Virus record (IMG/VR): IMGVR_UViG_3300045988_011788
Strand: one strand, 5' to 3'
Source of the DNA: a virus
Length of the DNA stretch: 43,337 nucleotides
Shown here in pieces: positions 1 through 43,337 of the stretch. How positions within the stretch are numbered: the first letter of the stretch is position 1; each line of letters opens with the position of its first letter. The translations under genes and the position numbers were made by a program. The notes beneath the pieces were generated by a model. That model saw only the letters and a program-made list of their open reading frames with translations, was not told the origin of the DNA and made no database searches.

Positions 1-87
1 GAGTAGTATTCAAAGTCTGCGTAAGTCATCAGTGCCCTCCTTCCAAAACTGCGAGAATTTCAGCCTTTTTCATCGAACTGCTGACCC
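1..87. repeat. Terminal direct repeat, copy 1 (identical to 43251..43337); assembly overlap of a circular or circularly permuted genome
   Basis: Bases 1-87 read identically at 43251-43337. The repeat lies inside coding sequence (3' end of a 35-aa ORF and the ATG of the connector gene), so gene order is continuous across the junction. Confidence 0.9.
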
Positions 88-136
88 CTTTCACCCCGTT
101 TTCATCGGCATACGCAAGCATTTCAGCTTTTGTCAT
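29..136 (-). CDS. Small 35-aa protein with HeH/Rho-N-like (SAP-like) motif downstream of the capsid gene
   Basis: Hand-translated, below the ORF-track cutoff: MTKAEMLAYADENGVKGVSSSMKKAEILAVLEGGH. The stop overlaps the ATG of the connector gene (cactgATGAct). Confidence 0.5.
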   Translation of the reverse strand: MTKAEMLAYADENGVKGVSSSMKKAEILAVLEGGH

Positions 137-183
137 GTCGGAGAAAGCCGGGGTGTCAGGGTCAGGCTCATTCAGCAGTTCAG

Positions 184-1056
184 TTAGCCCCCCACCGCCG
201 GAGTGATAGAGCCGACCACCACGCCGTCGATACGCTCAGCGAAAAGAGCCATGCCGTTGATAACGGTGTCAGATGCGGTCATGTTGGTGTAATCGGGCTC
301 CTCATGGATACCGATATAGCCGGTGGCGTCGGTGGTGAAATCGAACACCTCGCCAAGATCAGCGCCGTTCACAGGAATGTAGTACAGGGCAATGTTGTCC
401 TTGGCGGTGGCGTAAATCTTGCCCTTGGGAACGCTGGAATTGAGAATCACGGTGCCAAGGCCGAGGAAGTTCTCAACGTAAGTCATGCCGAACGCGGTCT
501 GCAAGGTAATGTTTGCGCTTGCGAGGTAGTCAGCAACGTCCAGCGGGTTCAGAAAATACACCGCACCGATCTCGTCATCTTCAAACAGCACCTGCAGCTG
601 GCCCCATGCCTGTGCCAAGGTTGCCTGGAAGGTCGCACCAGATGCCGTGCCCGTGCCGGTTGCGAGGAAGTCGAAAAAGTCTTTTCGGATACCCTTCTGG
701 ACGTCCTTGAGCATTTCGTCGGTAGTCATCTCTACCGCCTGATCGTAGCCGCGATCGGTGATTGCTTCGGCAGAGGTGGCTTTGCGCCACTTCTTAAGCG
801 TAATCTCCTTGTAGTTCACGGCTTCGGTCTTGTACTTGCTAAGGGGGATGGTCTCACCCTCAGCAACAGCGCCGCTCTCCAGCGTGCCAGTGGCCTTGTA
901 GCTCTTGAGCACAGTTCCAGCCTGCTTTGCGATCTTGCGGGTCACACCCAAGGCCTCCATCAGCTTTTTGATGGAATAGCCGAACATTTCGGTAAATTCA
1001 ATTTCGCGCACACGCGCGAGGTCAGCTTTCTTAATGAGATTAGGATCAGCAGCCAT
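184..1056 (-). CDS. Major capsid protein
   Basis: 290 aa, directly after the scaffold gene, with an SD (gaaaggaag) upstream. Position and length are typical of SPP1/Sfi11-like major heads in Firmicutes siphoviruses. Confidence 0.8.
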   Translation of the reverse strand: MAADPNLIKKADLARVREIEFTEMFGYSIKKLMEALGVTRKIAKQAGTVLKSYKATGTLESGAVAEGETIPLSKYKTEAVNYKEITLKKWRKATSAEAITDRGYDQAVEMTTDEMLKDVQKGIRKDFFDFLATGTGTASGATFQATLAQAWGQLQVLFEDDEIGAVYFLNPLDVADYLASANITLQTAFGMTYVENFLGLGTVILNSSVPKGKIYATAKDNIALYYIPVNGADLGEVFDFTTDATGYIGIHEEPDYTNMTASDTVINGMALFAERIDGVVVGSITPAVGG

Positions 1057-1058
1057 TT

Positions 1059-1664
1059 TTATTCTTCCTTTCTAAACAAATCCATATTTGCGGCGATTGC
1101 AGCGCGCCGCTCCGCTCTGTCATTGATTTGCATAATCTCGTCCTTTGTCATCGGTTTCCCGCCGCCGTTAAAGCGCGCGCCAGTGTCGAAGCGAACGGTC
1201 TGCTTGGAGACAAGCCCCTTGTAAGTGCCGTCTACGAGCGCATCAAGAGACTTGGTGTCCTTGATCTTTTCTCCGTCCAGCTCCAATGCGGCCATTTCTT
1301 CGCCGCAGCCGCGCATAGCAAGGTCGAGATTCGCGCCGGTGATGTTTTTGCTCTTAAAGTAAGCACGCACGGCCTTTTCCTTTGCCGCCTTGCTTTCCTT
1401 TGCCGTGATGTCGGTCTTAAAGGCTTCAAAGGCCGAGTGTTCTTTCTCGTACTTCTCCTTGTAACCGCCGTCACCCGCCGCCTTGAGGTCGTCCAATTCC
1501 TTCTGGACACCGGGCAGCTTCTCCGCGTCCGCCTTGTACTTCGTGAGATCGTCCTTGATGGGGTCAACCACGCCCAGATGCAGCGCAACCAAGCGATTTT
1601 CGATCTCTTCGGTGCAAGCCTCGCCGAGAATATTCCTGATTTCCGCTCTCGTAAATTTCGCCAT
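1059..1664 (-). CDS. Head scaffolding protein
   Basis: Start refined to MAKFTRAEI behind SD aaaaggaga. The protein is charged, helical and K/E/A-rich, and sits immediately upstream of the capsid gene. Confidence 0.7.
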   Translation of the reverse strand: MAKFTRAEIRNILGEACTEEIENRLVALHLGVVDPIKDDLTKYKADAEKLPGVQKELDDLKAAGDGGYKEKYEKEHSAFEAFKTDITAKESKAAKEKAVRAYFKSKNITGANLDLAMRGCGEEMAALELDGEKIKDTKSLDALVDGTYKGLVSKQTVRFDTGARFNGGGKPMTKDEIMQINDRAERRAAIAANMDLFRKEE

Positions 1665-1747
1665 GTTATTCGTTCTCCTTTTCCTTGGCCCCAATTCTTC
1701 GGGGGCGAACGTTGTATAAAAACCGCTGTACCTTGAGGGTTTTACCT

Positions 1748-1791
1748 AAAACAAAAGAGCCACCCACCGAGAAAAACTCGGTAGCTGGCTC
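1748..1791 (-). terminator. Rho-independent terminator inside the head module
   Basis: On the minus strand, GAGCCAGCTACCGAG-ttttt-CTCGGTGGGTGGCTC forms a 15-bp stem with one mismatch, followed by TTTTGTTTT. Confidence 0.7.
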
Positions 1792-1814
1792 CTATTGCCC
1801 TTTCCCGCGCCCTA

Positions 1815-1949
1815 TTACGCGGGAGTTGAATATTTGATTGTTTTCTTGACCTCTAAAACGATGTACCCGTCGCCTTTTCGGCGTATTTCAGCATCGTTTC
1901 CGCGCTTCAAAATTGCATCGATTGCCTTTTTGACTTCTTCCCAGTTCAA
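1815..1949 (-). CDS. Possible 44-aa small protein (TTG start overlapping the stop of the MuF-like gene)
   Basis: Hand-translated: (M)NWEEVKKAIDAILKRGNDAEIRRKGDGYIVLEVKKTIKYSTPA. AAGGTG lies 5 nt upstream of the TTG, and the terminator follows. Confidence 0.3.
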   Translation of the reverse strand: MNWEEVKKAIDAILKRGNDAEIRRKGDGYIVLEVKKTIKYSTPA

Positions 1950-3115
1950 TACAGCACCTTCATTCTTTCCCGCTGCTCCGGCAGTCCTGCCGCCACGCTG
2001 AACGCTTTGTATTTCGCGTTTAACCGCCGCAGCCTTATGTTTACCGCAGTCTCATCTTCATGCAATCCTGCGGCCTTGTAAGCAGCTTTTTCGCGCTTTA
2101 GTTTGCGTGCCTCGCGCTCAACGCGCCGCTGCATCTGCGTTGCTTCGTATGCAGTGTATTTCTTTCCGTCAAAATCGCATCCGAGATCATCATCAATATG
2201 GGCAAGCTGTTCGTCTGTGTATGTGCGTTCGCTTACGCCCTCAACCCAAACGTTGCGGCGATGCCGACAGTTAGCCCCCTCAAGTCCATCAACAGCCCCA
2301 AGACCGCACACATCGTAAATGCTCGGGTAGATGTCCCCTGCGCGAATACTGTATACCTTGCCTTGCCAGTCCTTATGGCTTGACCACGGTGACGGCCCAG
2401 GCTTATCTCTCGCGCCAGCATGGGCGGAAACCTCAAAATACGGAGTTTCGAGATACTGCGCCGACTGCTCCGTATATTTAGCGCAAATTTGATTTACGCC
2501 AGTCATCACGGCCCTGCGCGCCGCTACATCAATGAAATCACGATGCCCGCTTTCGTAGTCTACAACTCTAATGCCACTATCTGCGAGCTGCCTTACAACG
2601 TTTGCAATAGCCTGATTGTAGCTGATTGCGCCGCTCTGGATCTGCATCTCTGCGTTATCCAAAGCCCACTGATAAGCGCGAGCGGGCTTTAACATCGTGT
2701 TGCCCACAAGGAAACCCATAGAAGCCGTTAAATTGCGGAATGTATCATGGGTCTGCCGCTTAATTGCATCCACTGTAGCCGCATCTACAAGCGTTTCTGG
2801 CTGCGTTACATGCGCAAGGTCGATGACTTCGGTGTAATACTTCTGGTTACGCTCTACAACGTCATTAAGCAAACTATTTAGCTTTTGTTTGCTAATTCCT
2901 GCTGTTTTGCTAATAGATTCTTCGATGCTTTTAAGGTCAATGCCATGCGACCGCAACGCTTGAATATCTTGCACCGTTACCTCGTTCAGCTCATCCGCAG
3001 CTTTCAAACGGGAGCAGATTTCTTCCAGCAGCGTGATTTCAAGCGCACGGAACAGTTCCGCCAGTTCTTCCGGCAGCGCATCAAGTAGTTCCGGGGTAAA
3101 TGGATACCGGCTCAT
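1946..3115 (-). CDS. Minor head protein, SPP1 gp7 / Mu F-like head morphogenesis protein
   Basis: 389 aa directly after the portal gene. Contains the conserved ...GANCRHRR... region typical of the MuF/gp7 domain. Confidence 0.8.
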   Translation of the reverse strand: MSRYPFTPELLDALPEELAELFRALEITLLEEICSRLKAADELNEVTVQDIQALRSHGIDLKSIEESISKTAGISKQKLNSLLNDVVERNQKYYTEVIDLAHVTQPETLVDAATVDAIKRQTHDTFRNLTASMGFLVGNTMLKPARAYQWALDNAEMQIQSGAISYNQAIANVVRQLADSGIRVVDYESGHRDFIDVAARRAVMTGVNQICAKYTEQSAQYLETPYFEVSAHAGARDKPGPSPWSSHKDWQGKVYSIRAGDIYPSIYDVCGLGAVDGLEGANCRHRRNVWVEGVSERTYTDEQLAHIDDDLGCDFDGKKYTAYEATQMQRRVEREARKLKREKAAYKAAGLHEDETAVNIRLRRLNAKYKAFSVAAGLPEQRERMKVLY

Positions 3116-3157
3116 TTTTCACAACCCCAAAAGTCCCATTATTTTCTCCAAAGCCCA

Positions 3158-4561
3158 TCACTCCACCTCATCTTCTTCCTCGGCTGTCATGTCCTGCATC
3201 TTCGGCAACGCCGCCTTTGCAGTCGCTTCGTCCTCGTTCATCCACTTCATGCGGAACTCCCAATCGTTCATAATGCCTGCCTGCAAGAGCTGCATATCAC
3301 GGGAAAAATCGGTTTGCTTGTCCTCAATGATGCTGTCATCAAAGTCAATGGAGATTTCAACTTCCTCATCAAGTCCTGCGTCCATATAGCGATTGCCCAT
3401 GCGAAGCAAAATGCGACACAGCACCGTAATCGCTTGCTCGAGGATAATTTCATGCTTCCTAATCGTGCGGAACATGGTGCTATTCTCGCTAATGACCTGT
3501 GTGGCCGTGGCAATGCTTGTCTGATCGAATTTGTAATGATTCTCGCCAAAGCCGCATTTGCTCGACAATATGTTGAGCATATCTTGCATACCGGTGTTAA
3601 ACTCTGCTGTGCGCAGCGTCATATCGACCTGTTGCAAAATGTTTCCATCAGATGCGCGATCTTCCGGGAGAACGTAGTAAACCGTTTCGCGCTTATCAAA
3701 GACCGGCCTACCGTTGATGTCCTTGGTTGCTTCCGGCTGTACCACGATGCGCTTTTTCCCCAGCACGAACTCATTCACATAACTATCGTATGTAATATCA
3801 ACGCTTTTGAGCTGGTCGATGGCGGAAGCGAACACTGCAACGCCCATAGGGTTATCTTCATCAGAGTTCGCAATGTTCAGACGGTCAATGACAAACTGCG
3901 GCTTGGCGCTTCCTGTGTGGACAACAGGGGGAATTGCTTCAAATCCTCTCACGCTGGTTAATGGGACTTCCTCCGCATCGTACAGGTGGTTTTCAATGTC
4001 GTATTCGCCACCGTTCAGCCGATGCACCTGAATGTAGATGTATTCCGTATCATCAACTCGTTTTGTCCATGCAAAAGCGCACTCACGAATAATGCCATTG
4101 TCCCACGTCAACGGGTAGATGTTTGCAGCGGTTACATAGTTGATATGAATTCTTCCGGGGTTAGCGATCTCTGCTGTATCAGGGTCAACGCTCATATCCT
4201 CCATGATTGGAACATAAGCAACTGTACCAACAGCGGATTTCCGCTCCTGCAATTCATTGGATTTGACTTCCCAGTTATTATCGGCAAGAATCGCATCTAC
4301 AAATTCCTGCTCCTTCTTGCCCTCAAGCGTGATATTCACGCGCTCGTTCATCAGCAGGTTCGCCCAGTCCTCGCAGACTTTCTTGCCCATGTTGACGGAA
4401 TATCTGTGGCATTCCAGTTCTTCGATGCCATTCCACACCGTATAACTGTGGAAGTCTTTTACATCGCCGTCATACCATGATTTCCATACATCGATCAGGT
4501 CGTAGAATTTGCTATTGATCGTGTCAAAGCCCAATTCTTTAAGTGCTCTGCGAATGTTCAC
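3158..4561 (-). CDS. Portal protein (SPP1 gp6-like)
   Basis: 467 aa with an acidic C-terminus. GTG start overlaps the terL stop (GTGA). Canonical position between terL and the MuF-like gene. Confidence 0.88.
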   Translation of the reverse strand: MNIRRALKELGFDTINSKFYDLIDVWKSWYDGDVKDFHSYTVWNGIEELECHRYSVNMGKKVCEDWANLLMNERVNITLEGKKEQEFVDAILADNNWEVKSNELQERKSAVGTVAYVPIMEDMSVDPDTAEIANPGRIHINYVTAANIYPLTWDNGIIRECAFAWTKRVDDTEYIYIQVHRLNGGEYDIENHLYDAEEVPLTSVRGFEAIPPVVHTGSAKPQFVIDRLNIANSDEDNPMGVAVFASAIDQLKSVDITYDSYVNEFVLGKKRIVVQPEATKDINGRPVFDKRETVYYVLPEDRASDGNILQQVDMTLRTAEFNTGMQDMLNILSSKCGFGENHYKFDQTSIATATQVISENSTMFRTIRKHEIILEQAITVLCRILLRMGNRYMDAGLDEEVEISIDFDDSIIEDKQTDFSRDMQLLQAGIMNDWEFRMKWMNEDEATAKAALPKMQDMTAEEEDEVE

Positions 4562-5844
4562 TGTTTCACCGTCCTCATGTGCCCTGCGCGCTCCAATTCC
4601 TTGTAGTACGGCTCAATGCTGTACTCAAATGCGTCAAGGCTGTCAATATCAGATGTTCCATCGTCAAGGCGCTCGTCCTCGAACTTGTCAGGATCATAAA
4701 TTGCAGTTTGCAGTGCATCAATCAAGTGCGGACAGCTGCGCGAAACCTTAAAACGCCCCTGCTTCATCAGCAGCACCACGAGCCTGATTCTATCTGTAAT
4801 TTGCAGTTTCATTGCGTTCTTGACCTGCGTGCCGAGGTGCATCTTCTGCGCGGTATGATCTAATCCACGAATTAGCACCGTTTCCGCACTGTCTGCCCGC
4901 GTCTGGCTGTATCCGTACTTTGCCGTAACCATTTGGCAGAACATAGCAAAGCGCCTATTCAGTTCGTCAGGGTCAATCTCTTCGTTCTTGATGTATTCCT
5001 CTTCCAGCGCGGCCACTCGATAATCTTTTGTAATCCCGGTCGCCTGAAACTTTGTCGCGGATTTCGTGCCGCCGAAGTCAACGCCAATGGAAATAACGGA
5101 GAACTTTGTATCGTTTTCTTCCGCCCATTTCAACGGATCGTCGATCAAATACTTTTCTGTGTCGTTAGCAAAGTCTTTGTAAACAATGCCCTCGGCAGCT
5201 ACCCATAATCCGCGCACATACCGGTCATAGAAAATGCCGGCATACATGTTTTCATAGCGCGCAAGCGTTTTCTCGCTCAGACCTGGGTTGTCAGTCATCT
5301 CGAAGTGCAGATATAGCGTGTTCCGTTCGCGGTGTCGCTTAATCCACTCCTGATAGAACCAGTGATGCGGGCTGCCGGGGTTACATGAAAACCACAGCTT
5401 CGCGCCGTCCACAGAACATCGCGCAAGCGCCTGTTCCACGAACGAGCGTGGCATCAGCACCACTTCGTCCAGCAGCACACCCGCCAGCGTGCGGCCCTGA
5501 ATCAGCGTATAGCTGGCCTCATCCTTGCCGCCGAACACCTCGAAGTAATTCGTCACGGCACCGCGCCGCACTTCCATAACCTTGTCGCCGCGCCGCCAGC
5601 GGATGATATAGCGCTCCTTTGCCAAACTCATCGCCGTAAACGGCACGATGATGTTCTTGGTGCAGCTATCCACCGTGCGTCCACACACGCCGAAACGCTG
5701 ACCGCTGAAATTCTCCATCGCCCAGCGGACGAACGCCCACATCATGATGGAGGTCTTGCCGGAACGCACCGCGCCGTCGCAGATCAGCGCGTCATACTTG
5801 GAATAGGGAAAGGCGAGGATTTTCGCTTGCTTTGGGCTAATCAT
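4558..5844 (-). CDS. terL: Terminase large subunit (PBSX/Terminase_3-like)
   Basis: Walker A motif DGAVRSGKTS near the N-terminus and an acidic nuclease-type C-terminal half. ATG (MISPKQ) lies 10 nt after aaaggag. Confidence 0.92.
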   Translation of the reverse strand: MISPKQAKILAFPYSKYDALICDGAVRSGKTSIMMWAFVRWAMENFSGQRFGVCGRTVDSCTKNIIVPFTAMSLAKERYIIRWRRGDKVMEVRRGAVTNYFEVFGGKDEASYTLIQGRTLAGVLLDEVVLMPRSFVEQALARCSVDGAKLWFSCNPGSPHHWFYQEWIKRHRERNTLYLHFEMTDNPGLSEKTLARYENMYAGIFYDRYVRGLWVAAEGIVYKDFANDTEKYLIDDPLKWAEENDTKFSVISIGVDFGGTKSATKFQATGITKDYRVAALEEEYIKNEEIDPDELNRRFAMFCQMVTAKYGYSQTRADSAETVLIRGLDHTAQKMHLGTQVKNAMKLQITDRIRLVVLLMKQGRFKVSRSCPHLIDALQTAIYDPDKFEDERLDDGTSDIDSLDAFEYSIEPYYKELERAGHMRTVKQ

Positions 5845-6259
5845 CGCTCTCAAGCTCCTTTGCCATTTCCTTTAAGCTCTGACTGAGTGCGTCTTCCCTC
5901 ACCGTGTCGGCAGGGCTGCCGCCGATCATCGCCCACTTATCAATCAGCGTCCCCATCGCCGTTGTAATCTGGCTGAGATTTGCCGCTGCCAGCTTCTCCG
6001 GGTCGTTGAGCATTTCAAGCCCCTTGCCGATGAACGAACACACAAGGTCTTTGTGGTCGTTCATGTACTCCATCACATCGGCGGTGTTCTCTTCCTTTTT
6101 TTGCTCGCACTTTTCCACAATGTCAGCATTTGCTCGCACAAGATTCTTAACGGTTGTTGCGGACACGCCGTTGATTTTCGCTGTGGCGCAATAGTTGTTC
6201 GTCTGCACATAGTCCGCCAGTATTTTCTTCTTTTGACGGTCTGTCAGCCTTGCAGCCAT
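5837..6259 (-). CDS. terS: Terminase small subunit
   Basis: Start refined to MAARLTDRQKKKILADY behind GGAG. N-terminal HTH-like segment, immediately upstream of and overlapping terL. Confidence 0.72.
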   Translation of the reverse strand: MAARLTDRQKKKILADYVQTNNYCATAKINGVSATTVKNLVRANADIVEKCEQKKEENTADVMEYMNDHKDLVCSFIGKGLEMLNDPEKLAAANLSQITTAMGTLIDKWAMIGGSPADTVREDALSQSLKEMAKELESDD

Positions 6260-6485
6260 TGTCACCACTCCATTTTTTTGTGTCACTTACACCGCAGCAA
6301 TACTCATACCACGGTAACGGCATTACTTCCTGTTGTTCTTCATACAGCGTATCAAACATCTTCATGATGTTTTCCACGGTGTATCCGTACTCAGCCCAAA
6401 GCTGGGTCTTGAATTTTTCAAGCAGGCGCATATTGATTTTTACCTGCTTGTCCATTTCTTCCAGCGTATAAATTTTTCCGATCAC
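6147..6485 (-). CDS. Hypothetical protein; its 3' third overlaps terS out of frame
   Basis: 112-aa ORF (MIGKIYTLEEMDKQVKINMRLLEKFKTQLWAEYGYTVENIMKMF...). The N-terminal ~65 aa look protein-like, but the last ~113 nt overlap terS, so the true extent is uncertain. Confidence 0.35.
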   Translation of the reverse strand: MIGKIYTLEEMDKQVKINMRLLEKFKTQLWAEYGYTVENIMKMFDTLYEEQQEVMPLPWYEYCCGVSDTKKWSGDNGCKADRPSKEENTGGLCADEQLLRHSENQRRVRNNR

Positions 6486-6786
6486 AAGGCATCACCTCGT
6501 TTTGCTACCAGCCCCCACCCCTTGGCCTTACATAGCAGACTTTACCCGCCCCAAAGGGCTACAACGCCGCCCACATTTGGCGTTATTCTTTCCATTGGCC
6601 GTCTTTCTCGCTTAGATTGTCACACGCTACCGACAACTACGCTCCGAAAAGTCGTAGCCCCTATTCCGTCAGGTCAACCCGGTCTTGACGCATCAAGACA
6701 AGCGCAGTTTTCAGCGAGCTTTGTCATTTCCATGTGAGCCATGACGCCAACGGTCTCACATTGTCCGGGCGCTACCCGGCCTCTGT

Positions 6787-6860
6787 CAGGGACGGTTGGG
6801 AATCGAACCCACCCAAGCGGTTTTGGAGACCGCCTCGCCATCCTTGGAACATTCGCCCCT
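6787..6860 (-). tRNA. tRNA-Trp(CCA)-like element with a non-canonical D-arm (possible pseudo-tRNA or tRNA-like module)
   Basis: On the minus strand the acceptor AGGGGCG/CGTCCCT has 7 pairs, the anticodon arm is GCGGT-CTCCAAA-ACCGC, and the T-arm is GGG-TTCGATT-CCC. The D-region TGTTCCAAGGATGGCGAG does not form a 4-bp stem, and there is one extra nt at the T/acceptor junction. Confidence 0.5.
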
Positions 6861-7091
6861 AAATGTCCCCGCTGGGCCACATCGTTGAGAGGTGCGCGGG
6901 GTCCTGTTCCGCATGAGAGGTGCGACCTCTCGGCCCTGATCGTGCGTGCGTGCGGCATATTGCGGGGGCGGTGTGAAAAGATGAAAAGCACCGCGCCCCG
7001 CTATGGCGCAGGAGGTAAACGCCATAAATGAGAGAACCGCAAAGGCTTTTACACCTCTGCGGTTCAATTTTCTCATGATTGCAATACCCTG

Positions 7092-7109
7092 ACTCACTTA
7101 TAAGTGAGT
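7092..7109. promoter_or_regulatory. 18-bp perfect palindrome ACTCACTTATAAGTGAGT just downstream of the XRE gene
   Basis: Read directly. It could be an operator-type site or a hairpin at the 5' edge of the structured block. Confidence 0.4.
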
Positions 7110-7123
7110 TTTGCAAAATATTT

Positions 7124-7342
7124 TTATAAACTTTTTGGATAGTCCGACCTGCCAAGCAGGTAGTCAATCGACACGCCGAAATAATCAGCAATGCTTATCA
7201 GCGCGTCCATTGACGGTTTCTGCGTCCCCATCTCATAGCGCTTGATGGTGTTACGGTTCAGCCCGCACAGCTCAGACAGAACGCAGCGCTTTAATTGCTG
7301 GCGTTCGCGTAACCTCCGCAGCCGATCAGGAAACGTGCTCAT
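7124..7342 (-). CDS. XRE-family HTH transcriptional regulator
   Basis: 72 aa with a classical Cro/C1 HTH (LSELCGLNRNTIKRYEMGTQKPSMDALISIADYFGVSIDYLLG). Confidence 0.85.
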   Translation of the reverse strand: MSTFPDRLRRLRERQQLKRCVLSELCGLNRNTIKRYEMGTQKPSMDALISIADYFGVSIDYLLGRSDYPKSL

Positions 7343-7351
7343 CGCATCACC

Positions 7352-7645
7352 TCAATCATCTCCCGCGCTGTTGATCAGCCTGTCAAGATAGAATCTCGCC
7401 TTTCGCAGATCTTCCTTGCCGTTTTTCAGCGGCCAGCGCCACATGTACTTGAGCACCTGTCCCGTCAGCCATGCTTGCATCGGGTCTTTCTGGCACGTCA
7501 ATGCGGCCGCAATGGCGTCGATGCACTCGACCCCTCCCGCCGTGTAATGCGCGGGGTGACTTACATTGTCATGCTCGATGCACGGGCTATTGGCAGGTGC
7601 GCTCCCTCTCGGCGGTGTACTCCATTTAAACGGATCGTTACTCAT
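7352..7645 (-). CDS. DUF3310-like protein
   Basis: Motifs HYTAGGVECIDAI ... VLKYMWRW...KNGKEDLRKARFYLDRL match the DUF3310 pattern seen in many phages. Confidence 0.7.
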   Translation of the reverse strand: MSNDPFKWSTPPRGSAPANSPCIEHDNVSHPAHYTAGGVECIDAIAAALTCQKDPMQAWLTGQVLKYMWRWPLKNGKEDLRKARFYLDRLINSAGDD

Positions 7646-8075
7646 GGCGCGCCACCTTCCGCTTCACCCACGCCCACAGGTTTCTCCACGGATGGGATTC
7701 TGCGTAATTGGCGCGCTGCTCGGCGTTGTAGCGCTTGTCACGCATTACATCAATGACCGTCCCCTTAAAAGCAAGATCGTCGTTCGCCCGCCCAAGCGCC
7801 GCCTCAGTATCGGCGAGCTTATTTCGCAGCACATCTGCGTCCGCTTTCAGGTTTGCGATCTCGTTCTCTCGGGTGATGGCCTCGCCGTTCATCTGGTCAA
7901 GCTTTTCCGTCAGCGTGCCGATTTCTCCGCGCAGTTTTTCATTTTCCTCGGCCAGTTTTACTCCGGCCTTAAAATGTGCCGCCGCCTCGGCTTCCGCCGC
8001 TTCCTGCCTTTCGGTGGCTTCCTCCACCATCTTCGCCATCTGGTCTTTGGTGTACTTCTTTACGTTGATGCTCAT
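7638..8075 (-). CDS. Coiled-coil hypothetical protein
   Basis: 145 aa with long A/E/K-rich heptad-like segments. Linked to neighbours by ATGA coupling. Confidence 0.55.
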   Translation of the reverse strand: MSINVKKYTKDQMAKMVEEATERQEAAEAEAAAHFKAGVKLAEENEKLRGEIGTLTEKLDQMNGEAITRENEIANLKADADVLRNKLADTEAALGRANDDLAFKGTVIDVMRDKRYNAEQRANYAESHPWRNLWAWVKRKVARHE

Positions 8076-8236
8076 AGCTTGGCTCCTTCCATTTTCATCT
8101 GTTCTTCCCGTCCCCGGTCGCTCACGATGCTCACGACCTTGCAGTCACCATATCGCTCAATATCCATGGCGATGCGCTCCTTGATGCCCTGCGCGTCAGC
8201 GGCGGGGACGTTGGCTTTAATCGTGATCGTCAGCAT
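8072..8236 (-). CDS. Small hypothetical protein (54 aa)
   Basis: Hand-translated: MLTITIKANVPAADAQGIKERIAMDIERYGDCKVVSIVSDRGREEQMKMEGAKL. The stop overlaps the next ATG (ATGA). Confidence 0.4.
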   Translation of the reverse strand: MLTITIKANVPAADAQGIKERIAMDIERYGDCKVVSIVSDRGREEQMKMEGAKL

Positions 8237-8459
8237 ATACGTTCCCTTTCACGTGCTCTTTCCACCACAGATATTCTTTGCGCTCTCGTCGATATTCAAA
8301 AATCAGGCTTTCCGCCTTGCAGATATCGCGGAATCTGTTGCTTGCTGCAATCCATGCAGTCTCAACCAGCCACCATAAAAAGCATAACGCTGCAAGAATC
8401 GCTGCAATGCCGCCAATCGCTATAAAGAACATTCCAACGCCTTCAACAAAAGATTCCAT
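8217..8459 (-). CDS. Small membrane protein
   Basis: 80 aa with one long hydrophobic stretch (MFFIAIGGIAAILAALCFLWWLV). Confidence 0.55.
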   Translation of the reverse strand: MESFVEGVGMFFIAIGGIAAILAALCFLWWLVETAWIAASNRFRDICKAESLIFEYRRERKEYLWWKEHVKGNVYADDHD

Positions 8460-8462
8460 TCG

Positions 8463-8753
8463 TTACACCTCCTTCGGCTCGCCGTAGCTGCAAAAATCGG
8501 TGCTGCCCACATTGCGTCTATTACATGGCGCGCGCCTGTTGTGACACGTCAGCGTCCCCGGCTTACCGTATCGCTGGGTAAGCTCTGACGGCAATGTGCT
8601 GTGCGCGCAGTCCTTGCACCGCGTCACGACCACAGCATCGACGGTGGGAGCAGCGGCCACGATGGGCAAAGCAATTTCGTCCCTATCTGCGTTGTCGTAC
8701 CACGGCTCGTCATCAAGCTTTTCCCATAGCACGTCGCCATCAATCAGCCGCAT
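8463..8753 (-). CDS. Hypothetical Cys-rich protein
   Basis: Start refined to MRLIDGDVLWEKL. Carries CKDC...CHNRRAPCNRR...C cysteines. Confidence 0.5.
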   Translation of the reverse strand: MRLIDGDVLWEKLDDEPWYDNADRDEIALPIVAAAPTVDAVVVTRCKDCAHSTLPSELTQRYGKPGTLTCHNRRAPCNRRNVGSTDFCSYGEPKEV

Positions 8754-8949
8754 CGCTGTCACCTCCGTCCATTTTTGCAGAGTTCTCCACAAAGTTGCGG
8801 ACTCTGGCCGCGCAGGAGAGGCACAGTTGTTTCTCCGCAGAAAATGGTGTCTTAAAATTCACAACGCCGTAGTGATTGAAATCCAGATTCACACCGTCAA
8901 CCTCGTAGTCAATCTCGCGCCCGCACATATCACAGAACACTTTAACCAT
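8740..8949 (-). CDS. Small zinc-finger-like protein
   Basis: CDMCG ... CLSC pairs. The ATG shares a base with the upstream TGA. Confidence 0.5.
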   Translation of the reverse strand: MVKVFCDMCGREIDYEVDGVNLDFNHYGVVNFKTPFSAEKQLCLSCAARVRNFVENSAKMDGGDSDAAD

Positions 8950-9353
8950 CAACTATTCCCTCCGTCCATCTTGGCCCCGCAGTAATAGCAAAAACGGCAC
9001 TCATTCTCAAAGATTGCATCGTGTGCATCATCTGTCGGAATATCCACGCCGCAGTTTGAGCACTTTCCATCTACCCACCGCCCATGCACCACCGGCGCAA
9101 CGTCGGCGGCGGGAAACGCTGCGATGACAGCATATACTCCATCCGCAAATAGTCTTTCTACCAAACCATGTTCTCCAAGCCCCATTTTCTTGAATTTGGT
9201 AATGAGCGCTTCCCGCTCAATGCATTCAGCCATCTTCATCCCCTCCAAATTCCGCCTCGTACAGTATATATAGCACTCTTCTGGGCTGTTGCCATCTACT
9301 GTTTCAAGTATTGCTTCTCCGCCGCAGAACGGGCAAGGTTTCAGGTCATACAT
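8949..9353 (-). CDS. Lar-like restriction alleviation family protein (N-terminal zinc ribbon)
   Basis: Start refined to MYDLKPCPFCGGEA, the signature opening of Lar-family proteins. A second Cys cluster (CSNCG...CRFCYYCG) follows. Confidence 0.55.
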   Translation of the reverse strand: MYDLKPCPFCGGEAILETVDGNSPEECYIYCTRRNLEGMKMAECIEREALITKFKKMGLGEHGLVERLFADGVYAVIAAFPAADVAPVVHGRWVDGKCSNCGVDIPTDDAHDAIFENECRFCYYCGAKMDGGNS

Positions 9354-9927
9354 CCTTCGTCGCCTCCACATAGCACCAGCTCTGAGGCGGGCGCTTGATT
9401 GTCCGGCCGTCACAGTCCATTTTGCTGTAGTTGTAATAAGGACAGGCACAGCAATCCGACTCGACTTTACATAGACCCTTGAACTCGCTCAGTTTCTTCG
9501 GCGTATCGTAGATTTTTAGGTCGGAGATGTGCCAGCCATAGCCGGTTCTCCCGTTGCCGATGTAGTCAGCAAGCTCCTCGTATGTAAGACAAGATCGCTC
9601 CATGTGCTCGAAAAACCAGTTCTGAATGCCACCATTGTCGAAAACATTGATGGGAAATATCCGGTCGCACACAAACTCGCCGATTACCTTACCATTTCCA
9701 AGTGGGCAGTTCAGTGATTTCATCGACCCCGTATCTAAGTAGTCCTGCATCAGACGTTCCGGTGAAATAGGAATGTTCAGGTCAGGTCTACCGCTGGTGC
9801 AGTAGATATAGCACTTAAACGGCGTTTCCAACTTCGGACGGGTCTTTCGCACCTCAACGGTTTTCTCACCGCTGATAATCTTCTCGCACCACTTCGGGCG
9901 GATGCTCAACATAACAACCTTACTCAT
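9346..9927 (-). CDS. ASCH (PUA-like) domain protein
   Basis: The N-terminus LSIRPKWCEKIISGEKTVEVRKTRPK matches the ASCH pattern. Confidence 0.65.
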   Translation of the reverse strand: MSKVVMLSIRPKWCEKIISGEKTVEVRKTRPKLETPFKCYIYCTSGRPDLNIPISPERLMQDYLDTGSMKSLNCPLGNGKVIGEFVCDRIFPINVFDNGGIQNWFFEHMERSCLTYEELADYIGNGRTGYGWHISDLKIYDTPKKLSEFKGLCKVESDCCACPYYNYSKMDCDGRTIKRPPQSWCYVEATKDV

Positions 9928-10442
9928 TTCTTCATCGCCTCCAATGCTTTCTCCGCCTCCTCGCGGGTAAGGAAGAAGGTTTTTCCTATATCCTCTGGCC
10001 TGAAATATTCGCTGGTTCCGCCACAGTAAATTCTTGTGGAATTTGAAAATGAAACGATGCTAAATACTTGCTTCTCAATGATTCTTCCAAGCAAAGCAAA
10101 ATACACCGTATCGCCCACCTTGCACGGCAGCACCACCAGACGCCCGTCCTTGTCGGCCTCGGCCAGCTCGCGCAGGCGGGTATAGCTGCAAAGGCTTTCC
10201 AAATCAGCAAGGCGCATGAGCTTCAACGCGATCTCGTCTGCCTTGTCCTTCGGTAGAACTTCCTCCGGCGCACACTCTCTGTCCTCGTAGGCGGCGAGGC
10301 GATCCTTGAGGCGATTGCGGCAGTACAGCGCGGTGCAGTCATCCATCGGCTTACCATGCTTACCTGTCCAATCCGCTTTACACTTCTCGCAATCCATCAT
10401 TGCCTGTCCATCGTTGTCGCGCTTCGTCAGTCGTTCCATCAC
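9924..10442 (-). CDS. Hypothetical protein
   Basis: 172 aa with MERLTKRD...C..C...C..YC...RLAAYED, a recurring opening in Firmicutes phage early proteins. Confidence 0.55.
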   Translation of the reverse strand: MMERLTKRDNDGQAMMDCEKCKADWTGKHGKPMDDCTALYCRNRLKDRLAAYEDRECAPEEVLPKDKADEIALKLMRLADLESLCSYTRLRELAEADKDGRLVVLPCKVGDTVYFALLGRIIEKQVFSIVSFSNSTRIYCGGTSEYFRPEDIGKTFFLTREEAEKALEAMKK

Positions 10443-11107
10443 TCCACCTCCTGCATCTTACTAATCACTTTTCGGATCACATCGCCACCGTAAGCGTCTT
10501 TTGTCAACTCCAAAAACTCCGTCAGCGTCATCATGCCGTGCTCAAGGTCAACACCGTGATCGCGGGCAAACTGCTTTCGCCCCATGTCGCACGAGCCAGT
10601 CAGGCGGTGATGCCAGTCATAAAAATACTGTGTCGGATATGCTTTCTCGCGGTCTGTTTCGCGCAGAAACGTGTCAATGCGTTCATCTTCCGGCATATCC
10701 TCGAAAAGCTTGTCTCGCAGTGCCTCCATTGCTTCGCGCAGCGTTTCCCCGTGTGCAAAAACATTGTCTTGCTTGACGATGTAGCACGGCGTGAGCGTCA
10801 AATCACCGTTCAGGATTGCCCCGTGCGCGGTGTTGCCGCGCACGGAACGAATCAGCGTATTGACACCGTCGATTTTATAGACAGCTTCCCCATTGAAGTT
10901 TTTAATGCCGTAGCCGTCGCCGGAGCCGTAGCCGTAGCCGGAGCCGGAGCCGTCGCCGGAGCCGTCGCCGGAGCCGTAGCCGGATCCGTCGCCGGAGCCG
11001 TCGCCGGAGCCGTCGCCGGAGCCGGAGCCGTCGCCGGAGCCGTAGCCGGAGCCGGAGGTTACTGACAGGAATGCCTTGACCTTATCATCAAGCGTCATCT
11101 CTTCCAC
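10439..11107 (-). CDS. Hypothetical protein with an N-terminal Gly-Ser-Asp/Tyr repeat tract
   Basis: 222 aa. Residues 18-67 are (GSGDGS/GYGS)n, followed by a globular domain (IKNFNGEAVYKIDGVNTLIRSVRGNTAHGAILNGD...). Confidence 0.65.
   Translation of the reverse strand: MEEMTLDDKVKAFLSVTSGSGYGSGDGSGSGDGSGDGSGDGSGYGSGDGSGDGSGSGYGYGSGDGYGIKNFNGEAVYKIDGVNTLIRSVRGNTAHGAILNGDLTLTPCYIVKQDNVFAHGETLREAMEALRDKLFEDMPEDERIDTFLRETDREKAYPTQYFYDWHHRLTGSCDMGRKQFARDHGVDLEHGMMTLTEFLELTKDAYGGDVIRKVISKMQEVE
10907..11056. repeat. In-frame tandem repeat (6/12/18-nt periodicity, gccggagccgtc units) encoding the GS(D/Y) tract
   Basis: Read directly from the sequence. Confidence 0.85.
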
Positions 11108-11385
11108 TCCTTTACGCCGCGAAGCGATACCGATGCATCATCCGTGCACGGGATGATCTGGATTGCTCCCATCACGGTCATTTCTGTGACCGTCACGGTA
11201 AAACGGCAGTTGCCCGGTGCTTTTGTGCCGTCCTGCGCCAGCTGTTCCACAGCGAATGCACCTTCCCAGCTCCACAGTTTACGCACCTCGGTCATGGTGA
11301 CCTCGGAGCCGTTGCGCTCCTTGATCTTGCCGAAAAACACGCCTGCGCGGTCGCAGCGAACGATGTAGTCCTGATTGTTGTTCAT
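11095..11385 (-). CDS. Hypothetical protein
   Basis: 96-aa ORF with an SD; no motif recognised. Confidence 0.55.
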   Translation of the reverse strand: MNNNQDYIVRCDRAGVFFGKIKERNGSEVTMTEVRKLWSWEGAFAVEQLAQDGTKAPGNCRFTVTVTEMTVMGAIQIIPCTDDASVSLRGVKEWKR

Positions 11386-11408
11386 GATGAAATTCCTCCT
11401 GATTTTTG

Positions 11409-11594
11409 TTAAAATTTAAAGCTCTCTCTGAGCTTCTTCCCGTTGAAATCGGCCTCCGCCGTAAAGTAGCGGCGCGCCTCGTTGATGTAGACGACGCGCC
11501 CGTGCGCAGTCATCTCTTTCGTGGTAACGCTCATAATGCCGTTGCTGCCCTCAAATGCGGCAGGCTTCCAGCTAAATGGTTCGCCAATGTACAT
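11409..11594 (-). CDS. Hypothetical small protein (61 aa)
   Basis: Start refined to MYIGEPFSWKP, just after the stop of the upstream gene. Confidence 0.45.
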   Translation of the reverse strand: MYIGEPFSWKPAAFEGSNGIMSVTTKEMTAHGRVVYINEARRYFTAEADFNGKKLRESFKF

Positions 11595-11596
11595 GC

Positions 11597-12685
11597 TCAA
11601 TACCTCACTCCGATAAAATCCAGCACTCGACCATAGCCGAGGCCCTTTTCGTTTGGCTTCCACATCCCGTCCGCGGGGTCAAACTCTCCGCCGCCGATGC
11701 AAAAGTCGTAGTGCTTTGGGTGCGTGCGCTTCATGCGCTCGAAGCGGGTCTCTCCCTTTTCAAGATGAGCGCCGAACGCACAGAACATGCACCCCGTGCG
11801 TTGGCAGCCCGTGCAGTGCAGCGGCTTTTCGATGAGCGTCGACGGATAATCATTCTCGCCGTCGCTCGCCACGATGTCGCCGTATACGCTGCAATACGGG
11901 ATGTTTTCGTCTTTCAGGAACGCAAGCACGTCCTGATCTGTCCAGAAGCTCATAGGCTTGCTCATGGGGCGCTTTCCATCGAAGGCGTTGCAGCCCGTGC
12001 GCTTCCACTCTTTTTCGCGCTGCTGGCTCTCGCTCGCCATCATCGCGGTAAACGGCACACATCCGCTCGTAGCTTCGTATCGCTTGGCGGGTGCTTTTTT
12101 CATCACGTCGCAGCACTGCTCGCTAATATGGAACGGCGCATCCTTGAGATAATGCCACTTGTCCGCCAGTTTCATCGTCGAGCAGTACACGCCCTGCCGG
12201 TTGTAGCCGGTCAGATACAGATTGACCGTTGCATCGTTTTGCCCGTGCGCGTTTTGCAGATCGCGGATAAAACGCGCCTGCTTTTTGCCGATGACGGGAT
12301 AGCCGTACCTTGTCAACACCTGCCGGATGTTGAGCTTCGGTCGTAGACGGTGAAGGTTGACGGCCACGCGGGGGAACTCCCTCCGCAGCCAGTCGGCGTA
12401 CTCATTGACGAACTTCTGTATCTCCGGGTACTCCAGCCCAGTGTTCACGAACACCAGATTCAGCTCCCACGGCGGCGCCCTGAAACTCGACAGGTAACGC
12501 GCCGCCAAGTATGCCAGCACCGTGCTATCCTTTCCGCCTGAAAATGACACATAGCACTTTCCGTTCCACGCGGTGTACCATTGATCGATCTTCTCATAGC
12601 TCAATATTTCCTTGTCCTGCAAATCAAGGGCTAAAAGCTGTTTCGCCGCCTCCTTCGGAATCGGCTGATTGCTATACCCTTCCAT
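11597..12685 (-). CDS. PAPS-reductase/PP-loop ATPase family protein (DndC/IbrA-like) with a Cys-rich C-terminus
   Basis: PP-loop SFSGGKDSTV. C-terminal cluster HCTGCQRTGCMFCAFG. Start refined to MEGYSNQ to remove a 190-nt out-of-frame overlap. Confidence 0.82.
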   Translation of the reverse strand: MEGYSNQPIPKEAAKQLLALDLQDKEILSYEKIDQWYTAWNGKCYVSFSGGKDSTVLAYLAARYLSSFRAPPWELNLVFVNTGLEYPEIQKFVNEYADWLRREFPRVAVNLHRLRPKLNIRQVLTRYGYPVIGKKQARFIRDLQNAHGQNDATVNLYLTGYNRQGVYCSTMKLADKWHYLKDAPFHISEQCCDVMKKAPAKRYEATSGCVPFTAMMASESQQREKEWKRTGCNAFDGKRPMSKPMSFWTDQDVLAFLKDENIPYCSVYGDIVASDGENDYPSTLIEKPLHCTGCQRTGCMFCAFGAHLEKGETRFERMKRTHPKHYDFCIGGGEFDPADGMWKPNEKGLGYGRVLDFIGVRY

Positions 12686-13362
12686 GGTGTCCCTCGCATT
12701 CCCTAATGTCTCCTCCCCATTGCTCCGCCATAGCTTTAGCGATGCCGGGGAAGGTCTTTGCGCGGTTTTTGGCCCTATCCGTGGTAAACATACCTTTATG
12801 CTGTTCCCCATGCTTATGACTATAGCTGCCGCTCGGACACCATGTTGCTGTCGGCTCAACAATATTGGTCGGTTTCAACGGCTGTACACCACGCTCCCAC
12901 AGCAAGGTTTTTTTGCTGAACGGGTGTCCGTATTGATAGGGCTGTATGGCTTGGGTTGGTTCTGGATACTCAAACACTTTACTTGGTGTCGGATTTTCAA
13001 TTATAACCTTGTCACAGTCGGCTGCCCATATTGCCAAAAACAACGCTTTGCCGCAAAGCCCTTCATAGTAGCGGCGAAGATTTAACCTGCCGCCTTTATA
13101 CAAATGTCTTGCCCCGGCATTGCTCGTTTTGGTACACGGAGGGAAAGCGATAATCATATCCCATCGCCCCACATCATGCACCTGTCCGTCCATTGTGGTC
13201 ACTTGCCCCCCCCTCTATGGCCTTAAGCGCATCGCCAAGGATATGCCACTCAGGATGCCCGCCGGACGGGTCCTGAATGTCGCAGGAATATGCCTCATGC
13301 CCCAATGCGCGGAACGCCTTACATACTTCCTGCGATTCCTCGCAGGCAACTAAAACCTTCAT
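12672..13362 (-). pseudogene. DNA methyltransferase-like gene (ACEESQ ... FPPCT motifs) split by a frameshift in a G8 tract
   Basis: The N-terminal ORF MKVLVACEESQEVCKAFRALGHEAYSCDI...AIEGG and the C-terminal ORF ...VHDVGRWDMIIAFPPCTKTS... are in different frames. They join at C8 (13206-13213 on the plus strand), and removing one G gives a single continuous reading frame. Confidence 0.6.
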
Positions 13363-13604
13363 CGTCTCCCCTCGCATTCCCCGAACAGCTCCCGAAACGT
13401 CATTCCAGTCAAATCCTCCAGCGCGAGCAGCAGCCGCACCGTTGTATCGCGGTCGCCGCGCACCCACGCCGACACCGTAAACTGCGACGTACCGAGGGAT
13501 TGTGCAAGTTCTGTTTGGTTATAGTTCGTCTTTTCCAGCGCCTCCTTGAGCACTGGATAAGCGCAGAACTCAAACGGCGTTTTCGGTCTCACGATTTTGC
13601 TCAT
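13359..13604 (-). CDS. HTH DNA-binding protein (paralog of 13601..13837)
   Basis: 81 aa. Aligns by eye with the neighbour (PFxxxxYPxLKxAL....ELxxxxGxS...V..W..G......xxL..xTGxTFxExFGE). Confidence 0.65.
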   Translation of the reverse strand: MSKIVRPKTPFEFCAYPVLKEALEKTNYNQTELAQSLGTSQFTVSAWVRGDRDTTVRLLLALEDLTGMTFRELFGECEGRR

Positions 13605-13837
13605 GTGTGTACCTCCCCGAAAGCCTCTTCAAATGTCAGCCCCGTCGCAGCAAGGATTGCCTTGATAACGCCGATGCTGAATTCGTTCTTCCCCGTTGTC
13701 CATCGCCACACGCAGAGCGGGGAGACGCCGATCTTCTTGCTCAACTCCGGCGGTGTCATGCCCGATGACTGCAAGGCTTTCTTGAGCTGCGGATATACGA
13801 CCGTCTTAAACGGCACGTGGTTCGTGTTCTCACTCAT
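13601..13837 (-). CDS. HTH DNA-binding protein (paralog of 13359..13604)
   Basis: 78 aa with the same pattern as the neighbour, indicating a tandem duplication. Confidence 0.65.
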   Translation of the reverse strand: MSENTNHVPFKTVVYPQLKKALQSSGMTPPELSKKIGVSPLCVWRWTTGKNEFSIGVIKAILAATGLTFEEAFGEVHT

Positions 13838-14294
13838 TTTCCTGCACCTCTCCGAGCAGCGTCCCGACGGTCACGCCCAGTGCTTCGGCAATGTACTGAT
13901 ACGTCGGCATGTAGCTGATGCATCGTCCCTCTCTGAGGTTTAAGATGCTACTGCGCGATAATCCCGCCTTTTCTGCAAGCCCCTTGATACTCATGCCCCG
14001 CAGCGCACTCCATTTCTTGATGTTCTCGCCGATCTCTTCCGGCGACAGCATGCCTTTTTTCGCCGGTGGGGATTCCGCCAGAATATCGCTCAACGTCAAG
14101 CCAACGCATTCGGCGTATCTATATAGCGTCGACACCTTCGGATAGCTCGCGCCCTTTTCGAATTTGGCAATGGTTGACTGTTCTGTGCCCATCATATCGG
14201 CCATCCGAAACTGGCTGATATTTCGCATTTTGCGAATATTTTTGAGCCGTTCGCCCAACTCTTTTTCTGTCAACATCTTTTCTTGCTCCCTCAT
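13830..14294 (-). CDS. Tandem double XRE-HTH regulator
   Basis: Two Cro/C1-type HTH units in one 154-aa protein (LKNIRKMRNISQFRMADMMG... and IKKWSALRGMSIKGLAEKAGLSRSSI...). Confidence 0.8.
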   Translation of the reverse strand: MREQEKMLTEKELGERLKNIRKMRNISQFRMADMMGTEQSTIAKFEKGASYPKVSTLYRYAECVGLTLSDILAESPPAKKGMLSPEEIGENIKKWSALRGMSIKGLAEKAGLSRSSILNLREGRCISYMPTYQYIAEALGVTVGTLLGEVQENE

Positions 14295-14488
14295 TTCAGC
14301 CGTTGATAGCGCCGCGTCTTGAAATGGCGCGCGCTCAAGTAATCGTCTTTCTCCTGCGCTTCCCGCTGCTCTTCATCCCTCGCCGCGTTGTACTTGGCGA
14401 TATCCACCTGATAGTGCGGGCACTCGCTGTGACAGCCCGGATGCCTCACAGGCGGCTTGCAGCTGTGGCAATGCTCAAATGCTGTCAT
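14291..14488 (-). CDS. Small Cys/His-rich protein
   Basis: 65 aa: HCHSCKPPVRHPGCHSECPH followed by a charged tail. Confidence 0.5.
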   Translation of the reverse strand: MTAFEHCHSCKPPVRHPGCHSECPHYQVDIAKYNAARDEEQREAQEKDDYLSARHFKTRRYQRLK

Positions 14489-14489
14489 C

Positions 14490-14951
14490 TCACACCTCGC
14501 GGATCGTAATGCCGTACTTCGCCAACATCTCGTTTTTCTTTCTTAGATACATTTGCGTCCGTTTCCCTTTGACGTCTTCAACCTCTTGTATCCAGTAAAC
14601 TTGCCCATTGCAGTCAGGCTTGGTTGGCCGCTCATAGACAAAATCCGCAAAATATCGCTCTGACTTAACGTGCGCTCCATCCGACTGAATGTAAGGCTCT
14701 TGCAGCGTAAACGCTCGTTCTATCTGCAAATTGCGGATAAGCCCTCGTCTCTCCATCAAAGCCAACTCGTCATAACGCCTCGCCTCTTTGGCGCTCTTGA
14801 ATTTATGCACTTTTCCGTTTGGCATGACGCGCGGGGTAAATTTACTCCTGTACTTACTGCGCTTTTCCCGCTTCTGCACCTCGCGCACGGCCATCTTTGC
14901 CATGACCTGGGCTTGAGCGTCCTTGCCAAGCTGCGAAATATCAATGCCCAT
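14490..14951 (-). CDS. DUF1064-like protein (PD-(D/E)XK-type nuclease family)
   Basis: The pattern KFKSAKEARRYDELALMERRGLIRNLQIE...YFADFVYE...VEDVKGKRT matches DUF1064. Confidence 0.65.
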   Translation of the reverse strand: MGIDISQLGKDAQAQVMAKMAVREVQKREKRSKYRSKFTPRVMPNGKVHKFKSAKEARRYDELALMERRGLIRNLQIERAFTLQEPYIQSDGAHVKSERYFADFVYERPTKPDCNGQVYWIQEVEDVKGKRTQMYLRKKNEMLAKYGITIREV

Positions 14952-15327
14952 TGCTTCCCTCCATTTCGGCAGCAGCCGCGTCCCACGTCATCCCGTGTTC
15001 CCTCGCATAACGCGAAACGCTCGGCATAAATGCCTCCTGTTCGGCTATCTTCTCGATGTATGGCTTCATCCACGCTACCGAGACGCGCGGGGAAACTGCG
15101 CCCCTGATTTTTGCCAGCACTTGGCCGACTTTCGGGGGGAATCCCTTCGCATCCTCGGCAATCATCGCATTCACTGCGTCCATCGCCTCGGCAGGGTCTT
15201 CACTGCCCAGCATGTCCGACCAGAGGGAAACCAGCTCTTCGGCTTCTGCGCGGGTCATCTTGGCGTAAGCCTGCGGATAAGCCTGTTTTAGCCGCCCTAA
15301 AAGGCTAATTACGTCAGATCTTTCCAC
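14941..15327 (-). CDS. G39P-like replicative helicase loader/inhibitor family protein
   Basis: GTG start 9 nt after GGAGGAGG. The pattern LLGRLKQAYPQAY...LVSLWSDMLGSEDPAEAMDAVNAMI...FPPKVGQVL matches SPP1 G39P-family proteins. Confidence 0.55.
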   Translation of the reverse strand: MERSDVISLLGRLKQAYPQAYAKMTRAEAEELVSLWSDMLGSEDPAEAMDAVNAMIAEDAKGFPPKVGQVLAKIRGAVSPRVSVAWMKPYIEKIAEQEAFMPSVSRYAREHGMTWDAAAAEMEGSNGH

Positions 15328-15994
15328 GGTTCTTTTCCTCCTCCAGCATCTCAGCGAATACATCGCCGCCCGGCCGTATCTGCGGTGCTTTATTGGCCCA
15401 TCGTTCCCACTTCTCCGCATTTCTGCAAGCCGCTTTCCAGTCTTTCATGGGGGTCTTGCCGACCAACCACCCTTTTGACTCGTAAAAGTCGATGAACCCC
15501 TGTGGGTCTACGGGCGATTGGCGTTCAGCCACATAGGACTGAACCTCTGCGAGTGTGGGGGGCGTGAAGCGCTTCGCGCGCGAAATAACACCTTGTCCTT
15601 GTCCTTGTCCTTGTCCTTGTCCTTGTCCTTGTCCTTGTCCTTGTCCTTGTCCTTGTCCTTGTCCTTGGCTTTTTTTGGTTTCTAAAAAACCGCTTTGGTT
15701 TTTTTGGTTTTCCTTGGTTTCCAAAAAACCGCTTGTTTTCGGCGGTCTGCCGCCCTTTTTGCCGTTCTCTCGGTAAACATTGGAGGCGGCTTCCTGCGCC
15801 TTTATGGACTCGTCAATATCCCGCTGAATTGCGGGCCAAATAAACCTTTCGGGGCCTTCAAACTTCGGCTGTTCTCCGTTTTTCCGGTAAGCGAGCATCG
15901 CCCGGACGATAGCCCCGATCGACTCGTCGTCATACTCGCGGAAATAGTCCTCGTAGCTCAGCCAGAGCTTGACATATTCCTTGCTCTCCGCCAT
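15314..15994 (-). CDS. Replisome organizer / DnaD-like replication protein with an internal (QG)13 linker
   Basis: The N-terminal domain ends in ...NGKKGGRPPK. Then a duplicated SGFLETK unit, (QG)13, and a C-terminal domain FTPPTLAEVQSYV...FIDFYESKGWLVG. Confidence 0.6.
   Translation of the reverse strand: MAESKEYVKLWLSYEDYFREYDDESIGAIVRAMLAYRKNGEQPKFEGPERFIWPAIQRDIDESIKAQEAASNVYRENGKKGGRPPKTSGFLETKENQKNQSGFLETKKSQGQGQGQGQGQGQGQGQGQGQGQGQGVISRAKRFTPPTLAEVQSYVAERQSPVDPQGFIDFYESKGWLVGKTPMKDWKAACRNAEKWERWANKAPQIRPGGDVFAEMLEEEKNRGKI
15591..15668. repeat. Hexanucleotide microsatellite (ccttgt) x12 plus a partial unit, in frame, encoding (QG)13
   Basis: Read directly from the sequence. Confidence 0.95.
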
Positions 15995-16006
15995 GCCGTC
16001 ACCGCC

Positions 16007-16417
16007 TTAAAACGGCAGCTTGCCGTCGTCCTCGCCGATCTCTGCAAAGCCGCCTACGGCGCTCTCTGTGGCGTATTGCGGTGCGGCAGTATCGTTACCC
16101 TCCGGGCGCCTGTTGTCTGCGAAATACACGCTGTCAGCCTGCACCTCGTAGCTCCTGCGCTTGTTGCCGTTCATGTCCGTCCAGTCGCGCATCTGCAAGC
16201 GCCCCTCGACGCCGATCAACCGCCCGCGTCCGGCGTAGTTGCAGAGCACTTCTGCCGTTCCGCGCCACGCTACAATGTCGATCCAGTCTGTGCCGCCCTC
16301 CTTGCCGTTGCGGTCAACGGCAAGAGGGAACGACACAACGGATACGCCGCTGTTCGTTTTTTTCAGCTCCAAGTCACGACCGATGCGTCCCATCAGGCAG
16401 ATTCGATTCATGCTCAT
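16007..16417 (-). CDS. ssb: Single-stranded DNA-binding protein
   Basis: OB-fold opening MNRICLMGRIGRDLELKKT and an acidic tip ending DDGKLPF. Start refined to MSMNRI, overlapping the upstream stop (ATGA). Confidence 0.9.
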   Translation of the reverse strand: MSMNRICLMGRIGRDLELKKTNSGVSVVSFPLAVDRNGKEGGTDWIDIVAWRGTAEVLCNYAGRGRLIGVEGRLQMRDWTDMNGNKRRSYEVQADSVYFADNRRPEGNDTAAPQYATESAVGGFAEIGEDDGKLPF

Positions 16418-17106
16418 TTCAATTCCTCCTCGCTTTGGTGTTGGTGCAGATAGAGCACGTGGCTCTTGCCGATGGCGGCGTTTTGGGCGATCCATGCGTG
16501 CGCCTGCTCGCGGGATAGATGGCTCTCCATTGCGCGGCTCTCATAGCTGAATTCTCCCGCTTCCAGCTTGCGCTTCATGCGCTCCTGTATCTCCTCTTCG
16601 CCGTAGTTGGCTTCGATCAGATAAAGGTCATAGGCCAACGCAGATACCCCATTCAGCGACGCGCAGTCCGTCGCATAGAAGACGTTGTCGAACCCGTCCG
16701 ATTTCTCGCCGTCTGCAAACTGAATATGCCACGCACAGTTTGGAACATCATGCGGAATTGAGTTGTACCATACATAAGCGGAAGTGCTTTCGGATAAAAG
16801 GTAGAACAGATCGTGACGCTGCATAGCCTCATCGGTCACGCGGCGGTCCACGCCGATGCGTTCCATCGGTTCCATAAGCCACGGAGGGACGCACCAGCGC
16901 AGCGCAGGGCGCAGGAAGTGCAGGCGCTTGATGGTCTCGGGATTGAAGTGGTCTCCGTGAATGTGCGTCAGCAGGACGAGCTTCAATCCCTTGCAGTACG
17001 GTTCGAGTTCCCGAAAGGGAATGCCGCAGTCAATGAGGATTTCATCATTCAGCAGTACGGCGTTCCCCTTGGAGCCGGTCGAAATGACCTTGACCTTACA
17101 GATCAT
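16414..17106 (-). CDS. Metallo-beta-lactamase fold hydrolase
   Basis: HxHxDH motif (LLTHIHGDHF). Sits next to RecT, where an exonuclease partner is expected. Confidence 0.78.
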   Translation of the reverse strand: MICKVKVISTGSKGNAVLLNDEILIDCGIPFRELEPYCKGLKLVLLTHIHGDHFNPETIKRLHFLRPALRWCVPPWLMEPMERIGVDRRVTDEAMQRHDLFYLLSESTSAYVWYNSIPHDVPNCAWHIQFADGEKSDGFDNVFYATDCASLNGVSALAYDLYLIEANYGEEEIQERMKRKLEAGEFSYESRAMESHLSREQAHAWIAQNAAIGKSHVLYLHQHQSEEELK

Positions 17107-18004
17107 TCATACTCACCTGCTTGGGGGTGACGGTCTTTCCGTCGTCCAGCGTACCGATGGCATCAGCGGGAAATGTCAGATCGTCCTTGGCCTCGCCTGT
17201 GGTCTCGTCCACTTCGACGGTCGGGAGATCAAAATACTGCTCACGGCTCGCGCGTCCCTCTTTCAGTGAGGTATACACATTACGCAGGCGCACGATGCTC
17301 TGCGCCGTGAACGCTTCGGACTTGCAGCCGATGTACTTTTCAAGGCACTCCATCGGTACGCCGAAGTCGTCCTTGAACGCCTGCCCCATCTTGCGCACGC
17401 GGTCAATCATGGGTTCATCGCTCTTTCCCATCATTGTCTTGGTACACGCCGCAAGAGCAGCATCCACCACGTCACCGGGGATAATGCCGAGAATGCACGC
17501 GCGCATACGGCGCGCGCCCTGATTGGCGATCATTTCATAAATGTCGCGCGGGTCGGTGAGGGCAACGCTACCTTTCTTGGTGTAGCGGATATGCGGCACG
17601 GTGAAGATCTTCGTCTGGCGGGTGTTGGTCTCCAAATCCCAGCAGTAGGCCATGACGGTACTCTCGCCGTTCTTCTGCTCCAGCTCGGCAATTCCGAAGT
17701 CGAGGTTGCCCCAGTTCTGCGCCATGACCTCGGCGAGACGGATCGATGGGCCGGTCACATTTTCGCCGCCGCGCGGGTATTCATAGATCGCGCGCTCGGC
17801 AAAGCTCTTGCGCTTGCAGGCGTTGAGAATGCGGTTGTTCGCTTCGATCTCGTCACGAGGGAAACGCTTGGCGACGACCATTGCCGCCTGCACTTCCTGT
17901 GCCTGACGGGAGATCATCATTTCGGTGTTCACGCTCTTGGCGCTCACAACTTCGGTGCTGTTGTAGGTCTGCATTTCGTTCATCGTAATGTCCTCCTCAA
18001 ACAA
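17096..18004 (-). CDS. recT: RecT-family single-strand annealing recombinase
   Basis: 302 aa with a RecT-like core (GPSIRLAEVMAQNWGNL...YCWDLETN...). Confidence 0.82.
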   Translation of the reverse strand: MFEEDITMNEMQTYNSTEVVSAKSVNTEMMISRQAQEVQAAMVVAKRFPRDEIEANNRILNACKRKSFAERAIYEYPRGGENVTGPSIRLAEVMAQNWGNLDFGIAELEQKNGESTVMAYCWDLETNTRQTKIFTVPHIRYTKKGSVALTDPRDIYEMIANQGARRMRACILGIIPGDVVDAALAACTKTMMGKSDEPMIDRVRKMGQAFKDDFGVPMECLEKYIGCKSEAFTAQSIVRLRNVYTSLKEGRASREQYFDLPTVEVDETTGEAKDDLTFPADAIGTLDDGKTVTPKQVSMNDL

Positions 18005-18847
18005 TCATTCGTACTGATAGCCATTGCTGACAAGGAATTGCTTCAAAAGGCGTAGGCGCTCGCGCGTATCGGTCACGCGGAACGACACCGTGAGGCGTTC
18101 GACCGCCGCCTGCTCCACGCGCTTCGGGACGACCTGCGGGGCCGCTGCGCCGGGATCCTCGCGGACGGGTGCTCCGGCAGCACGGGCCTCCTCCATTTCC
18201 GTGCGGCGTTTCACGGCCTCGCGCTCCTCCTCGGCGAGGCGGTGACGCTCGTTGACAACGGAGATCGCAAGCGAGAGGTCGAGGTTCTTTTTGTACTCCA
18301 CCATGATCTCCGGCGCGTTCTCGCCCATCGTGCCGATGGTTTTCATATCCTGCGCCACGCCGTCCACCTTTAGCTTGATCTGCTCCATGAGCTTCTTCGG
18401 CGTCTTGGCTCTGGCGCTCGCCATATCGACCTTAACGCCGGTCTGCCCGAACGAAAGGAAGTCGACCTCGTTGACCGCGCACAGCTCCTGAAAATAGCCC
18501 AGCAGCATTTCCTCGCAGCGGCTCTTGATCTCGCTTTCCGTTGCGTCGATCTTGGCTTTCAGGTCTGCGTCGGCGCGCTTGTACGGGTCGGCGATGCACT
18601 CACGGTAGACGGATTCGAAGCTGTCGTACTTCTCCATGATTGCGGCTTTAATGGCCTTGCGCTGGGTCTCGGCATCGGCAAACTCGCGGTTCATTTCGGC
18701 GCGAATGTTCTTCACGCTGGTTAAGGTCTCGTCGGTGCAGACAAGGCTCATTGCCTCTGCGACGCGCTGCTCCGTCTGCTCCTTCCGGCTCCTCAAATGC
18801 TCCTCGATCACGGGGAGTTGAGTCACTTTCATCAGGGAGTTATCCAT
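18005..18847 (-). CDS. DUF1351-like protein (commonly precedes RecT/Erf in Firmicutes phages)
   Basis: Start refined to MDNSLMKVTQLPVIEE. Long helical, charged protein immediately upstream of recT. Confidence 0.5.
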   Translation of the reverse strand: MDNSLMKVTQLPVIEEHLRSRKEQTEQRVAEAMSLVCTDETLTSVKNIRAEMNREFADAETQRKAIKAAIMEKYDSFESVYRECIADPYKRADADLKAKIDATESEIKSRCEEMLLGYFQELCAVNEVDFLSFGQTGVKVDMASARAKTPKKLMEQIKLKVDGVAQDMKTIGTMGENAPEIMVEYKKNLDLSLAISVVNERHRLAEEEREAVKRRTEMEEARAAGAPVREDPGAAAPQVVPKRVEQAAVERLTVSFRVTDTRERLRLLKQFLVSNGYQYE

Positions 18848-19013
18848 CTTCGGTCTCCTCCAATTCTTCAAAATACATTTCCTCTGCGCCGCAGTCCGGG
18901 CAGAACTTTTCCGTCACGAGGGCATAGCCGCGCTCGCCGTCAAGATTTTCGCGCCGACGCATAACGTCCGGCTCGTCAAAAATGAGGTGGCAGCACGTGC
19001 AGCGGTAGATCAT
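18840..19013 (-). CDS. Zinc-ribbon small protein (57 aa)
   Basis: Hand-translated: MIYRCTCCHLIFDEPDV...KFCPDCGAEEMYFEELEETEDG. GGAGGA SD. Both ends overlap neighbours (ATGA, ATGGATAA). Confidence 0.5.
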   Translation of the reverse strand: MIYRCTCCHLIFDEPDVMRRRENLDGERGYALVTEKFCPDCGAEEMYFEELEETEDG

Positions 19014-19540
19014 TCCTCCACCTCCATGTAAACCATCGCGCTCTGCACGCCAAAGACGCGCGCTGCCTGATGGTCGTTGAAAAACACGTCGATGTGGTTC
19101 CCGTTCACGCCGCCGCCGCAGTCCTCAGCGATGTAGCTGCGCTGAGTGCCGTTCGGCCAGATCAGCAGGACGCGCGTGCCGTAAGGGATCACCTCCGGGT
19201 CGACCGCGATTGTGCGTCCCTCGGCCGCCAGCGTGCCGGTCGCGGTGTAGCCGCTTGCCCACTTGCCGCAGCAGCAACGTCCGGGGCAATAGGCCGTGAG
19301 TGTAAACTCGCCAAGAAAAACGTCGTTGCACACCGCGCTTTCAGTCGCGGGAATGTCCCACGCGGGGTCATACTCCTCTACGATGGGTGCTCCTTCCGGT
19401 TCCTCATCGACCGCCTGCGCGCTGGTGGCGAGGATTGAGATCACGATCAAGAGAATCGTCGCGCCCAAACACGCCGCCGCAATCAGCGCCGATTCGTCCG
19501 CCTTGCGCTGCTCTCTCGTGCGCTTGTCGTGCCGTCTCAC
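19010..19540 (-). CDS. Membrane-anchored 3D-domain protein (RlpA/MltA-like double-psi beta-barrel)
   Basis: N-terminal TM (LIAAACLGATILLIVISILA) plus FTLTAYCPG..CCGKWASGYTATG...IAVDPEVIPYGT...AEDCGGGVNGNHIDVF, which carries the three conserved Asp. Confidence 0.78.
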   Translation of the reverse strand: MRRHDKRTREQRKADESALIAAACLGATILLIVISILATSAQAVDEEPEGAPIVEEYDPAWDIPATESAVCNDVFLGEFTLTAYCPGRCCCGKWASGYTATGTLAAEGRTIAVDPEVIPYGTRVLLIWPNGTQRSYIAEDCGGGVNGNHIDVFFNDHQAARVFGVQSAMVYMEVEE

Positions 19541-20355
19541 CGTGTCACCTCTTCCACCGTGATTTGTGCGGGCTTTTCAAACAGTGGAGCAAGCATTTCT
19601 TCTTGCGCCGCCTTGTAAAAATTCCTGTCGATTTCAAAACCGTAAGCATTTCGCCCAAGTTCATACGCCGCGCGAAGGGTGGCCGCGCTTCCCGCGCATG
19701 GGTCAATTACAACGTCGCCGGGGTCGGTAAAAACTTCAATCAGCCTTTTCAGCACATTCACCGGCTTCTGCGTGGGGTGGATCTTGGGAATGTCCTTCCC
19801 GTCGCGCTCCCACTTCTGCCAATCAAAAACCATCTTTCCCGTGCCGCGAATCGGTTTCCCATCTTCGCCGATCTCGCGCCCGTTGTTAAATTTTGGAAGC
19901 TTGTCACGGTAAAGCACTACCGCAAACTCCGTCGCCCCTACTACTCGCATATTGGCTTTAAGCACCTGCGCGGAATAGTTTTTGCAAAAAAACATCGGGT
20001 AGCTGTTTTTGAATCCGTACTGCTTGCCATACTCCATAACGGTCTGCATCTGGTCAAACGCGCAGAAAACAAGCATTGCCGGGGCTTGCCCTTTCTCCTT
20101 CGGTTCTTTCTTCAAAAGCCGGTTACAGAAGTGCATATACTCGGCGATTTTGAAATAGCCGTCGGAGTTGAAAAAGCTGCTCTTTGCTTTTTTACTCTCG
20201 CCGTTTTTGTTGTCACCGCCGATGTACCACGTCGGGTTGCTCCCGTAAGCGTCAGCGCCGATATTGTAGGGAATGTCCGCGATCACAAGCTGCGCCTTTG
20301 GGATTCCGTATTTCTTAAAATTCTGGAAGTTGTCATGGTACAGCTCGCATTTCAT
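19537..20355 (-). CDS. DNA N6-adenine/N4-cytosine methyltransferase (beta class)
   Basis: N-terminal catalytic motif IADIPY (DPPY-type) and C-terminal AdoMet motif VIDPCAGSAAT. Confidence 0.87.
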   Translation of the reverse strand: MKCELYHDNFQNFKKYGIPKAQLVIADIPYNIGADAYGSNPTWYIGGDNKNGESKKAKSSFFNSDGYFKIAEYMHFCNRLLKKEPKEKGQAPAMLVFCAFDQMQTVMEYGKQYGFKNSYPMFFCKNYSAQVLKANMRVVGATEFAVVLYRDKLPKFNNGREIGEDGKPIRGTGKMVFDWQKWERDGKDIPKIHPTQKPVNVLKRLIEVFTDPGDVVIDPCAGSAATLRAAYELGRNAYGFEIDRNFYKAAQEEMLAPLFEKPAQITVEEVTR

Positions 20356-20507
20356 CGTCTGCGCCCCCTGTCGATATACGGGAGCAGATCATACAGCACC
20401 TTGCACACCGCGCACGCGCCGATGACGGCGAGCCCCGTCGTGAAGTCGCAGCCGTTGAGCGCGATCACCGCAGCGGCGATGCTACCGAAAAACAACGTGT
20501 CGATCAT
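20352..20507 (-). CDS. Small hydrophobic protein (51 aa)
   Basis: Start refined to MIDTLFFGSIAAAVIALNG... behind GGAGG, with an ATGA overlap to the upstream stop. Confidence 0.45.
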   Translation of the reverse strand: MIDTLFFGSIAAAVIALNGCDFTTGLAVIGACAVCKVLYDLLPYIDRGRRR

Positions 20508-20707
20508 GCCTCCACCTCGCGTTCCGCGATCCACTCGTTCACGAGGCGAGTATAGATTTGGAATATTCTGCGCTTGCCGCCGCAGATGCACACGCCGAAG
20601 GGGTAAACCCTCTGTTCAAGTCCGGCTGCCAGCGATTCGTTCGAAATGCTCAGCCCGTGCGCACGTAAGTATGCCGCACACTCGTTCAGATCCATTGTTT
20701 TAATCAT
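20504..20707 (-). CDS. Excisionase/MerR-like small HTH protein
   Basis: 67 aa. MDLNECAAYLRAHGLSIS...RRIFQIYTRLVNEWI resembles Xis-type HTH proteins. Confidence 0.5.
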   Translation of the reverse strand: MIKTMDLNECAAYLRAHGLSISNESLAAGLEQRVYPFGVCICGGKRRIFQIYTRLVNEWIAEREVEA

Positions 20708-20774
20708 TGCCTTTTCCTTTCTTCCGTGCTACAATAAGCACGGACACAATATCTTGTGGTGAGATTTGTCCGGT

Positions 20775-20815
20775 TGCCCCGCTCGATGCTGAAACATTGG
20801 GCGGGGCATTTTTAT
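20775..20815 (+). terminator. GC-rich hairpin with a T-tract on the plus strand
   Basis: TGCCCCGC-18 nt-GCGGGGCA followed by TTTTTAT. The orientation fits plus-strand termination, although no plus-strand gene lies upstream. Confidence 0.4.
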
Positions 20816-20819
20816 GCTT

Positions 20820-21170
20820 TGCGTTGCGAATCAGTACCATGCCATAGCGTAGCGTCAAAACTCCACGCAATTCCGCTGCATCACTTCGCTGAACTATTCC
20901 GCTGCGTTGCCTTGCATTGCCTTGCTTTGCCGTCGATAGTCTCTGCTTTTCGCTGCCATGCCGTCGCCATGCCCTGCCACGTCCGGCTGAGCGCTTCCAT
21001 TGCTGCTCACGGCGAATCTAAGCGATTCCATTGCTGTTCGGTTCTGCGCCTCACGTATCCTTTGCTGTGCCGGTCTCGTCATTGCTATGCAACGCTCTTC
21101 CATTGCAACACGTTACCAAGCCAAGCCTTACCATCGCAATGCCGTGCAAGGCTCGTCCATGCCACTCCAT
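20820..21170. repeat. Iteron-like field of short direct repeats in a 467-nt gene-free, strand-skewed region
   Basis: TTCCATTGC x3 (20995, 21026, 21098). ATTCCGCTGC x2 (20870, 20896). TTGCCTTGC x2 (20907, 20917). GCCATGCC x2 (20955, 20966). The plus strand is strongly pyrimidine-rich. Confidence 0.6.
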
Positions 21171-21174
21171 CGCG

Positions 21175-21768
21175 TTACTCGATTTCCTCCCAGCGGAATC
21201 TGCCTTTCCCACTGTTTCGCCACTGTCCAATGCCGGAAAAGCGGCCATAGTCCAGCCAGTCGCGCACAACGTCGATGTGGTCATCGCACAGACAGACCAC
21301 CGTAAACTCACACGTTGCCCCGGCGGGAATTTCCTCGCTCATTGCAAGGCTGACGCGCTCGCCCTGCGCCGTCTGCGCTCTCAGCGGGCGCTGGCACTCC
21401 TTGATCTCGCCGTCAAAGAGAATTGGAATGGTGCGCGGCTCTGGGAAAATCAGCTTGTCGATTTCCTTTTTGTAAGCCTTGATTTTGCTGCTGGACGAAC
21501 CCTTGACCTTGCGGAGGCCGCCGCAGGTGTCCTTGAAAAAGCCCTTGATCTGATAGTCGTACAAAAACGGCGTGCCGTCGTCCAGTCGCGGGAAAATGGT
21601 CATGGACTTCTCGGCAACCGCATCCGCTCCCAGTGCGGCGACCTCGTCCTCCACGCTCGCCGCATCCGGCGCGTGACTGCCGATAAACTCGCGGTAGATA
21701 TCAGGGTTCGCGGGGCTGGTGCCGAGAATCGGCTCAATAAACGTGAGCTTAACTTTGAGTTCCTTCAT
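21175..21768 (-). CDS. Hypothetical early protein with a C-terminal GxGxxxxxGxG loop
   Basis: 197 aa, the first gene after the Cro-like gene. Contains GIGQWRNSGKG near the C-terminus and YQIKGFFKD mid-protein. Confidence 0.6.
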   Translation of the reverse strand: MKELKVKLTFIEPILGTSPANPDIYREFIGSHAPDAASVEDEVAALGADAVAEKSMTIFPRLDDGTPFLYDYQIKGFFKDTCGGLRKVKGSSSSKIKAYKKEIDKLIFPEPRTIPILFDGEIKECQRPLRAQTAQGERVSLAMSEEIPAGATCEFTVVCLCDDHIDVVRDWLDYGRFSGIGQWRNSGKGRFRWEEIE

Positions 21769-21791
21769 CTTTCATTTCCTCCTGTTGTGTG

Positions 21792-21986
21792 TCAGTTCTC
21801 TTCGCTGGGATTTAACAGCTCGTCCACCGTGCATCCGTATAATGCAGCAATCTCCGGAAGTCGACTTGCTCGTGGGGCCTGCTGACCGGTCTCCCAGTAA
21901 TACACGGCCACGTCGGAGATTTTCAGCGCGTCCGCTACCTGCTGGACGCTGAATCCAGCTTTATGACGAGCGCTTCGAAAACTCAT
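21792..21986 (-). CDS. Cro-like XRE HTH regulator
   Basis: 64 aa with an HTH (FSVQQVADALKISDVAVYYWETGQ). Divergent from the CI-like gene. Confidence 0.85.
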   Translation of the reverse strand: MSFRSARHKAGFSVQQVADALKISDVAVYYWETGQQAPRASRLPEIAALYGCTVDELLNPSEEN

Positions 21987-22014
21987 CTTTTCACCTCCAA
22001 ATACTAAGTTTTAC

Positions 22015-22042
22015 TTGACAACTTAGCGAACCGTGATATTAT
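22015..22042 (+). promoter_or_regulatory. Candidate sigma-70-type promoter reading toward the CI-like gene
   Basis: TTGACA-16 nt-TATTAT. Confidence 0.5.
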
Positions 22043-22121
22043 AAGAAGTGCCAACAAACTAATAATTTCGACAGTCCGCTAAGTATCAAGGGGGCTTACT
22101 TTTTTATTGCCCTATGCTTAC

Positions 22122-22150
22122 ATTATACTAAGCTCAGCTTAATATGTCAA
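22122..22150 (-). promoter_or_regulatory. Consensus sigma-70-type promoter reading toward the Cro-like/early operon
   Basis: On the minus strand, TTGACA-17 nt-TATAAT (perfect consensus). Confidence 0.7.
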
Positions 22151-22207
22151 GTTGAACTTTGTATTTTGTGTGACTTCGGCGGTTTGTACAAAGGGAGGCT
22201 TAATATT

Positions 22208-22573
22208 TTGGACGGTCCTACGCTTGTTGATATCGTCGAACGCGAGCTCGTTGCTCGACATATAAAAAAGGCGGAATTTTATGCCGCAACAAAAATATCA
22301 AGTGCAACATTTTCACAGTGGAGAAATAACATCTATTTCCCCTCTGCTGCTAATATCAAAACTATTGAAGAATATTTGGGGATTTCAATTTCTTATTCTG
22401 TAGCCGATAAAGCCGCAAAAAAAGAGCGCCCCACCGATGGTGAAGCGCTCATTTCTGAATTGCCCGAAGATATTCAAAAGCTTATTTGGATTTGCGAGTC
22501 AAATCCTGACCTTGCTGCTGCTCTACTATCTGTTGCGCAGCAGATCGAAAAAGGTCAAGTTGCTGGGGAGTAA
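22208..22573 (+). CDS. CI-like HTH repressor (no S24 peptidase domain)
   Basis: TTG start 8 nt after AGGGAGG. HTH (KKAEFYAATKISSATFSQWRNNIYFPSAANIKTIEEYLGI). AT-richer than the genome backbone. Confidence 0.78.
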   Translation: MDGPTLVDIVERELVARHIKKAEFYAATKISSATFSQWRNNIYFPSAANIKTIEEYLGISISYSVADKAAKKERPTDGEALISELPEDIQKLIWICESNPDLAAALLSVAQQIEKGQVAGE

Positions 22574-22731
22574 ATCTCGAAATTGTAATAATCAATTCCT
22601 CTACCGTCGTCATCCTCTCTGCCCTCCGTTCGCTCTCATATAATAAAACAAGTGTTCTATCGCGGGTTAGTATAACACTAATTTTTAATTGATTCAATGT
22701 AATTTAAAATATAAAATTAGGTGAATTTGAT

Positions 22732-23742
22732 ATGCCCATTACCGTATATTTTGAACACGGCCGCGTTGTGGAGCTGTTTCCAGAACCAAATCAATCGTAT
22801 TACGACGTGCGCGATAAGATCAACGCGGCGACTGATATAGTGTCTGATGGAATAAAATACGATTTGACCGATAAGCAATCGATTTATTCTATCGCTATTC
22901 CTGACTATACAAAAGTACGCAATGTCCCCACTTCAAAAGAGTTAGGCCCAACAGGATATCTTGAATATGTGTTGAGAATGCACGCTGGTTTTCTATGGAA
23001 TACCGGAGATTACCAGCTATCAATGGCTTGCCTTGAAAAATCTTGCCAGTTGATGACATATTCCACACTTGGGTGGGAGCGAAAAGACTTTTATAGGGTT
23101 GTCAATTCTTATATTGAGCTTGGTCGATTTAAAAAAGCAAAAGAGTGGAAAGCCTGGATAGATGCCCACACGGAATCTCCGGAAGACTATGCAAAAGACG
23201 CATTTGCAAGAACGCTTGAATCGTGTAAAAGACTTAAAACTGATTTAGTAGAGGTTGGCGATTCAAGCGCGTGCTGTGGAATTTGCGCGAAGTACCGGAG
23301 ACGGATATATAGCTTATCTGGAAAAAGTTGGAAGTTCCCAAAGTTTCCAGATGATTTCCATTTTCAATGTGCTCTTGGGATATTTGCCTATATTGATGGT
23401 GTTTCCGAGCCGTCTTTCAAATCCATTAGTCCATCTCTGTATAGCAAACGACCGTTTCGCGATGATCGAACAGAAGAAGAAAAGGAAAATTATAGACTTT
23501 GGTTAGAACGTGTTGAAAAGTCTTACAATCCGATCAATGAGCCGAATCTAAATCATATTATTTATTATTGGTTCAAGCCTAAATTCCCCGACGACTTCCC
23601 AAAATCTCTTTCTGGTTTTTCTCGCATGCGAAACGGGAACACAGCAAATTATCAAAAGCTGGCACAGAAGATTGAGGATGCGGGGTATACCATACCTAAA
23701 TCATTAGATGAGGTCGCAGAACGTGAAGAGCGGGAGAATTGA
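22732..23742 (+). CDS. Orphan 336-aa protein in an AT-rich island of the immunity region
   Basis: Clean ORF with an SD (aggtga) and its own terminator. Contains CCGICAKYRRRIYSLSG...HFQC and a duplicated KFPDDF motif. No family recognised. Confidence 0.75.
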   Translation: MPITVYFEHGRVVELFPEPNQSYYDVRDKINAATDIVSDGIKYDLTDKQSIYSIAIPDYTKVRNVPTSKELGPTGYLEYVLRMHAGFLWNTGDYQLSMACLEKSCQLMTYSTLGWERKDFYRVVNSYIELGRFKKAKEWKAWIDAHTESPEDYAKDAFARTLESCKRLKTDLVEVGDSSACCGICAKYRRRIYSLSGKSWKFPKFPDDFHFQCALGIFAYIDGVSEPSFKSISPSLYSKRPFRDDRTEEEKENYRLWLERVEKSYNPINEPNLNHIIYYWFKPKFPDDFPKSLSGFSRMRNGNTANYQKLAQKIEDAGYTIPKSLDEVAEREEREN

Positions 23743-23770
23743 AAAGTTGCAAGGCGGTATAGCTTAGATT

Positions 23771-23810
23771 GGCCCCGCCGCCCTCTGCAACAAACGGCGG
23801 GGCCTTTTCG
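23771..23810 (+). terminator. Rho-independent terminator
   Basis: GGCCCCGCCG-14 nt-CGGCGGGGCC followed by TTTTCG. Confidence 0.8.
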
Positions 23811-23973
23811 CAGCCAGCGGGAAGCGGTCGCCGCTGCATGTTTTGACCATACTCCGCTTTACCTTACCACTTCAATACCAAGACCTTGCAACACGACGGC
23901 ATTCGACCGCGTTCGACAGACCCACTTTTGGCACCCAAAACGGGCAGAAACCGGAAAAGTTAAGGTGATGTAA

Positions 23974-24387
23974 ATGAACATTCAAGAGCTGTGTAGAATC
24001 CGTAAAGAAGAACTGAAACTGACTTACCACGACATTTCCGACGCTTCCGGCGTGCCGCTGTCCACCGTGCAGAACTTCTTTTCCAAAATGTCGAAAGCCC
24101 CGTCCATTTACACCGTCGCGCCGATCTGCAAGGTGCTCGGTATATCCCTTGACGAAATATTCGGGATTTCCGAACACTTGACACCAACCGAGGAAACCTT
24201 ACAGGCGCGCAACGATGAGCTGGAACGCCACGTGGACGCAAAAGCAGACACGATCGAGATCATGCGGCGCGGAGTTCGTATCCGAAACGGCGTGATTGCT
24301 ATAATGTTCCTCATTATCGTTTTTCTCGCTGTGTGGTGCGTGTACATTGATTTTCATTGTATAGATTACGGATTTTGGAGGGGCTGA
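23974..24387 (+). CDS. Membrane-anchored XRE-HTH protein (C-terminal TM helix)
   Basis: N-terminal HTH (LTYHDISDASGVPLSTVQNFFSK...), a coiled segment, then the TM helix VIAIMFLIIVFLAVWCVYI. Only 1 nt separates it from the integrase ATG. Confidence 0.8.
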   Translation: MNIQELCRIRKEELKLTYHDISDASGVPLSTVQNFFSKMSKAPSIYTVAPICKVLGISLDEIFGISEHLTPTEETLQARNDELERHVDAKADTIEIMRRGVRIRNGVIAIMFLIIVFLAVWCVYIDFHCIDYGFWRG

Positions 24388-24388
24388 C

Positions 24389-25504
24389 ATGGCAAATTGC
24401 ATCAAATGTAAAGCAGCGCTGCCGGATGGCGCGCTGTTTTGTCCTATGTGCGGCAAAAAGCAGGTCGCCGAAAAGCGCAAAGCGCTCAAGCGCGCCAACG
24501 GAACCGGCACGGTGTATAAGCTCTCAGGCCGCCGTGCGCGCCCGTGGGTCGCCGCGAAAAACAGGGTGGTCATTGGATACTACGAGCGCAAAACAGACGC
24601 ACTGGACGCATTGGAACGGCTGAACGGCAAGCCCCTGACGGAGCGATACAATATGACCTTTGCCGAGGTGTTTGAGGCGTGGAAGGCCGAGCACTACAAA
24701 GAGATCGGCAAGCAGGGCATCCAATCGTATGACGGCGCGTACAAGGTATTTGCCCCGCTGCACGACCGTAAATTCCGTGATCTGCGCGCCGCTGACTTCC
24801 AAGCCGCGATTGACCCGTACATGAGCAAAAGCCATTCCACCGTCAGCAAATATAAGCAGCTTATTACCCAAATGTCGAACTGGGCTGTGCGGGAGGAAAT
24901 CTGCACGGCAAATTTTGCAAGGTTTGTCCGCCTGCCGGAAAATATAAAAAAAGAAAAGGATATCTTCACCGAGGAAGATATCCAGAAACTCGAAAAGGAC
25001 GGCAGCGACGCGGCGAAGATCGTCCTGATGCTGTTGTCAACCGGTATGCGCATCGGCGAGTTATTTAACCTTCCTATCGCTGATTATCACAAGACTTATG
25101 TGGTCGGCGGAGAAAAGACAGACGCAGGCCGCAACCGTATCATTCCCATCCGCCCGGAAGGTCGGCAATATTTTGAGCATTTCGCTGCGCGCGCAACAGG
25201 CGAGCTGCTGATCTCTGGTTACAGCGGCCAGAAGGTTATTGAGAATTTCCGCAAGCGCGATTTTTACCCGCTGCTCGACCGTCTCGATATAGCCAAAAAG
25301 ACGCCGCACGCCACGCGCCATACTTACACGTCCCGCGCCGTCAAGGAAGGGCTGGCCCCAGAAATGCTGCAAAAAATACTCGGTCACGCCGATTATTCCA
25401 CCACGGCAAACATCTATACACATATTGACGCCGAAACATTGGTGTCCGCCGTTACTGACGCGTTACTAACAAGCCAAGAAAATGGCAAAAAGAAAAAGCC
25501 CTGA
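24389..25504 (+). CDS. int: Tyrosine site-specific integrase with an N-terminal zinc ribbon
   Basis: C-terminal catalytic region HATRHTYTSRAV...LGHADYSTTANIYTHI. The N-terminus is CIKCKAALPDGALFCPMCG. Confidence 0.92.
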   Translation: MANCIKCKAALPDGALFCPMCGKKQVAEKRKALKRANGTGTVYKLSGRRARPWVAAKNRVVIGYYERKTDALDALERLNGKPLTERYNMTFAEVFEAWKAEHYKEIGKQGIQSYDGAYKVFAPLHDRKFRDLRAADFQAAIDPYMSKSHSTVSKYKQLITQMSNWAVREEICTANFARFVRLPENIKKEKDIFTEEDIQKLEKDGSDAAKIVLMLLSTGMRIGELFNLPIADYHKTYVVGGEKTDAGRNRIIPIRPEGRQYFEHFAARATGELLISGYSGQKVIENFRKRDFYPLLDRLDIAKKTPHATRHTYTSRAVKEGLAPEMLQKILGHADYSTTANIYTHIDAETLVSAVTDALLTSQENGKKKKP

Positions 25505-25529
25505 AACCGTTGCGTTTCAAGGCTTTTTA

Positions 25530-25574
25530 TGGTGCGCGGTACAGGACTCGAACCTATGACCCCATGCACGTCAA
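25530..25574 (-). other. attP core: 3' half of a tRNA-Val(GAC) gene (anticodon loop to CCA)
   Basis: The minus strand reads TTGACGT-GCATG-GGGTC-ATAGG-TTCGAGT-CCTGT-ACCGCGC-A-CCA. The 5' partner of the anticodon stem is absent. It lies 26 nt downstream of int. Confidence 0.7.
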
Positions 25575-25704
25575 TTAAGTGCGAAAGCTAAATTGCCGGA
25601 ATATTGTAGCAATAGCGCGGAATAGTTCGGCATAATTGAAACATATTTTGGTTAAACCCGATGCCGTTCTGTGCAATTCCTTTACGGTTGCTAACAAATT
25701 ACTA

Positions 25705-26025
25705 TCACGTTACCAGTTTGCGCATGACGCTATTATAGACGCGCTCGTTTACAATTTTCAAGCTGTCCATCAGCTCGTCCATGATCTCCCATGCCTTGTC
25801 CGGTGGAACATCTGCCACTGCGCGCAGAAAATCGCTGTCGCCGTATGTTTCGACGCTAACCGGCGCGGGCGCTGCGGAGTATGCCATTGGCAAAGCCCTC
25901 TCTCTGCTGCCGCTTTGCTGGTCACGGATGGCATACAGCACGGCAAGGCGCTCATAGTTTGTCCAACTGGATTCCTCTGTTTCAAGGCGGGCTATCCAGC
26001 GCTTGACCTCATTCTCGTCGACCAT
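25705..26025 (-). CDS. Hypothetical protein (accessory cassette)
   Basis: 106 aa: MVDENEVKRWIARLETEESSW...DSDFLRAVADVPPDKAWEIMDELMDSLKIVNERVYNSVMRKL. Confidence 0.6.
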   Translation of the reverse strand: MVDENEVKRWIARLETEESSWTNYERLAVLYAIRDQQSGSRERALPMAYSAAPAPVSVETYGDSDFLRAVADVPPDKAWEIMDELMDSLKIVNERVYNSVMRKLVT

Positions 26026-26040
26026 AGGGGCGCACCCCCT

Positions 26041-26448
26041 TTAGCCCTCAATCGTGTCCATGCAACGCTGGATGGCTCTGCGGATGCTTTCGTCGTCGGC
26101 GTTGTCCAGCATTTCCTGCAATTGGCGTTTCATGTTGTTGATGCCGCCATCACGGGAATAGTGGCCGCGCACATAATGCGTGCCGCGTCTTGCATTGGGC
26201 ATATCGCGGTCATAAGCGCCGCGCATACCCGACTGCCAGTCTCCGTCGCGGGAATAGCGGCGAGAATAGTCTTCATCGCGGGAATAGCCGTCGTCCTCCA
26301 ACATCTCAATTTTATCGATGTTTTTGATGGTGTCCGTCAGCTTGTGCGCAATTTCGAGATCGCCCGCGCCAAGCTCACCCTTACGTGCCAGCTCGTCGAG
26401 TTCGTCGCACAGCATATTACGCAGATCATACATTGCTTTCTTGCTCAT
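26041..26448 (-). CDS. Hypothetical protein with an R/D/Y/S-rich low-complexity core (accessory cassette)
   Basis: Start refined to MSKKAMYDL. Helical ends flank YSRDEDYSRRYSRDGDW...HYSRDGG. Confidence 0.6.
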   Translation of the reverse strand: MSKKAMYDLRNMLCDELDELARKGELGAGDLEIAHKLTDTIKNIDKIEMLEDDGYSRDEDYSRRYSRDGDWQSGMRGAYDRDMPNARRGTHYVRGHYSRDGGINNMKRQLQEMLDNADDESIRRAIQRCMDTIEG

Positions 26449-26461
26449 GTCCATTCTCCTT

Positions 26462-26884
26462 TCACGCGATTCTATCAACCGTCAGGTTCGAGTTAGCGAA
26501 GTTGACGGCCTGAGTGCTGGTGTTTTCCATTGCGACCGTCAGGCAGCAGCCTTTCGGAACGCAGACCTGTGCGGAAACATAAATGTTAAAGTAGTTTTCT
26601 ACCGCCGCAGGCGTGACGGTAGCTGTTGCACTGGTCAGCGGCTCTCCGTTGATGGCAAGCGCCGCCGTGATGGCCTCAACCGTGCCTCCAGTGGGAATGG
26701 CGATGTTTCCGCCATAGGAGACCCGAAACAGAGCGCGGTTTTGATTGGTGAGGCCGCGCAGCGTGACAATGCCTGCGCCCTGGCGATGCACGATACAGGG
26801 CTTGCTATTGACCGCCGTTCCGGTCAGTGGGACGTTCTGGCCGGCAGGGACCAAAGCAATGATAGAATTACTAAATTCAGCCAT
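26462..26884 (-). CDS. C1q/TNF-like jelly-roll protein resembling the BclA C-terminal domain (accessory cassette)
   Basis: Start refined to MAEFSNS behind aaaggag. A beta-strand pattern ending ...AVNFANSNLTVDRIA resembles the exosporium BclA-CTD layout. No collagen tract. Confidence 0.55.
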   Translation of the reverse strand: MAEFSNSIIALVPAGQNVPLTGTAVNSKPCIVHRQGAGIVTLRGLTNQNRALFRVSYGGNIAIPTGGTVEAITAALAINGEPLTSATATVTPAAVENYFNIYVSAQVCVPKGCCLTVAMENTSTQAVNFANSNLTVDRIA

Positions 26885-26891
26885 ACTGGTA

Positions 26892-27089
26892 TCACTCCTT
26901 TCTCTGATTTGCCCCAAAAGGGGCAAACGCACCATTTGCAATCATTTCCGCGTAGCTGGGCGCAAATAATTCGTCCGCTTTACGCAAAAGATCGGCATAA
27001 TTGCTAAGATCGTACATGCTCATTTCACTCTTGTCCAGAGTTGCAATGTGATCAACAAATTCCTGTTTGAGTTCGTCAACTGTTTTCAC
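26892..27089 (-). CDS. Small acidic helical protein (accessory cassette)
   Basis: 65 aa, GTG start 8 nt after AGGAAGGA. Confidence 0.5.
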   Translation of the reverse strand: MKTVDELKQEFVDHIATLDKSEMSMYDLSNYADLLRKADELFAPSYAEMIANGAFAPFGANQRKE

Positions 27090-27127
27090 AAAATCATTCC
27101 TTCCTAAAGGGGTCGAAATCGACCCGT

Positions 27128-27161
27128 TTAAAATACAGCGGCGGAGCTATTGCCCCGCCGC
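27128..27161 (-). terminator. Rho-independent terminator after the Cys-tailed membrane protein gene
   Basis: On the minus strand, GCGGCGG-10 nt-CCGCCGC followed by TGTATTTT. Confidence 0.55.
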
Positions 27162-27230
27162 GTTGTGATTAGTATCGGCACGGGGCCGACCATTTTCGTG
27201 AGGTCACGAAAAAGCTATGCTATGCAGTTG

Positions 27231-27956
27231 TCAGCAGCCGCAACCGGAACCGCAGCCACCATAGCCGCTGCCCGCCCACGGGTTACAGGTAATGTAAGCC
27301 GGTGAAGGGCACGGGCGAAGCTGCGAAATGAGGTAGTTATTCTGTGCAGCCTGAGACGCGGCCAATTTGAGATTCTGGTTCTCGGTCTGGAGATCGGACA
27401 GCTTGCTCTGCGTGAGGAAGTCGAGGATGGCACGGCTGTTCTGGTTGTTCGCGTCAATGATGTCGCGGGCTGCCGTGTTGACCGTGTTGCGAGTGTCGCA
27501 CGCCTGCGTCGCCATATCATAGCGCACCTGCGCGATAGCTGCGCGATTCTCGCAGCAGCAATTTGCGGCCTGCATCTGCATGGCGTTGAGCTGCTGCATA
27601 AGCGCCGCCTGCTGGTTTGCGCGGGACAGCTCGGCATTGCCGAAGCCGGTGTTGATGGCCTGTGTGGTCGTAGCAAAGCCGCCAGTAATGGCATTGTTCA
27701 ACGCAAAGGTGGAATCGCAAATGCCATTTGCAATACTGTCGAGCTTGCGCTCAACGCTCGCAAAGTCAGATGTCAGAACGTAGCCGTCCATCACACCGCC
27801 GCCGTTACCGTTGCCAAATCCGTTGCGGCCCCAGCCGAAGAGGAAAAGAACGATAATCCAGATCCAGCTGTCGCCCCACATACCCATACCGCCGCCGTAA
27901 TTGTTCGCGGGCGCGACCGGCATAGTCATCATGGGAGCACCGTTGGAAAGAGACAT
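27231..27956 (-). CDS. Single-pass membrane protein with an N/Q/A-rich coiled region and a Cys-rich tail (accessory cassette)
   Basis: 241 aa. Gly/Met-rich N-terminus, TM helix WIWIIVLFLFGW, an internal CCC, and a C-terminus ending PCPSPAYITCNPWAGSGYGGCGSGCGC. Confidence 0.7.
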   Translation of the reverse strand: MSLSNGAPMMTMPVAPANNYGGGMGMWGDSWIWIIVLFLFGWGRNGFGNGNGGGVMDGYVLTSDFASVERKLDSIANGICDSTFALNNAITGGFATTTQAINTGFGNAELSRANQQAALMQQLNAMQMQAANCCCENRAAIAQVRYDMATQACDTRNTVNTAARDIIDANNQNSRAILDFLTQSKLSDLQTENQNLKLAASQAAQNNYLISQLRPCPSPAYITCNPWAGSGYGGCGSGCGC

Positions 27957-28008
27957 AGTATCACTCCTTTGAAAAATTTTTATTTATCAAATCGTGGCCA
28001 CGATAAGA

Positions 28009-28212
28009 TTAGTGGAATAAGGGTTCAAACTGCTTTGCCATAGATTGAAGTTGGTTTAACTCCTGCTGGCTCATAGCGCCAGATTGCAAAAGCTTTTCGA
28101 CTTCCGCTTTGGGGTCACCCTGAAAATTTGCCCTAAACTGTTGAAACTGTTGCATCATCTGAAAAAAGCCGTTCCCGCCACCAAGAGCGCCAAAAAAAGG
28201 ATTACTCATCAT
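28009..28212 (-). CDS. Small Gln/Phe-rich protein (accessory cassette)
   Basis: MMSNPFFGALGGGNGFFQMMQQFQQFRANFQGDP.... The start overlaps the upstream stop. Confidence 0.55.
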   Translation of the reverse strand: MMSNPFFGALGGGNGFFQMMQQFQQFRANFQGDPKAEVEKLLQSGAMSQQELNQLQSMAKQFEPLFH

Positions 28213-28651
28213 CCTCGTCCTCCTCAACCTTGCGCTTTTTCTTGCTCTTTATTTCGCCCACAAGCGCTGCCAGAGCGTCAAACTCTTTACGGGTGACAAA
28301 TTCCACGCTCTTTTCCTGCGGCGCTGTGCGGGGCGTTTCTGCGCGCTCTACAAGATCGTAAATTTTAAGCGTCGGCTTCCCACTTGCATCCGCCTGCTTG
28401 AGATACACAGTCGGCGCGGTAGAATCCCACAGCGCCACAGCAGAGTTGGGCGCGATGAGATAGCCTCTCGCCTCCTGTTCGCCGCTTACCCACTGCACGC
28501 CGCCCTGTGCGATAGGGTTCTGTTGCACTGGCTGCGACATGGGCTGCTGCATGGGCTGCATCTGTGGTTGCTGCATCTGTCGCATCTGCATGAGGTTGTC
28601 CGGCATCGGCTGCGGATAATAGGGATTGAAATAGGGATATGCCATGTTCAT
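28202..28651 (-). CDS. Protein with a Pro/Gln/Met-rich N-terminus, a beta-rich core and a Lys/acidic tail (accessory cassette)
   Basis: Start refined to MNMAYPYFNPYYPQPMPDNLMQMRQMQQPQMQPMQQP... behind GGAGG. The tail is KSKKKRKVEEDEDDE. Confidence 0.62.
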   Translation of the reverse strand: MNMAYPYFNPYYPQPMPDNLMQMRQMQQPQMQPMQQPMSQPVQQNPIAQGGVQWVSGEQEARGYLIAPNSAVALWDSTAPTVYLKQADASGKPTLKIYDLVERAETPRTAPQEKSVEFVTRKEFDALAALVGEIKSKKKRKVEEDEDDE

Positions 28652-29031
28652 TCCTCCGTTTCTTTGACCCAGTAATAAAGCGGGATTTCGTTCTCGCTGT
28701 TCCAACTGTCATAGATCACGCCGTCTTGCACGCACACTACATGTCCAGAGAGCGCGAGAATATACGTCCCGCGTGGGTGCTCATCGGCAAACTTACCGAC
28801 CGTGTAGCAGTCGGGACAGGTGTCCGGCATAATATAGCGCCGATAGCCAAGCGACCGCAGATATGTGCCCCAACAGGCGTTTGCGTTGGGCAAGTCGCCG
28901 TCTAAGTATCCCTGTATGCACAGAGACAAATAAACTTCGCCCCAGTCCTTTCCTGTCGCCTTGCAGATTGCGCGCACGGTGCAGTCGGACACGTTGCGCC
29001 CGTTTGGATTTGGGTTGAAATAGCTATACAT
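28648..29031 (-). CDS. Putative papain-fold Cys-His-Asp enzyme (peptidase or transglutaminase-like) (accessory cassette)
   Basis: Start refined to MYSYFNP. Candidate triad: NVSDCTVRAI (Cys), LSGHVVCV (His), VIYDSWN (Asp). No signal peptide. Confidence 0.45.
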   Translation of the reverse strand: MYSYFNPNPNGRNVSDCTVRAICKATGKDWGEVYLSLCIQGYLDGDLPNANACWGTYLRSLGYRRYIMPDTCPDCYTVGKFADEHPRGTYILALSGHVVCVQDGVIYDSWNSENEIPLYYWVKETEE

Positions 29032-29146
29032 GGAACATCTCTGCAAAGTAGACGTATGTTCTCAGCTCGTCAGGATCAGGGAACAGCGTCAAAATGTCCA
29101 TCGCCATTTGCTCAGTAAAGCCCAAAGCTAAAAGTCGGTCGTACAT
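29024..29146 (-). CDS. Possible 40-aa leader ORF of the accessory cassette
   Basis: Hand-translated: MYDRLLALGFTEQMAMDILTLFPDPDELRTYVYFAEMFHV. Strong SD aaaggaggtg. The stop overlaps the next ATG. Confidence 0.35.
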   Translation of the reverse strand: MYDRLLALGFTEQMAMDILTLFPDPDELRTYVYFAEMFHV

Positions 29147-29176
29147 CGCCGCACCTCCTTTGTTGTGTCCATAGTA

Positions 29177-29203
29177 CAAAAAAATAGGCGCTCAAAAGCG
29201 CCC
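29177..29203 (-). terminator. Rho-independent terminator separating the late/lysis operon from the accessory cassette
   Basis: On the minus strand, GGGCGC-TTTTGA-GCGCC followed by TATTTTTTTG. Confidence 0.6.
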
Positions 29204-29324
29204 ATAAAGTGTATGAAAAGTGCGTCGAAAACCGTCGAACGGTTCCCCTTGCCTTTTTACGTGAAATGTGATATTTTAATTTTACAGGTCATTCCCGGCC
29301 TGCTTTTACACAAGAGAAATGGCC

Positions 29325-29585
29325 TCACCGTTCGGTGGGGCCATTTCTTTTTTCATATACTTCTGATGCCATTTTGCGGTATGCGCGCCGCCGGTATTTC
29401 TTCACTGCGTCAACAGATAGGCTTTGCTCCATTGCCACCTGCACGCAGCTTTTCTGCCGCACGTCGCACTCAATGATACACGCCGCCTCGTCAGCTGGCA
29501 GCTCGAAGGATAAGATATACGCCACGGCCCGCTTGGGGGCCATAGAGGATAATTGCGCGCGGATTGACCTGTGCTGACTGTCCAT
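29325..29585 (-). CDS. Small sigma-70 region-4-like / HTH regulator
   Basis: 86 aa: ...AVAYILSFELPADEAACIIECDVRQKSCVQVAMEQSLSVDAVKKYRRRAYRKMA. No clear SD. The longer track ORF overlaps the endolysin gene out of frame. Confidence 0.45.
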   Translation of the reverse strand: MDSQHRSIRAQLSSMAPKRAVAYILSFELPADEAACIIECDVRQKSCVQVAMEQSLSVDAVKKYRRRAYRKMASEVYEKRNGPTER

Positions 29586-29662
29586 GCCCGTGTAGGGCTT
29601 GCAGAGGCGCTTGCGCGTGGGCTTTCGCCGCCCGCTCCTTTCTGTGCCCAAATCGGGCACCG

Positions 29663-30280
29663 TTATTTTGTCGCTCTCTGGATCATTGTCACGACTTCCT
29701 GCCGCGTGATAAGTCTCTGCGGCGCGCTGCCGTCCGTGATGCCCGCCGCTTTTGCCGCCGCCCAGTCTTTCGCCGCCCACGAAGAGACGGGCTTGGTGCC
29801 GAGCTGTGCCAAATAGGCATCCATCATCTTGTTAAACGTTGCCTGATCCATGTACTCCTCCATTTCCGGCGGGTACTTGCCCGCCAAAATCATGCTCCCT
29901 GTGTACTTGAGGTGGTCGTCCCACTGGAAATGCGGGCGGTCGGGGAATTTCTTCCAGTCGCCGCCCCACGAAAAGCCGACCTGCTTGCCGATCTGCCCGC
30001 AGCGGGCGAAGAACGACGGATCGTCGTACTCATGCCCCTTGACGTTTTTGCAGATGTCGAACGCCAGCCCAGCCTTGACACCGTGGAACGTCGGGCGCGT
30101 CGCGGACTTTGCCGCGTAGCCGTTCTCGGCAAGATAGCGCTGGTACTCGTCGTCTCGTACTGTCTCCGTCACGAGAACCGGAAGCCCCGCCTCCTTGCAG
30201 AGGGCGAGAAAAATGACACAGTTTGCGCGCACGTCCGCCCGCAGGTCAGCAATGTCCCTACTGTGATACATCGCTGTCAC
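29663..30280 (-). CDS. Endolysin, peptidase M15 (VanY-like) catalytic domain plus a C-terminal wall-binding-like segment
   Basis: HGVKAGLAFD and DRPHFQW zinc-ligand motifs. The C-terminal WAAKDWAAAKAAGITDGSAPQRLITRQEVVTMI looks SLH-like. An alternative start MYHSRD lies at 30271. Confidence 0.85.
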   Translation of the reverse strand: MTAMYHSRDIADLRADVRANCVIFLALCKEAGLPVLVTETVRDDEYQRYLAENGYAAKSATRPTFHGVKAGLAFDICKNVKGHEYDDPSFFARCGQIGKQVGFSWGGDWKKFPDRPHFQWDDHLKYTGSMILAGKYPPEMEEYMDQATFNKMMDAYLAQLGTKPVSSWAAKDWAAAKAAGITDGSAPQRLITRQEVVTMIQRATK

Positions 30281-30503
30281 CCTTGCCGTCCTCGTCCTTG
30301 TTTTTGTTGTAGCTGGACGTCGACACGCCGATGAGCGCGCCGATAAACAGCGCCACGGCGCTGATGGTGGTCGTCACCTGCTCGGTGTAGCCCCACCCCC
30401 ACACACCCGCGAGGGCGGCGTAGAGGCCGGAGCAGGCGGGCAGTACGATGAGCACGAGCCACTTGAGCACATCGTACACCTTGTTACTCATTTCAAATTT
30501 CAT
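30258..30503 (-). CDS. Holin (Dp-1-like family)
   Basis: Start MKFEMSNKVYDVLKWLVLIVLPA behind aaaggaga. Two TM segments and a charged tail. Confidence 0.78.
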   Translation of the reverse strand: MKFEMSNKVYDVLKWLVLIVLPACSGLYAALAGVWGWGYTEQVTTTISAVALFIGALIGVSTSSYNKNKDEDGKGDSDVSQ

Positions 30504-30741
30504 TGTTGTTCTCCTTTCGTTTCCGTCCAACGATAATTTCTACCAGTGTCAGAAGCCCAGTAAAGGCTTCGATGATTCCTCCCGTACCCAGCAGGTACGG
30601 GAAGATGTTGTCCCACTGCCACCCCTTAATGCTGTAAAAGATGACCGTGTAGATCACAAAAGCGGCGATAAAAATGCCAACGATAATCAAAATGATGTTC
30701 CTCGTTCGCAATTTCGATGCCTTTTTGATAAGGCGCTTCAT
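30493..30741 (-). CDS. Two-TM membrane protein (second holin/antiholin candidate)
   Basis: Start MKRLIKKASKLRTRN overlapping the upstream stop (ATGA). Two hydrophobic helices. Confidence 0.6.
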   Translation of the reverse strand: MKRLIKKASKLRTRNIILIIVGIFIAAFVIYTVIFYSIKGWQWDNIFPYLLGTGGIIEAFTGLLTLVEIIVGRKRKENNNEI

Positions 30742-31040
30742 CCGACCGCCCCACTCAGCAGCCACGCGATAAACGCGCCCGCCAGCGCCGCGAGAGCCTT
30801 GTCTACCAGACTGTCCCAGCGTTTCCCTGCCTTGCCCGTGATGGCTTTCACGTCCTCTTTGATCTCTTTGACGTCTCCCTCGACGGTTTCCTGCTTGGTC
30901 GCCAGCACTTCGACAGACGTTGCCAGCCTGTCAAGTGCCGTTTGATGCTCCTGCAACTCGTTGATTCGATGCGTATTGCTCTTGCATCGGCTTTCGATCA
31001 GCGCGATCGCCGCATCATCGTAGTGCTTTGCATTATCCAT
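30738..31040 (-). CDS. XhlA-like protein (coiled coil plus C-terminal TM)
   Basis: True start MDNAKHYDD at 31040. The upstream 139 codons of the track ORF are an Arg-rich out-of-frame overlap. The C-terminus is ALAALAGAFIAWLLSGAVG. Confidence 0.6.
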   Translation of the reverse strand: MDNAKHYDDAAIALIESRCKSNTHRINELQEHQTALDRLATSVEVLATKQETVEGDVKEIKEDVKAITGKAGKRWDSLVDKALAALAGAFIAWLLSGAVG

Positions 31041-31062
31041 ATCCCGCTCCCTTTCTGTGGCC

Positions 31063-31863
31063 TTAGACCGCCGTGAAATAATTCCCCACCAGCTCATGCG
31101 GCAAATACTGCAAGACGATCTTGCCACCAGCGGCCTCGCCGGTACGCTCGCAGAGGTACGTCTTGCCGTCCTCGCTGTCGAGGTAGTACTTGCCATACTC
31201 GTACTCCATGCCGCGGCTTGCGGGGATGGGGTCATCCTGCGTGCCCGCGTGCTCGGCATCGATGACCGCCCACAGCGCGGGCGTCTTGTCCGGCGTCCAG
31301 TCGGCCTGCGAGGTATGCGCCTGCCGACACTTGTGCACCTTGCCGCCGTAGCTTCTGCGGTCGCCCTCAGCGTAATCAACGGGGTACGCCCATGCTGTGA
31401 TGAGTTCCGGCACGCTCGCCGCCTCGCCGTCGCTAAGGCTGACCGCCGCCTGCTCAATGATGGGGCGCAGCTTCACCGCGCGGGCATACGTGACCGGCTC
31501 ACCCGCAAGGGCGGTAACGGTCGCTTTGACGCTCTCCGTCTCCGTGGGCTTGCCCATTTTGATACTGACCGTGCCGTCGCGGTGGTCGGTGATGGCCCCG
31601 CTTAAGCTGTACGCGCTGTTGTCCCACTCGTTGACGGCTTCCTCGGTCTCGCCCGTGGGATTGCCGTCGTTGTCGAGCTTGGCCACCGTCTCACGCAGAA
31701 CGATGCTCCACGGGGTGTTGTCGGGCAGCAGCGCCGCCGCCTCGGTGGTGGTCATCGTGAGCGTGATGGTCTTGATGTCACGGTCGCCCCACGCGCGGTC
31801 TTTGGGGTTGCCGGAGATCTCTGCGGGGTACTCGATGTTGTTAACTTTGATGTATGTTGCCAT
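31063..31863 (-). CDS. Tail-associated protein with a CBM5/12-type carbohydrate-binding motif
   Basis: YAEGDRRSYGGKVHKCRQAHTSQADWTPDKTPALWAVI matches the chitin-binding type-3 pattern (YxCxQxHTSxxxWxPxxxPALW). Confidence 0.62.
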   Translation of the reverse strand: MATYIKVNNIEYPAEISGNPKDRAWGDRDIKTITLTMTTTEAAALLPDNTPWSIVLRETVAKLDNDGNPTGETEEAVNEWDNSAYSLSGAITDHRDGTVSIKMGKPTETESVKATVTALAGEPVTYARAVKLRPIIEQAAVSLSDGEAASVPELITAWAYPVDYAEGDRRSYGGKVHKCRQAHTSQADWTPDKTPALWAVIDAEHAGTQDDPIPASRGMEYEYGKYYLDSEDGKTYLCERTGEAAGGKIVLQYLPHELVGNYFTAV

Positions 31864-31881
31864 AAATAATCAGTCCTTTCT

Positions 31882-33348
31882 TTAGAAGCAGAAGCCAAAG
31901 TCCACGGCCATCTCGTCGCTCGCGCCGTAGTAGTCGGGGCCGCCGCCGCTCGTGACATAGCAGAAACCCGTGGAGTCGCTGTCATGCGGAGAGCGCCCCC
32001 ACCAGTCGTCATCGCTGCCGTTTCGGCGCTTCACCTTACTGTTGCCCGCCTTGTAGTAGTCGTACTGCGTTCCCTCGCCCTTAGAGGAATAAATGACGCT
32101 GCCGAAAATCTCGATCTCGCTCAGCAGGAACAGCTTGTCCGCCGTGGTTTTTGGGCGGATGCTGCTGCTCAACATTGTCCGCTTATTCACCTCCCGGATG
32201 CCGTCCTGTACTTCTATCGGCATCAGCGCCAGAATGGCAGGCAAGTGCGTCTGCCGCATGGCGCAGCTCGTCCAGCCGCTCTTGCTGGTGTCGGAGTTGT
32301 TCATCTGCTTTGTGTCCGCGTAGCAGTCGTGCAGCTGGAACGTCAGCGGTGCCTTTCCGCCCGCAGTGTAGGTGTCGTGGTTCTTGCCGATGATGTCGAT
32401 CTGGTAGTCCACGCCATTGATGGTCATGGGTTTCTGGTCTGCTACCTTCCACGTTTCCGGCACTTCGTTGTTGTGACACGCCGCGATGATTTGCTCCCAC
32501 GTGTTGTTGGCAAATACGGGGTCGTAGCTCGGCTTAAACGTAATGTCATACCCCGTGCCATCAATCAGCGTCCGGCCCTTGAGGATGTTGTACACCGTGC
32601 CGTTGACCATGCACTTGCCGCCCTTGATGGTGTAGGCCGTGCCGTTGATGAGTGTCTTGTGCGCAGTGAGGTCGGGAATGACCACGTTACCGCTGTCGTC
32701 GACGAGGAGATTAGAGGGGAGGATAAAAGCTGGGCGGACACCGTTCGAGTTAGATGGGGAACCACTATTGCTGTAGTCACCACTTGTGGAGACGCGCCAC
32801 ACGATTTTGGCATCGTCGATACTCGGGGAGCGGAGCCACCAGTAGGCAGCCGAGCCGTTCAGGTACGCAATACGCTTGTTCAGCGCAGACGAACCGGTCC
32901 CAGACTCGAAGTAGGTAAGCTTCGCGCCGTCAACCGGGAAGTTTCTGTTGTCGCTGGTTGTGAAGCCAGCTTCGTAGACAGACAGCAGAAAAATCTTGCA
33001 GGACAGCCCATTTGCGCCAATCTGATCTGAGCCGTTGGGGCCGCCGTTCTTGTGGTACGGAATTTTGACCTGCTTGATTGCATTTTTGATGTTGCTGTCG
33101 AACAGGTTCAAGAACGTGCTGTTCAGGTAAGAGTGGATGTCGCTGCTTTCGTACTTGTTGATATTTTCGCTCTGCCAAACACGGTTCTCGTAGATGTCCT
33201 TCATCAGCAACCAAGTGCCGTTGCAGGATTCGTCATAAATGCTGCTCGGTTTCCCCTGATGGACGACGATGAACTCTTTTGCCGTACCGTTGACATTCAG
33301 CTTGACGATACTGCCGACAGCTTTGCTGCCGAGTTGTGCATTTGCCAT
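31882..33348 (-). CDS. Putative receptor-binding protein with two related domains carrying WW(L/G)RSP motifs
   Basis: 488 aa. AAYWWLRSPSIDD in the N-terminal half and DDDWWGRSPHDSD in the C-terminal half indicate an internal duplication. Confidence 0.6.
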   Translation of the reverse strand: MANAQLGSKAVGSIVKLNVNGTAKEFIVVHQGKPSSIYDESCNGTWLLMKDIYENRVWQSENINKYESSDIHSYLNSTFLNLFDSNIKNAIKQVKIPYHKNGGPNGSDQIGANGLSCKIFLLSVYEAGFTTSDNRNFPVDGAKLTYFESGTGSSALNKRIAYLNGSAAYWWLRSPSIDDAKIVWRVSTSGDYSNSGSPSNSNGVRPAFILPSNLLVDDSGNVVIPDLTAHKTLINGTAYTIKGGKCMVNGTVYNILKGRTLIDGTGYDITFKPSYDPVFANNTWEQIIAACHNNEVPETWKVADQKPMTINGVDYQIDIIGKNHDTYTAGGKAPLTFQLHDCYADTKQMNNSDTSKSGWTSCAMRQTHLPAILALMPIEVQDGIREVNKRTMLSSSIRPKTTADKLFLLSEIEIFGSVIYSSKGEGTQYDYYKAGNSKVKRRNGSDDDWWGRSPHDSDSTGFCYVTSGGGPDYYGASDEMAVDFGFCF

Positions 33349-33360
33349 CCTCTCGCCTCC

Positions 33361-34611
33361 TTAGCCGTACAGCCAGTTGATGGCGTAATTCTCGGTCGGC
33401 GTAGTCTCAACGTTCACAAGCGTCTGCTTGACGATGTTGCCGGATGCGATGTAGTCGCTACCCGCTACCGCCGCCACCAGCCCGCCTGAGCCATTGCCCT
33501 TGATGGGTTTGGTGGTGGAGGGGACGGACGGGATGACCGTCGTGTCTGGAAGCGCGCCCACCTCAGAGGCCGTGTAACTCGGCTTGGTCGGCGTCTTTGC
33601 CCACTCGGGCACGGTTGGGTCGCTCTCCGTGTAGCTCTGCAAAGCACTATCAGCTTTGCCCAAACTCGTCTGCACGTCCTTTGCAAGGTCGGATTTATCA
33701 ACGGTGTTCTTGAAAGCTAATTTGCCGAGGTCGGCGAACCACTTTGCAACCTTCCCAAACAGCACGGAGAGCTTTTCACCCGTCGCAATGTTCACCCGCG
33801 TGCTTGCCTCAGTGAATGCTGCCGTGACGTTGCTGCCATTGCCAGTCTTGTCCAGCTTATTGACGAGCGCCGAGTACACGCCGCCCGACTGCACAGGATT
33901 GGTGCTGCCCTGCGTAGGCGTTGCGTCAGTAGTCACCTTGACGTCTTTGATAGCATTGTCAACATATGCAAAGATGTCCTGATGCTTGTTGTTAGGGTCA
34001 TACACAGACGCCAGCATGTCACCCGTACCAGCGCCGGAAGCGCCTCGGCAATAGCCCGCGTCATAGCTCGTGCCGTCCGACAGCGTCACGATAAGGTGAT
34101 AGTCGCTCTGCCGGATGGTGATGCCAGTAATCGTGGGAGCATCTGCGCCGGGATTGCCCTGTGGACCAATTTCACCCTGAATACCCTGCTTACCCTGTTC
34201 ACCCTGAATACCCTGCTTACCCTGTTCACCCTGTTCACCCTTTTCGAGTACAAGGTTGAGCACCTGATTCGGGGCTTCTCCGGTAATGGTCGCGCTCGCC
34301 ACCTTGCCGGACGTGACCGAGCCAATCGTCAGCACGTTTGTAGGGCCAGTCGCACCTGTCGCGCCGGTATCGCCCTTGCTACCCTGCGGAATGCCAAGTG
34401 CCAGCGTACCAGTCGACTTGTCGTAAGTCGCCGTTGCTGAGCTTCCTGCGGGCAGCGTTGTCACCGTGACCGATACAACGCTCAGCGTGACAAACTTCAG
34501 CAGCGTTTCGCCTTTCAGCATCTTCGCCTCGCCGCCCTGCTCAAGCACAAACTGGTCTTCGTTAGTGATCTGTAACGCTTGCGTGAGGTCGGAAATTGCT
34601 TTATCAGCCAT
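33361..34611 (-). CDS. Tail fibre protein with collagen-like Gly-X-Y tracts
   Basis: GSKGDTGATGATGP and GEQGEQGKQGIQGEQGKQGIQGEIGPQGNPG. Confidence 0.8.
   Translation of the reverse strand: MADKAISDLTQALQITNEDQFVLEQGGEAKMLKGETLLKFVTLSVVSVTVTTLPAGSSATATYDKSTGTLALGIPQGSKGDTGATGATGPTNVLTIGSVTSGKVASATITGEAPNQVLNLVLEKGEQGEQGKQGIQGEQGKQGIQGEIGPQGNPGADAPTITGITIRQSDYHLIVTLSDGTSYDAGYCRGASGAGTGDMLASVYDPNNKHQDIFAYVDNAIKDVKVTTDATPTQGSTNPVQSGGVYSALVNKLDKTGNGSNVTAAFTEASTRVNIATGEKLSVLFGKVAKWFADLGKLAFKNTVDKSDLAKDVQTSLGKADSALQSYTESDPTVPEWAKTPTKPSYTASEVGALPDTTVIPSVPSTTKPIKGNGSGGLVAAVAGSDYIASGNIVKQTLVNVETTPTENYAINWLYG
34173..34226. repeat. Exact 27-bp tandem duplication within the collagen-like tract
   Basis: caccctgaataccctgcttaccctgtt occurs twice in tandem, in frame. 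Confidence 0.9.
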
Positions 34612-34882
34612 CGGTTGCCTCGCTTTCTTCGGGCGCTTTCGCGGTTTCGGCTTCGCCGTCCTTTACTTTTTTTGCTTTCTTTTTTGCATCCTCAAGCTGA
34701 TATTTCAGCGCGACAAGCTCGCGCTTGTCTTTCTCCTGCTCTTCCGCCTCGCGATGTAAAATCTCATAAGCCTTTTGAATCTGCGCCTTGACGACGCTGA
34801 TCTTGCCCGCCTCCGAGCCCAAAACCAACGTGTTATTCAGCGTGTCAAACGCGTTGCTCAAAAGTTCCATTGCTTCTTTCAT
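34604..34882 (-). CDS. Small coiled-coil protein in the fibre module
   Basis: 92 aa, K/E-rich, with overlapping stop/start on both sides. Confidence 0.55.
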   Translation of the reverse strand: MKEAMELLSNAFDTLNNTLVLGSEAGKISVVKAQIQKAYEILHREAEEQEKDKRELVALKYQLEDAKKKAKKVKDGEAETAKAPEESEATDG

Positions 34883-36285
34883 GCCGATGCCTCCAATCTT
34901 CTAATCCGCGCTTCCTGCTCGCGCACCTTGGCCCACAGAATTGGGATAAACTCACTGTACCGCAGAAAATAGGTCTCGCTGCCGTCATCAAGCTTGGCCG
35001 CCGCCCAGCCCGCGAATTCCTGCGAATCAATGCCGCACGCGCGCATGGCGTCCTCTACCTCCTGCGCGATGAAGCCTGTGTGATAGCGTCCGCTCGTGCC
35101 GCTGTTCAGCTTGTAGCGCTTCGGCTCGACGAGCTCAAACATGCGCACGTACTTCACCGGCAGCGCCTCAATGCTGTTCTTGATGTTCCGGTCGGACCCG
35201 TTCAACTCGTTCGTGCTGCAATAGATCGTGCTCCAAACAAAATTTGGTGCGCCAAGATTGTACCGGTTATCTGCATTCGGGGCGAAATCGCCGCGGCAAT
35301 CGATGAAGTCGTAGTCGAAATTGAGCGCTGATCTTCCGTTATTCCCCGACAGATACAGGTTTCCGCTCGTCGCGTTCAACTCCATAGCCTTGCTCTCGAG
35401 CGTCATTTTGTAGTCCGCCGTGCTGGCGTACTCGGTATAGATGTAACCGCAGCGCCGTCCGTTGTCGTTGCGCACCGTGATCGTGTCGCCCTCGATCTCG
35501 CTTGCCGTCAGCGTGCCGTCAATGTTGACGGCGTCAACGTGCAAGTCGATCGAACCGGTCGAATCAACGACAACACCATTACTGAGAATTTTGAACGTCG
35601 TACCGCTGCTGCTGCTCGATACGCTCAGCGTGATCTTGTCAATGCTCTGGTCGATCATGCTCTGTGCTGTGCTGCCGTCGATCTTGCCCGAGACAGTCGT
35701 GCGCAAGCCGTTGATATCGGCCTTGATGTTGGTAATGCTGCCGTTGAGGCTCGAAATATTGGCCTCAATGCCGTCAATGGACGTCGACAGCGACGTCACG
35801 CGCCCATCAACGCCCTTGACCTTGAGCATGATCTCCTCGCTGGTCTTGGTGATAGTCGAGCGTGTTTCGGCAATCTTGCGATTGAACTCTTGTGTGATGT
35901 ACCCCTCAGCTGGGTATTCGTCTTCCATCTCTGCTTCCCCGGGGGAAGAAATACCCGCGTATCCGCGCCCATCATCAGAGAGTTTAGAAAGCGGCGAATA
36001 AATGCCCCCAACCGTCACGCCGTCGCCCAGCTCTGCCGCCGGATCGATGTTTGCCGCGCCTGCTTCGTACGCCTGATACTGGTAGCCTTTCATGGTTTGC
36101 AGTAACGCGCTTACCATTGGCTGCGTGGCGTGAGGGCAACTTGCAATAACTTCCATGCCGGTATCATCGCCCGCCGTCAGGCTGTTTTCATCATCCACAA
36201 GCAACGTCACACGGGAAATAGGCTTATACTTGCCGTTGTCGGAAAAACTCGTAATGTCGCCACCGACGTAATATTTATCAGACAA
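34879..36285 (-). CDS. Tail fibre/spike protein with a C-terminal intramolecular chaperone (peptidase S74) domain
   Basis: The C-terminus GSDRNIKNSIEAL...YHTGFIAQEVEDAM...YSEFIPILWAKVREQEARIRRLE is the endosialidase-chaperone autoproteolytic domain pattern. Confidence 0.83.
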   Translation of the reverse strand: MSDKYYVGGDITSFSDNGKYKPISRVTLLVDDENSLTAGDDTGMEVIASCPHATQPMVSALLQTMKGYQYQAYEAGAANIDPAAELGDGVTVGGIYSPLSKLSDDGRGYAGISSPGEAEMEDEYPAEGYITQEFNRKIAETRSTITKTSEEIMLKVKGVDGRVTSLSTSIDGIEANISSLNGSITNIKADINGLRTTVSGKIDGSTAQSMIDQSIDKITLSVSSSSSGTTFKILSNGVVVDSTGSIDLHVDAVNIDGTLTASEIEGDTITVRNDNGRRCGYIYTEYASTADYKMTLESKAMELNATSGNLYLSGNNGRSALNFDYDFIDCRGDFAPNADNRYNLGAPNFVWSTIYCSTNELNGSDRNIKNSIEALPVKYVRMFELVEPKRYKLNSGTSGRYHTGFIAQEVEDAMRACGIDSQEFAGWAAAKLDDGSETYFLRYSEFIPILWAKVREQEARIRRLEASA

Positions 36286-36955
36286 GAATCCTCACCCCTC
36301 CAAATGTGATAGCGTTGCCCGCTTCTGTAATGAGATAGTTCGTCTCGGTAGGCATGGACAACAACGGAATAAGCAACAGTTTCCCTGCATCGGTAATAAT
36401 CCAGTTCCCGCCGTGCGCCGCTGCGATAAAACATAGCTCATTGCGGATGGTATAATCATTTGCGGGATAGTCGATGGTATATGAGCTATTGAGCACTGTG
36501 CGGCTATCCAGCTCCACGCCCATCAACTGGCAAAAGATATTTACAGCGTCAGGCATAGTCATCGGGAAGTTAAGCGACTGTTCTGGCTCCCACACAACGT
36601 CAGCCTTTCTCATAGCGTCGTATGCTTCGAGTTCCCAATAATTCCCATCGCAGGAACGGCGGTTGGTAAAAAACACGCCCTTTGGGATCCAGTCTGTCGC
36701 CTGACTGCCATTAACAAGCCTGAGATAGCGATTGATCGTCGCGGCGCGCGGGATATTGTCCGCGACGACTGCGAGTTTCAGCGTCGCGCAACAGGCATTG
36801 CCGATGCCAAATTCTTCAAACAGCTGAGATTCAACAGAGTGGGAAACCTCCGCGTCTTTCCCGTATTCCACACCATTGATGATAAATTTGTATTCGCGTT
36901 CCGTCCCGGGCTTGTGAAGCAGCTCGCGCCACAGCGCACTTGTCGTCTGCCCCAT
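36278..36955 (-). CDS. Tail/baseplate hub-like protein (Tal N-terminal-like)
   Basis: 225 aa, between the Dit-like gene and the fibre gene. Confidence 0.55.
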   Translation of the reverse strand: MGQTTSALWRELLHKPGTEREYKFIINGVEYGKDAEVSHSVESQLFEEFGIGNACCATLKLAVVADNIPRAATINRYLRLVNGSQATDWIPKGVFFTNRRSCDGNYWELEAYDAMRKADVVWEPEQSLNFPMTMPDAVNIFCQLMGVELDSRTVLNSSYTIDYPANDYTIRNELCFIAAAHGGNWIITDAGKLLLIPLLSMPTETNYLITEAGNAITFGGVRILV

Positions 36956-36956
36956 A

Positions 36957-37316
36957 TCACACCTCGATCAAGTTAAACGTCGCGCCGCCCCACACCTCAT
37001 TGTCGTCTGCTGCTTCTTCGAGCGTGCATTCCATCGACGAGCAATAAAACGTGCTGGTTCTGACGCCATGCAGATCGAGATACTTGGCCGTGACCGTTGT
37101 CTCATTAAGGTCATCATCGAGCTTTGCCAGCTTATCGCGAGGCATAGAGCGCGTTGTATAGTTCAGCTTTCGCTTGCTGGTAATCTTGTCACGGCGCATT
37201 TTCCCATCTTTTGTGCGGGTGGTCTTATCGCTGTCGAGGTCGTTGCGGCTCCACCCATAACCCTTTGTGGCGATAAAATCGGAGTAGTCCGTGCCGTTGA
37301 TAATAAGGACTTCCAT
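36957..37316 (-). CDS. Distal tail protein-like small tail component
   Basis: 119 aa, immediately after the tape measure gene. Confidence 0.5.
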   Translation of the reverse strand: MEVLIINGTDYSDFIATKGYGWSRNDLDSDKTTRTKDGKMRRDKITSKRKLNYTTRSMPRDKLAKLDDDLNETTVTAKYLDLHGVRTSTFYCSSMECTLEEAADDNEVWGGATFNLIEV

Positions 37317-37327
37317 GTTACCCCTCC

Positions 37328-39289
37328 TTAGTACAACAGCACGGGCTTACCTGCCACGCGCGTCATGTTGTTGATATTCTTCACGGTGCTACGTGCGATT
37401 TCCTTGCCGTCGAGCTGCACCACGACCGTAGTTGCACCGCCGCCGGATTCCGCCATTGCCTGCTTAAATGCTTCGACCATCGTTGCAAGCGGCGTTTCGA
37501 TGTTCGTCCCGCTCTTCTGGTCGCCCAGCACGGCGAGAAATTCTTTGTTGGGCGGAATGACTGCGCCGGTTGCCAGACGCGGAAGATGTACTTCGGAAAG
37601 CGAGGAAAGATGCCCCCCGATGCTTTTACCGCCAAGACCCGGAACCCAGCTCGGGACGGTAAACTTAATCGTGTTGATCTTGCTGATAAGCCAATTCAAT
37701 CCCTTGATAATGGCGTTCACCGCGCTTTCAGCAATAATGACGATGCTGTTCCAAATGCCTTTAAACACTTTTTTGACACCATTCCATGCAGAATTCCAGT
37801 CACCAGTGAACACGCCCTTGATAAACTGGATAATGCCGCCAAGGATGTTATCTTTAAGGTTTCTCGCAAACTCGGTCAAATTGCCAGTCAGAGCAAGCAC
37901 AGCGGTAACTACCGTAGCAATTCCCGCAATCACAAGTGGGATGACACTACCGGTCAGAAAGAAGAATCCCAACCCCGTTGCCACAATGCCAGCAATCAGT
38001 AACAGCGTGTTTTTGAGATTTGCACCGTTATCACAAATGTCCTTAAACGCTGTGATAATCATTGCTGCGCCAGCCACTACAAGGCCGATGCCAGCCCCAA
38101 CTTTGCCGAATGCGATTGCAAGCCCCCCGGCAAGCGCCGCTGTGCCTGCAAGCATTTCAAGCAGATTCCCCCAGTTAACGCCGTTATTCCATGCGTCGGA
38201 TAAGCCGTCCCACAGAAGAATCAATCCTCCAACCGCGATAAGGATGCCGCCGAGCTTTTGCAGAATAGTGCCAAGCACACCCGGCAAGCTGCTGCTGATT
38301 TTCCACAGCGCTAATCCTGCCGCAATGAGCATGACTGCATCGGCGATTTTTTTTAAGCGGTCGCTGATGTCGTCCATGTAGCTAAAGTCCGGAGTGATTG
38401 CGTCAGCGGATGCGCCACCGCCCGCATCGTTTGCGGTATCGGTGGAAATCTGGTTGATCTCATCAAACGCCGCAAGCTGACTTGCCGCTTTCTTCGCGGC
38501 ACTGCCCGTTCCCTTTAATGCGCTGGTCTCTTTGTTTAGCGCCTTTGCCGAGTTAGCAGTTGCCTTGACGCTCTTGCCAGAGATAAGCGCCACAAGACGC
38601 GTGATTTGCGAGACTACTGCCGTAATAACTTTTACAAGCAGTGTAAAGGCGGGGACAATTACGCTTACAAGAGGCTGTGCCAGCGTCAAAAGCACTCCTT
38701 TAAGCTGCGCAATGGATTCTCTTGCCTCGGAGTTTACCATTACGACGTTCTTTACCCAGTCGCGCACTTTTGTTAAAGCTTGGGTAATAACTGTAAAAAC
38801 AAGTGCGCTGCGGACAACAGATTTTACGCGCTGTCCAAATACTTTCATGGAATCTGCCGCCGCTTCGGTTGCATTGCGCAGCCCTGCGCCTTTGGCTCTG
38901 CCCTCGATCTGCTGTGTTAGCTCGACTGCCTGCGTTTTCGCGTCGGAAATCTTATCGCCGGTTTTGTTGAGCTTTTCGTTGAGCTTATCAATGCTATTTG
39001 CAGTTTTGTTAAATTCGCTTTGCAGCATTCGCACGCGCTCGGCCTGCTCGGACACGTCGATTTTCTCATACGTGCCTTTTGGCGCTGTGCGCATATCGGC
39101 AAGCTCCTGTTTCGCCGCATCCAGCTCTGCTCCGATGTTGCGCAGCCGGTCTTCCATCGGCGTTTTCTGGTCGCCGAGCCTTTTAAACTCCTTTTGTAAG
39201 GATTCGATATTGCTTTTTACTTTGTTCAACTCCTGATGGAGTTTTTTGTCGCTAATAGTCGCTTCAAATACGACTTCGCCGTCAGCCAT
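37328..39289 (-). CDS. Tape measure protein
   Basis: Start refined to MADGEVVFEATI behind aaggtga. 653 aa with a coiled-coil N-terminus and a long Gly/Ala/Ile-rich multi-TM-like centre. Confidence 0.9.
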   Translation of the reverse strand: MADGEVVFEATISDKKLHQELNKVKSNIESLQKEFKRLGDQKTPMEDRLRNIGAELDAAKQELADMRTAPKGTYEKIDVSEQAERVRMLQSEFNKTANSIDKLNEKLNKTGDKISDAKTQAVELTQQIEGRAKGAGLRNATEAAADSMKVFGQRVKSVVRSALVFTVITQALTKVRDWVKNVVMVNSEARESIAQLKGVLLTLAQPLVSVIVPAFTLLVKVITAVVSQITRLVALISGKSVKATANSAKALNKETSALKGTGSAAKKAASQLAAFDEINQISTDTANDAGGGASADAITPDFSYMDDISDRLKKIADAVMLIAAGLALWKISSSLPGVLGTILQKLGGILIAVGGLILLWDGLSDAWNNGVNWGNLLEMLAGTAALAGGLAIAFGKVGAGIGLVVAGAAMIITAFKDICDNGANLKNTLLLIAGIVATGLGFFFLTGSVIPLVIAGIATVVTAVLALTGNLTEFARNLKDNILGGIIQFIKGVFTGDWNSAWNGVKKVFKGIWNSIVIIAESAVNAIIKGLNWLISKINTIKFTVPSWVPGLGGKSIGGHLSSLSEVHLPRLATGAVIPPNKEFLAVLGDQKSGTNIETPLATMVEAFKQAMAESGGGATTVVVQLDGKEIARSTVKNINNMTRVAGKPVLLY

Positions 39290-39301
39290 AATATCACCTT
39301 C

Positions 39302-39330
39302 TTGCTTTTTGGTTTTTTGCGTGATATCAT
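39302..39330 (+). promoter_or_regulatory. Candidate promoter of the antisense moron
   Basis: TTGCTT-17 nt-TATCAT, about 38 nt upstream of the ATG at 39368 and its AAGGAGGA SD. Confidence 0.45.
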
Positions 39331-39367
39331 CCAAGCAGCCATAAATAATGGCAAGGAGGAATGAAAA

Positions 39368-39946
39368 ATGGATAAGATGACTACTTGCAAGGTATGCGGG
39401 GCATCTATCGCAAAATCCGCTACCACTTGCCCGCAGTGTGGAGCCAAGCAGAAAAAGCGCCACCCAGTGCTGGGGATTATCATTGCTATTTTCGGCATTT
39501 GCATGATTGCCGCCGCATTAAACGACATGGGCGATGATCCTGGCGCGGAGAAACAAACGTTTAGTGTTGGAGAAACCGCCGAGCTAAACGGAATCAGTGT
39601 AAAGTTTGATTCTTGCGCCGAAAGCAATGGATCGCAGTTCAACACCCCTGATGACGGTAATGTGTTTTTGCTTTGTGAATTCTCCATTGATAACCAGTCG
39701 GATAAAGATATTGCCGTTAGCTCTATCGCATCGTTCAACGCCTATGTTGATGACTACTCGACAAATCTGAGCATTTCGGCCACCATCGCAACCGATAAAC
39801 CCCAGTTAGATGGAGCCGTTGCTGCCGGTAAGAAAATGACCGGTGTTGTCGGATACGAAGTCCCCAAAAACTGGGAAGAAATTGAAATCCGCTTTACTCC
39901 CGACTTTTGGTCTGGAAACGAAATTGAATTCATTGCAAACAAGTAA
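39368..39946 (+). CDS. Zinc-ribbon / TM / DUF4352-like beta-sandwich protein (moron, opposite strand to the tail operon)
   Basis: CKVCG...CPQCG, the TM helix VLGIIIAIFGICMIAAAL, then ...FSVGETAELNGISVKFDS...VFLLCEFSIDNQSDKDI...GYEVPKNWEEIEI, typical of DUF4352. Confidence 0.8.
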   Translation: MDKMTTCKVCGASIAKSATTCPQCGAKQKKRHPVLGIIIAIFGICMIAAALNDMGDDPGAEKQTFSVGETAELNGISVKFDSCAESNGSQFNTPDDGNVFLLCEFSIDNQSDKDIAVSSIASFNAYVDDYSTNLSISATIATDKPQLDGAVAAGKKMTGVVGYEVPKNWEEIEIRFTPDFWSGNEIEFIANK

Positions 39947-39953
39947 CCATCTT

Positions 39954-39986
39954 CGCCCGATGCTATTTTGCGTCGGGCGTTTTTTT
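39954..39986 (+). terminator. Rho-independent terminator of the moron
   Basis: CGCCCGA-12 nt-TCGGGCG followed by TTTTTTT. It overlaps the last codons of the minus-strand Gp15-like gene. Confidence 0.7.
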
Positions 39987-40532
39987 GCCCAACCACGCAT
40001 TGATCGTGTCGTTTTCTTCTTCCGTCATCGGCTTATTTAGATCGACAAGCCGCCTGTTTTCTCGGTAAAATTCTCGATCCGACTTGTCGAGCGTTTTTCC
40101 TTTTGCTTTCAGGTTGCGAATTCGAACGATGTTTGCAAACAAGCAATCCCCGATTTCGTAGTACGCCGAGACGAATGACCACCAATGGAAATAAGGCATT
40201 GCGCGCACTTCATGTCCCACAACGTGGTTGATGGGAGCCACGATGTATTGGAAGTCTTGCTCCCAATCCATCAATTTAGGTCGCTTTTGATTATCGCCTT
40301 CATCGCCGCAGTCGAGAAACCATGTCATCTGTTTCACGGCTTCTGGAATGTGCTCATCCGGCATTTTTAAGAAGTCTGGATAAAAGATATCCAGCGCCGC
40401 AATCACTTTTTGCTCGTTTGTCAGATCAGTCGCAGCAAATGCCGCCAGCACGTCAAGCGCCGCGCGATAGTCCGAGCGAATTTCATAGTCAACGCCGCAA
40501 ACGCTCAGCGAGGTTGGAAGATCGTACATCAT
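39963..40532 (-). CDS. Bacteriophage Gp15-family protein (tail assembly, upstream of the tape measure gene)
   Basis: LPTSLSVCGVDYEIRSDYRAALDVL...IFYPDF matches the Gp15 family pattern. Confidence 0.7.
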   Translation of the reverse strand: MMYDLPTSLSVCGVDYEIRSDYRAALDVLAAFAATDLTNEQKVIAALDIFYPDFLKMPDEHIPEAVKQMTWFLDCGDEGDNQKRPKLMDWEQDFQYIVAPINHVVGHEVRAMPYFHWWSFVSAYYEIGDCLFANIVRIRNLKAKGKTLDKSDREFYRENRRLVDLNKPMTEEENDTINAWLGKKTPDAK

Positions 40533-40981
40533 TTGCGGTATTTCTGCGTATACTTGCGGATTTTCTCATCGGCAAGCGCCTGTTCGCGCTTTACTGCCTC
40601 ATCAAACTGCTCGATGATGGCGGTCATAAAGTTCTGCCAAACCGGCGCACCATTGGCCGCGGAATATGCGTTGACGCTGCCAAAAAGCGTATCGGCAATG
40701 TCCTGTCCGAACAAATCATTGATGATGCTACGCATTTCCTTGTCGAGAGAATCAACCATGTCAAAAAGCTCATCATCGGGGATATCCTTTTCGAGCGTCT
40801 TTGCACGGGTCTCCTGCTTCTTGCGCAGGTCATCAAAGGTTTTATATGCTTTCTTTGCAAAGTTCACGTCCGCAGGATTAAAGTAAACGGTAACAACGCC
40901 GTTTACGCCGCGAATTGTGTATTCTTTTACGCCAGAATCAAAAGTGAGTTCCATACCTTCCTCCAAAATGAGGGCTGACAA
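40529..40981 (-). CDS. Tail assembly chaperone
   Basis: 150 aa, acidic, between the major tail gene and the Gp15-like gene. Confidence 0.6.
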   Translation of the reverse strand: MSALILEEGMELTFDSGVKEYTIRGVNGVVTVYFNPADVNFAKKAYKTFDDLRKKQETRAKTLEKDIPDDELFDMVDSLDKEMRSIINDLFGQDIADTLFGSVNAYSAANGAPVWQNFMTAIIEQFDEAVKREQALADEKIRKYTQKYRK

Positions 40982-40999
40982 ACGCCAGCCCTCTATTTC

Positions 41000-41524
41000 T
41001 TATTCGCCCTCGGTAAACGTGATCGTGCTGCCAGAGATAGCGGCAGTGCCGACCGTGCGCGTGCCGCCAAGCGTCACGTCGATAGGCATACCGATAAAGC
41101 CGCCACCCTCGCCGCCGAGGGAAGAGGGCTTAACCATGCAGGACGAATAGCGCTCCGCAAATACTGCGGTCTTTGCCGTGCCTGCATAGGCGTGGACAAT
41201 CAGCACGTCCTGATTCGCCAGCGCCGCCGCGTTCTGCTCCTTGACCGCGAGATTCCAAATCTTGACGATGGCAGGATCCCCAGCGTCCAGATCGGACGGG
41301 TCAAAGGTCTGCGTGATGATGGGTTTCTTCATGGTCGTGCGCGTCGTGCCAAGAATATCCTTCGAGGAATCCTCCTGCCAGTCATATTCCATGCTGGAAT
41401 CTGTGACGCGCGTACCGAAGGGCGACCACGTGGGGGTTCCAGTTTCGCCCGTGTTGAGACACGCAATCAGAAGTTCTCGGTCTACGGTCTGCCCCGCCGT
41501 GGTGTTAAAGGTCATATCAGCCAT
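41000..41524 (-). CDS. Major tail protein
   Basis: 174 aa. Position and beta-rich composition fit; a strong SD is present. Confidence 0.78.
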   Translation of the reverse strand: MADMTFNTTAGQTVDRELLIACLNTGETGTPTWSPFGTRVTDSSMEYDWQEDSSKDILGTTRTTMKKPIITQTFDPSDLDAGDPAIVKIWNLAVKEQNAAALANQDVLIVHAYAGTAKTAVFAERYSSCMVKPSSLGGEGGGFIGMPIDVTLGGTRTVGTAAISGSTITFTEGE

Positions 41525-41915
41525 TTTTAATCACCTCGTAGTTCATTTTCATAAGGATTTGATGATCCTCGTCACCGTTTTCATACACGGAAAAAAGCGA
41601 GGATCGCGTTGTCGGCTCAATGCGAATAACGCGGCGGCCGTCGCCAATGTCAGGTGGCGTTTCGCTTGCTGCCCAATCGCCCAAGGCGTTAAGCAGCTCG
41701 TCAGCTTTGAGCCGTTTATCATTGCTATTCCCCGGCTTCATGCGGTAGATGACCTTGAATTGGTATTCCGCCTGATATCCGCCGAGAATGTATTTTTGTA
41801 CGATGTATGCCGCCTGAATCGTAGACAGCGCCATTGCCGCAGTATCAGCGGGAAGAAATTCGAACCGAATCAAATCGACCGGCTTGTCAGGGAATGTGTT
41901 TAACCACGCAAGCAA
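41517..41915 (-). CDS. Tail completion / tail terminator-like protein
   Basis: 132 aa, immediately upstream of the major tail gene. Confidence 0.55.
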   Translation of the reverse strand: MLAWLNTFPDKPVDLIRFEFLPADTAAMALSTIQAAYIVQKYILGGYQAEYQFKVIYRMKPGNSNDKRLKADELLNALGDWAASETPPDIGDGRRVIRIEPTTRSSLFSVYENGDEDHQILMKMNYEVIKNG

Positions 41916-41958
41916 CTTTCGGGAAACTTGATCTTCTTCCGCTGCCGATACCGTCTTT

Positions 41959-42414
41959 TTAATCTGTTCCGTACTTCTTCACCGCCTTTTCTGCTACCCG
42001 CAACCACTTATCGAGGTTCTGTGCTTTCGATGCTTCGCACCAATGAGCTTGAGCTTGTGGGTGGTGCTCGTGATAAAACACCAAATCTCGGTCAGACGCA
42101 TGGAGTTTTGATCCTTTTGGAAATTTAATTTGCAAATTGCCATGCCTATCGACAAACTTCATTGGCCCATTCCCGTTTTCGTCGACCATAACTTTCCCGT
42201 AATAGAGATATCGAGCATAAGGCCCCGGATAAATGATCTCATTGCCAATAACCTTTGTGCGCTCATTTAATGAGCCTGTACGAAACGGCACAAAAGGCTG
42301 AGTGTCTTTCTCCATCTGCTCGGCTAAAACGTGCTCAGCGCGCGTACAAGCCTTTGCAACGGCAGTCCTTACAGCGTCCATTCCATCGGTATGAACGGAA
42401 AATTTGATTCCCAT
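41959..42414 (-). CDS. HK97 gp10-like neck protein
   Basis: FVPFRTGSLNERT...PYARYLYYG pattern. Confidence 0.6.
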   Translation of the reverse strand: MGIKFSVHTDGMDAVRTAVAKACTRAEHVLAEQMEKDTQPFVPFRTGSLNERTKVIGNEIIYPGPYARYLYYGKVMVDENGNGPMKFVDRHGNLQIKFPKGSKLHASDRDLVFYHEHHPQAQAHWCEASKAQNLDKWLRVAEKAVKKYGTD

Positions 42415-42863
42415 TACGCACCTCCGACTTCCCAGTGTCTCATGTCGGCGCTTCCGTAGTCCATCGCGTCGACCTTCGTCACTTTGTAGCAGTCATCGTG
42501 ATACTGCACGACGGTCATATTGTCGGAGATAAACTCACCCTTGATAAACAACGTTTCGCCGCCGTTCCCGTCATAAGAAAGCGTCCATAGCCCGCTGCGA
42601 TCTGTAGCTTTAACAAACTCTTGCGGCTTTGCATAGGTCTTCGCCGCGCCCGTCTTACCATCCACGGCTTCCACCGTAAACGGGATATACAGATTCACAG
42701 CGTCCGCACTTTCAAGGCCACTTTCGCGCACGTTCACGCCCTTCGACGCTTGCAGCATCACACCACGCAGGATTGTGGTATAAACTTTCTCGACCTCATC
42801 AAGCGTTGTCGGGTCGATCTCCTGCACAATGTTGTAAATCGTTACAGTGTGGGGAGCGTACAT
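42414..42863 (-). CDS. Head closure / neck protein
   Basis: 149 aa, positioned between the connector and the gp10-like gene. Confidence 0.55.
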   Translation of the reverse strand: MYAPHTVTIYNIVQEIDPTTLDEVEKVYTTILRGVMLQASKGVNVRESGLESADAVNLYIPFTVEAVDGKTGAAKTYAKPQEFVKATDRSGLWTLSYDGNGGETLFIKGEFISDNMTVVQYHDDCYKVTKVDAMDYGSADMRHWEVGGA

Positions 42864-43279
42864 CTACAACCACCTCCGCGATACAGTAGCCCGGTATGGG
42901 CAAGGTATTCCATGCACGTTTCTGCCAGCAGTTTCTTCGCACCGTCCGTCGCACTGAGTGCAGACAGGGCGGATTCCCCGCCCGTTGCAAGGGTGCGGGA
43001 ATAGCTGCCTACCGTCTCGCTTTTGACTTCCGCGTCATTTGCCGCGGCGTTTGCAAGAGTTTTCGCGGCAAGCGCCTGCGCCGCCTCGATGACCGCATAC
43101 TTGTCAACCAGCGCACAGCAGCACATCTTAACCGCATCAAGATCGGCGTGGTCTTTAGCTTTGTTGCGCGTGTAATAATCGAGGAAGGAGCCGGCGCGGA
43201 CAACAAGACGCGGGAAGTCATTTTCACTCACAGCGCCCATATAGGTGCCGGAGTAGTATTCAAAGTCTGCGTAAGTCAT
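42842..43279 (-). CDS. Head-tail connector (gp6/gp15-like) protein
   Basis: MTYADFEYYSGTY...FPRLVVRAGSFLDYYT is the typical opening of phage head-tail connector proteins. Its ATG lies inside the 87-nt terminal repeat. Confidence 0.7.
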   Translation of the reverse strand: MTYADFEYYSGTYMGAVSENDFPRLVVRAGSFLDYYTRNKAKDHADLDAVKMCCCALVDKYAVIEAAQALAAKTLANAAANDAEVKSETVGSYSRTLATGGESALSALSATDGAKKLLAETCMEYLAHTGLLYRGGGCRCTLPTL

Positions 43280-43337
43280 CAGTGCCCTCCTTCCAAAACT
43301 GCGAGAATTTCAGCCTTTTTCATCGAACTGCTGACCC
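43251..43337. repeat. Terminal direct repeat, copy 2 (identical to 1..87)
   Basis: Direct comparison of both contig ends. Confidence 0.9.

Follow-up and report, generated by a model that had tools for sequence, protein, structure and literature searches.

An uncatalogued structured RNA fused to tRNA-type 3' ends in a modular non-coding junction of an Oscillospiraceae phage and its relatives

A structured RNA of about 180 nt that belongs to no catalogued family, here called 'mid', is encoded on the minus strand of a phage genome in the non-coding stretch between the early and the late genes, and it is invariably fused to a tRNA-type 3' end. The window analyzed was the whole 43,337-nt stretch of DNA of IMG/VR record IMGVR_UViG_3300045988_011788. 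We lean towards reading the block that contains 'mid' as a modular minus-strand RNA junction between the early and late genes of a temperate Oscillospiraceae phage, in which a tRNA-type element would provide a handle on 'mid'.

Results

The block runs from position 7123 to position 6486 on the minus strand and forms a non-coding junction between the early (regulatory) and late (packaging) genes. Upstream it is bordered by the gene of an HTH_3 regulator (7342 to 7124), and downstream by a 112-amino-acid open reading frame (ORF) that starts with GTG at 6485 and lacks a family match, followed by terS and then by terL (Terminase_6N/Terminase_3), all on the minus strand. The original prediction, made from the sequence, that the block contains no credible ORF was borne out. 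ORFs of 96 to 134 amino acids that cross the block gave no significant match in Pfam or PHROG, the only family match being to RCR with an E-value of 0.022, under the cut-off of that family. These ORFs pass through the tRNA, and in relatives they are disrupted by an 8-nt indel and by swaps of whole modules.

The prediction that the block is structured also held. Its minimum free energy (MFE) on the minus strand was -264.9 kcal/mol, compared with -227.2 +/- 7.5 kcal/mol for dinucleotide shuffles (z = -5.0), and the plus strand gave a z score of -3.7 against such shuffles. All eight of the predicted stems were located at their predicted coordinates by reading the sequence, among them ATGAGAGAACCGCA...TGCGGTTC..TCTCAT at 7028-7076 and those at 6962-7001, 6915-6931, 6765-6779, 6733-6760, 6682-6699 and 6563-6584. 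In addition, GAGAGGU is able to pair with either of two copies of ACCUCUC. A promoter scan revealed no convincing sigma-70-type promoter for the unit; the lone weak match arises from the window's own change of CCA to ACA.

A search with terS identified 256 IMG/VR relatives, and 80 of these were analyzed; the search also identified five prophages in Oscillospiraceae metagenome-assembled genomes, including Oscillibacter and Provencibacterium. These genomes, which carry prophage relatives of the window, point to a host in the Oscillospiraceae. Two records named 'Bacteriophage sp.', both unannotated, came out of a search of GenBank phages, besides matches to the tRNA alone and one match of 33 nt; one of the GenBank relatives is an unannotated human-faecal phage. 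A 14-mer scan of viral contigs yielded mostly chance matches, with about 50 of 120 loci being true.

BLAST searches by segment, combined with a greedy module map of 85 loci, divided the block on the minus strand into La (7123-7077), Lb (7076-6955), Lc (6954-6861), a tRNA slot (6860-6787), 'mid' (6786-6601) and 'right' (6600-6486), and these modules assorted independently among the 85 loci. The same independent assortment was seen across about 200 related phage and prophage loci. Each module was found without the others, some were reordered, and other non-coding modules were interleaved with them. Among relatives, the region that precedes terS is a hypervariable mosaic. In the alignment with MT835513, both flanks were 91 to 95% identical and the tRNA and 'mid' were wholly replaced. 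The tRNA slot held differing tRNAs or tRNA-like elements between identical flanks, and in some close relatives the block had shrunk to about 355 nt, consisting of Lb, a tRNA-like element and 'right'. The 112-amino-acid ORF was missing from loci L001 to L081, with one partial match in prophage L084; in most relatives 'right' abuts terS, and in others it is followed by an HNH homing endonuclease or another insert. Long-range pairs of the MFE fold connect modules that are not inherited together. The independent assortment of the modules argues that the block is not one large RNA, and the predicted single ornate RNA of about 0.6 kb was abandoned, since the block splits into modules that are found apart, recombined and sometimes reordered in relatives.

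'Mid' itself occupies positions 6603-6782 on the minus strand, is present in one copy in the window and has no Rfam family. It comprises the hairpins P1 and P2 and a long-range helix, P0 (CUCGCU/AGCGAG), which together with helix Pa encloses P3, P5 and P4. The loop of P3 is UGCG and that of P4 is UUCG, and conserved single-stranded motifs are also present. A first alignment with MAFFT and RNAalifold was unreliable because swapped hairpins were misaligned, and it was replaced by a seven-helix structure drawn by hand and a covariance model. In MAFFT alignments, P0 flips from CUCGCU/AGCGAG to GUCGCU/AGCGGC and to CCCGCU/AGCGGG. One hairpin, GUCUUGA-UGCG-UCAAGAC, is swapped in place for GAGGA-UGCG-UCCUC, GGGGA-UGCG-UCCCC or GGAGA-UGCG-UCUCC, and a second, CUACG...CGUAG, for GCUUGAG...CUCAAGC.

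Compensatory change was quantified in two alignments. In the first, of 19 sequences aligned with MAFFT only, 6 pairs showed a compensatory change, compared with 1.0 +/- 0.9 in shuffles, and none of 500 shuffles reached that number. In the second, 51 distinct sequences were aligned to covariance model R1; 96.6% of cells were paired as against 30 to 49% when the partners were slid, a compensatory change was present at 27 of 45 pairs as against up to 12, and the covariation score was 0.241 as against at most 0.057, counts that lean towards the model structure because this alignment was fitted to it. Compensatory changes were found in every one of P0, P1, P2, P3, P4 and P5. In the covariance-model alignment, G-U was the commonest pair at 5 positions, and the fold is thus specific to the minus-strand transcript. 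We conclude that 'mid' is a genuine structured RNA.

A gapped-pattern scan of metagenomes detected 'mid' in at least 119 human-gut contigs, and at least 100 distinct 'mid' cores were collected. The 'mid' island is also carried by L090, which belongs to another phage lineage: its terS is of a different kind, and we take the gene upstream to be sigma/ArpU-like, judged from the sequence of that gene alone. 'Mid' is missing from about half of the close relatives, indicating that it is not essential for late transcription. By eye, no conserved pairing was seen between the loops of 'mid' and either the 'right' core or the anti-Shine-Dalgarno-like loop of hairpin H2 (see below).

The position of 'mid' relative to tRNA-type elements was constant. 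In a first set of sequences, inspected by eye, a tRNA-type 3' end lay 3 to 4 nt before 'mid' in 48 of 48 distinct contexts. In a larger set, 'mid' was preceded in 95 of 95 distinct contexts by an N-CCA (66), CAA (23), CGA (5) or ACA tail, the last in the window only. A perfect 7-bp acceptor-type helix closed the 64 to 157 nt upstream of 'mid' in 87 of the 95, and 65 of those 87 had the leader ATAT or ATAC. ARAGORN recognized only 49 of the 95 upstream elements as tRNAs, and the identities that it assigned were often implausible. The sequence GCAGACG...UAGCUCAG..GGUUCGAGUCC..CGUCUGC-A-CCA is retained in many of the upstream elements, whose anticodon arms are truncated, replaced or expanded; those not recognizable as tRNAs may also have loops of 8 to 10 nt or inserts of 40 to 90 nt. 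Canonical-looking elements among the relatives include a Gln(TTG) and the standard tRNA-Trp of loci L169 and L292. In the upstream elements, position -1 is conserved as U or C, as are the acceptor/T-arm helix and a 3' NCCA. Substrate recognition by RNase P and by the enzymes that act on tRNA 3' ends depends on the -1 base together with the acceptor/T minihelix and RCCA. The conserved parts thus correspond to determinants of these enzymes, which suggests a processing or stabilizing handle.

In the window, the element that precedes 'mid' is the tRNA-like module that had been predicted at 6787-6860 on the minus strand; ARAGORN called it as tRNA-Trp(CCA), the sole tRNA call in the whole window. 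It did not reach the gathering score of the canonical elongator tRNA model (RF00005). Its 20 distinct homologues fall into three sequence types, and among them the acceptor pairs 2:71 and 7:66 and the first pair of the anticodon stem covary. The anticodon loop CUCCAAA and G73, which are bacterial Trp identity elements, are near-invariant (18 to 19 of the 20 homologues). Canonical features include a 7-bp acceptor stem, a 7-nt anticodon loop, a T arm with UUCGAUU and, in relatives, a discriminator followed by CCA. The anticodon stem has 6 bp, position 8 is A and not U8, the T stem contains a G-A mismatch, and one extra nucleotide separates the T stem from the acceptor stem. None of the three sequence types allows a standard D stem to be drawn. 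The 3' end is G-CCA or A-CCA in all relatives and G-ACA in the window. As judged from these features, the module is a tRNA-Trp-type gene whose decoding competence is uncertain. A relaxed acceptor/T-arm scan of the whole window produced 662 matches on the plus strand alone, and is far too permissive to say whether further tRNA-like relics exist, for example in the 5' half of Lc.

Scanning the whole window against Rfam 15 with cmscan gave 0 matches at gathering thresholds. A permissive scan of positions 6300-7300 on both strands (Rfam 15, E <= 10) detected no match to ROOL, GOLLD, HEARO, OLE or raiA, nor to EAR or the other antitermination families in Rfam, and neither ARAGORN nor Rfam to E <= 10 detected a tmRNA, RNase P RNA, group I or II intron, T-box or known ribozyme. 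The sole notable permissive match was the tRNA, which scored 41 bits with the tRNA-Sec model, whose cut-off is 47. With none of the large-RNA models matching even at E <= 10, the suggestion of a ROOL- or GOLLD-type RNA was not upheld; a hairpin-dense gap beside a tRNA is insufficient for such a call. A match to ops/JUMPstart at 6623-6644 (16.7 bits against a cut-off of 35, E = 1.4) was weak and was judged a coincidence; the ops sequence GGCGGTAGCGTG is not conserved there as a sequence-specific signal, as these positions form the 3' side of helix P5 and covary from CCGG to GGCA to CACA in relatives. No description of such a tRNA-linked element was found in the literature. Of the checks put forward with the original prediction, the search with covariance models thus returned no catalogued family, whereas the comparison of relatives did reveal compensatory pairs, in 'mid'. 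The alternative of an undescribed RNA was correct in that the block contains an uncatalogued RNA, but the part supported by covariation is only about 180 nt long (6603-6782).

The modules upstream of the tRNA slot contain hairpins of several kinds, all on the minus strand. La (7077-7123) is the 3' flank of the HTH gene and includes a perfect 18-nt palindrome, ACTCACTTATAAGTGAGT, at 7082-7099, which is probably an operator for the HTH protein; in relatives, La is found only alongside the HTH gene. Lb (6955-7076) holds three hairpins, H1, H2 and H3. H1 (7028-7076) is terminator-like, with a 13-bp GC-rich stem followed by UCUCAUUUAU, and a consensus terminator scan counted 7 GC pairs among the 13 bp of the stem and read the tail as TCTCATTTAT. 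With its GC-rich stem, its U-rich tail and its position downstream of a gene, H1 has the pattern of a predicted intrinsic terminator. H2 (7003-7025) has the anti-Shine-Dalgarno-like loop UUUACCUCCUG, and H3 (6962-7001) has a 12-bp GC stem without a U tail. The 29 distinct homologues of Lb are 91 to 100% identical, and the substitutions in H1 are mostly G-U-compatible, with few exceptions, for example in L001 and L006. Because there are too few changes among these homologues, the Lb hairpins have little or no covariation support.

Lc (6861-6954) contributes two hairpins upstream of the tRNA. One is GAGAGGU-CGC-ACCUCUC at 6915-6931; the other, at 6867-6901, is a leader hairpin in which CCCCGC and GCGGGG enclose a conserved loop of 23 nt, followed by ACAUUU before the 5' end of the tRNA. 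The pairing of the leader hairpin is kept by the compensatory variants CUCCCC/GGGGAG and CCCCUC/GAGGGG, and a third variant, CCCACC/GGGUGG, is present in an unrelated phage. The same leader hairpin lies upstream of differing tRNA or tRNA-like elements in relatives.

Downstream of 'mid', the 'right' module begins with a spacer and the hairpin AACGCC...GGCGTT (6563-6584); this 5' part (6563-6602, minus strand) varies among relatives, as seen in an alignment of 73 distinct homologues. It is followed by a 63-nt core (6500-6562, minus strand), a conserved late-operon leader and the most widely kept of the modules. The core folds into hairpin Ra, GCCC-UUUG-GGGC, and hairpin Rb, UGCUAU...GUAGCA around GGCC/GGCU with the G-rich loop AAGGGGUGGG. 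Rb is 99% paired and has 2 compensatory pairs, providing moderate support for the fold of the Rb-bearing core; Ra has little or no covariation support. The core always ends in a ribosome-binding site, which in the window is the Shine-Dalgarno sequence GAGGUG (6493-6498) with its spacer (6486-6499, minus strand) before the GTG start at 6485.

In 104 of 135 cases the 'right' core followed 'mid' on the same strand at a distance of 0 to 1000 nt; it preceded 'mid' in no case. The first late gene was the window-type terS in 53 of these 135 cases and the L090-type in 4, and in 78 neither terS was matched within 3.5 kb. The order of tRNA-like element, 'mid', leader and late genes is fixed. The original prediction had also offered a late-transcription control element, and this is possible for the last module, at 6500-6562 between 'mid' and the first late gene.

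Discussion

The reading that we favor, a modular RNA junction with a tRNA-type handle on 'mid', would place in 5'-to-3' order an operator-like palindrome and a terminator-like hairpin closing the HTH gene, a leader hairpin, the tRNA slot, 'mid' and the two-hairpin leader of the late genes. The tRNA or tRNA-like element would act as a processing or stability handle for 'mid'. RNase P would cut at the 5' end of this element, and 3' maturation would then free the 5' end of 'mid', or a stable tRNA-capped chimera would remain. Once released, 'mid' may act in late infection, either in the control of late genes or as an anti-defence RNA. More tentatively, 'mid' and its obligatory tRNA or tRNA-like element may constitute a new class of RNA gene in bacterial viruses, in which an effector of about 180 nt is delivered by tRNA-type punctuation from hypervariable sets of tRNA mimics at this junction in gut phages of Oscillospiraceae. 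Decoding would not be what maintains these mimics, which would serve in processing or stability or act as decoys; we put this broader proposal forward as a conjecture that deserves attention.

The junction could instead function in cis, as a late-operon leader in which the terminator-like hairpins would stop early transcription and 'mid', 'right' or both would act on their own transcript, by processive antitermination of the kind seen with HK022 put or the EAR RNAs of Bacillus, or by controlling translation of the first late gene. Such a role would be consistent with the fixed position and polarity upstream of the late genes, whichever gene comes first, with the terminator-like hairpins and the ribosome-binding site that always ends the 'right' core, and with the capacity of GAGAGGU to pair with either copy of ACCUCUC. 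However, 'mid' is optional, other modules or whole genes intervene over 0 to 1000 nt, and no EAR or other Rfam antitermination family matched; a cis-acting leader also leaves the fusion to a tRNA-type 3' end unexplained, and we consider it unlikely, while still worth weighing, as the account of the block. An anti-defence cargo island is a less likely explanation still. Here host tRNAs attacked by defence nucleases, or by toxins that modify their acceptor ends, would be mimicked or replaced by the tRNA-like elements, which would thus serve as decoys or substitutes, and 'mid' would be a further inhibitor RNA acting in trans. Hypervariable tRNA-like elements with a conserved acceptor, T arm and CCA and free-running anticodon regions would suit this role, as would the mosaic, moron-like distribution. 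There are documented phage tRNAs that work against defences aimed at tRNAs; the tRNA-Tyr of T5, for instance, reportedly counters retron Ec78 (bioRxiv 10.1101/2023.03.15.532788). The argument is circumstantial, however, in that it pinpoints no defence system or target. Moreover, TGG is the only Trp codon, and we know of no Trp-specific anticodon nuclease. An anti-defence role is compatible with a processing handle.

Two further explanations are very improbable. The hairpin density of the block (z = -5.0) and the description of ROOL and GOLLD as prophage- and tRNA-associated RNAs of Firmicutes had pointed to one large ornate RNA of about 640 nt, ROOL/GOLLD-like or an analogue, with an embedded tRNA. 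Such an RNA is difficult to reconcile with the absence of any Rfam match at E <= 10, with modules that separate and are reordered, with a block of only about 355 nt in some close relatives, and with long-range MFE pairs that span modules not co-inherited. We attach just as little probability to signals at the level of DNA, such as pac or cos, a replication origin or regulator sites, with the hairpins as incidental inverted repeats. The location just upstream of terS, the conservation of the 'right' core above its surroundings and the perfect palindrome beside the HTH gene would fit, but the compensatory changes and the abundant G-U pairs, which are A-C mismatches on the other strand, point to a minus-strand transcript and not to a DNA signal. 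In addition, TerL proteins of the Terminase_6N/Terminase_3 type usually package by the headful mechanism, so that a cos site is not expected. A physical genome end (cos) at this place was considered and rejected, as contig ends near terS were scattered with no fixed position.

The tRNA-handled junction that we favor shares features with several known systems. ROOL and GOLLD are orphan structured RNAs from prophages of Gram-positive gut and lactic bacteria, typically found beside tRNA genes. 'Mid' resembles them as a phage-borne, tRNA-associated orphan structured RNA, but it is about 180 nt long as opposed to about 580 to 800 nt and gave no covariance-model match; whereas their tRNA is merely nearby, 'mid' is fused 3 to 4 nt after a tRNA-type 3' end. 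In the TMERs of murine gammaherpesvirus 68, a tRNA-like element is fused to pre-miRNA hairpins, and in mascRNA/MALAT1 a tRNA-like element is a processing signal. By analogy, the junction may pair a tRNA-like element that need not decode with a downstream structured RNA, with conservation of the parts used by RNase P, tRNase Z and the CCA-adding enzyme. Those systems are eukaryotic and dependent on RNA polymerase III; in contrast, the present host is bacterial, the RNA is a multi-helix structure of 180 nt, and its processing is predicted. Like phage tRNA clusters, the junction has tRNA genes in a non-coding stretch near packaging genes, but about half of its elements are unrecognizable as tRNAs and the window's tRNA-Trp falls under the Rfam threshold. 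As with putL and putR of HK022 and with EAR, a promoter-proximal region is separated by structured RNA from a long terminator-containing operon; unlike them, 'mid' is larger, optional, separable from the operon and without a family match.

If this reading is true, it adds an abundant uncatalogued RNA family to the phages of the human gut. It would also provide a bacterial case of a tRNA mimic that serves as the handle for another RNA, a design that to our knowledge has so far been known from herpesvirus TMERs, MALAT1/mascRNA and synthetic tRNA-gRNA arrays. The junction would be a recombination hot spot at which dozens of tRNA-like cassettes are traded between phages, and this exchange would bear on how phages respond to host defences that target tRNAs. 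For the annotation of tRNAs in viromes, it would mean that tRNA finders overlook or misname roughly half of the tRNA-like cassettes.

Sequences flanking the structured RNAs of the block

The HTH_3 gene (72 aa) is followed, directly past its stop codon, by a perfect 18-nt palindrome, ACTCACTTATAAGTGAGT (7082-7099). In related loci, this palindrome was inherited only together with the HTH_3 gene, and it is likely to be an operator. On the other side of the block, a 112-aa open reading frame (6147-6485, minus strand) was identified between the conserved leader and terS, overlapping terS by ~110-140 nt in a different frame. The search for a family match to this 112-aa product returned none. The open reading frame was missing from the first 81 related loci, and a single partial match was found outside these, in prophage L084; in other relatives, this site was occupied by an HNH homing endonuclease (L083) or by a ~300-nt non-coding insert. 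Farther along the window, at ~22000-24000, the GC content fell to 0.39-0.44 and the coding strand switched. This region may correspond to the lysogeny module of the prophage or carry its cargo genes.

Short motifs with resemblance to known signals

Three copies of the anti-Shine-Dalgarno-like motif CACCUC(C/U)U were detected on the minus strand: in the loop UUUACCUCCUG of hairpin H2 (7003-7025), in the GAGAGGU hairpin (6915-6931) on its 3' arm, and in the loop of the leader hairpin (6880-6895). The Shine-Dalgarno-like motifs AGAGGUG and GAGAGGU were present as well, and no conserved partner was found. Within the ~180-nt structured RNA that follows the tRNA ("mid"; 6603-6782, minus strand), GCCGGTAGCGTG (6623-6644) differs at one of 12 positions from GGCGGTAGCGTG, the ops element recognized by RfaH (11 of 12 matching), and the JUMPstart match at the same site was weak (E = 1.4). 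Since this stretch covaries as a helix strand in relatives, the resemblance to ops is probably coincidental.

The window tRNA ends in G-ACA (6784-6787); every relative encodes G-CCA or A-CCA. The change from CCA to ACA gives rise to the -35-like hexamer CTGACA, which a promoter scan paired with GACAAT 18 nt downstream. This promoter-like pair probably arose by chance.

tRNA-like elements upstream of terS in related loci

An 88-91-nt element, GCAGCAUAGGUGCC...GCAGGGCAGGACUGCAAUGCUGC-A-CCA, recurred in related loci, including L084 (~2880-2975), L126, and L207. It is closed by an acceptor-type helix and displayed no further tRNA features. As with other upstream elements, mid lay directly 3' of it. 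Further recurrent non-coding modules in relatives were of the N27, N15, and N16 types.

The tRNA-like cassettes of relatives (L002-L086 and L207 onwards) formed a hypervariable array within the 0.3-1.3 kb immediately 5' of terS, comprising more than 30 distinct tRNA-like elements. Conserved parts of these elements were the acceptor stem and the T arm, along with the ATAT leader and the NCCA tail; the middles were cut down, swapped, or enlarged, with lengths of 64-157 nt, anticodon loops of 8-10 nt, and inserts of 40-90 nt. ARAGORN missed these elements or called them with odd identities. The shared acceptor ends of the tRNA-like elements probably serve as the recombination joints of the cassette array.

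Follow-up and report, generated by a model that had tools for sequence, protein, structure and literature searches.

MuF-superfamily virion proteins such as SPP1 gp7 and 80alpha gp44 dock on the portal crown and exit the capsid together with the phage DNA, and in the phages SPP1 and 80alpha they are dispensable or only partly required. Among the exclusion morons of lysogeny modules, the lactococcal Sie2009-type genes and Ltp of Streptococcus phage TP-J34 both lie between integrase and repressor, and in mycobacteriophages prophage-mediated defence genes adjoin the immunity cassettes. The MuF superfamily comprises PF06152 (Phage_min_cap2, here MuF2) and PF04233 (Phage_Mu_F, here MuF1), and its members used for comparison are SPP1 gp7, 80alpha gp44 and the portal-adjacent minor head protein of Staphylococcus phage TPWB-09 (XQU46466). 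Of the siphovirus genomes in the survey of Jamet et al. (PMC5576092), more than half encode MuF/gp7/gp44 proteins. SPP1 gp7 binds the portal (PMC6316719, PMC5576092) and 80alpha gp44 enters the particle via the portal crown (PMC12889711). The latter can be supplied in trans and is active in the recipient cytoplasm, and its C-terminal domain (CTD) binds blunt DNA ends and shields them from exonuclease (PMC7290940). In the MuF polymorphic toxins (Jamet et al. 2017, PMC5576092), for example the minor head protein of Terrisporobacter phage TVCOM_ph1 with its C-terminal deaminase, a complete MuF is followed C-terminally by the extra domain, and the gene lies after the portal gene and is followed by a small immunity gene.

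The locus described here lies in a viral stretch of 43,337 nucleotides (IMG/VR record IMGVR_UViG_3300045988_011788), hereafter the window. Its features are listed in Table 1. The gene under study, gene X, is not portal-adjacent: as an earlier note on this DNA had claimed, it is found in the lysogeny module, flanked by the cro/repressor switch on one side and the integrase unit on the other, and has a terminator of its own. The same phage carries a full-length canonical MuF2 gene beside its portal gene, so gene X is not the head gene. The gene X family, from prophages of gut bacteria, consists of remodelled copies of a virion ejection protein which, judging from position and domain ancestry, most plausibly interfere with other phages.

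Table 1 Features of the window that bear on gene X
Feature	Position	Strand	Remarks
SPP1-type portal gene	3158-4561		PF05133; resident MuF2 gene directly downstream
Canonical MuF2 of the same phage	1946-3115	-	PF06152, 2.9e-83, full length
Cro-like HTH gene, 64 aa	21792-21986	-	HTH_31 4e-11, HTH_3 3e-10; opens the divergent early operon
AT-rich island	21990-23770	.	GC 0.40 vs 0.54 in the rest of the window
Promoter-like site TTGACA-16-TATTAT	22015-22042	+	11/12 matches, with TG
Perfect sigma-70 consensus TTGACA-17-TATAAT	22122-22150	-	directed at the Cro-like gene
Repressor-like HTH gene	22166-22573	+	ORF from TTG 22166; AT-rich like gene X
Spacer between repressor gene and gene X	22574-22731	+	158 nt; weak promoter-like site (22689-22717) and Shine-Dalgarno sequence
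Gene X, 336 aa	22732-23742	+	remodelled MuF2-type minor-capsid/ejection-protein paralogue; ATG start
X residues 1-62, beta-rich N-domain, four strands	22732-22917	+	family-specific; secondary structure from AF2
X residues 63-168, TPR-like helical stack	22918-23235	+	AF2 helices 66-168
X residues 169-322, MuF2 core and tail	23236-23697	+	ribbon, invariant residues, tail motif
Intrinsic terminator ending the repressor/X unit	23771-23808	+	-26.9 kcal/mol, then UUUU

When GC content was computed in windows, the AT-rich stretch seen in the earlier note was borne out. The island had a GC content of 0.401 against a mean of 0.538 (sd 0.029, minimum 0.468) in other windows of 1781 nt (z = -4.8), and the 500-nt windows from 22001 to 23500 ranged from 0.388 to 0.412 compared with about 0.47-0.64 elsewhere. 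Codon composition agreed, with a GC3 of 0.38 in gene X and 0.36 in the HTH gene versus 0.53-0.74 in ten other genes. These values support the island as compositionally foreign. It does not, however, hold a single gene as proposed earlier, since two plus-strand genes are present, the repressor-like HTH gene also lying inside. In related loci, genes of the X type were 5-18 GC points under their surroundings in 12 of the 12 examined.

The Cro-like gene is homologous to the cro-position genes of two related loci (L020 and L022). Between it and the repressor-like gene, the two promoter-like sites stand face to face, and ACTAAG-type repeats and a 27-nt inverted repeat span both; the plus-strand site is a candidate promoter for the repressor/X operon. 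The repressor-like gene matched HTH_26 (4e-4) and HTH_3 (4e-3), both below cut-off, as well as the regulators phrog_8 and phrog_4. Its start is likelier to be TTG 22208, 9 nt past GGGAGG and giving 121 aa, than TTG 22166. Gene X has its own Shine-Dalgarno sequence, as had been noticed (AGGTG at 22719-22723, 8 nt before the ATG). The sequence of the proposed private promoter (TTGATT-17-TAAAAT) was also present in the spacer, but it matches only 9/12 positions, and it is no better than chance because the region holds 8 promoter-like sites versus 4.6±2.3 in shuffled sequences; a private promoter for gene X was thus rejected. A structured RNA in the spacer was likewise rejected (z = +1.0, nothing significant). 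Relatives either open the operon or lie at a distance from the preceding gene that ranges from an overlap (4 to 37 nt) up to 46 nt.

A consensus terminator scan with a loop limit of 8 nt detected no plus-strand terminator separating the repressor gene from gene X. The same scan missed the terminator behind gene X since its 14-nt loop exceeds this limit. That hairpin, with a 10-bp all-G/C stem followed by UUUU, is as strong as had been claimed (z = -3.3 vs shuffles). Judging from gene order, gene X would be transcribed along with the immunity repressor, and its product would therefore be made in the lysogen.

The faint resemblance to MuF-type segments mentioned in the earlier note proved to be true homology. 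When the gene X family was aligned with canonical MuF2 using hhalign, a match of 99.5 % (E = 7e-23) was obtained over X residues 106-315. BLASTP matched X to the TPWB-09 protein (1e-16), and phrog_4611 (minor head protein) was matched at 3e-8. PF06152 was matched by 13 of 50 relatives (E<=0.01) and by a solo 180-aa form (47.5 bits; gathering score 26.3); the Pfam scan of the window's own gene X product gave no reportable PF06152 match. By these alignments, X residues ~106-315 are homologous to portal-adjacent MuF-superfamily minor head proteins. The matches of the family span positions ~204-341 of the 366 of PF06152, or residues 133-341 of the 348 of the canonical protein. X residues 1-105 have no canonical MuF2 counterpart, and the domain is thus incomplete. 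A recent duplicate of the resident MuF2 was rejected, as pairwise comparison of the two proteins gave no significant similarity.

X and canonical MuF proteins have in common a DLxEV strand, a C-x2-C...H-x2-C ribbon, the motifs YS-x-G-x-D-x-RFP and DDRT, and a tail of the form APKS-x-S-x-Y-x-RMK-x-NS-x-x-YQ, and both occur in temperate Firmicutes siphophages with SPP1-type portals. They differ in that the canonical N-terminal ~100-190 residues are swapped in X for a beta domain and helices (solo forms are without them), and in that X is located within the immunity operon or at other moron sites rather than after the portal gene and is strongly AT-shifted. The relationship to 80alpha gp44 is more distant. 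A direct BLASTP of the gene X product against gp44 was not significant, and the link passes through the TPWB-09 protein, which matches PF04233 as gp44 does, and Pfam. Of X, the ~35-residue ribbon alone has a counterpart in the DNA-binding CTD of gp44, and even this correspondence passes through an intermediate, so the case for extending DNA-end binding from gp44 to X is weak.

The AlphaFold (AF2) model of the gene X product was very confident (pLDDT 94.3, pTM 0.85). Its AF2 helices agree with the helical-repeat-like middle described earlier; TPR_8 of Pfam was matched below cut-off (E = 5e-4; 20.4 bits vs 25.7). From about residue 106, the last helices of this stack can already be aligned with the helical portion of canonical MuF2. 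The Cys motif of the earlier note is also real and forms the ribbon C182-x2-C185...H210-x2-C213 (nt 23275-23370). Among 50 relatives, C182, C185, H210 and C213 are kept in 41, 41, 26 and 42, respectively, and the zinc ligands are gone in about 20 % of relatives. Invariant residues in the core are Y188, R191, R240, D244 and R246, while the tail carries the conserved motif P290-K-S-x-S-x-F-x-R-M-R-N. The C-domain is mildly basic (ribbon +2, tail +3, pI 7.8). The duplicated motif pointed out earlier is exact at the protein level (PKFPDDF, aa 203-209 and 285-291). At the DNA level the copies differ at 6/21 positions, all third codon positions, so the duplication is not recent, and family-wide only F202/P203/P206 and P286/P290/K291 of these regions recur.

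No recognisable effector or enzymatic domain was observed in the gene X product in profile searches or with Foldseek against the PDB, and the window copy is devoid of signal peptides and transmembrane segments. Foldseek of the AF2 model gave nothing at E<0.1 in the PDB and only weak TPR matches (best E = 0.14), a PDB sequence search gave chance matches only (Wnt-3a, TCR beta; E>=0.04), and the NCBIfam search gave no match. In PADLOC-DB v2, zero families matched at E<=1. An ADP-ribosyltransferase (ART), considered because MuF might adopt an ART-like fold, was dropped: Foldseek against the PDB was without an ART match, and the C-domain has just three short strands in the model. According to a review from the Aravind laboratory, MuF is a head-targeting domain fused to ARTs and not itself an ART.

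The MuF polymorphic toxins resemble X in that a MuF module is joined to another domain, and gut Firmicutes prophages are rich in both. In contrast to the toxins, X carries an N-terminal addition to a truncated MuF and ends where short MuF2 proteins end. Its tail motif stops 14 residues before the stop codon and the next downstream feature is the terminator rather than a small immunity gene; no toxin family was matched in the product by Pfam. The N-domain of X is also paired with other C-terminal halves, in the short forms P0111 and P0112 and in WAK79202 (343 aa) of Blautia phage Montmirail. The latter has the N-domain and first helices in common with X (35 % identity, residues 4-136, E = 8e-19) and is encoded in the equivalent slot, immediately upstream of the integrase gene. 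Over its C-terminal ~200 residues it bears no relation to the MuF module and has no Pfam match, so the N-module of X is a cassette pairing with different C-terminal halves.

Gene X had been called an orphan without an assignable family. Instead, it belongs to a large conserved family with 368 clusters at 50 % identity at E<1e-30, 978 at E<1e-10 and 1934 at E<1e-3. A word search gave 107 homologues, and a single-protein genome scan found one locus only (Lachnospiraceae bacterium 54-53). The 90 % cluster containing the gene X product has 380 member sequences, one of which was seen on 103 contigs, and that of the short form has 868. A dN/dS of 0.078 against the nearest relative, the MT835513 orthologue, indicates that gene X is a real gene under constraint. 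Variants include membrane-anchored proteins (P0025, P0059 and P0319), some with multi-pass anchors, and FtsK-gamma fusions (P0056 and P0292). In public databases relatives are automatically labelled minor capsid protein.

The contexts of relatives strengthen the argument from the genomic slot, as in eight prophage contexts the relative comes first or second in the repressor operon. A repressor-operon slot divergent from cro was observed in the window and in L005, L012, L013, L020, L022 and L024. Either the repressor gene or X may come first, and the repressors next to X belong to unrelated types, some being short HTH proteins and others self-cleaving HTH+S24 proteins; a dedicated two-gene cassette with the upstream HTH gene was rejected for these reasons. 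Downstream neighbours differ in every context, and there is no conserved partner among them. Elsewhere, the relative is reverse-oriented in the tail module and inserted with RelB/YoeB (L002-4), follows the lysis cassette (L007-11) or is a short form in a satellite-like element (L026). Loci L007-L011 were at first read as ICE-like from the presence of CHAP and Bro-N, together with RepA_N/TraG/Rep_trans fragments in L010. Their PHROGs matches (tail-fibre-like protein, holin-like protein and CHAP endolysin) identify them as the post-lysis end of prophages; occurrence in conjugative elements was rejected and the argument that the gene occurs without capsids was withdrawn.

Gene X resembles the exclusion morons of Gram-positive phages in its slot beside the immunity operon, its co-orientation with the repressor, its own strong terminator, its atypical base composition (in the window as in the 12 other loci) and its patchy distribution. 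Some relatives are membrane-anchored, and in L012 a lipoprotein adjoins X. On the other hand, there is no sequence relationship, the window copy lacks membrane signals, and X, unlike these morons, has virion-protein ancestry. We propose, with a probability of roughly 0.4, that X is a lysogen-expressed, non-enzymatic interference factor derived from an exapted ejection protein that bound DNA ends or the portal. Gene X would be a horizontally mobile moron of temperate siphophages in gut Clostridia (Oscillospiraceae/Lachnospiraceae), whose ancestor may have exchanged its N-terminal ~100 residues for the new beta domain and TPR-like helices. The product would act stoichiometrically, its ribbon/tail module engaging the partners of true ejection proteins: the incoming linear DNA ends of superinfecting headful-packaging phages and/or the assembling portal vertex. 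Because the ancestral N-terminal part is missing, X might be dominant-negative or a decoy, and genome circularisation would be blocked or progeny would be defective. In the membrane-anchored and FtsK-gamma variants, the module may be brought to the site of DNA entry or onto DNA itself. As MuF is dispensable or partly required in SPP1 and 80alpha, such a decoy might protect only modestly, and by analogy with trans-supplied gp44, incoming DNA could just as well be aided by a MuF-like protein in the cytoplasm. More tentatively, the family may form a new widespread class of single-gene prophage exclusion factors, in which a truncated and re-headed MuF made by the lysogen would cap the blunt ends of incoming headful-packaged genomes or poison the portal crown of assembling virions, in both cases as a dominant-negative of the ejection protein of the invader, and N-terminal swaps (membrane anchor, FtsK-gamma or AAA+) would retarget it.

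It is rather unlikely that X is instead a part of the lysis-lysogeny or immunity circuit, where a TPR-containing protein would modulate the activity or stability of the repressor or sense a signal, as Rap and AimR do. Adjacency to a repressor is conserved despite the flipped order, the TPR-like module is present, and some relatives carry a fused DNA-binding wHTH (FtsK_gamma). However, the unrelated types of the partner repressors make a dedicated repressor cofactor unlikely, and the gene also occurs away from any repressor, in the RelB/YoeB tail module and after the lysis genes. The TPR matches are under every threshold, and unlike the RRNPP TPR regulators, which usually combine their extended TPR sensor with an N-terminal HTH and a cognate peptide gene, X has no HTH; Rap phi3T ranked 49th in Foldseek (E = 2.8). 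gp44 was itself first suspected of acting on the CI switch but does not bind CI (PMC7290940).

We also considered auxiliary virion cargo, in which X would enter the capsids of its own phage via the portal and be injected with the DNA, and the N-domain would serve an early function in the next host, e.g. by favouring establishment or countering host defences. The MuF domain is a known vehicle of head-packaged effectors (PMC5576092, PMC5512222, PMC9503650), the homology to ejection proteins extends to the C-terminal tail motif of canonical MuF2, all examined contexts are phage or satellite-like, and both phages with a visible head module have an SPP1-type portal and MuF2. This role appears improbable, as gene X shares its strand and operon with the repressor gene and is not among the late genes, and at the tail-module and post-lysis sites it runs in reverse orientation or is transcribed separately. 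In known MuF proteins with effectors, the effector is attached to the C-terminus of a full MuF encoded beside the portal, while X is without the N-terminal part of MuF and is dissimilar to the resident MuF2. Multi-pass membrane-anchored variants could hardly be packaged.

Protection of the DNA ends of the resident element or host against AddAB/RecBCD-type nucleases, like Mu Gam or T4 gp2 and including a host benefit unrelated to phages, would fit the shielding of blunt ends by the gp44 CTD, active in trans (PMC7290940), the mildly basic ribbon and tail, and the FtsK-gamma fusions. An integrated prophage has no free ends, however, shielding incoming foreign DNA brings no obvious benefit to the lysogen, and the mapping of X to the gp44 CTD is short and indirect; we regard this role as quite improbable. 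Lastly, a functionless decaying head-gene duplicate or spurious ORF, to which the public minor capsid protein labels and the ease with which long ORFs arise in AT-rich DNA might point, is effectively refuted by conservation: the low dN/dS, the invariant residues common to hundreds of diverged full-length clusters, the confident model, the abundance of the 90 % cluster and the lack of recent kinship with the resident MuF2.

MuF/gp7/gp44 proteins have so far been viewed only as head-packaged injected proteins or as toxin carriers. The gene X family, common in human-gut Clostridia prophages and with a constant AT shift as mobile accessory genes tend to show, represents a second life of the MuF module, taken off the head operon, re-headed and wired into the immunity operon. 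If X interferes with superinfection, an ejection-protein decoy would be a defence principle absent from current catalogues and would make the poorly understood step from injection to circularisation accessible to experiment. It would also correct a minor capsid protein misannotation that inflates structural-gene counts in gut viromes. If X is instead a regulator or cargo, it would still be a conserved, unstudied component of the lysogeny module in gut bacteria that are hard to culture.

The window is a siphophage genome of ~43 kb in which the majority of genes (including terminase, SPP1-type portal, canonical minor capsid protein 2, capsid, tail and DNA methylase genes) lie on the minus strand, and a short plus-strand block occupies 22.1-25.5 kb. 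When GC content was calculated in 500-nt windows, 22001-23500 gave 0.388-0.412 compared with about 0.47-0.64 elsewhere. The AT-rich island proposed in an earlier note was borne out, as 21990-23770 has a GC content of 0.401 and all other windows of 1781 nt average 0.538 ± 0.029 and never fall below 0.468 (z = -4.8). Third-position GC was 0.38 in the 336-aa gene (X) and 0.36 in the HTH gene, versus 0.53-0.74 in ten other genes of the window. The island had been described as carrying a single gene, but two plus-strand genes are found there, the other being an equally AT-rich, repressor-like HTH gene (22166 or 22208 to 22573). The ORF of X, its Shine-Dalgarno sequence and its strong terminator all agreed with the earlier description. 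The private promoter suggested at 22689-22717 did not hold up: it matched 9 of 12 positions, and eight promoter-like sites were counted against 4.6 ± 2.3 expected, which is no clear enrichment. The stretch separating the HTH gene from X yielded no plus-strand terminator.

Features of the plus-strand block and predicted domains of X
Feature	Position	Strand	Remarks
Cro-like HTH gene	21792-21986	-	64 aa; diverges from the HTH/X unit
Promoter-like site	22015-22042	+	11/12; opposite the minus-strand consensus
Perfect TTGACA-17-TATAAT	22150-22122	-	faces the plus-strand promoter-like site
Shine-Dalgarno AGGTG of X	8 nt upstream of X start	+	
X ORF	22732-23742	+	336 aa, ATG start
Terminator hairpin after X	23771-23808	+	10-bp all-G/C stem then UUUU; -26.9 kcal/mol, z = -3.3
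Second HTH gene	23974-24387		137 aa; after X terminator; hydrophobic, transmembrane-like C-terminus (…VIAIMFLIIVFLAVWCVYI…)
Integrase	24389-25504	+	in plus-strand block; begins with zinc-ribbon motif (Zn_Ribbon_1/DZR matches)
X beta domain	residues 1-62		four strands (AlphaFold2 model)
X helical stack	residues 66-168		AlphaFold2 model
X C-terminal part	residues 172-335		small three-stranded element, then helices (AlphaFold2 model)

The divergent cro-like and HTH-X region looks like a genetic switch. Repeats of the ACTAAG/CTTAGT type span both face-to-face promoters at 21999-22166 and could be operators. A 27-nt inverted repeat also lies across the two promoters, and the face-to-face transcripts would overlap. 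The stop of the 137-aa HTH gene abuts the integrase, ending 1 nt before its start codon; a homologous HTH-then-integrase pair is carried by the related locus L022 (28% identity, E = 1.6e-15). The closest public phage, MT835513 from human faeces, shares 22415-24352 at 90.5% identity and is unlike the window in the integrase and in the part of the HTH gene for the N-terminal, DNA-reading half. This pattern is typical of immunity-region mosaicism with X conserved. A minus-strand, terminator-like, GC-rich 12-bp hairpin with a T-run (22424-22450) lies inside the AT-rich repressor gene and coincides with position 22415, where similarity to MT835513 resumes. The hairpin may mark a recombination boundary or terminate antisense transcription. 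Elsewhere, the window contains a 420-aa PAPS-reductase/PP-loop-like protein and an N6/N4 DNA methyltransferase (11597-12862 and 19537-20355, minus strand), which may serve DNA modification or anti-restriction, and a tRNA-Trp (CCA) gene upstream of the packaging genes (6787-6860, minus strand).

X is a real, constrained and common gene. A word-seeded search returned 107 homologues with 30-95% identity, mostly unnamed gut-metagenome proteins, and when 1.84 billion cluster representatives were searched exhaustively with a profile, 368 clusters were obtained at E<1e-30, 978 at <1e-10 and 1934 at <1e-3, so the gene is not the orphan it had been called. Its own 90% cluster has 380 member sequences, one of which occurs on 103 contigs, the longest of 207 kb. 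Relatives that carry a name in their source are called 'hypothetical protein' or '(phage) minor capsid protein'. Organisms, where given, are Oscillospiraceae, and the sole species-genome match is a Lachnospiraceae bacterium. The dN/dS value against the MT835513 orthologue was 0.078, and the AlphaFold2 model built from a 50-sequence alignment had a pLDDT of 94.3 and a pTM of 0.85. The KFPDDF motif reported earlier is indeed present twice, as the heptapeptide PKFPDDF, but its DNA copies differ at six third codon positions and are therefore not a recent duplication.

Pfam gave only sub-threshold TPR matches for X, and no match was obtained in NCBIfam or to any defence system catalogued in PADLOC. 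In PHROGs, residues 163-320 matched phrog_4611 'minor head protein' (3e-8). When phage genomes were searched by tblastn, the C-terminal half was found in annotated minor head proteins of Staphylococcus and Terrisporobacter phages, whose genes directly follow the portal gene; BLASTP against the minor head protein of TPWB-09 gave E = 1e-16 over residues 148-314. When the X family was compared profile to profile with five canonical minor capsid 2 (MuF2, PF06152) proteins, X 106-315 aligned with MuF2 133-341 (99.5% probability, E = 7e-23); 13 of 50 relatives matched PF06152 itself. As the TPWB-09 protein matches both PF06152 and PF04233 and 80alpha gp44 matches PF04233, the C-terminal two-thirds of X are assigned, on homology, to the MuF superfamily in the sense of Jamet et al. 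(PMC5576092), with neither the complete domain nor the usual genomic position. The faintly MuF-like Cys motif picked out earlier is the MuF ribbon (C182-x2-C185...H210-x2-C213), with the canonical 'HSGCRCS' present in one relative, P0109. The four ligands are kept in only 41, 41, 26 and 42 of 50 relatives, respectively; Y188, R191, R240, D244, R246 and P290 are invariant. Foldseek found no solved structure resembling the C-domain (weak TPR matches only, E>=0.14) and, in BFVD, matched the X model to predicted 'minor capsid proteins'.

The head gene is another one, not X: right behind the portal gene, at 1946-3115, the phage encodes its own canonical full-length PF06152 protein (2.9e-83). No significant pairwise similarity was detected between X and this protein, so X represents an old, separate lineage; a recent duplicate of the resident gene is ruled out on the same ground.

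In the window and the related loci L005, L012, L013 and L024, a minus-strand cro-like gene is followed by the repressor and then X on the plus strand, while in L020 and L022 X precedes the repressor; the downstream 162-aa and 151-aa proteins in these two loci are XRE-type HTH proteins by inspection. An integrase lies downstream wherever the flank reaches that far. The upstream gene in relatives overlaps X by as much as 37 nt at one extreme and ends 46 nt before it at the other, which implies co-transcription. X also occurs elsewhere. In L002-L004 (8001-9771), a reverse-oriented insertion containing X and a RelB/YoeB toxin-antitoxin pair separates the tape-measure gene from the tail-assembly (Gp15) genes of a phage carrying its own MuF2 and portal, and GC falls to 0.39 there; in L007-11 X follows holin/endolysin genes near the prophage end; and a satellite-like element houses the short form with an integrase, an Arc-like gene, Bro-N and a primase-helicase. 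In 12 of 12 loci the GC content of X was lower than that of its surroundings, by 5-18 points, and usually lower than that of the neighbouring repressor gene too. These features are hallmarks of a mobile accessory gene (moron) that would be expressed from the prophage, and X has the position and composition of a lysogeny-module moron. Overall, the interpretation offered in the earlier note is supported in part. A role as cofactor of the lysis-lysogeny switch is unlikely, although it is the foremost of the alternatives, because the partner repressors are of unrelated types (short HTH or HTH+S24), X also occurs away from any repressor, and gp44 was demonstrated not to bind CI.

The relatives are modular. 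In Blautia phage Montmirail, WAK79202 joins the N-module (residues ~1-150) to a C-terminal half that is unrelated to X and was assigned to no family; like X, its gene is directly upstream of an integrase (L001 3456-5020). The preceding gene there encodes a bPH_3 + SHOCT protein. The N-module is also found in abundant short forms of ~237 aa (P0111, 868 members; P0112, 775 members), which lack the ribbon and keep the final MuF2 tail motif APKS-x-S-x-YSRMKN, and MT835475 has a solo C-module of 180-190 aa downstream of a CI-S24 repressor. At one prophage locus, nearly identical X parts carry either a multi-pass membrane anchor (P0059, 560 aa; L007/L008 3225-4907) or an FtsK-gamma winged helix (P0056, 484 aa; L009-L011 ~6001-7455). 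Membrane anchors recur in P0025 and P0319, and FtsK-gamma in P0292. In a single case, metagenomic P0295 (1135 aa), an X module (residues 29-384) is fused to tandem AAA+ domains with AAA_lid_6, which could be genuine or an assembly or gene-calling artefact. Another single metagenomic sequence, P0177 (197 aa), combines the first ~65 N-domain residues with the C-terminal part of Imm49 (immunity protein 49; Pfam E = 1.5e-11). The membrane-anchored variants, the strand and operon of X and its truncated MuF domain all disfavour X as auxiliary cargo loaded into the phage's own capsids, a reading somewhat less probable than a switch cofactor.

Among parent-family proteins, SPP1 gp7 binds the portal, is carried as one or two copies in each head and aids infection initiation (PMC6316719, PMC5576092), and 80alpha gp44 enters the virion via the portal crown (PMC12889711). 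gp44 is ejected with the DNA and acts in the recipient cytoplasm even if supplied in trans; its C-terminal domain (residues 272-331) binds and protects blunt DNA ends and probably promotes circularisation (PMC7290940). The X ribbon corresponds to the start of this domain by a short, indirect mapping through Pfam coordinates and the TPWB-09 bridge. From these functions and this mapping we infer that X keeps the partner-binding module of an ejection protein, without the ancestral N-terminal part, and would interfere with incoming headful-packaging phages. In a lysogen, X would compete with or mimic their ejection proteins; action at DNA ends would block circularisation or, alternatively, action at the portal would give defective progeny. 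Variants with a membrane anchor or FtsK-gamma would be consistent with action where the DNA enters, or on DNA.

Several points speak against the proposed mechanism. The C-domain of X is only mildly basic, no effector domain is visible, phages depend only partly on their MuF proteins, and in principle incoming DNA could be helped, not hindered, by a MuF-like protein in the cytoplasm. That X is a Gam-like end protector is improbable, slightly more so than virion cargo. A relic is refuted by the conservation data. X is not a MuF toxin. A classic MuF toxin is the portal-adjacent 'minor head protein' of Terrisporobacter phage TVCOM_ph1 (L015 2560-4074), in which a BURPS668_1122-type deaminase domain (E = 1e-21) comes after PF06152.

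Full-text literature searches covering MuF, PF06152, the Montmirail phage and anti-phage defence brought up no paper that describes MuF-derived genes in immunity operons. The ancestry and the slot of X are each familiar; their combination, in which an exapted ejection protein would have become a widespread, presumably lysogen-expressed gene, seems not to have been described. The outcome is a concrete, testable hypothesis on a common gut-prophage gene.

Follow-up and report, generated by a model that had tools for sequence, protein, structure and literature searches.

What a run of small, low-complexity proteins encoded between the lysis genes and the attachment site does for a phage is the question raised by this locus. 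The 43,337-nt stretch analyzed here (IMG/VR record IMGVR_UViG_3300045988_011788), referred to as the window, had been suggested in an earlier note to carry nine such genes on its minus strand. All nine open reading frames (ORFs) are present where they had been placed, and the same genes were called independently on identical or near-identical contigs, with products of 40, 127, 147, 67, 241, 65, 140, 135, and 106 aa (Table 1). Seven of the nine match PHROG families (E from 2.6e-9 to 5e-51), so they are genes rather than chance ORFs. Read from the sequence, p1 and p2 overlap by 8 nt (ATGTATAG), the end of p2 and the start of p3 share an ATGA, p3 and p4 overlap by 11 nt, and gaps of 7–15 nt lie at p6–p7, p7–p8, and p8–p9. 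The compositions described for the ORFs were borne out, and neither a signal peptide nor a lipobox was found in any of them; a hydrophobic segment occurs only in p5. However, the cassette does not start at the 40-aa ORF, as had been assumed. The gene sig, upstream of the first terminator, heads the same module, and the nine small genes are members of a ten-gene operon.

Table 1. Features of the ten-gene operon and its 3′ border in the window.
Feature	Coordinates	Strand	Length (aa)	PHROG match	Description
sig	29325–29585	-	86		Basic sigma-70 region 4/LuxR-GerE-type HTH protein; first module gene, outside the interval of the earlier note
Hairpin 1	29176–29205	-			Terminator-like, between sig and p1; GGGCGCTTTTGAGCGCC + T7; scan stem 29205–29184 + T-run
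p1	29024–29146	-	40		Acidic protein; close relatives only
p2	28648–29031	-	127	phrog_3754 (E 5e-36)	Protein with conserved Cys, His, and Asp
p3	28202–28651	-	147	phrog_21718	Core protein; Lys-rich, then acidic tail
p4	28009–28212	-	67	phrog_22984 (E 2e-23)	Gln/Phe-rich protein
p5	27231–27956	-	241	phrog_16490	Core bitopic membrane protein
Hairpin 2	27128–27161	-			Terminator-like, after p5; GCGGCGGGGC...GCTCCGCCGC + T-run; scan 27161–27138 + T-run
p6	26892–27089	-	65		Acidic protein
p7	26462–26884	-	140	phrog_20016 (E 5e-51)	Stand-alone BclA_C (C1q/TNF-like jelly-roll)
p8	26041–26448	-	135	phrog_28802	Protein with low-complexity middle
p9	25705–26025	-	106		Acidic protein; last module gene
attP core	25521–25582	-			tRNA gene 3′ fragment; marks the 3′ border of the module

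Both terminators proposed earlier were recovered by a hairpin scan, and these conserved terminator-like hairpins split the operon into sig, p1–p5, and p6–p9. In L098 and L095 (sig 52% identical), a hairpin with compensatory changes lies at the same place as hairpin 1, and where the gap between sig and the next gene is at least 60 nt, a strong hairpin with a T-run is present in 23 of 34 cases. Downstream of p5, 52 of 86 loci have such a hairpin within 160 nt, compared with 11 of 264 random windows. In this phage, the operon makes up the 3′-terminal part of the late/lysis transcription unit. The hairpin scan found no terminator between the lysin gene and sig in the window. No sigma-A promoter was detectable after either hairpin, and transcription from the late promoter may simply run on into the operon. 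At the other border, the attachment site was correctly recognized in the earlier note. Positions ~25530–25567 of the minus strand read as the T-arm and acceptor 3′ end of a tRNA with a terminal CCA, and ARAGORN reported no complete tRNA at the site. The attP core is 87–96% identical to many other phage contigs, and in integrated copies p9 is followed directly by host genes.

Two sets of loci were compared, namely 88 diverse loci and 80 close relatives in which p7 is at least 90% identical. The co-conservation anticipated for the genes was found in both: the order sig-(p1)-(p2)-p3-(p4)-p5-(p6)-(p7)-(p8 or DUF7841 protein)-(p9) is fixed in the diverse loci, and about 70–79 of the 80 close relatives carry the full set. 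The core consists of sig, p3, and p5. Among the diverse loci, p3 is present in 78, p4 in 32 (between p3 and p5 every time), and p8 in 34; p9 occurs in 19 of them and in 79 of the 80 close loci, and p1 in 3 compared with 67 close relatives. A DUF7841 protein (Pfam PF25223), with an R/D/Y/E-rich stretch similar to that of p8, lies downstream of p5 in 29 loci, mostly without p8; the two are found together only in L106 and L113. Clustering at 90% identity gives at least 7,941 p5 clusters, and clustering at 50% identity gives 3,362 p3 clusters (E up to 0.001); among the best 150 of the latter (68–223 aa), no large fusion partner was found. DUF7841 and PHROGs 16490, 21718, 20016, 3754, 22984, and 28802 are catalogued families of module proteins or of their replacements elsewhere, and all are annotated as "unknown function." In line with the earlier note, which was aware of no description of the gene set as a unit, Pfam, PHROG, and the literature searched give no account of it as one. 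It looks like an undescribed and very common phage module.

As a mobile and self-contained accessory operon of phages, the module is carried by thousands of gut phages and found again with different lysins and integrases. Within 6 kb, a homolog of the window lysin lies in only 23 of the 80 close loci and a homolog of the window integrase in 13. At least five different genomic positions are occupied, mostly after lysis genes, as in the window, Dulem virus 33, bajarodcaudo virus 5, V. fastidiosa, and CPD1. In Dulem virus 35 and bajarodcaudo virus 2, the module is placed between portal/minor capsid and scaffold/capsid genes; in Dulem virus 36, it follows the tail receptor-binding protein gene, and elsewhere it follows an integrase. 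The interval from lysin to attP, described earlier as the classic moron slot, holds the module in this phage, but across loci it is the commonest position, not the sole one. Hosts are mostly Clostridia. Loci L176 and L170 have an identical p5 with different distal tail and lysis genes. In MT835513, p6–p9 share 88% nucleotide identity but p5 only 45% amino-acid identity. Among close relatives, the median identity of p5, p4, and sig is ~71%, compared with ~92% for p7, p2, and p9; such faster divergence is what a specificity or arms-race component would be expected to show.

Alignments of p5 show an acidic N-tail of ~28 aa, one transmembrane (TM) segment with Gly-rich flanks, and an Asn/Gln/Ala/Thr-rich domain with ~10 Cys, containing an invariant CCC motif followed by RPCPxPAY and a GCGC-type C-terminus. 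Its relatives extend to Crassvirales, to a phage of Bacteroides, and to viruses that infect methanogenic archaea (Methanomassiliicoccales). The parts of p3 are a disordered Tyr/Pro/Gln/Met-rich N-terminus, a small beta domain (~50–100), and a C-terminal helix; AlphaFold2 modeled residues 50–100 with a pLDDT of ~97, a helix at 119–144, and an unstructured N-terminus, and no fold match for p3 was obtained. In p8, an N-terminal and a C-terminal helix flank an Arg/Asp/Tyr/Ser-rich low-complexity middle (GYSR, HYVRGHYSR), as judged from the alignment. Pfam and PHROG searches gave no family match for p9. The earlier assignment of p7 to BclA-CTD/C1q-like jelly-rolls is confirmed at the family level: Pfam PF18573 is matched by 11 of 43 members (best E 8.3e-9), with the window copy itself below Pfam significance, and the top five PDB matches of the family profile are all BclA (E 0.015–0.095). 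In two natural fusions (P0516 and P0518; 208 aa, in frame), p6(1–51) is joined to an upstream extension of the p7 ORF.

The description of p2 as a papain-fold-like Cys/His/Asp protein also stands, with C17, H97, and D108 invariant in 121 sequences and papain-like matches that are only weak. The AlphaFold2 model (pLDDT 95) predicts a confident fold that is new relative to the PDB, where the best Foldseek match has E 0.45 and the weak matches include the papain-like Josephin-2, AvrPphB, Tae4, and TssM. As in papain-like Cys peptidases and amidases (Josephin, AvrPphB/C58, Tae4, C39), the conserved Cys lies at a helix start, the His on a beta strand, and the Asp ~11 residues later, and the spacing may resemble that of the bacteriocin-processing C39 domains. 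However, p2 matches no solved or curated family significantly in sequence or structure and belongs to a family that is spread across phages and has mostly unnamed members. In BFVD, 22 matches reached E <1e-3; most are phage proteins without a name, drawn from many hosts, and one is labeled thioesterase domain-containing. The next match is a Bacillus-phage protein labeled "Peptidase C39 domain-containing" (E 3.5e-3). Phages that infect Gram-negative hosts commonly have the fold, and it is found in phages of Pseudomonas, Sphingomonas, Cellulophaga, and others.

From this anatomy and distribution, we infer an assembly, its topology, and its function in a reading that we favor only tentatively: the products may form a membrane-anchored multiprotein assembly at the cytoplasmic membrane of infected or lysogenic cells, acting, for example, in superinfection exclusion, envelope modification, or progeny protection. 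The single TM segment would insert p5 into the membrane, and its long, Cys-rich helical domain would serve as anchor and scaffold. The low-complexity proteins p3 (Tyr/Pro/Gln-rich), p4 (Gln/Phe-rich), and p8 (Arg/Asp/Tyr/Ser-rich), the last replaced elsewhere by DUF7841 proteins, would join p5, as would p7, a putative trimeric BclA_C-type jelly-roll probably docked via p6. The candidate Cys-His-Asp enzyme p2 may process or cross-link one component, and the envelope would be blocked or modified, excluding superinfecting phages or protecting progeny. Because the viruses with p5 relatives infect Gram-positive bacteria, Gram-negative bacteria, and archaea, the target would most likely be the cytoplasmic membrane rather than a wall or spore layer. 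Fixed gene order and near-complete sets, translational coupling and the p6–p7 fusions, mobility without a shared lysin or integrase, the uneven divergence, and the architecture and host range of p5 all speak for such an assembly. Like the superinfection-exclusion proteins and morons HK97 gp15, lactococcal Sie2009, and T4 Imm, p5 is a small bitopic membrane protein in a prophage-end or accessory slot, passes from phage to phage, and diverges more rapidly than neighboring proteins. However, these proteins share no sequence similarity with the module, and to our knowledge such systems comprise one or two proteins, whereas the module has five to ten genes in fixed order with their own HTH protein. 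Homology points to no function, and the charge bias of p5, from charge and hydrophobicity statistics, gives no decision on its topology. The positions of crAss-like p5 homologs in late/structural blocks would fit a lytic-cycle or virion role equally.

An accessory role in lysis or egress, with p5 and the holin–endolysin pair tuning lysis timing or breaching an outer layer and p2 as a wall-active cysteine amidase or peptidase, appears unlikely, although lysis genes (holins, Amidase_2, M15, PG_binding_1, GH25, NlpC/P60, and CHAP) are the commonest upstream neighbors in the diverse loci and no terminator separates lysin and sig in the window. With its short N-tail, single TM segment, and large C-terminal domain bearing conserved Cys, p5, encoded next to lysis genes, resembles in architecture T4 holin T, antiholin RI, and the lambda i-spanin Rz; in cr52_1, the p5 homolog has a LysB/FtsL-like gene two genes upstream, and the weak match of p2 to Tae4 is to a peptidoglycan amidase. 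However, profile searches upheld the earlier view that the module proteins resemble no virion, lysis, toxin, or defense family: none matches a Pfam holin, spanin, or lysin, and p5 shows no Pfam or PDB similarity to its architectural counterparts. The module offers no lipobox protein as an o-spanin partner, there is already a holin of the Dp-1 type, most hosts are monoderm, and a dedicated DNA-binding protein would be unusual in a lysis cassette. Accessory genes of any kind, moreover, insert by default at the end of a late operon, and the module also lies in head modules or after tail genes or an integrase, far from lysis genes. The head and tail sites bring to mind a virion part, with the p7 trimer and the coiled domain of p5 as a dispensable fiber or decoration, or with low-complexity proteins packaged and ejected into the host, which we likewise consider improbable. 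BclA_C/C1q-type heads are common on phage fibers, and the module is co-oriented with late genes every time. Homologs of p5 in crAss-like phages, which are regarded as virulent, lie among structural genes, have recoded TAG codons, and are labeled "spike" or "viral fiber" by depositors. Nevertheless, these labels reflect generic coiled-coil similarity, and a PDB profile search with p5 returned nothing; the N-terminal TM segment and the HTH regulator at the module head also argue against a virion part. Exchange of p5 and the module between backbones, as in L176 and L170, is unexpected for a part docking on a specific virion.

The composition of three or four module proteins, with Gln/Tyr/Pro- or Arg/Asp/Tyr/Ser-rich stretches (that of p3 predicted to be unstructured), and the presence of a basic DNA-binding protein would suit a membrane-tethered condensate or viral factory, in which p3, p4, and p8 or DUF7841 proteins phase-separate on a p5 anchor while sig tethers DNA, organizing replication or assembly. 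We consider this quite improbable, as composition is its sole basis, the module lies at the late genome end rather than with replication genes in most phages, and the roles of p7 and p2 are left unexplained. Least credible, and very improbable, is the phage-borne, self-assembling layer resembling spore coat or exosporium, which the mother cell would produce without secretion signals, that the earlier note had proposed. Clostridial hosts, the GerE-like sig of some family members, and p7 fit it; in composition only, p5 is Cys-rich like ExsY/CotY/CdeC and the proteins rich in Tyr, Gln, or Arg/Ser resemble CotC/CotG/GerQ, and a Cys-His enzyme could cross-link. The p7 family matches, and equals in size (~135–140 aa), the BclA C-terminal domain (PF18573; PDB 1WCK, 2Z5W), which in Bacillus forms the trimeric, C1q/TNF-like tip of the exosporium nap. 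However, p7 is the domain alone, lacking collagen-like GXX repeats and the N-terminal exosporium-targeting region, and no module protein is homologous to coat protein families. The host ranges of p5 and the p2 fold likewise speak against a spore link, as does the complete module in a prophage of Vescimonas fastidiosa MM35, whose genus is predicted from genomes to be non-spore-forming, the type strain of the genus being described as such (PMC11334427).

Under the favored membrane-anchored assembly, sig would set operon expression and the hairpins would grade the dose. The window copy of sig (net charge +5) matches its family HMM with E 1.3e-21 and Pfam Sigma70_r4_2 with E 5.7e-5 (23.1 bits, slightly below the 25.7-bit cutoff); among 45 family members, Sigma70_r4 is matched in 21, Sigma70_r4_2 in 20, and GerE in 12. 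The arrangement of a regulator gene and a short intergenic leader, whose closing intrinsic terminator directly precedes the operon under control, parallels the lambda Q-PR′-tR′ late-operon switch. The parallel concerns arrangement only; sig is a sigma-region-4/LuxR-type HTH protein rather than a Q-family member, and no promoter was identified in the leader. With no detectable sigma-A promoter after the hairpins, expression in lysogens is putative. In support of the assembly, sig lies directly upstream of p1, p2, or p3 on the same strand in about 51 of the 88 diverse loci, its stop often only 1–50 nt from the next ORF, and the hairpins after sig and p5 are conserved. Two further observations favor it: the module lies at the prophage end in lysogens, and in one variant a divergent XRE-type regulator pair is inserted just upstream of p1.

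The nine minus-strand genes p1 to p9, together with sig, a small helix-turn-helix (HTH) gene immediately upstream of p1, belong to a mobile, self-contained and exchangeable phage operon whose core is sig, p3 and p5. An iterated HMM was built for every cassette protein and searched across 88 diverse loci containing a p5 relative, comprising 80 loci from a one-genome-per-species scan and those of annotated phages. Relatives of p3 were present at 78 of the 88 loci, a sig-like HTH at about 60, p7 at 49, p2 at 35, p8 at 34, p4 at 32, p9 at 19, p6 at 8 and p1 at 3. They followed the fixed, single-strand order sig-(p1)-(p2)-p3-(p4)-p5-(p6)-(p7)-(p8)-(p9), except that p2 lies downstream of p5 in a few loci. 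A close set of 80 IMG/VR contigs, selected solely for a p7 of at least 90% identity, carried p8 and p9 in 79 contigs each, p5 in 76, p2, p3 and p4 in 71 each, and sig in 68; within 6 kb, a relative of the window lysin was present in 23 of these contigs and a relative of the window integrase in 13. The gene-neighbourhood check suggested in the earlier note therefore shows co-conservation, with a fixed order among diverse loci and near-complete sets in close contigs. The nine-gene unit proposed there stands, but its start point does not, as the sig ORF also belongs to it.

The location of the module differs among phages. It follows the lysin and precedes the integrase in Dulem virus 33, follows the holin and lysin and precedes a divergent replication module in bajarodcaudo virus 5, lies between the portal/minor-capsid and scaffold/major-capsid genes in Dulem virus 35 and bajarodcaudo virus 2, and comes after the receptor-binding protein in Dulem virus 36 and after the integrase in Dulem virus 39. 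When the two nearest upstream genes at all diverse loci were scanned against Pfam, lysis functions formed the commonest class (holins, amidases, M15, PG_binding_1, GH25 and NlpC/P60); portal, minor capsid and tail proteins also occurred there, as did a small number of host genes. On the downstream side, the neighbours were scaffold/capsid genes, host genes, and integrases or serine recombinases. Median identity within the close contigs was about 71% for the more divergent p5, p4 and sig, compared with about 92% for p7, p2, p1 and p9. Between contig MT835513.1 and window positions 25707-27956, p6-p9 share 88% nucleotide identity and p5 45% protein identity, with a sharp mosaic boundary. Since this boundary falls inside the module, the two sub-units split by the internal hairpin recombine independently.

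Hosts are mostly Clostridia. Relatives of p5 also occur in many crAss-like phages, in Bacteroides phage C3_41T2LP and in two Methanomassiliicoccales viruses, one record of which bears the same PHROG number as p5. The homolog in the crAss-like phage cr52_1 (gp23) retains the transmembrane (TM) segment, the CCC motif and the RPCPVPAY...GCGCGY end, contains two in-frame TAG codons, as in structural neighbours, and comes after a DUF7841 protein bearing an Arg/Asp/Tyr tail. TAG is read as a sense codon throughout the cr52_1 block that holds this gene. In both cr52_1 and the Methanomassiliicoccales virus vir215, a diversity-generating retroelement, made up of a tail protein and reverse transcriptase pair, precedes the p5 homolog by a few genes. 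The CPD1-type phages of C. perfringens were rejected as evidence of carriage by virulent phages, CPD1 being reported with an integrase.

The window itself represents the excised genome of a temperate siphophage, and the features surrounding the module are listed in the table. The stretch assigned as attP has 87-96% identity to many unrelated phage contigs, and ARAGORN found no whole tRNA there; these two properties, together with its reading as a tRNA 3' end, identify it as attP. In integrated copies of the same phage, p9 is directly followed by host metabolic genes. The moron-type slot between lysin and attP to which the genes had been assigned (prophage end, beside att, after the late operon) holds for the window and the integrated copies but not for several other phages carrying the module.

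Features of the window, the module and its surroundings included
Feature	Position (nt)	Strand	Remarks
Tail-fibre genes (DUF6273, CBM_5_12)		-	first in the run leading to the module
Phage_holin_Dp1 (Dp-1-type holin) gene	30261-30530	-	
M15 lysin	29666-30280	-	followed by the module
GC hairpin GTGCCCGATTTGGGCAC	29586-29665		immediately 3' of the lysin stop; T-run on plus strand only
sig	29328-29585	-	86 aa, basic; between lysin and hairpin 1
Hairpin 1	29176-29205		between sig and p1
p1-p9	25705-29146	-	p1 first, p9 last
Hairpin 2	27128-27161		after p5
p6/p7 extension overlap	26885-26945		50 nt, different frames
attP	~25530-25567		reads as tRNA T-arm and acceptor 3' end
Tyrosine integrase	24389-25501	+	converges on the module
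Low-GC island	22000-24000	+	39-44% GC vs ~54% elsewhere
336-aa protein in island	22732-23742		weak TPR match only
HTH protein in island	22166-22573		
Second sig-family match	13833-14372	-	weak (HMM E 4.4e-4); early/middle region
tRNA-Trp (CCA) gene	6787-6860	-	

The window sequence confirms all nine ORFs with the sizes and couplings described earlier, and gene calls on contigs with an identical p5 give 40, 127, 147, 67, 241, 65, 140, 135 and 106 aa. The p1/p2 junction is an 8-nt overlap, p2 and p3 share an ATGA, p3 and p4 overlap by 11 nt, and the gaps of the second unit (p6-p9) measure 7-15 nt. Net charges of the nine proteins run from -6 to +1, acidic to near-neutral, and a hydrophobic segment occurs in p5 only. 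As claimed earlier, the module proteins lack signal peptides, and they lack lipoboxes as well. PHROG places seven of the nine in families, all of 'unknown function' (E 2.6e-9 to 5e-51), while direct sequence searches in Pfam, NCBIfam, PADLOC and the PDB, run with all nine or ten proteins, matched nothing except the HTH of sig. The absence of known defence proteins is likewise supported, as the PADLOC models of anti-phage defence matched none of ten proteins at E up to 0.1.

The membrane protein p5 begins with an acidic tail of about 28 aa, followed by a single TM segment between Gly-rich stretches; the remainder is an Asn/Gln/Ala/Thr-rich domain with a median of 10 Cys, in which an invariant CCC precedes RPCPxPAY and a GCGC-type end. 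Its charge bias does not settle the topology. The family comprises at least 7,941 clusters at 90% identity, and one exact sequence is found on 271 contigs. Neither Pfam nor NCBIfam matched p5, holin families included, and its family profile found nothing in the PDB. Two readings of its N-terminus were discarded: a double-glycine leader (no model match and no conserved leader pattern) and a YjcZ-type 'tiny TM' sporulation protein (no model match). The p3 model predicts a disordered Tyr/Pro/Gln N-terminus, a small confident beta domain at residues 50-100 (pLDDT ~97) and a C-terminal helix; nothing similar was found in the PDB with either the model or the family profile, and Foldseek matches to 50-residue tailspike fragments at E >= 0.1 were judged uninformative. 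This family contains 3,362 clusters at 50% identity, and since its best 150 relatives span only 68-223 aa, no large fusion partner is seen among them.

In p2, Cys17, His97 and Asp108 are invariant in 121 sequences, and in the AF2 model (pLDDT 95) C17 opens the helix at 17-26 and H97 lies on the strand at 97-102, a predicted papain-like (clan CA) arrangement of Cys/His/Asp on a helix and beta strands. The earlier papain-like call is thus sound for the conserved residues but not for membership, as no curated family member was matched: Pfam, NCBIfam and PDB sequence searches and the family profile against the PDB returned nothing, and the best PDB Foldseek match was Josephin-2 (E 0.45, TM 0.45), with no significant neighbour. 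The weak Foldseek matches (E >= 0.45) included the papain-like Josephin-2, AvrPphB, Tae4 and TssM, mixed with unrelated folds. In BFVD, 22 predicted phage proteins matched at E < 1e-3, most without a name and one labelled thioesterase domain-containing, with hosts including Pseudomonas, Enterococcus, Sphingomonas and Cellulophaga; the next match was a Bacillus-phage protein labelled 'Peptidase C39 domain-containing' (E 3.5e-3). The catalytic spacing presumably resembles that of C39 peptidases; despite this and the single BFVD label, p2 was not filed as one, Pfam and PDB support being absent. The p2 family forms 1,847 clusters at 90% identity, and a Pfam scan of all members of the p2 and p3 families gave scattered single matches only.

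The jelly-roll call for p7, likened to the BclA C-terminal domain, is upheld at the family level: Pfam BclA_C (PF18573) was detected in 11 of 43 diverse relatives (best E 8.3e-9), and five BclA structures ranked first when the family profile was searched against the PDB (E 0.015-0.095), although the window copy alone gave no match. In BclA, this domain is trimer-forming. At 140 aa, p7 consists of the domain only; it shares the C-terminal BclA_C with BclA-type exosporium glycoproteins but lacks their collagen-like GXX repeats and N-terminal exosporium-targeting segment. The 65-aa acidic p6 also lacks GXX repeats, and it is tied to p7 by relatives in which p6(1-51) is fused in frame to the upstream extension of p7, giving a 208-aa protein (P0516, P0518). 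In several independent fusion contigs, the A-run is 1 nt shorter (GCAAATG to GCAATG), which could hint at frameshifting there or else be a simple polymorphism. In p8, two helices flank a GYSR / HYVRGHYSR low-complexity stretch, and its family profile found nothing in the PDB. At 29 of the 88 loci, mostly ones lacking p8, the region downstream of p5 encodes a DUF7841 protein whose Arg/Asp/Tyr/Glu-rich stretch is similar; L106 and L113 have both p8 and this protein. A reading of p8 or p9 as a diverged DUF7841 was rejected, as hhalign detected no relation (probability < 4%).

At the head of the module, the window copy of sig matches Sigma70_r4_2 at E 5.7e-5 (23.1 bits, just below the 25.7-bit gathering cutoff), and its 45 relatives match Sigma70_r4 (21/45), Sigma70_r4_2 (20/45) and GerE/LuxR (12/45). 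The sigma-70 region 4 HTH is present, and region 2, responsible for core binding and -10 recognition, is absent. Because the family measures 70-90 aa and aligns with region 4 only, sig is a region-4/LuxR-type HTH protein that stands alone, rather than a sigma factor. It lies immediately upstream of the module in 51 loci, and the next ORF often begins only 1-50 nt after its stop. The second sig-family match in the window may encode either a further regulator of the region-4 type or a small terminase HTH.

Both terminators claimed in the cassette were detected by scan as a hairpin plus T-run. A strong GC hairpin with a T-run occurs within 160 nt 3' of p5 at 52 of 86 loci (random windows: 11 of 264), and 23 of the 34 gaps of 60 nt or more between sig and the next gene also contain one; stem sequences differ between loci, and therefore the structure is what is conserved. 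The RBS that follows each hairpin in the window is only about 40 nt away. Neither scanning nor inspection by eye found a sigma-A promoter after either hairpin, and no reliable promoter of any kind, one of the mother-cell (sigma-E/sigma-K) type included, could be assigned for the module. Given that no promoter was found, the short spacing and the conserved hairpins, the operon seems to prolong the late/lysis transcript at its 3' end, punctuated by two stops that are attenuating or regulated. The lambda Q-PR'-tR' region likewise comprises a regulator gene, a leader with a terminator and an operon, an analogy of layout only. A riboswitch in the sig-p1 leader was rejected, as Rfam returned no riboswitch or known RNA element and the fold z-score was only -1.7; a sigma-E/K-like CATACACT box upstream of hairpin 1 was set aside because it is not conserved in the related loci L098 and L095. 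The GTGCCCGATTTGGGCAC hairpin, in view of its T-run orientation, may stop convergent or antisense transcription and not the late operon. In L176, a variant of the same phage, a divergent XRE-type HTH_3 gene (93 aa) and an 86-aa gene (positions 7755-8830) are inserted between sig and p1 in place of the terminator leader, and three ATGACCA repeats, which may serve as an operator, lie just upstream of p1. The insert and repeats hint at separate control.

What is established is an exchangeable phage operon with a DNA-binding head gene, a membrane anchor and low-complexity or BclA_C partners, and it fits no described system. Among five specific readings, a membrane-anchored assembly acting on the envelope of the infected or lysogenic cell, through exclusion or modification, is possible and no more than tentatively preferred. 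An accessory role in lysis or egress seems rather unlikely: the layout of p5 resembles the i-spanin of the Rz/Rz1 two-component system, but there is no lipobox lipoprotein partner and the hosts are mostly clostridial, and p5 differs from holins, the T4 T type included, in matching none of their families in a phage that already has a Dp-1-type holin gene. Virion add-ons or ejected proteins, a reading beside which the structural-gene neighbours can be set, are to be doubted to the same degree. A membrane-tethered condensate, which would draw on the low-complexity partners, is improbable. The spore layer proposed in the earlier note is the least credible of the five. The BclA_C domain and coat-like compositions are real resemblances, not membership, and the module is not confined to endospore-forming hosts. 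The cultured strain Vescimonas fastidiosa MM35 carries a prophage (NZ_AP023416.1, about 250.9-254.5 kb) with sig, p1-p5 and p7-p9 after a holin and amidase, beside host genes, and the type strain of this genus was described, and the genus predicted, as non-spore-forming (PMC11334427). This prophage, the reach of p5 into Crassvirales, a Bacteroides phage and archaeal viruses, and the host range of the p2 fold make a spore-coat or exosporium role unlikely. The confidence left over belongs to something not yet imagined. Overall, the earlier finding was real and the module is larger than reported; the structural calls were good, whereas the functional guess was mostly wrong.

A broader proposal, plausible to us though somewhat short of an even chance, is that the sig-p3-p5 operon represents an undescribed multi-protein phage system and one of the more frequent uncharacterised gene sets in the gut virome, in which a Cys-rich bitopic membrane protein would nucleate a new virus-built structure at the host cytoplasmic membrane, with BclA_C trimers, low-complexity proteins and a new Cys-His-Asp enzyme as accessory parts. 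The nucleating membrane protein would be common to viruses of Clostridia, Bacteroidota and methanogenic archaea. The earlier belief that the gene set had not been described as a unit agrees with the literature searched on DUF7841, PHROG families, BclA-like phage proteins and phage-encoded spore proteins, which yielded nothing on it and no paper dealing with DUF7841 or these PHROGs; the module appears both undescribed and very common. It is carried by abundant human-gut prophages, and its core protein reaches crAss-like phages and archaeal viruses. A multi-gene unit so common, without an assignable function, marks a clear gap in phage biology, and whatever its role (exclusion, lysis control, virion add-on or something new), it likely matters for gut phage-host dynamics. 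As V. fastidiosa MM35 is a cultured lysogen carrying the module, it is directly testable now.

Elsewhere in the window, the phage encodes a tRNA-Trp, and the low-GC island, with early genes on one side and the integrase on the other, looks like a separately acquired accessory or lysogeny-control block. In two integrated copies (L171 and L173, 12500-20726), the prophage end abuts another integrative element containing a second integrase, DUF6076, AAA_25, Mob_Pre, a BglII-type restriction-modification pair and AIPR; the two elements seem to share a single attachment site in tandem.
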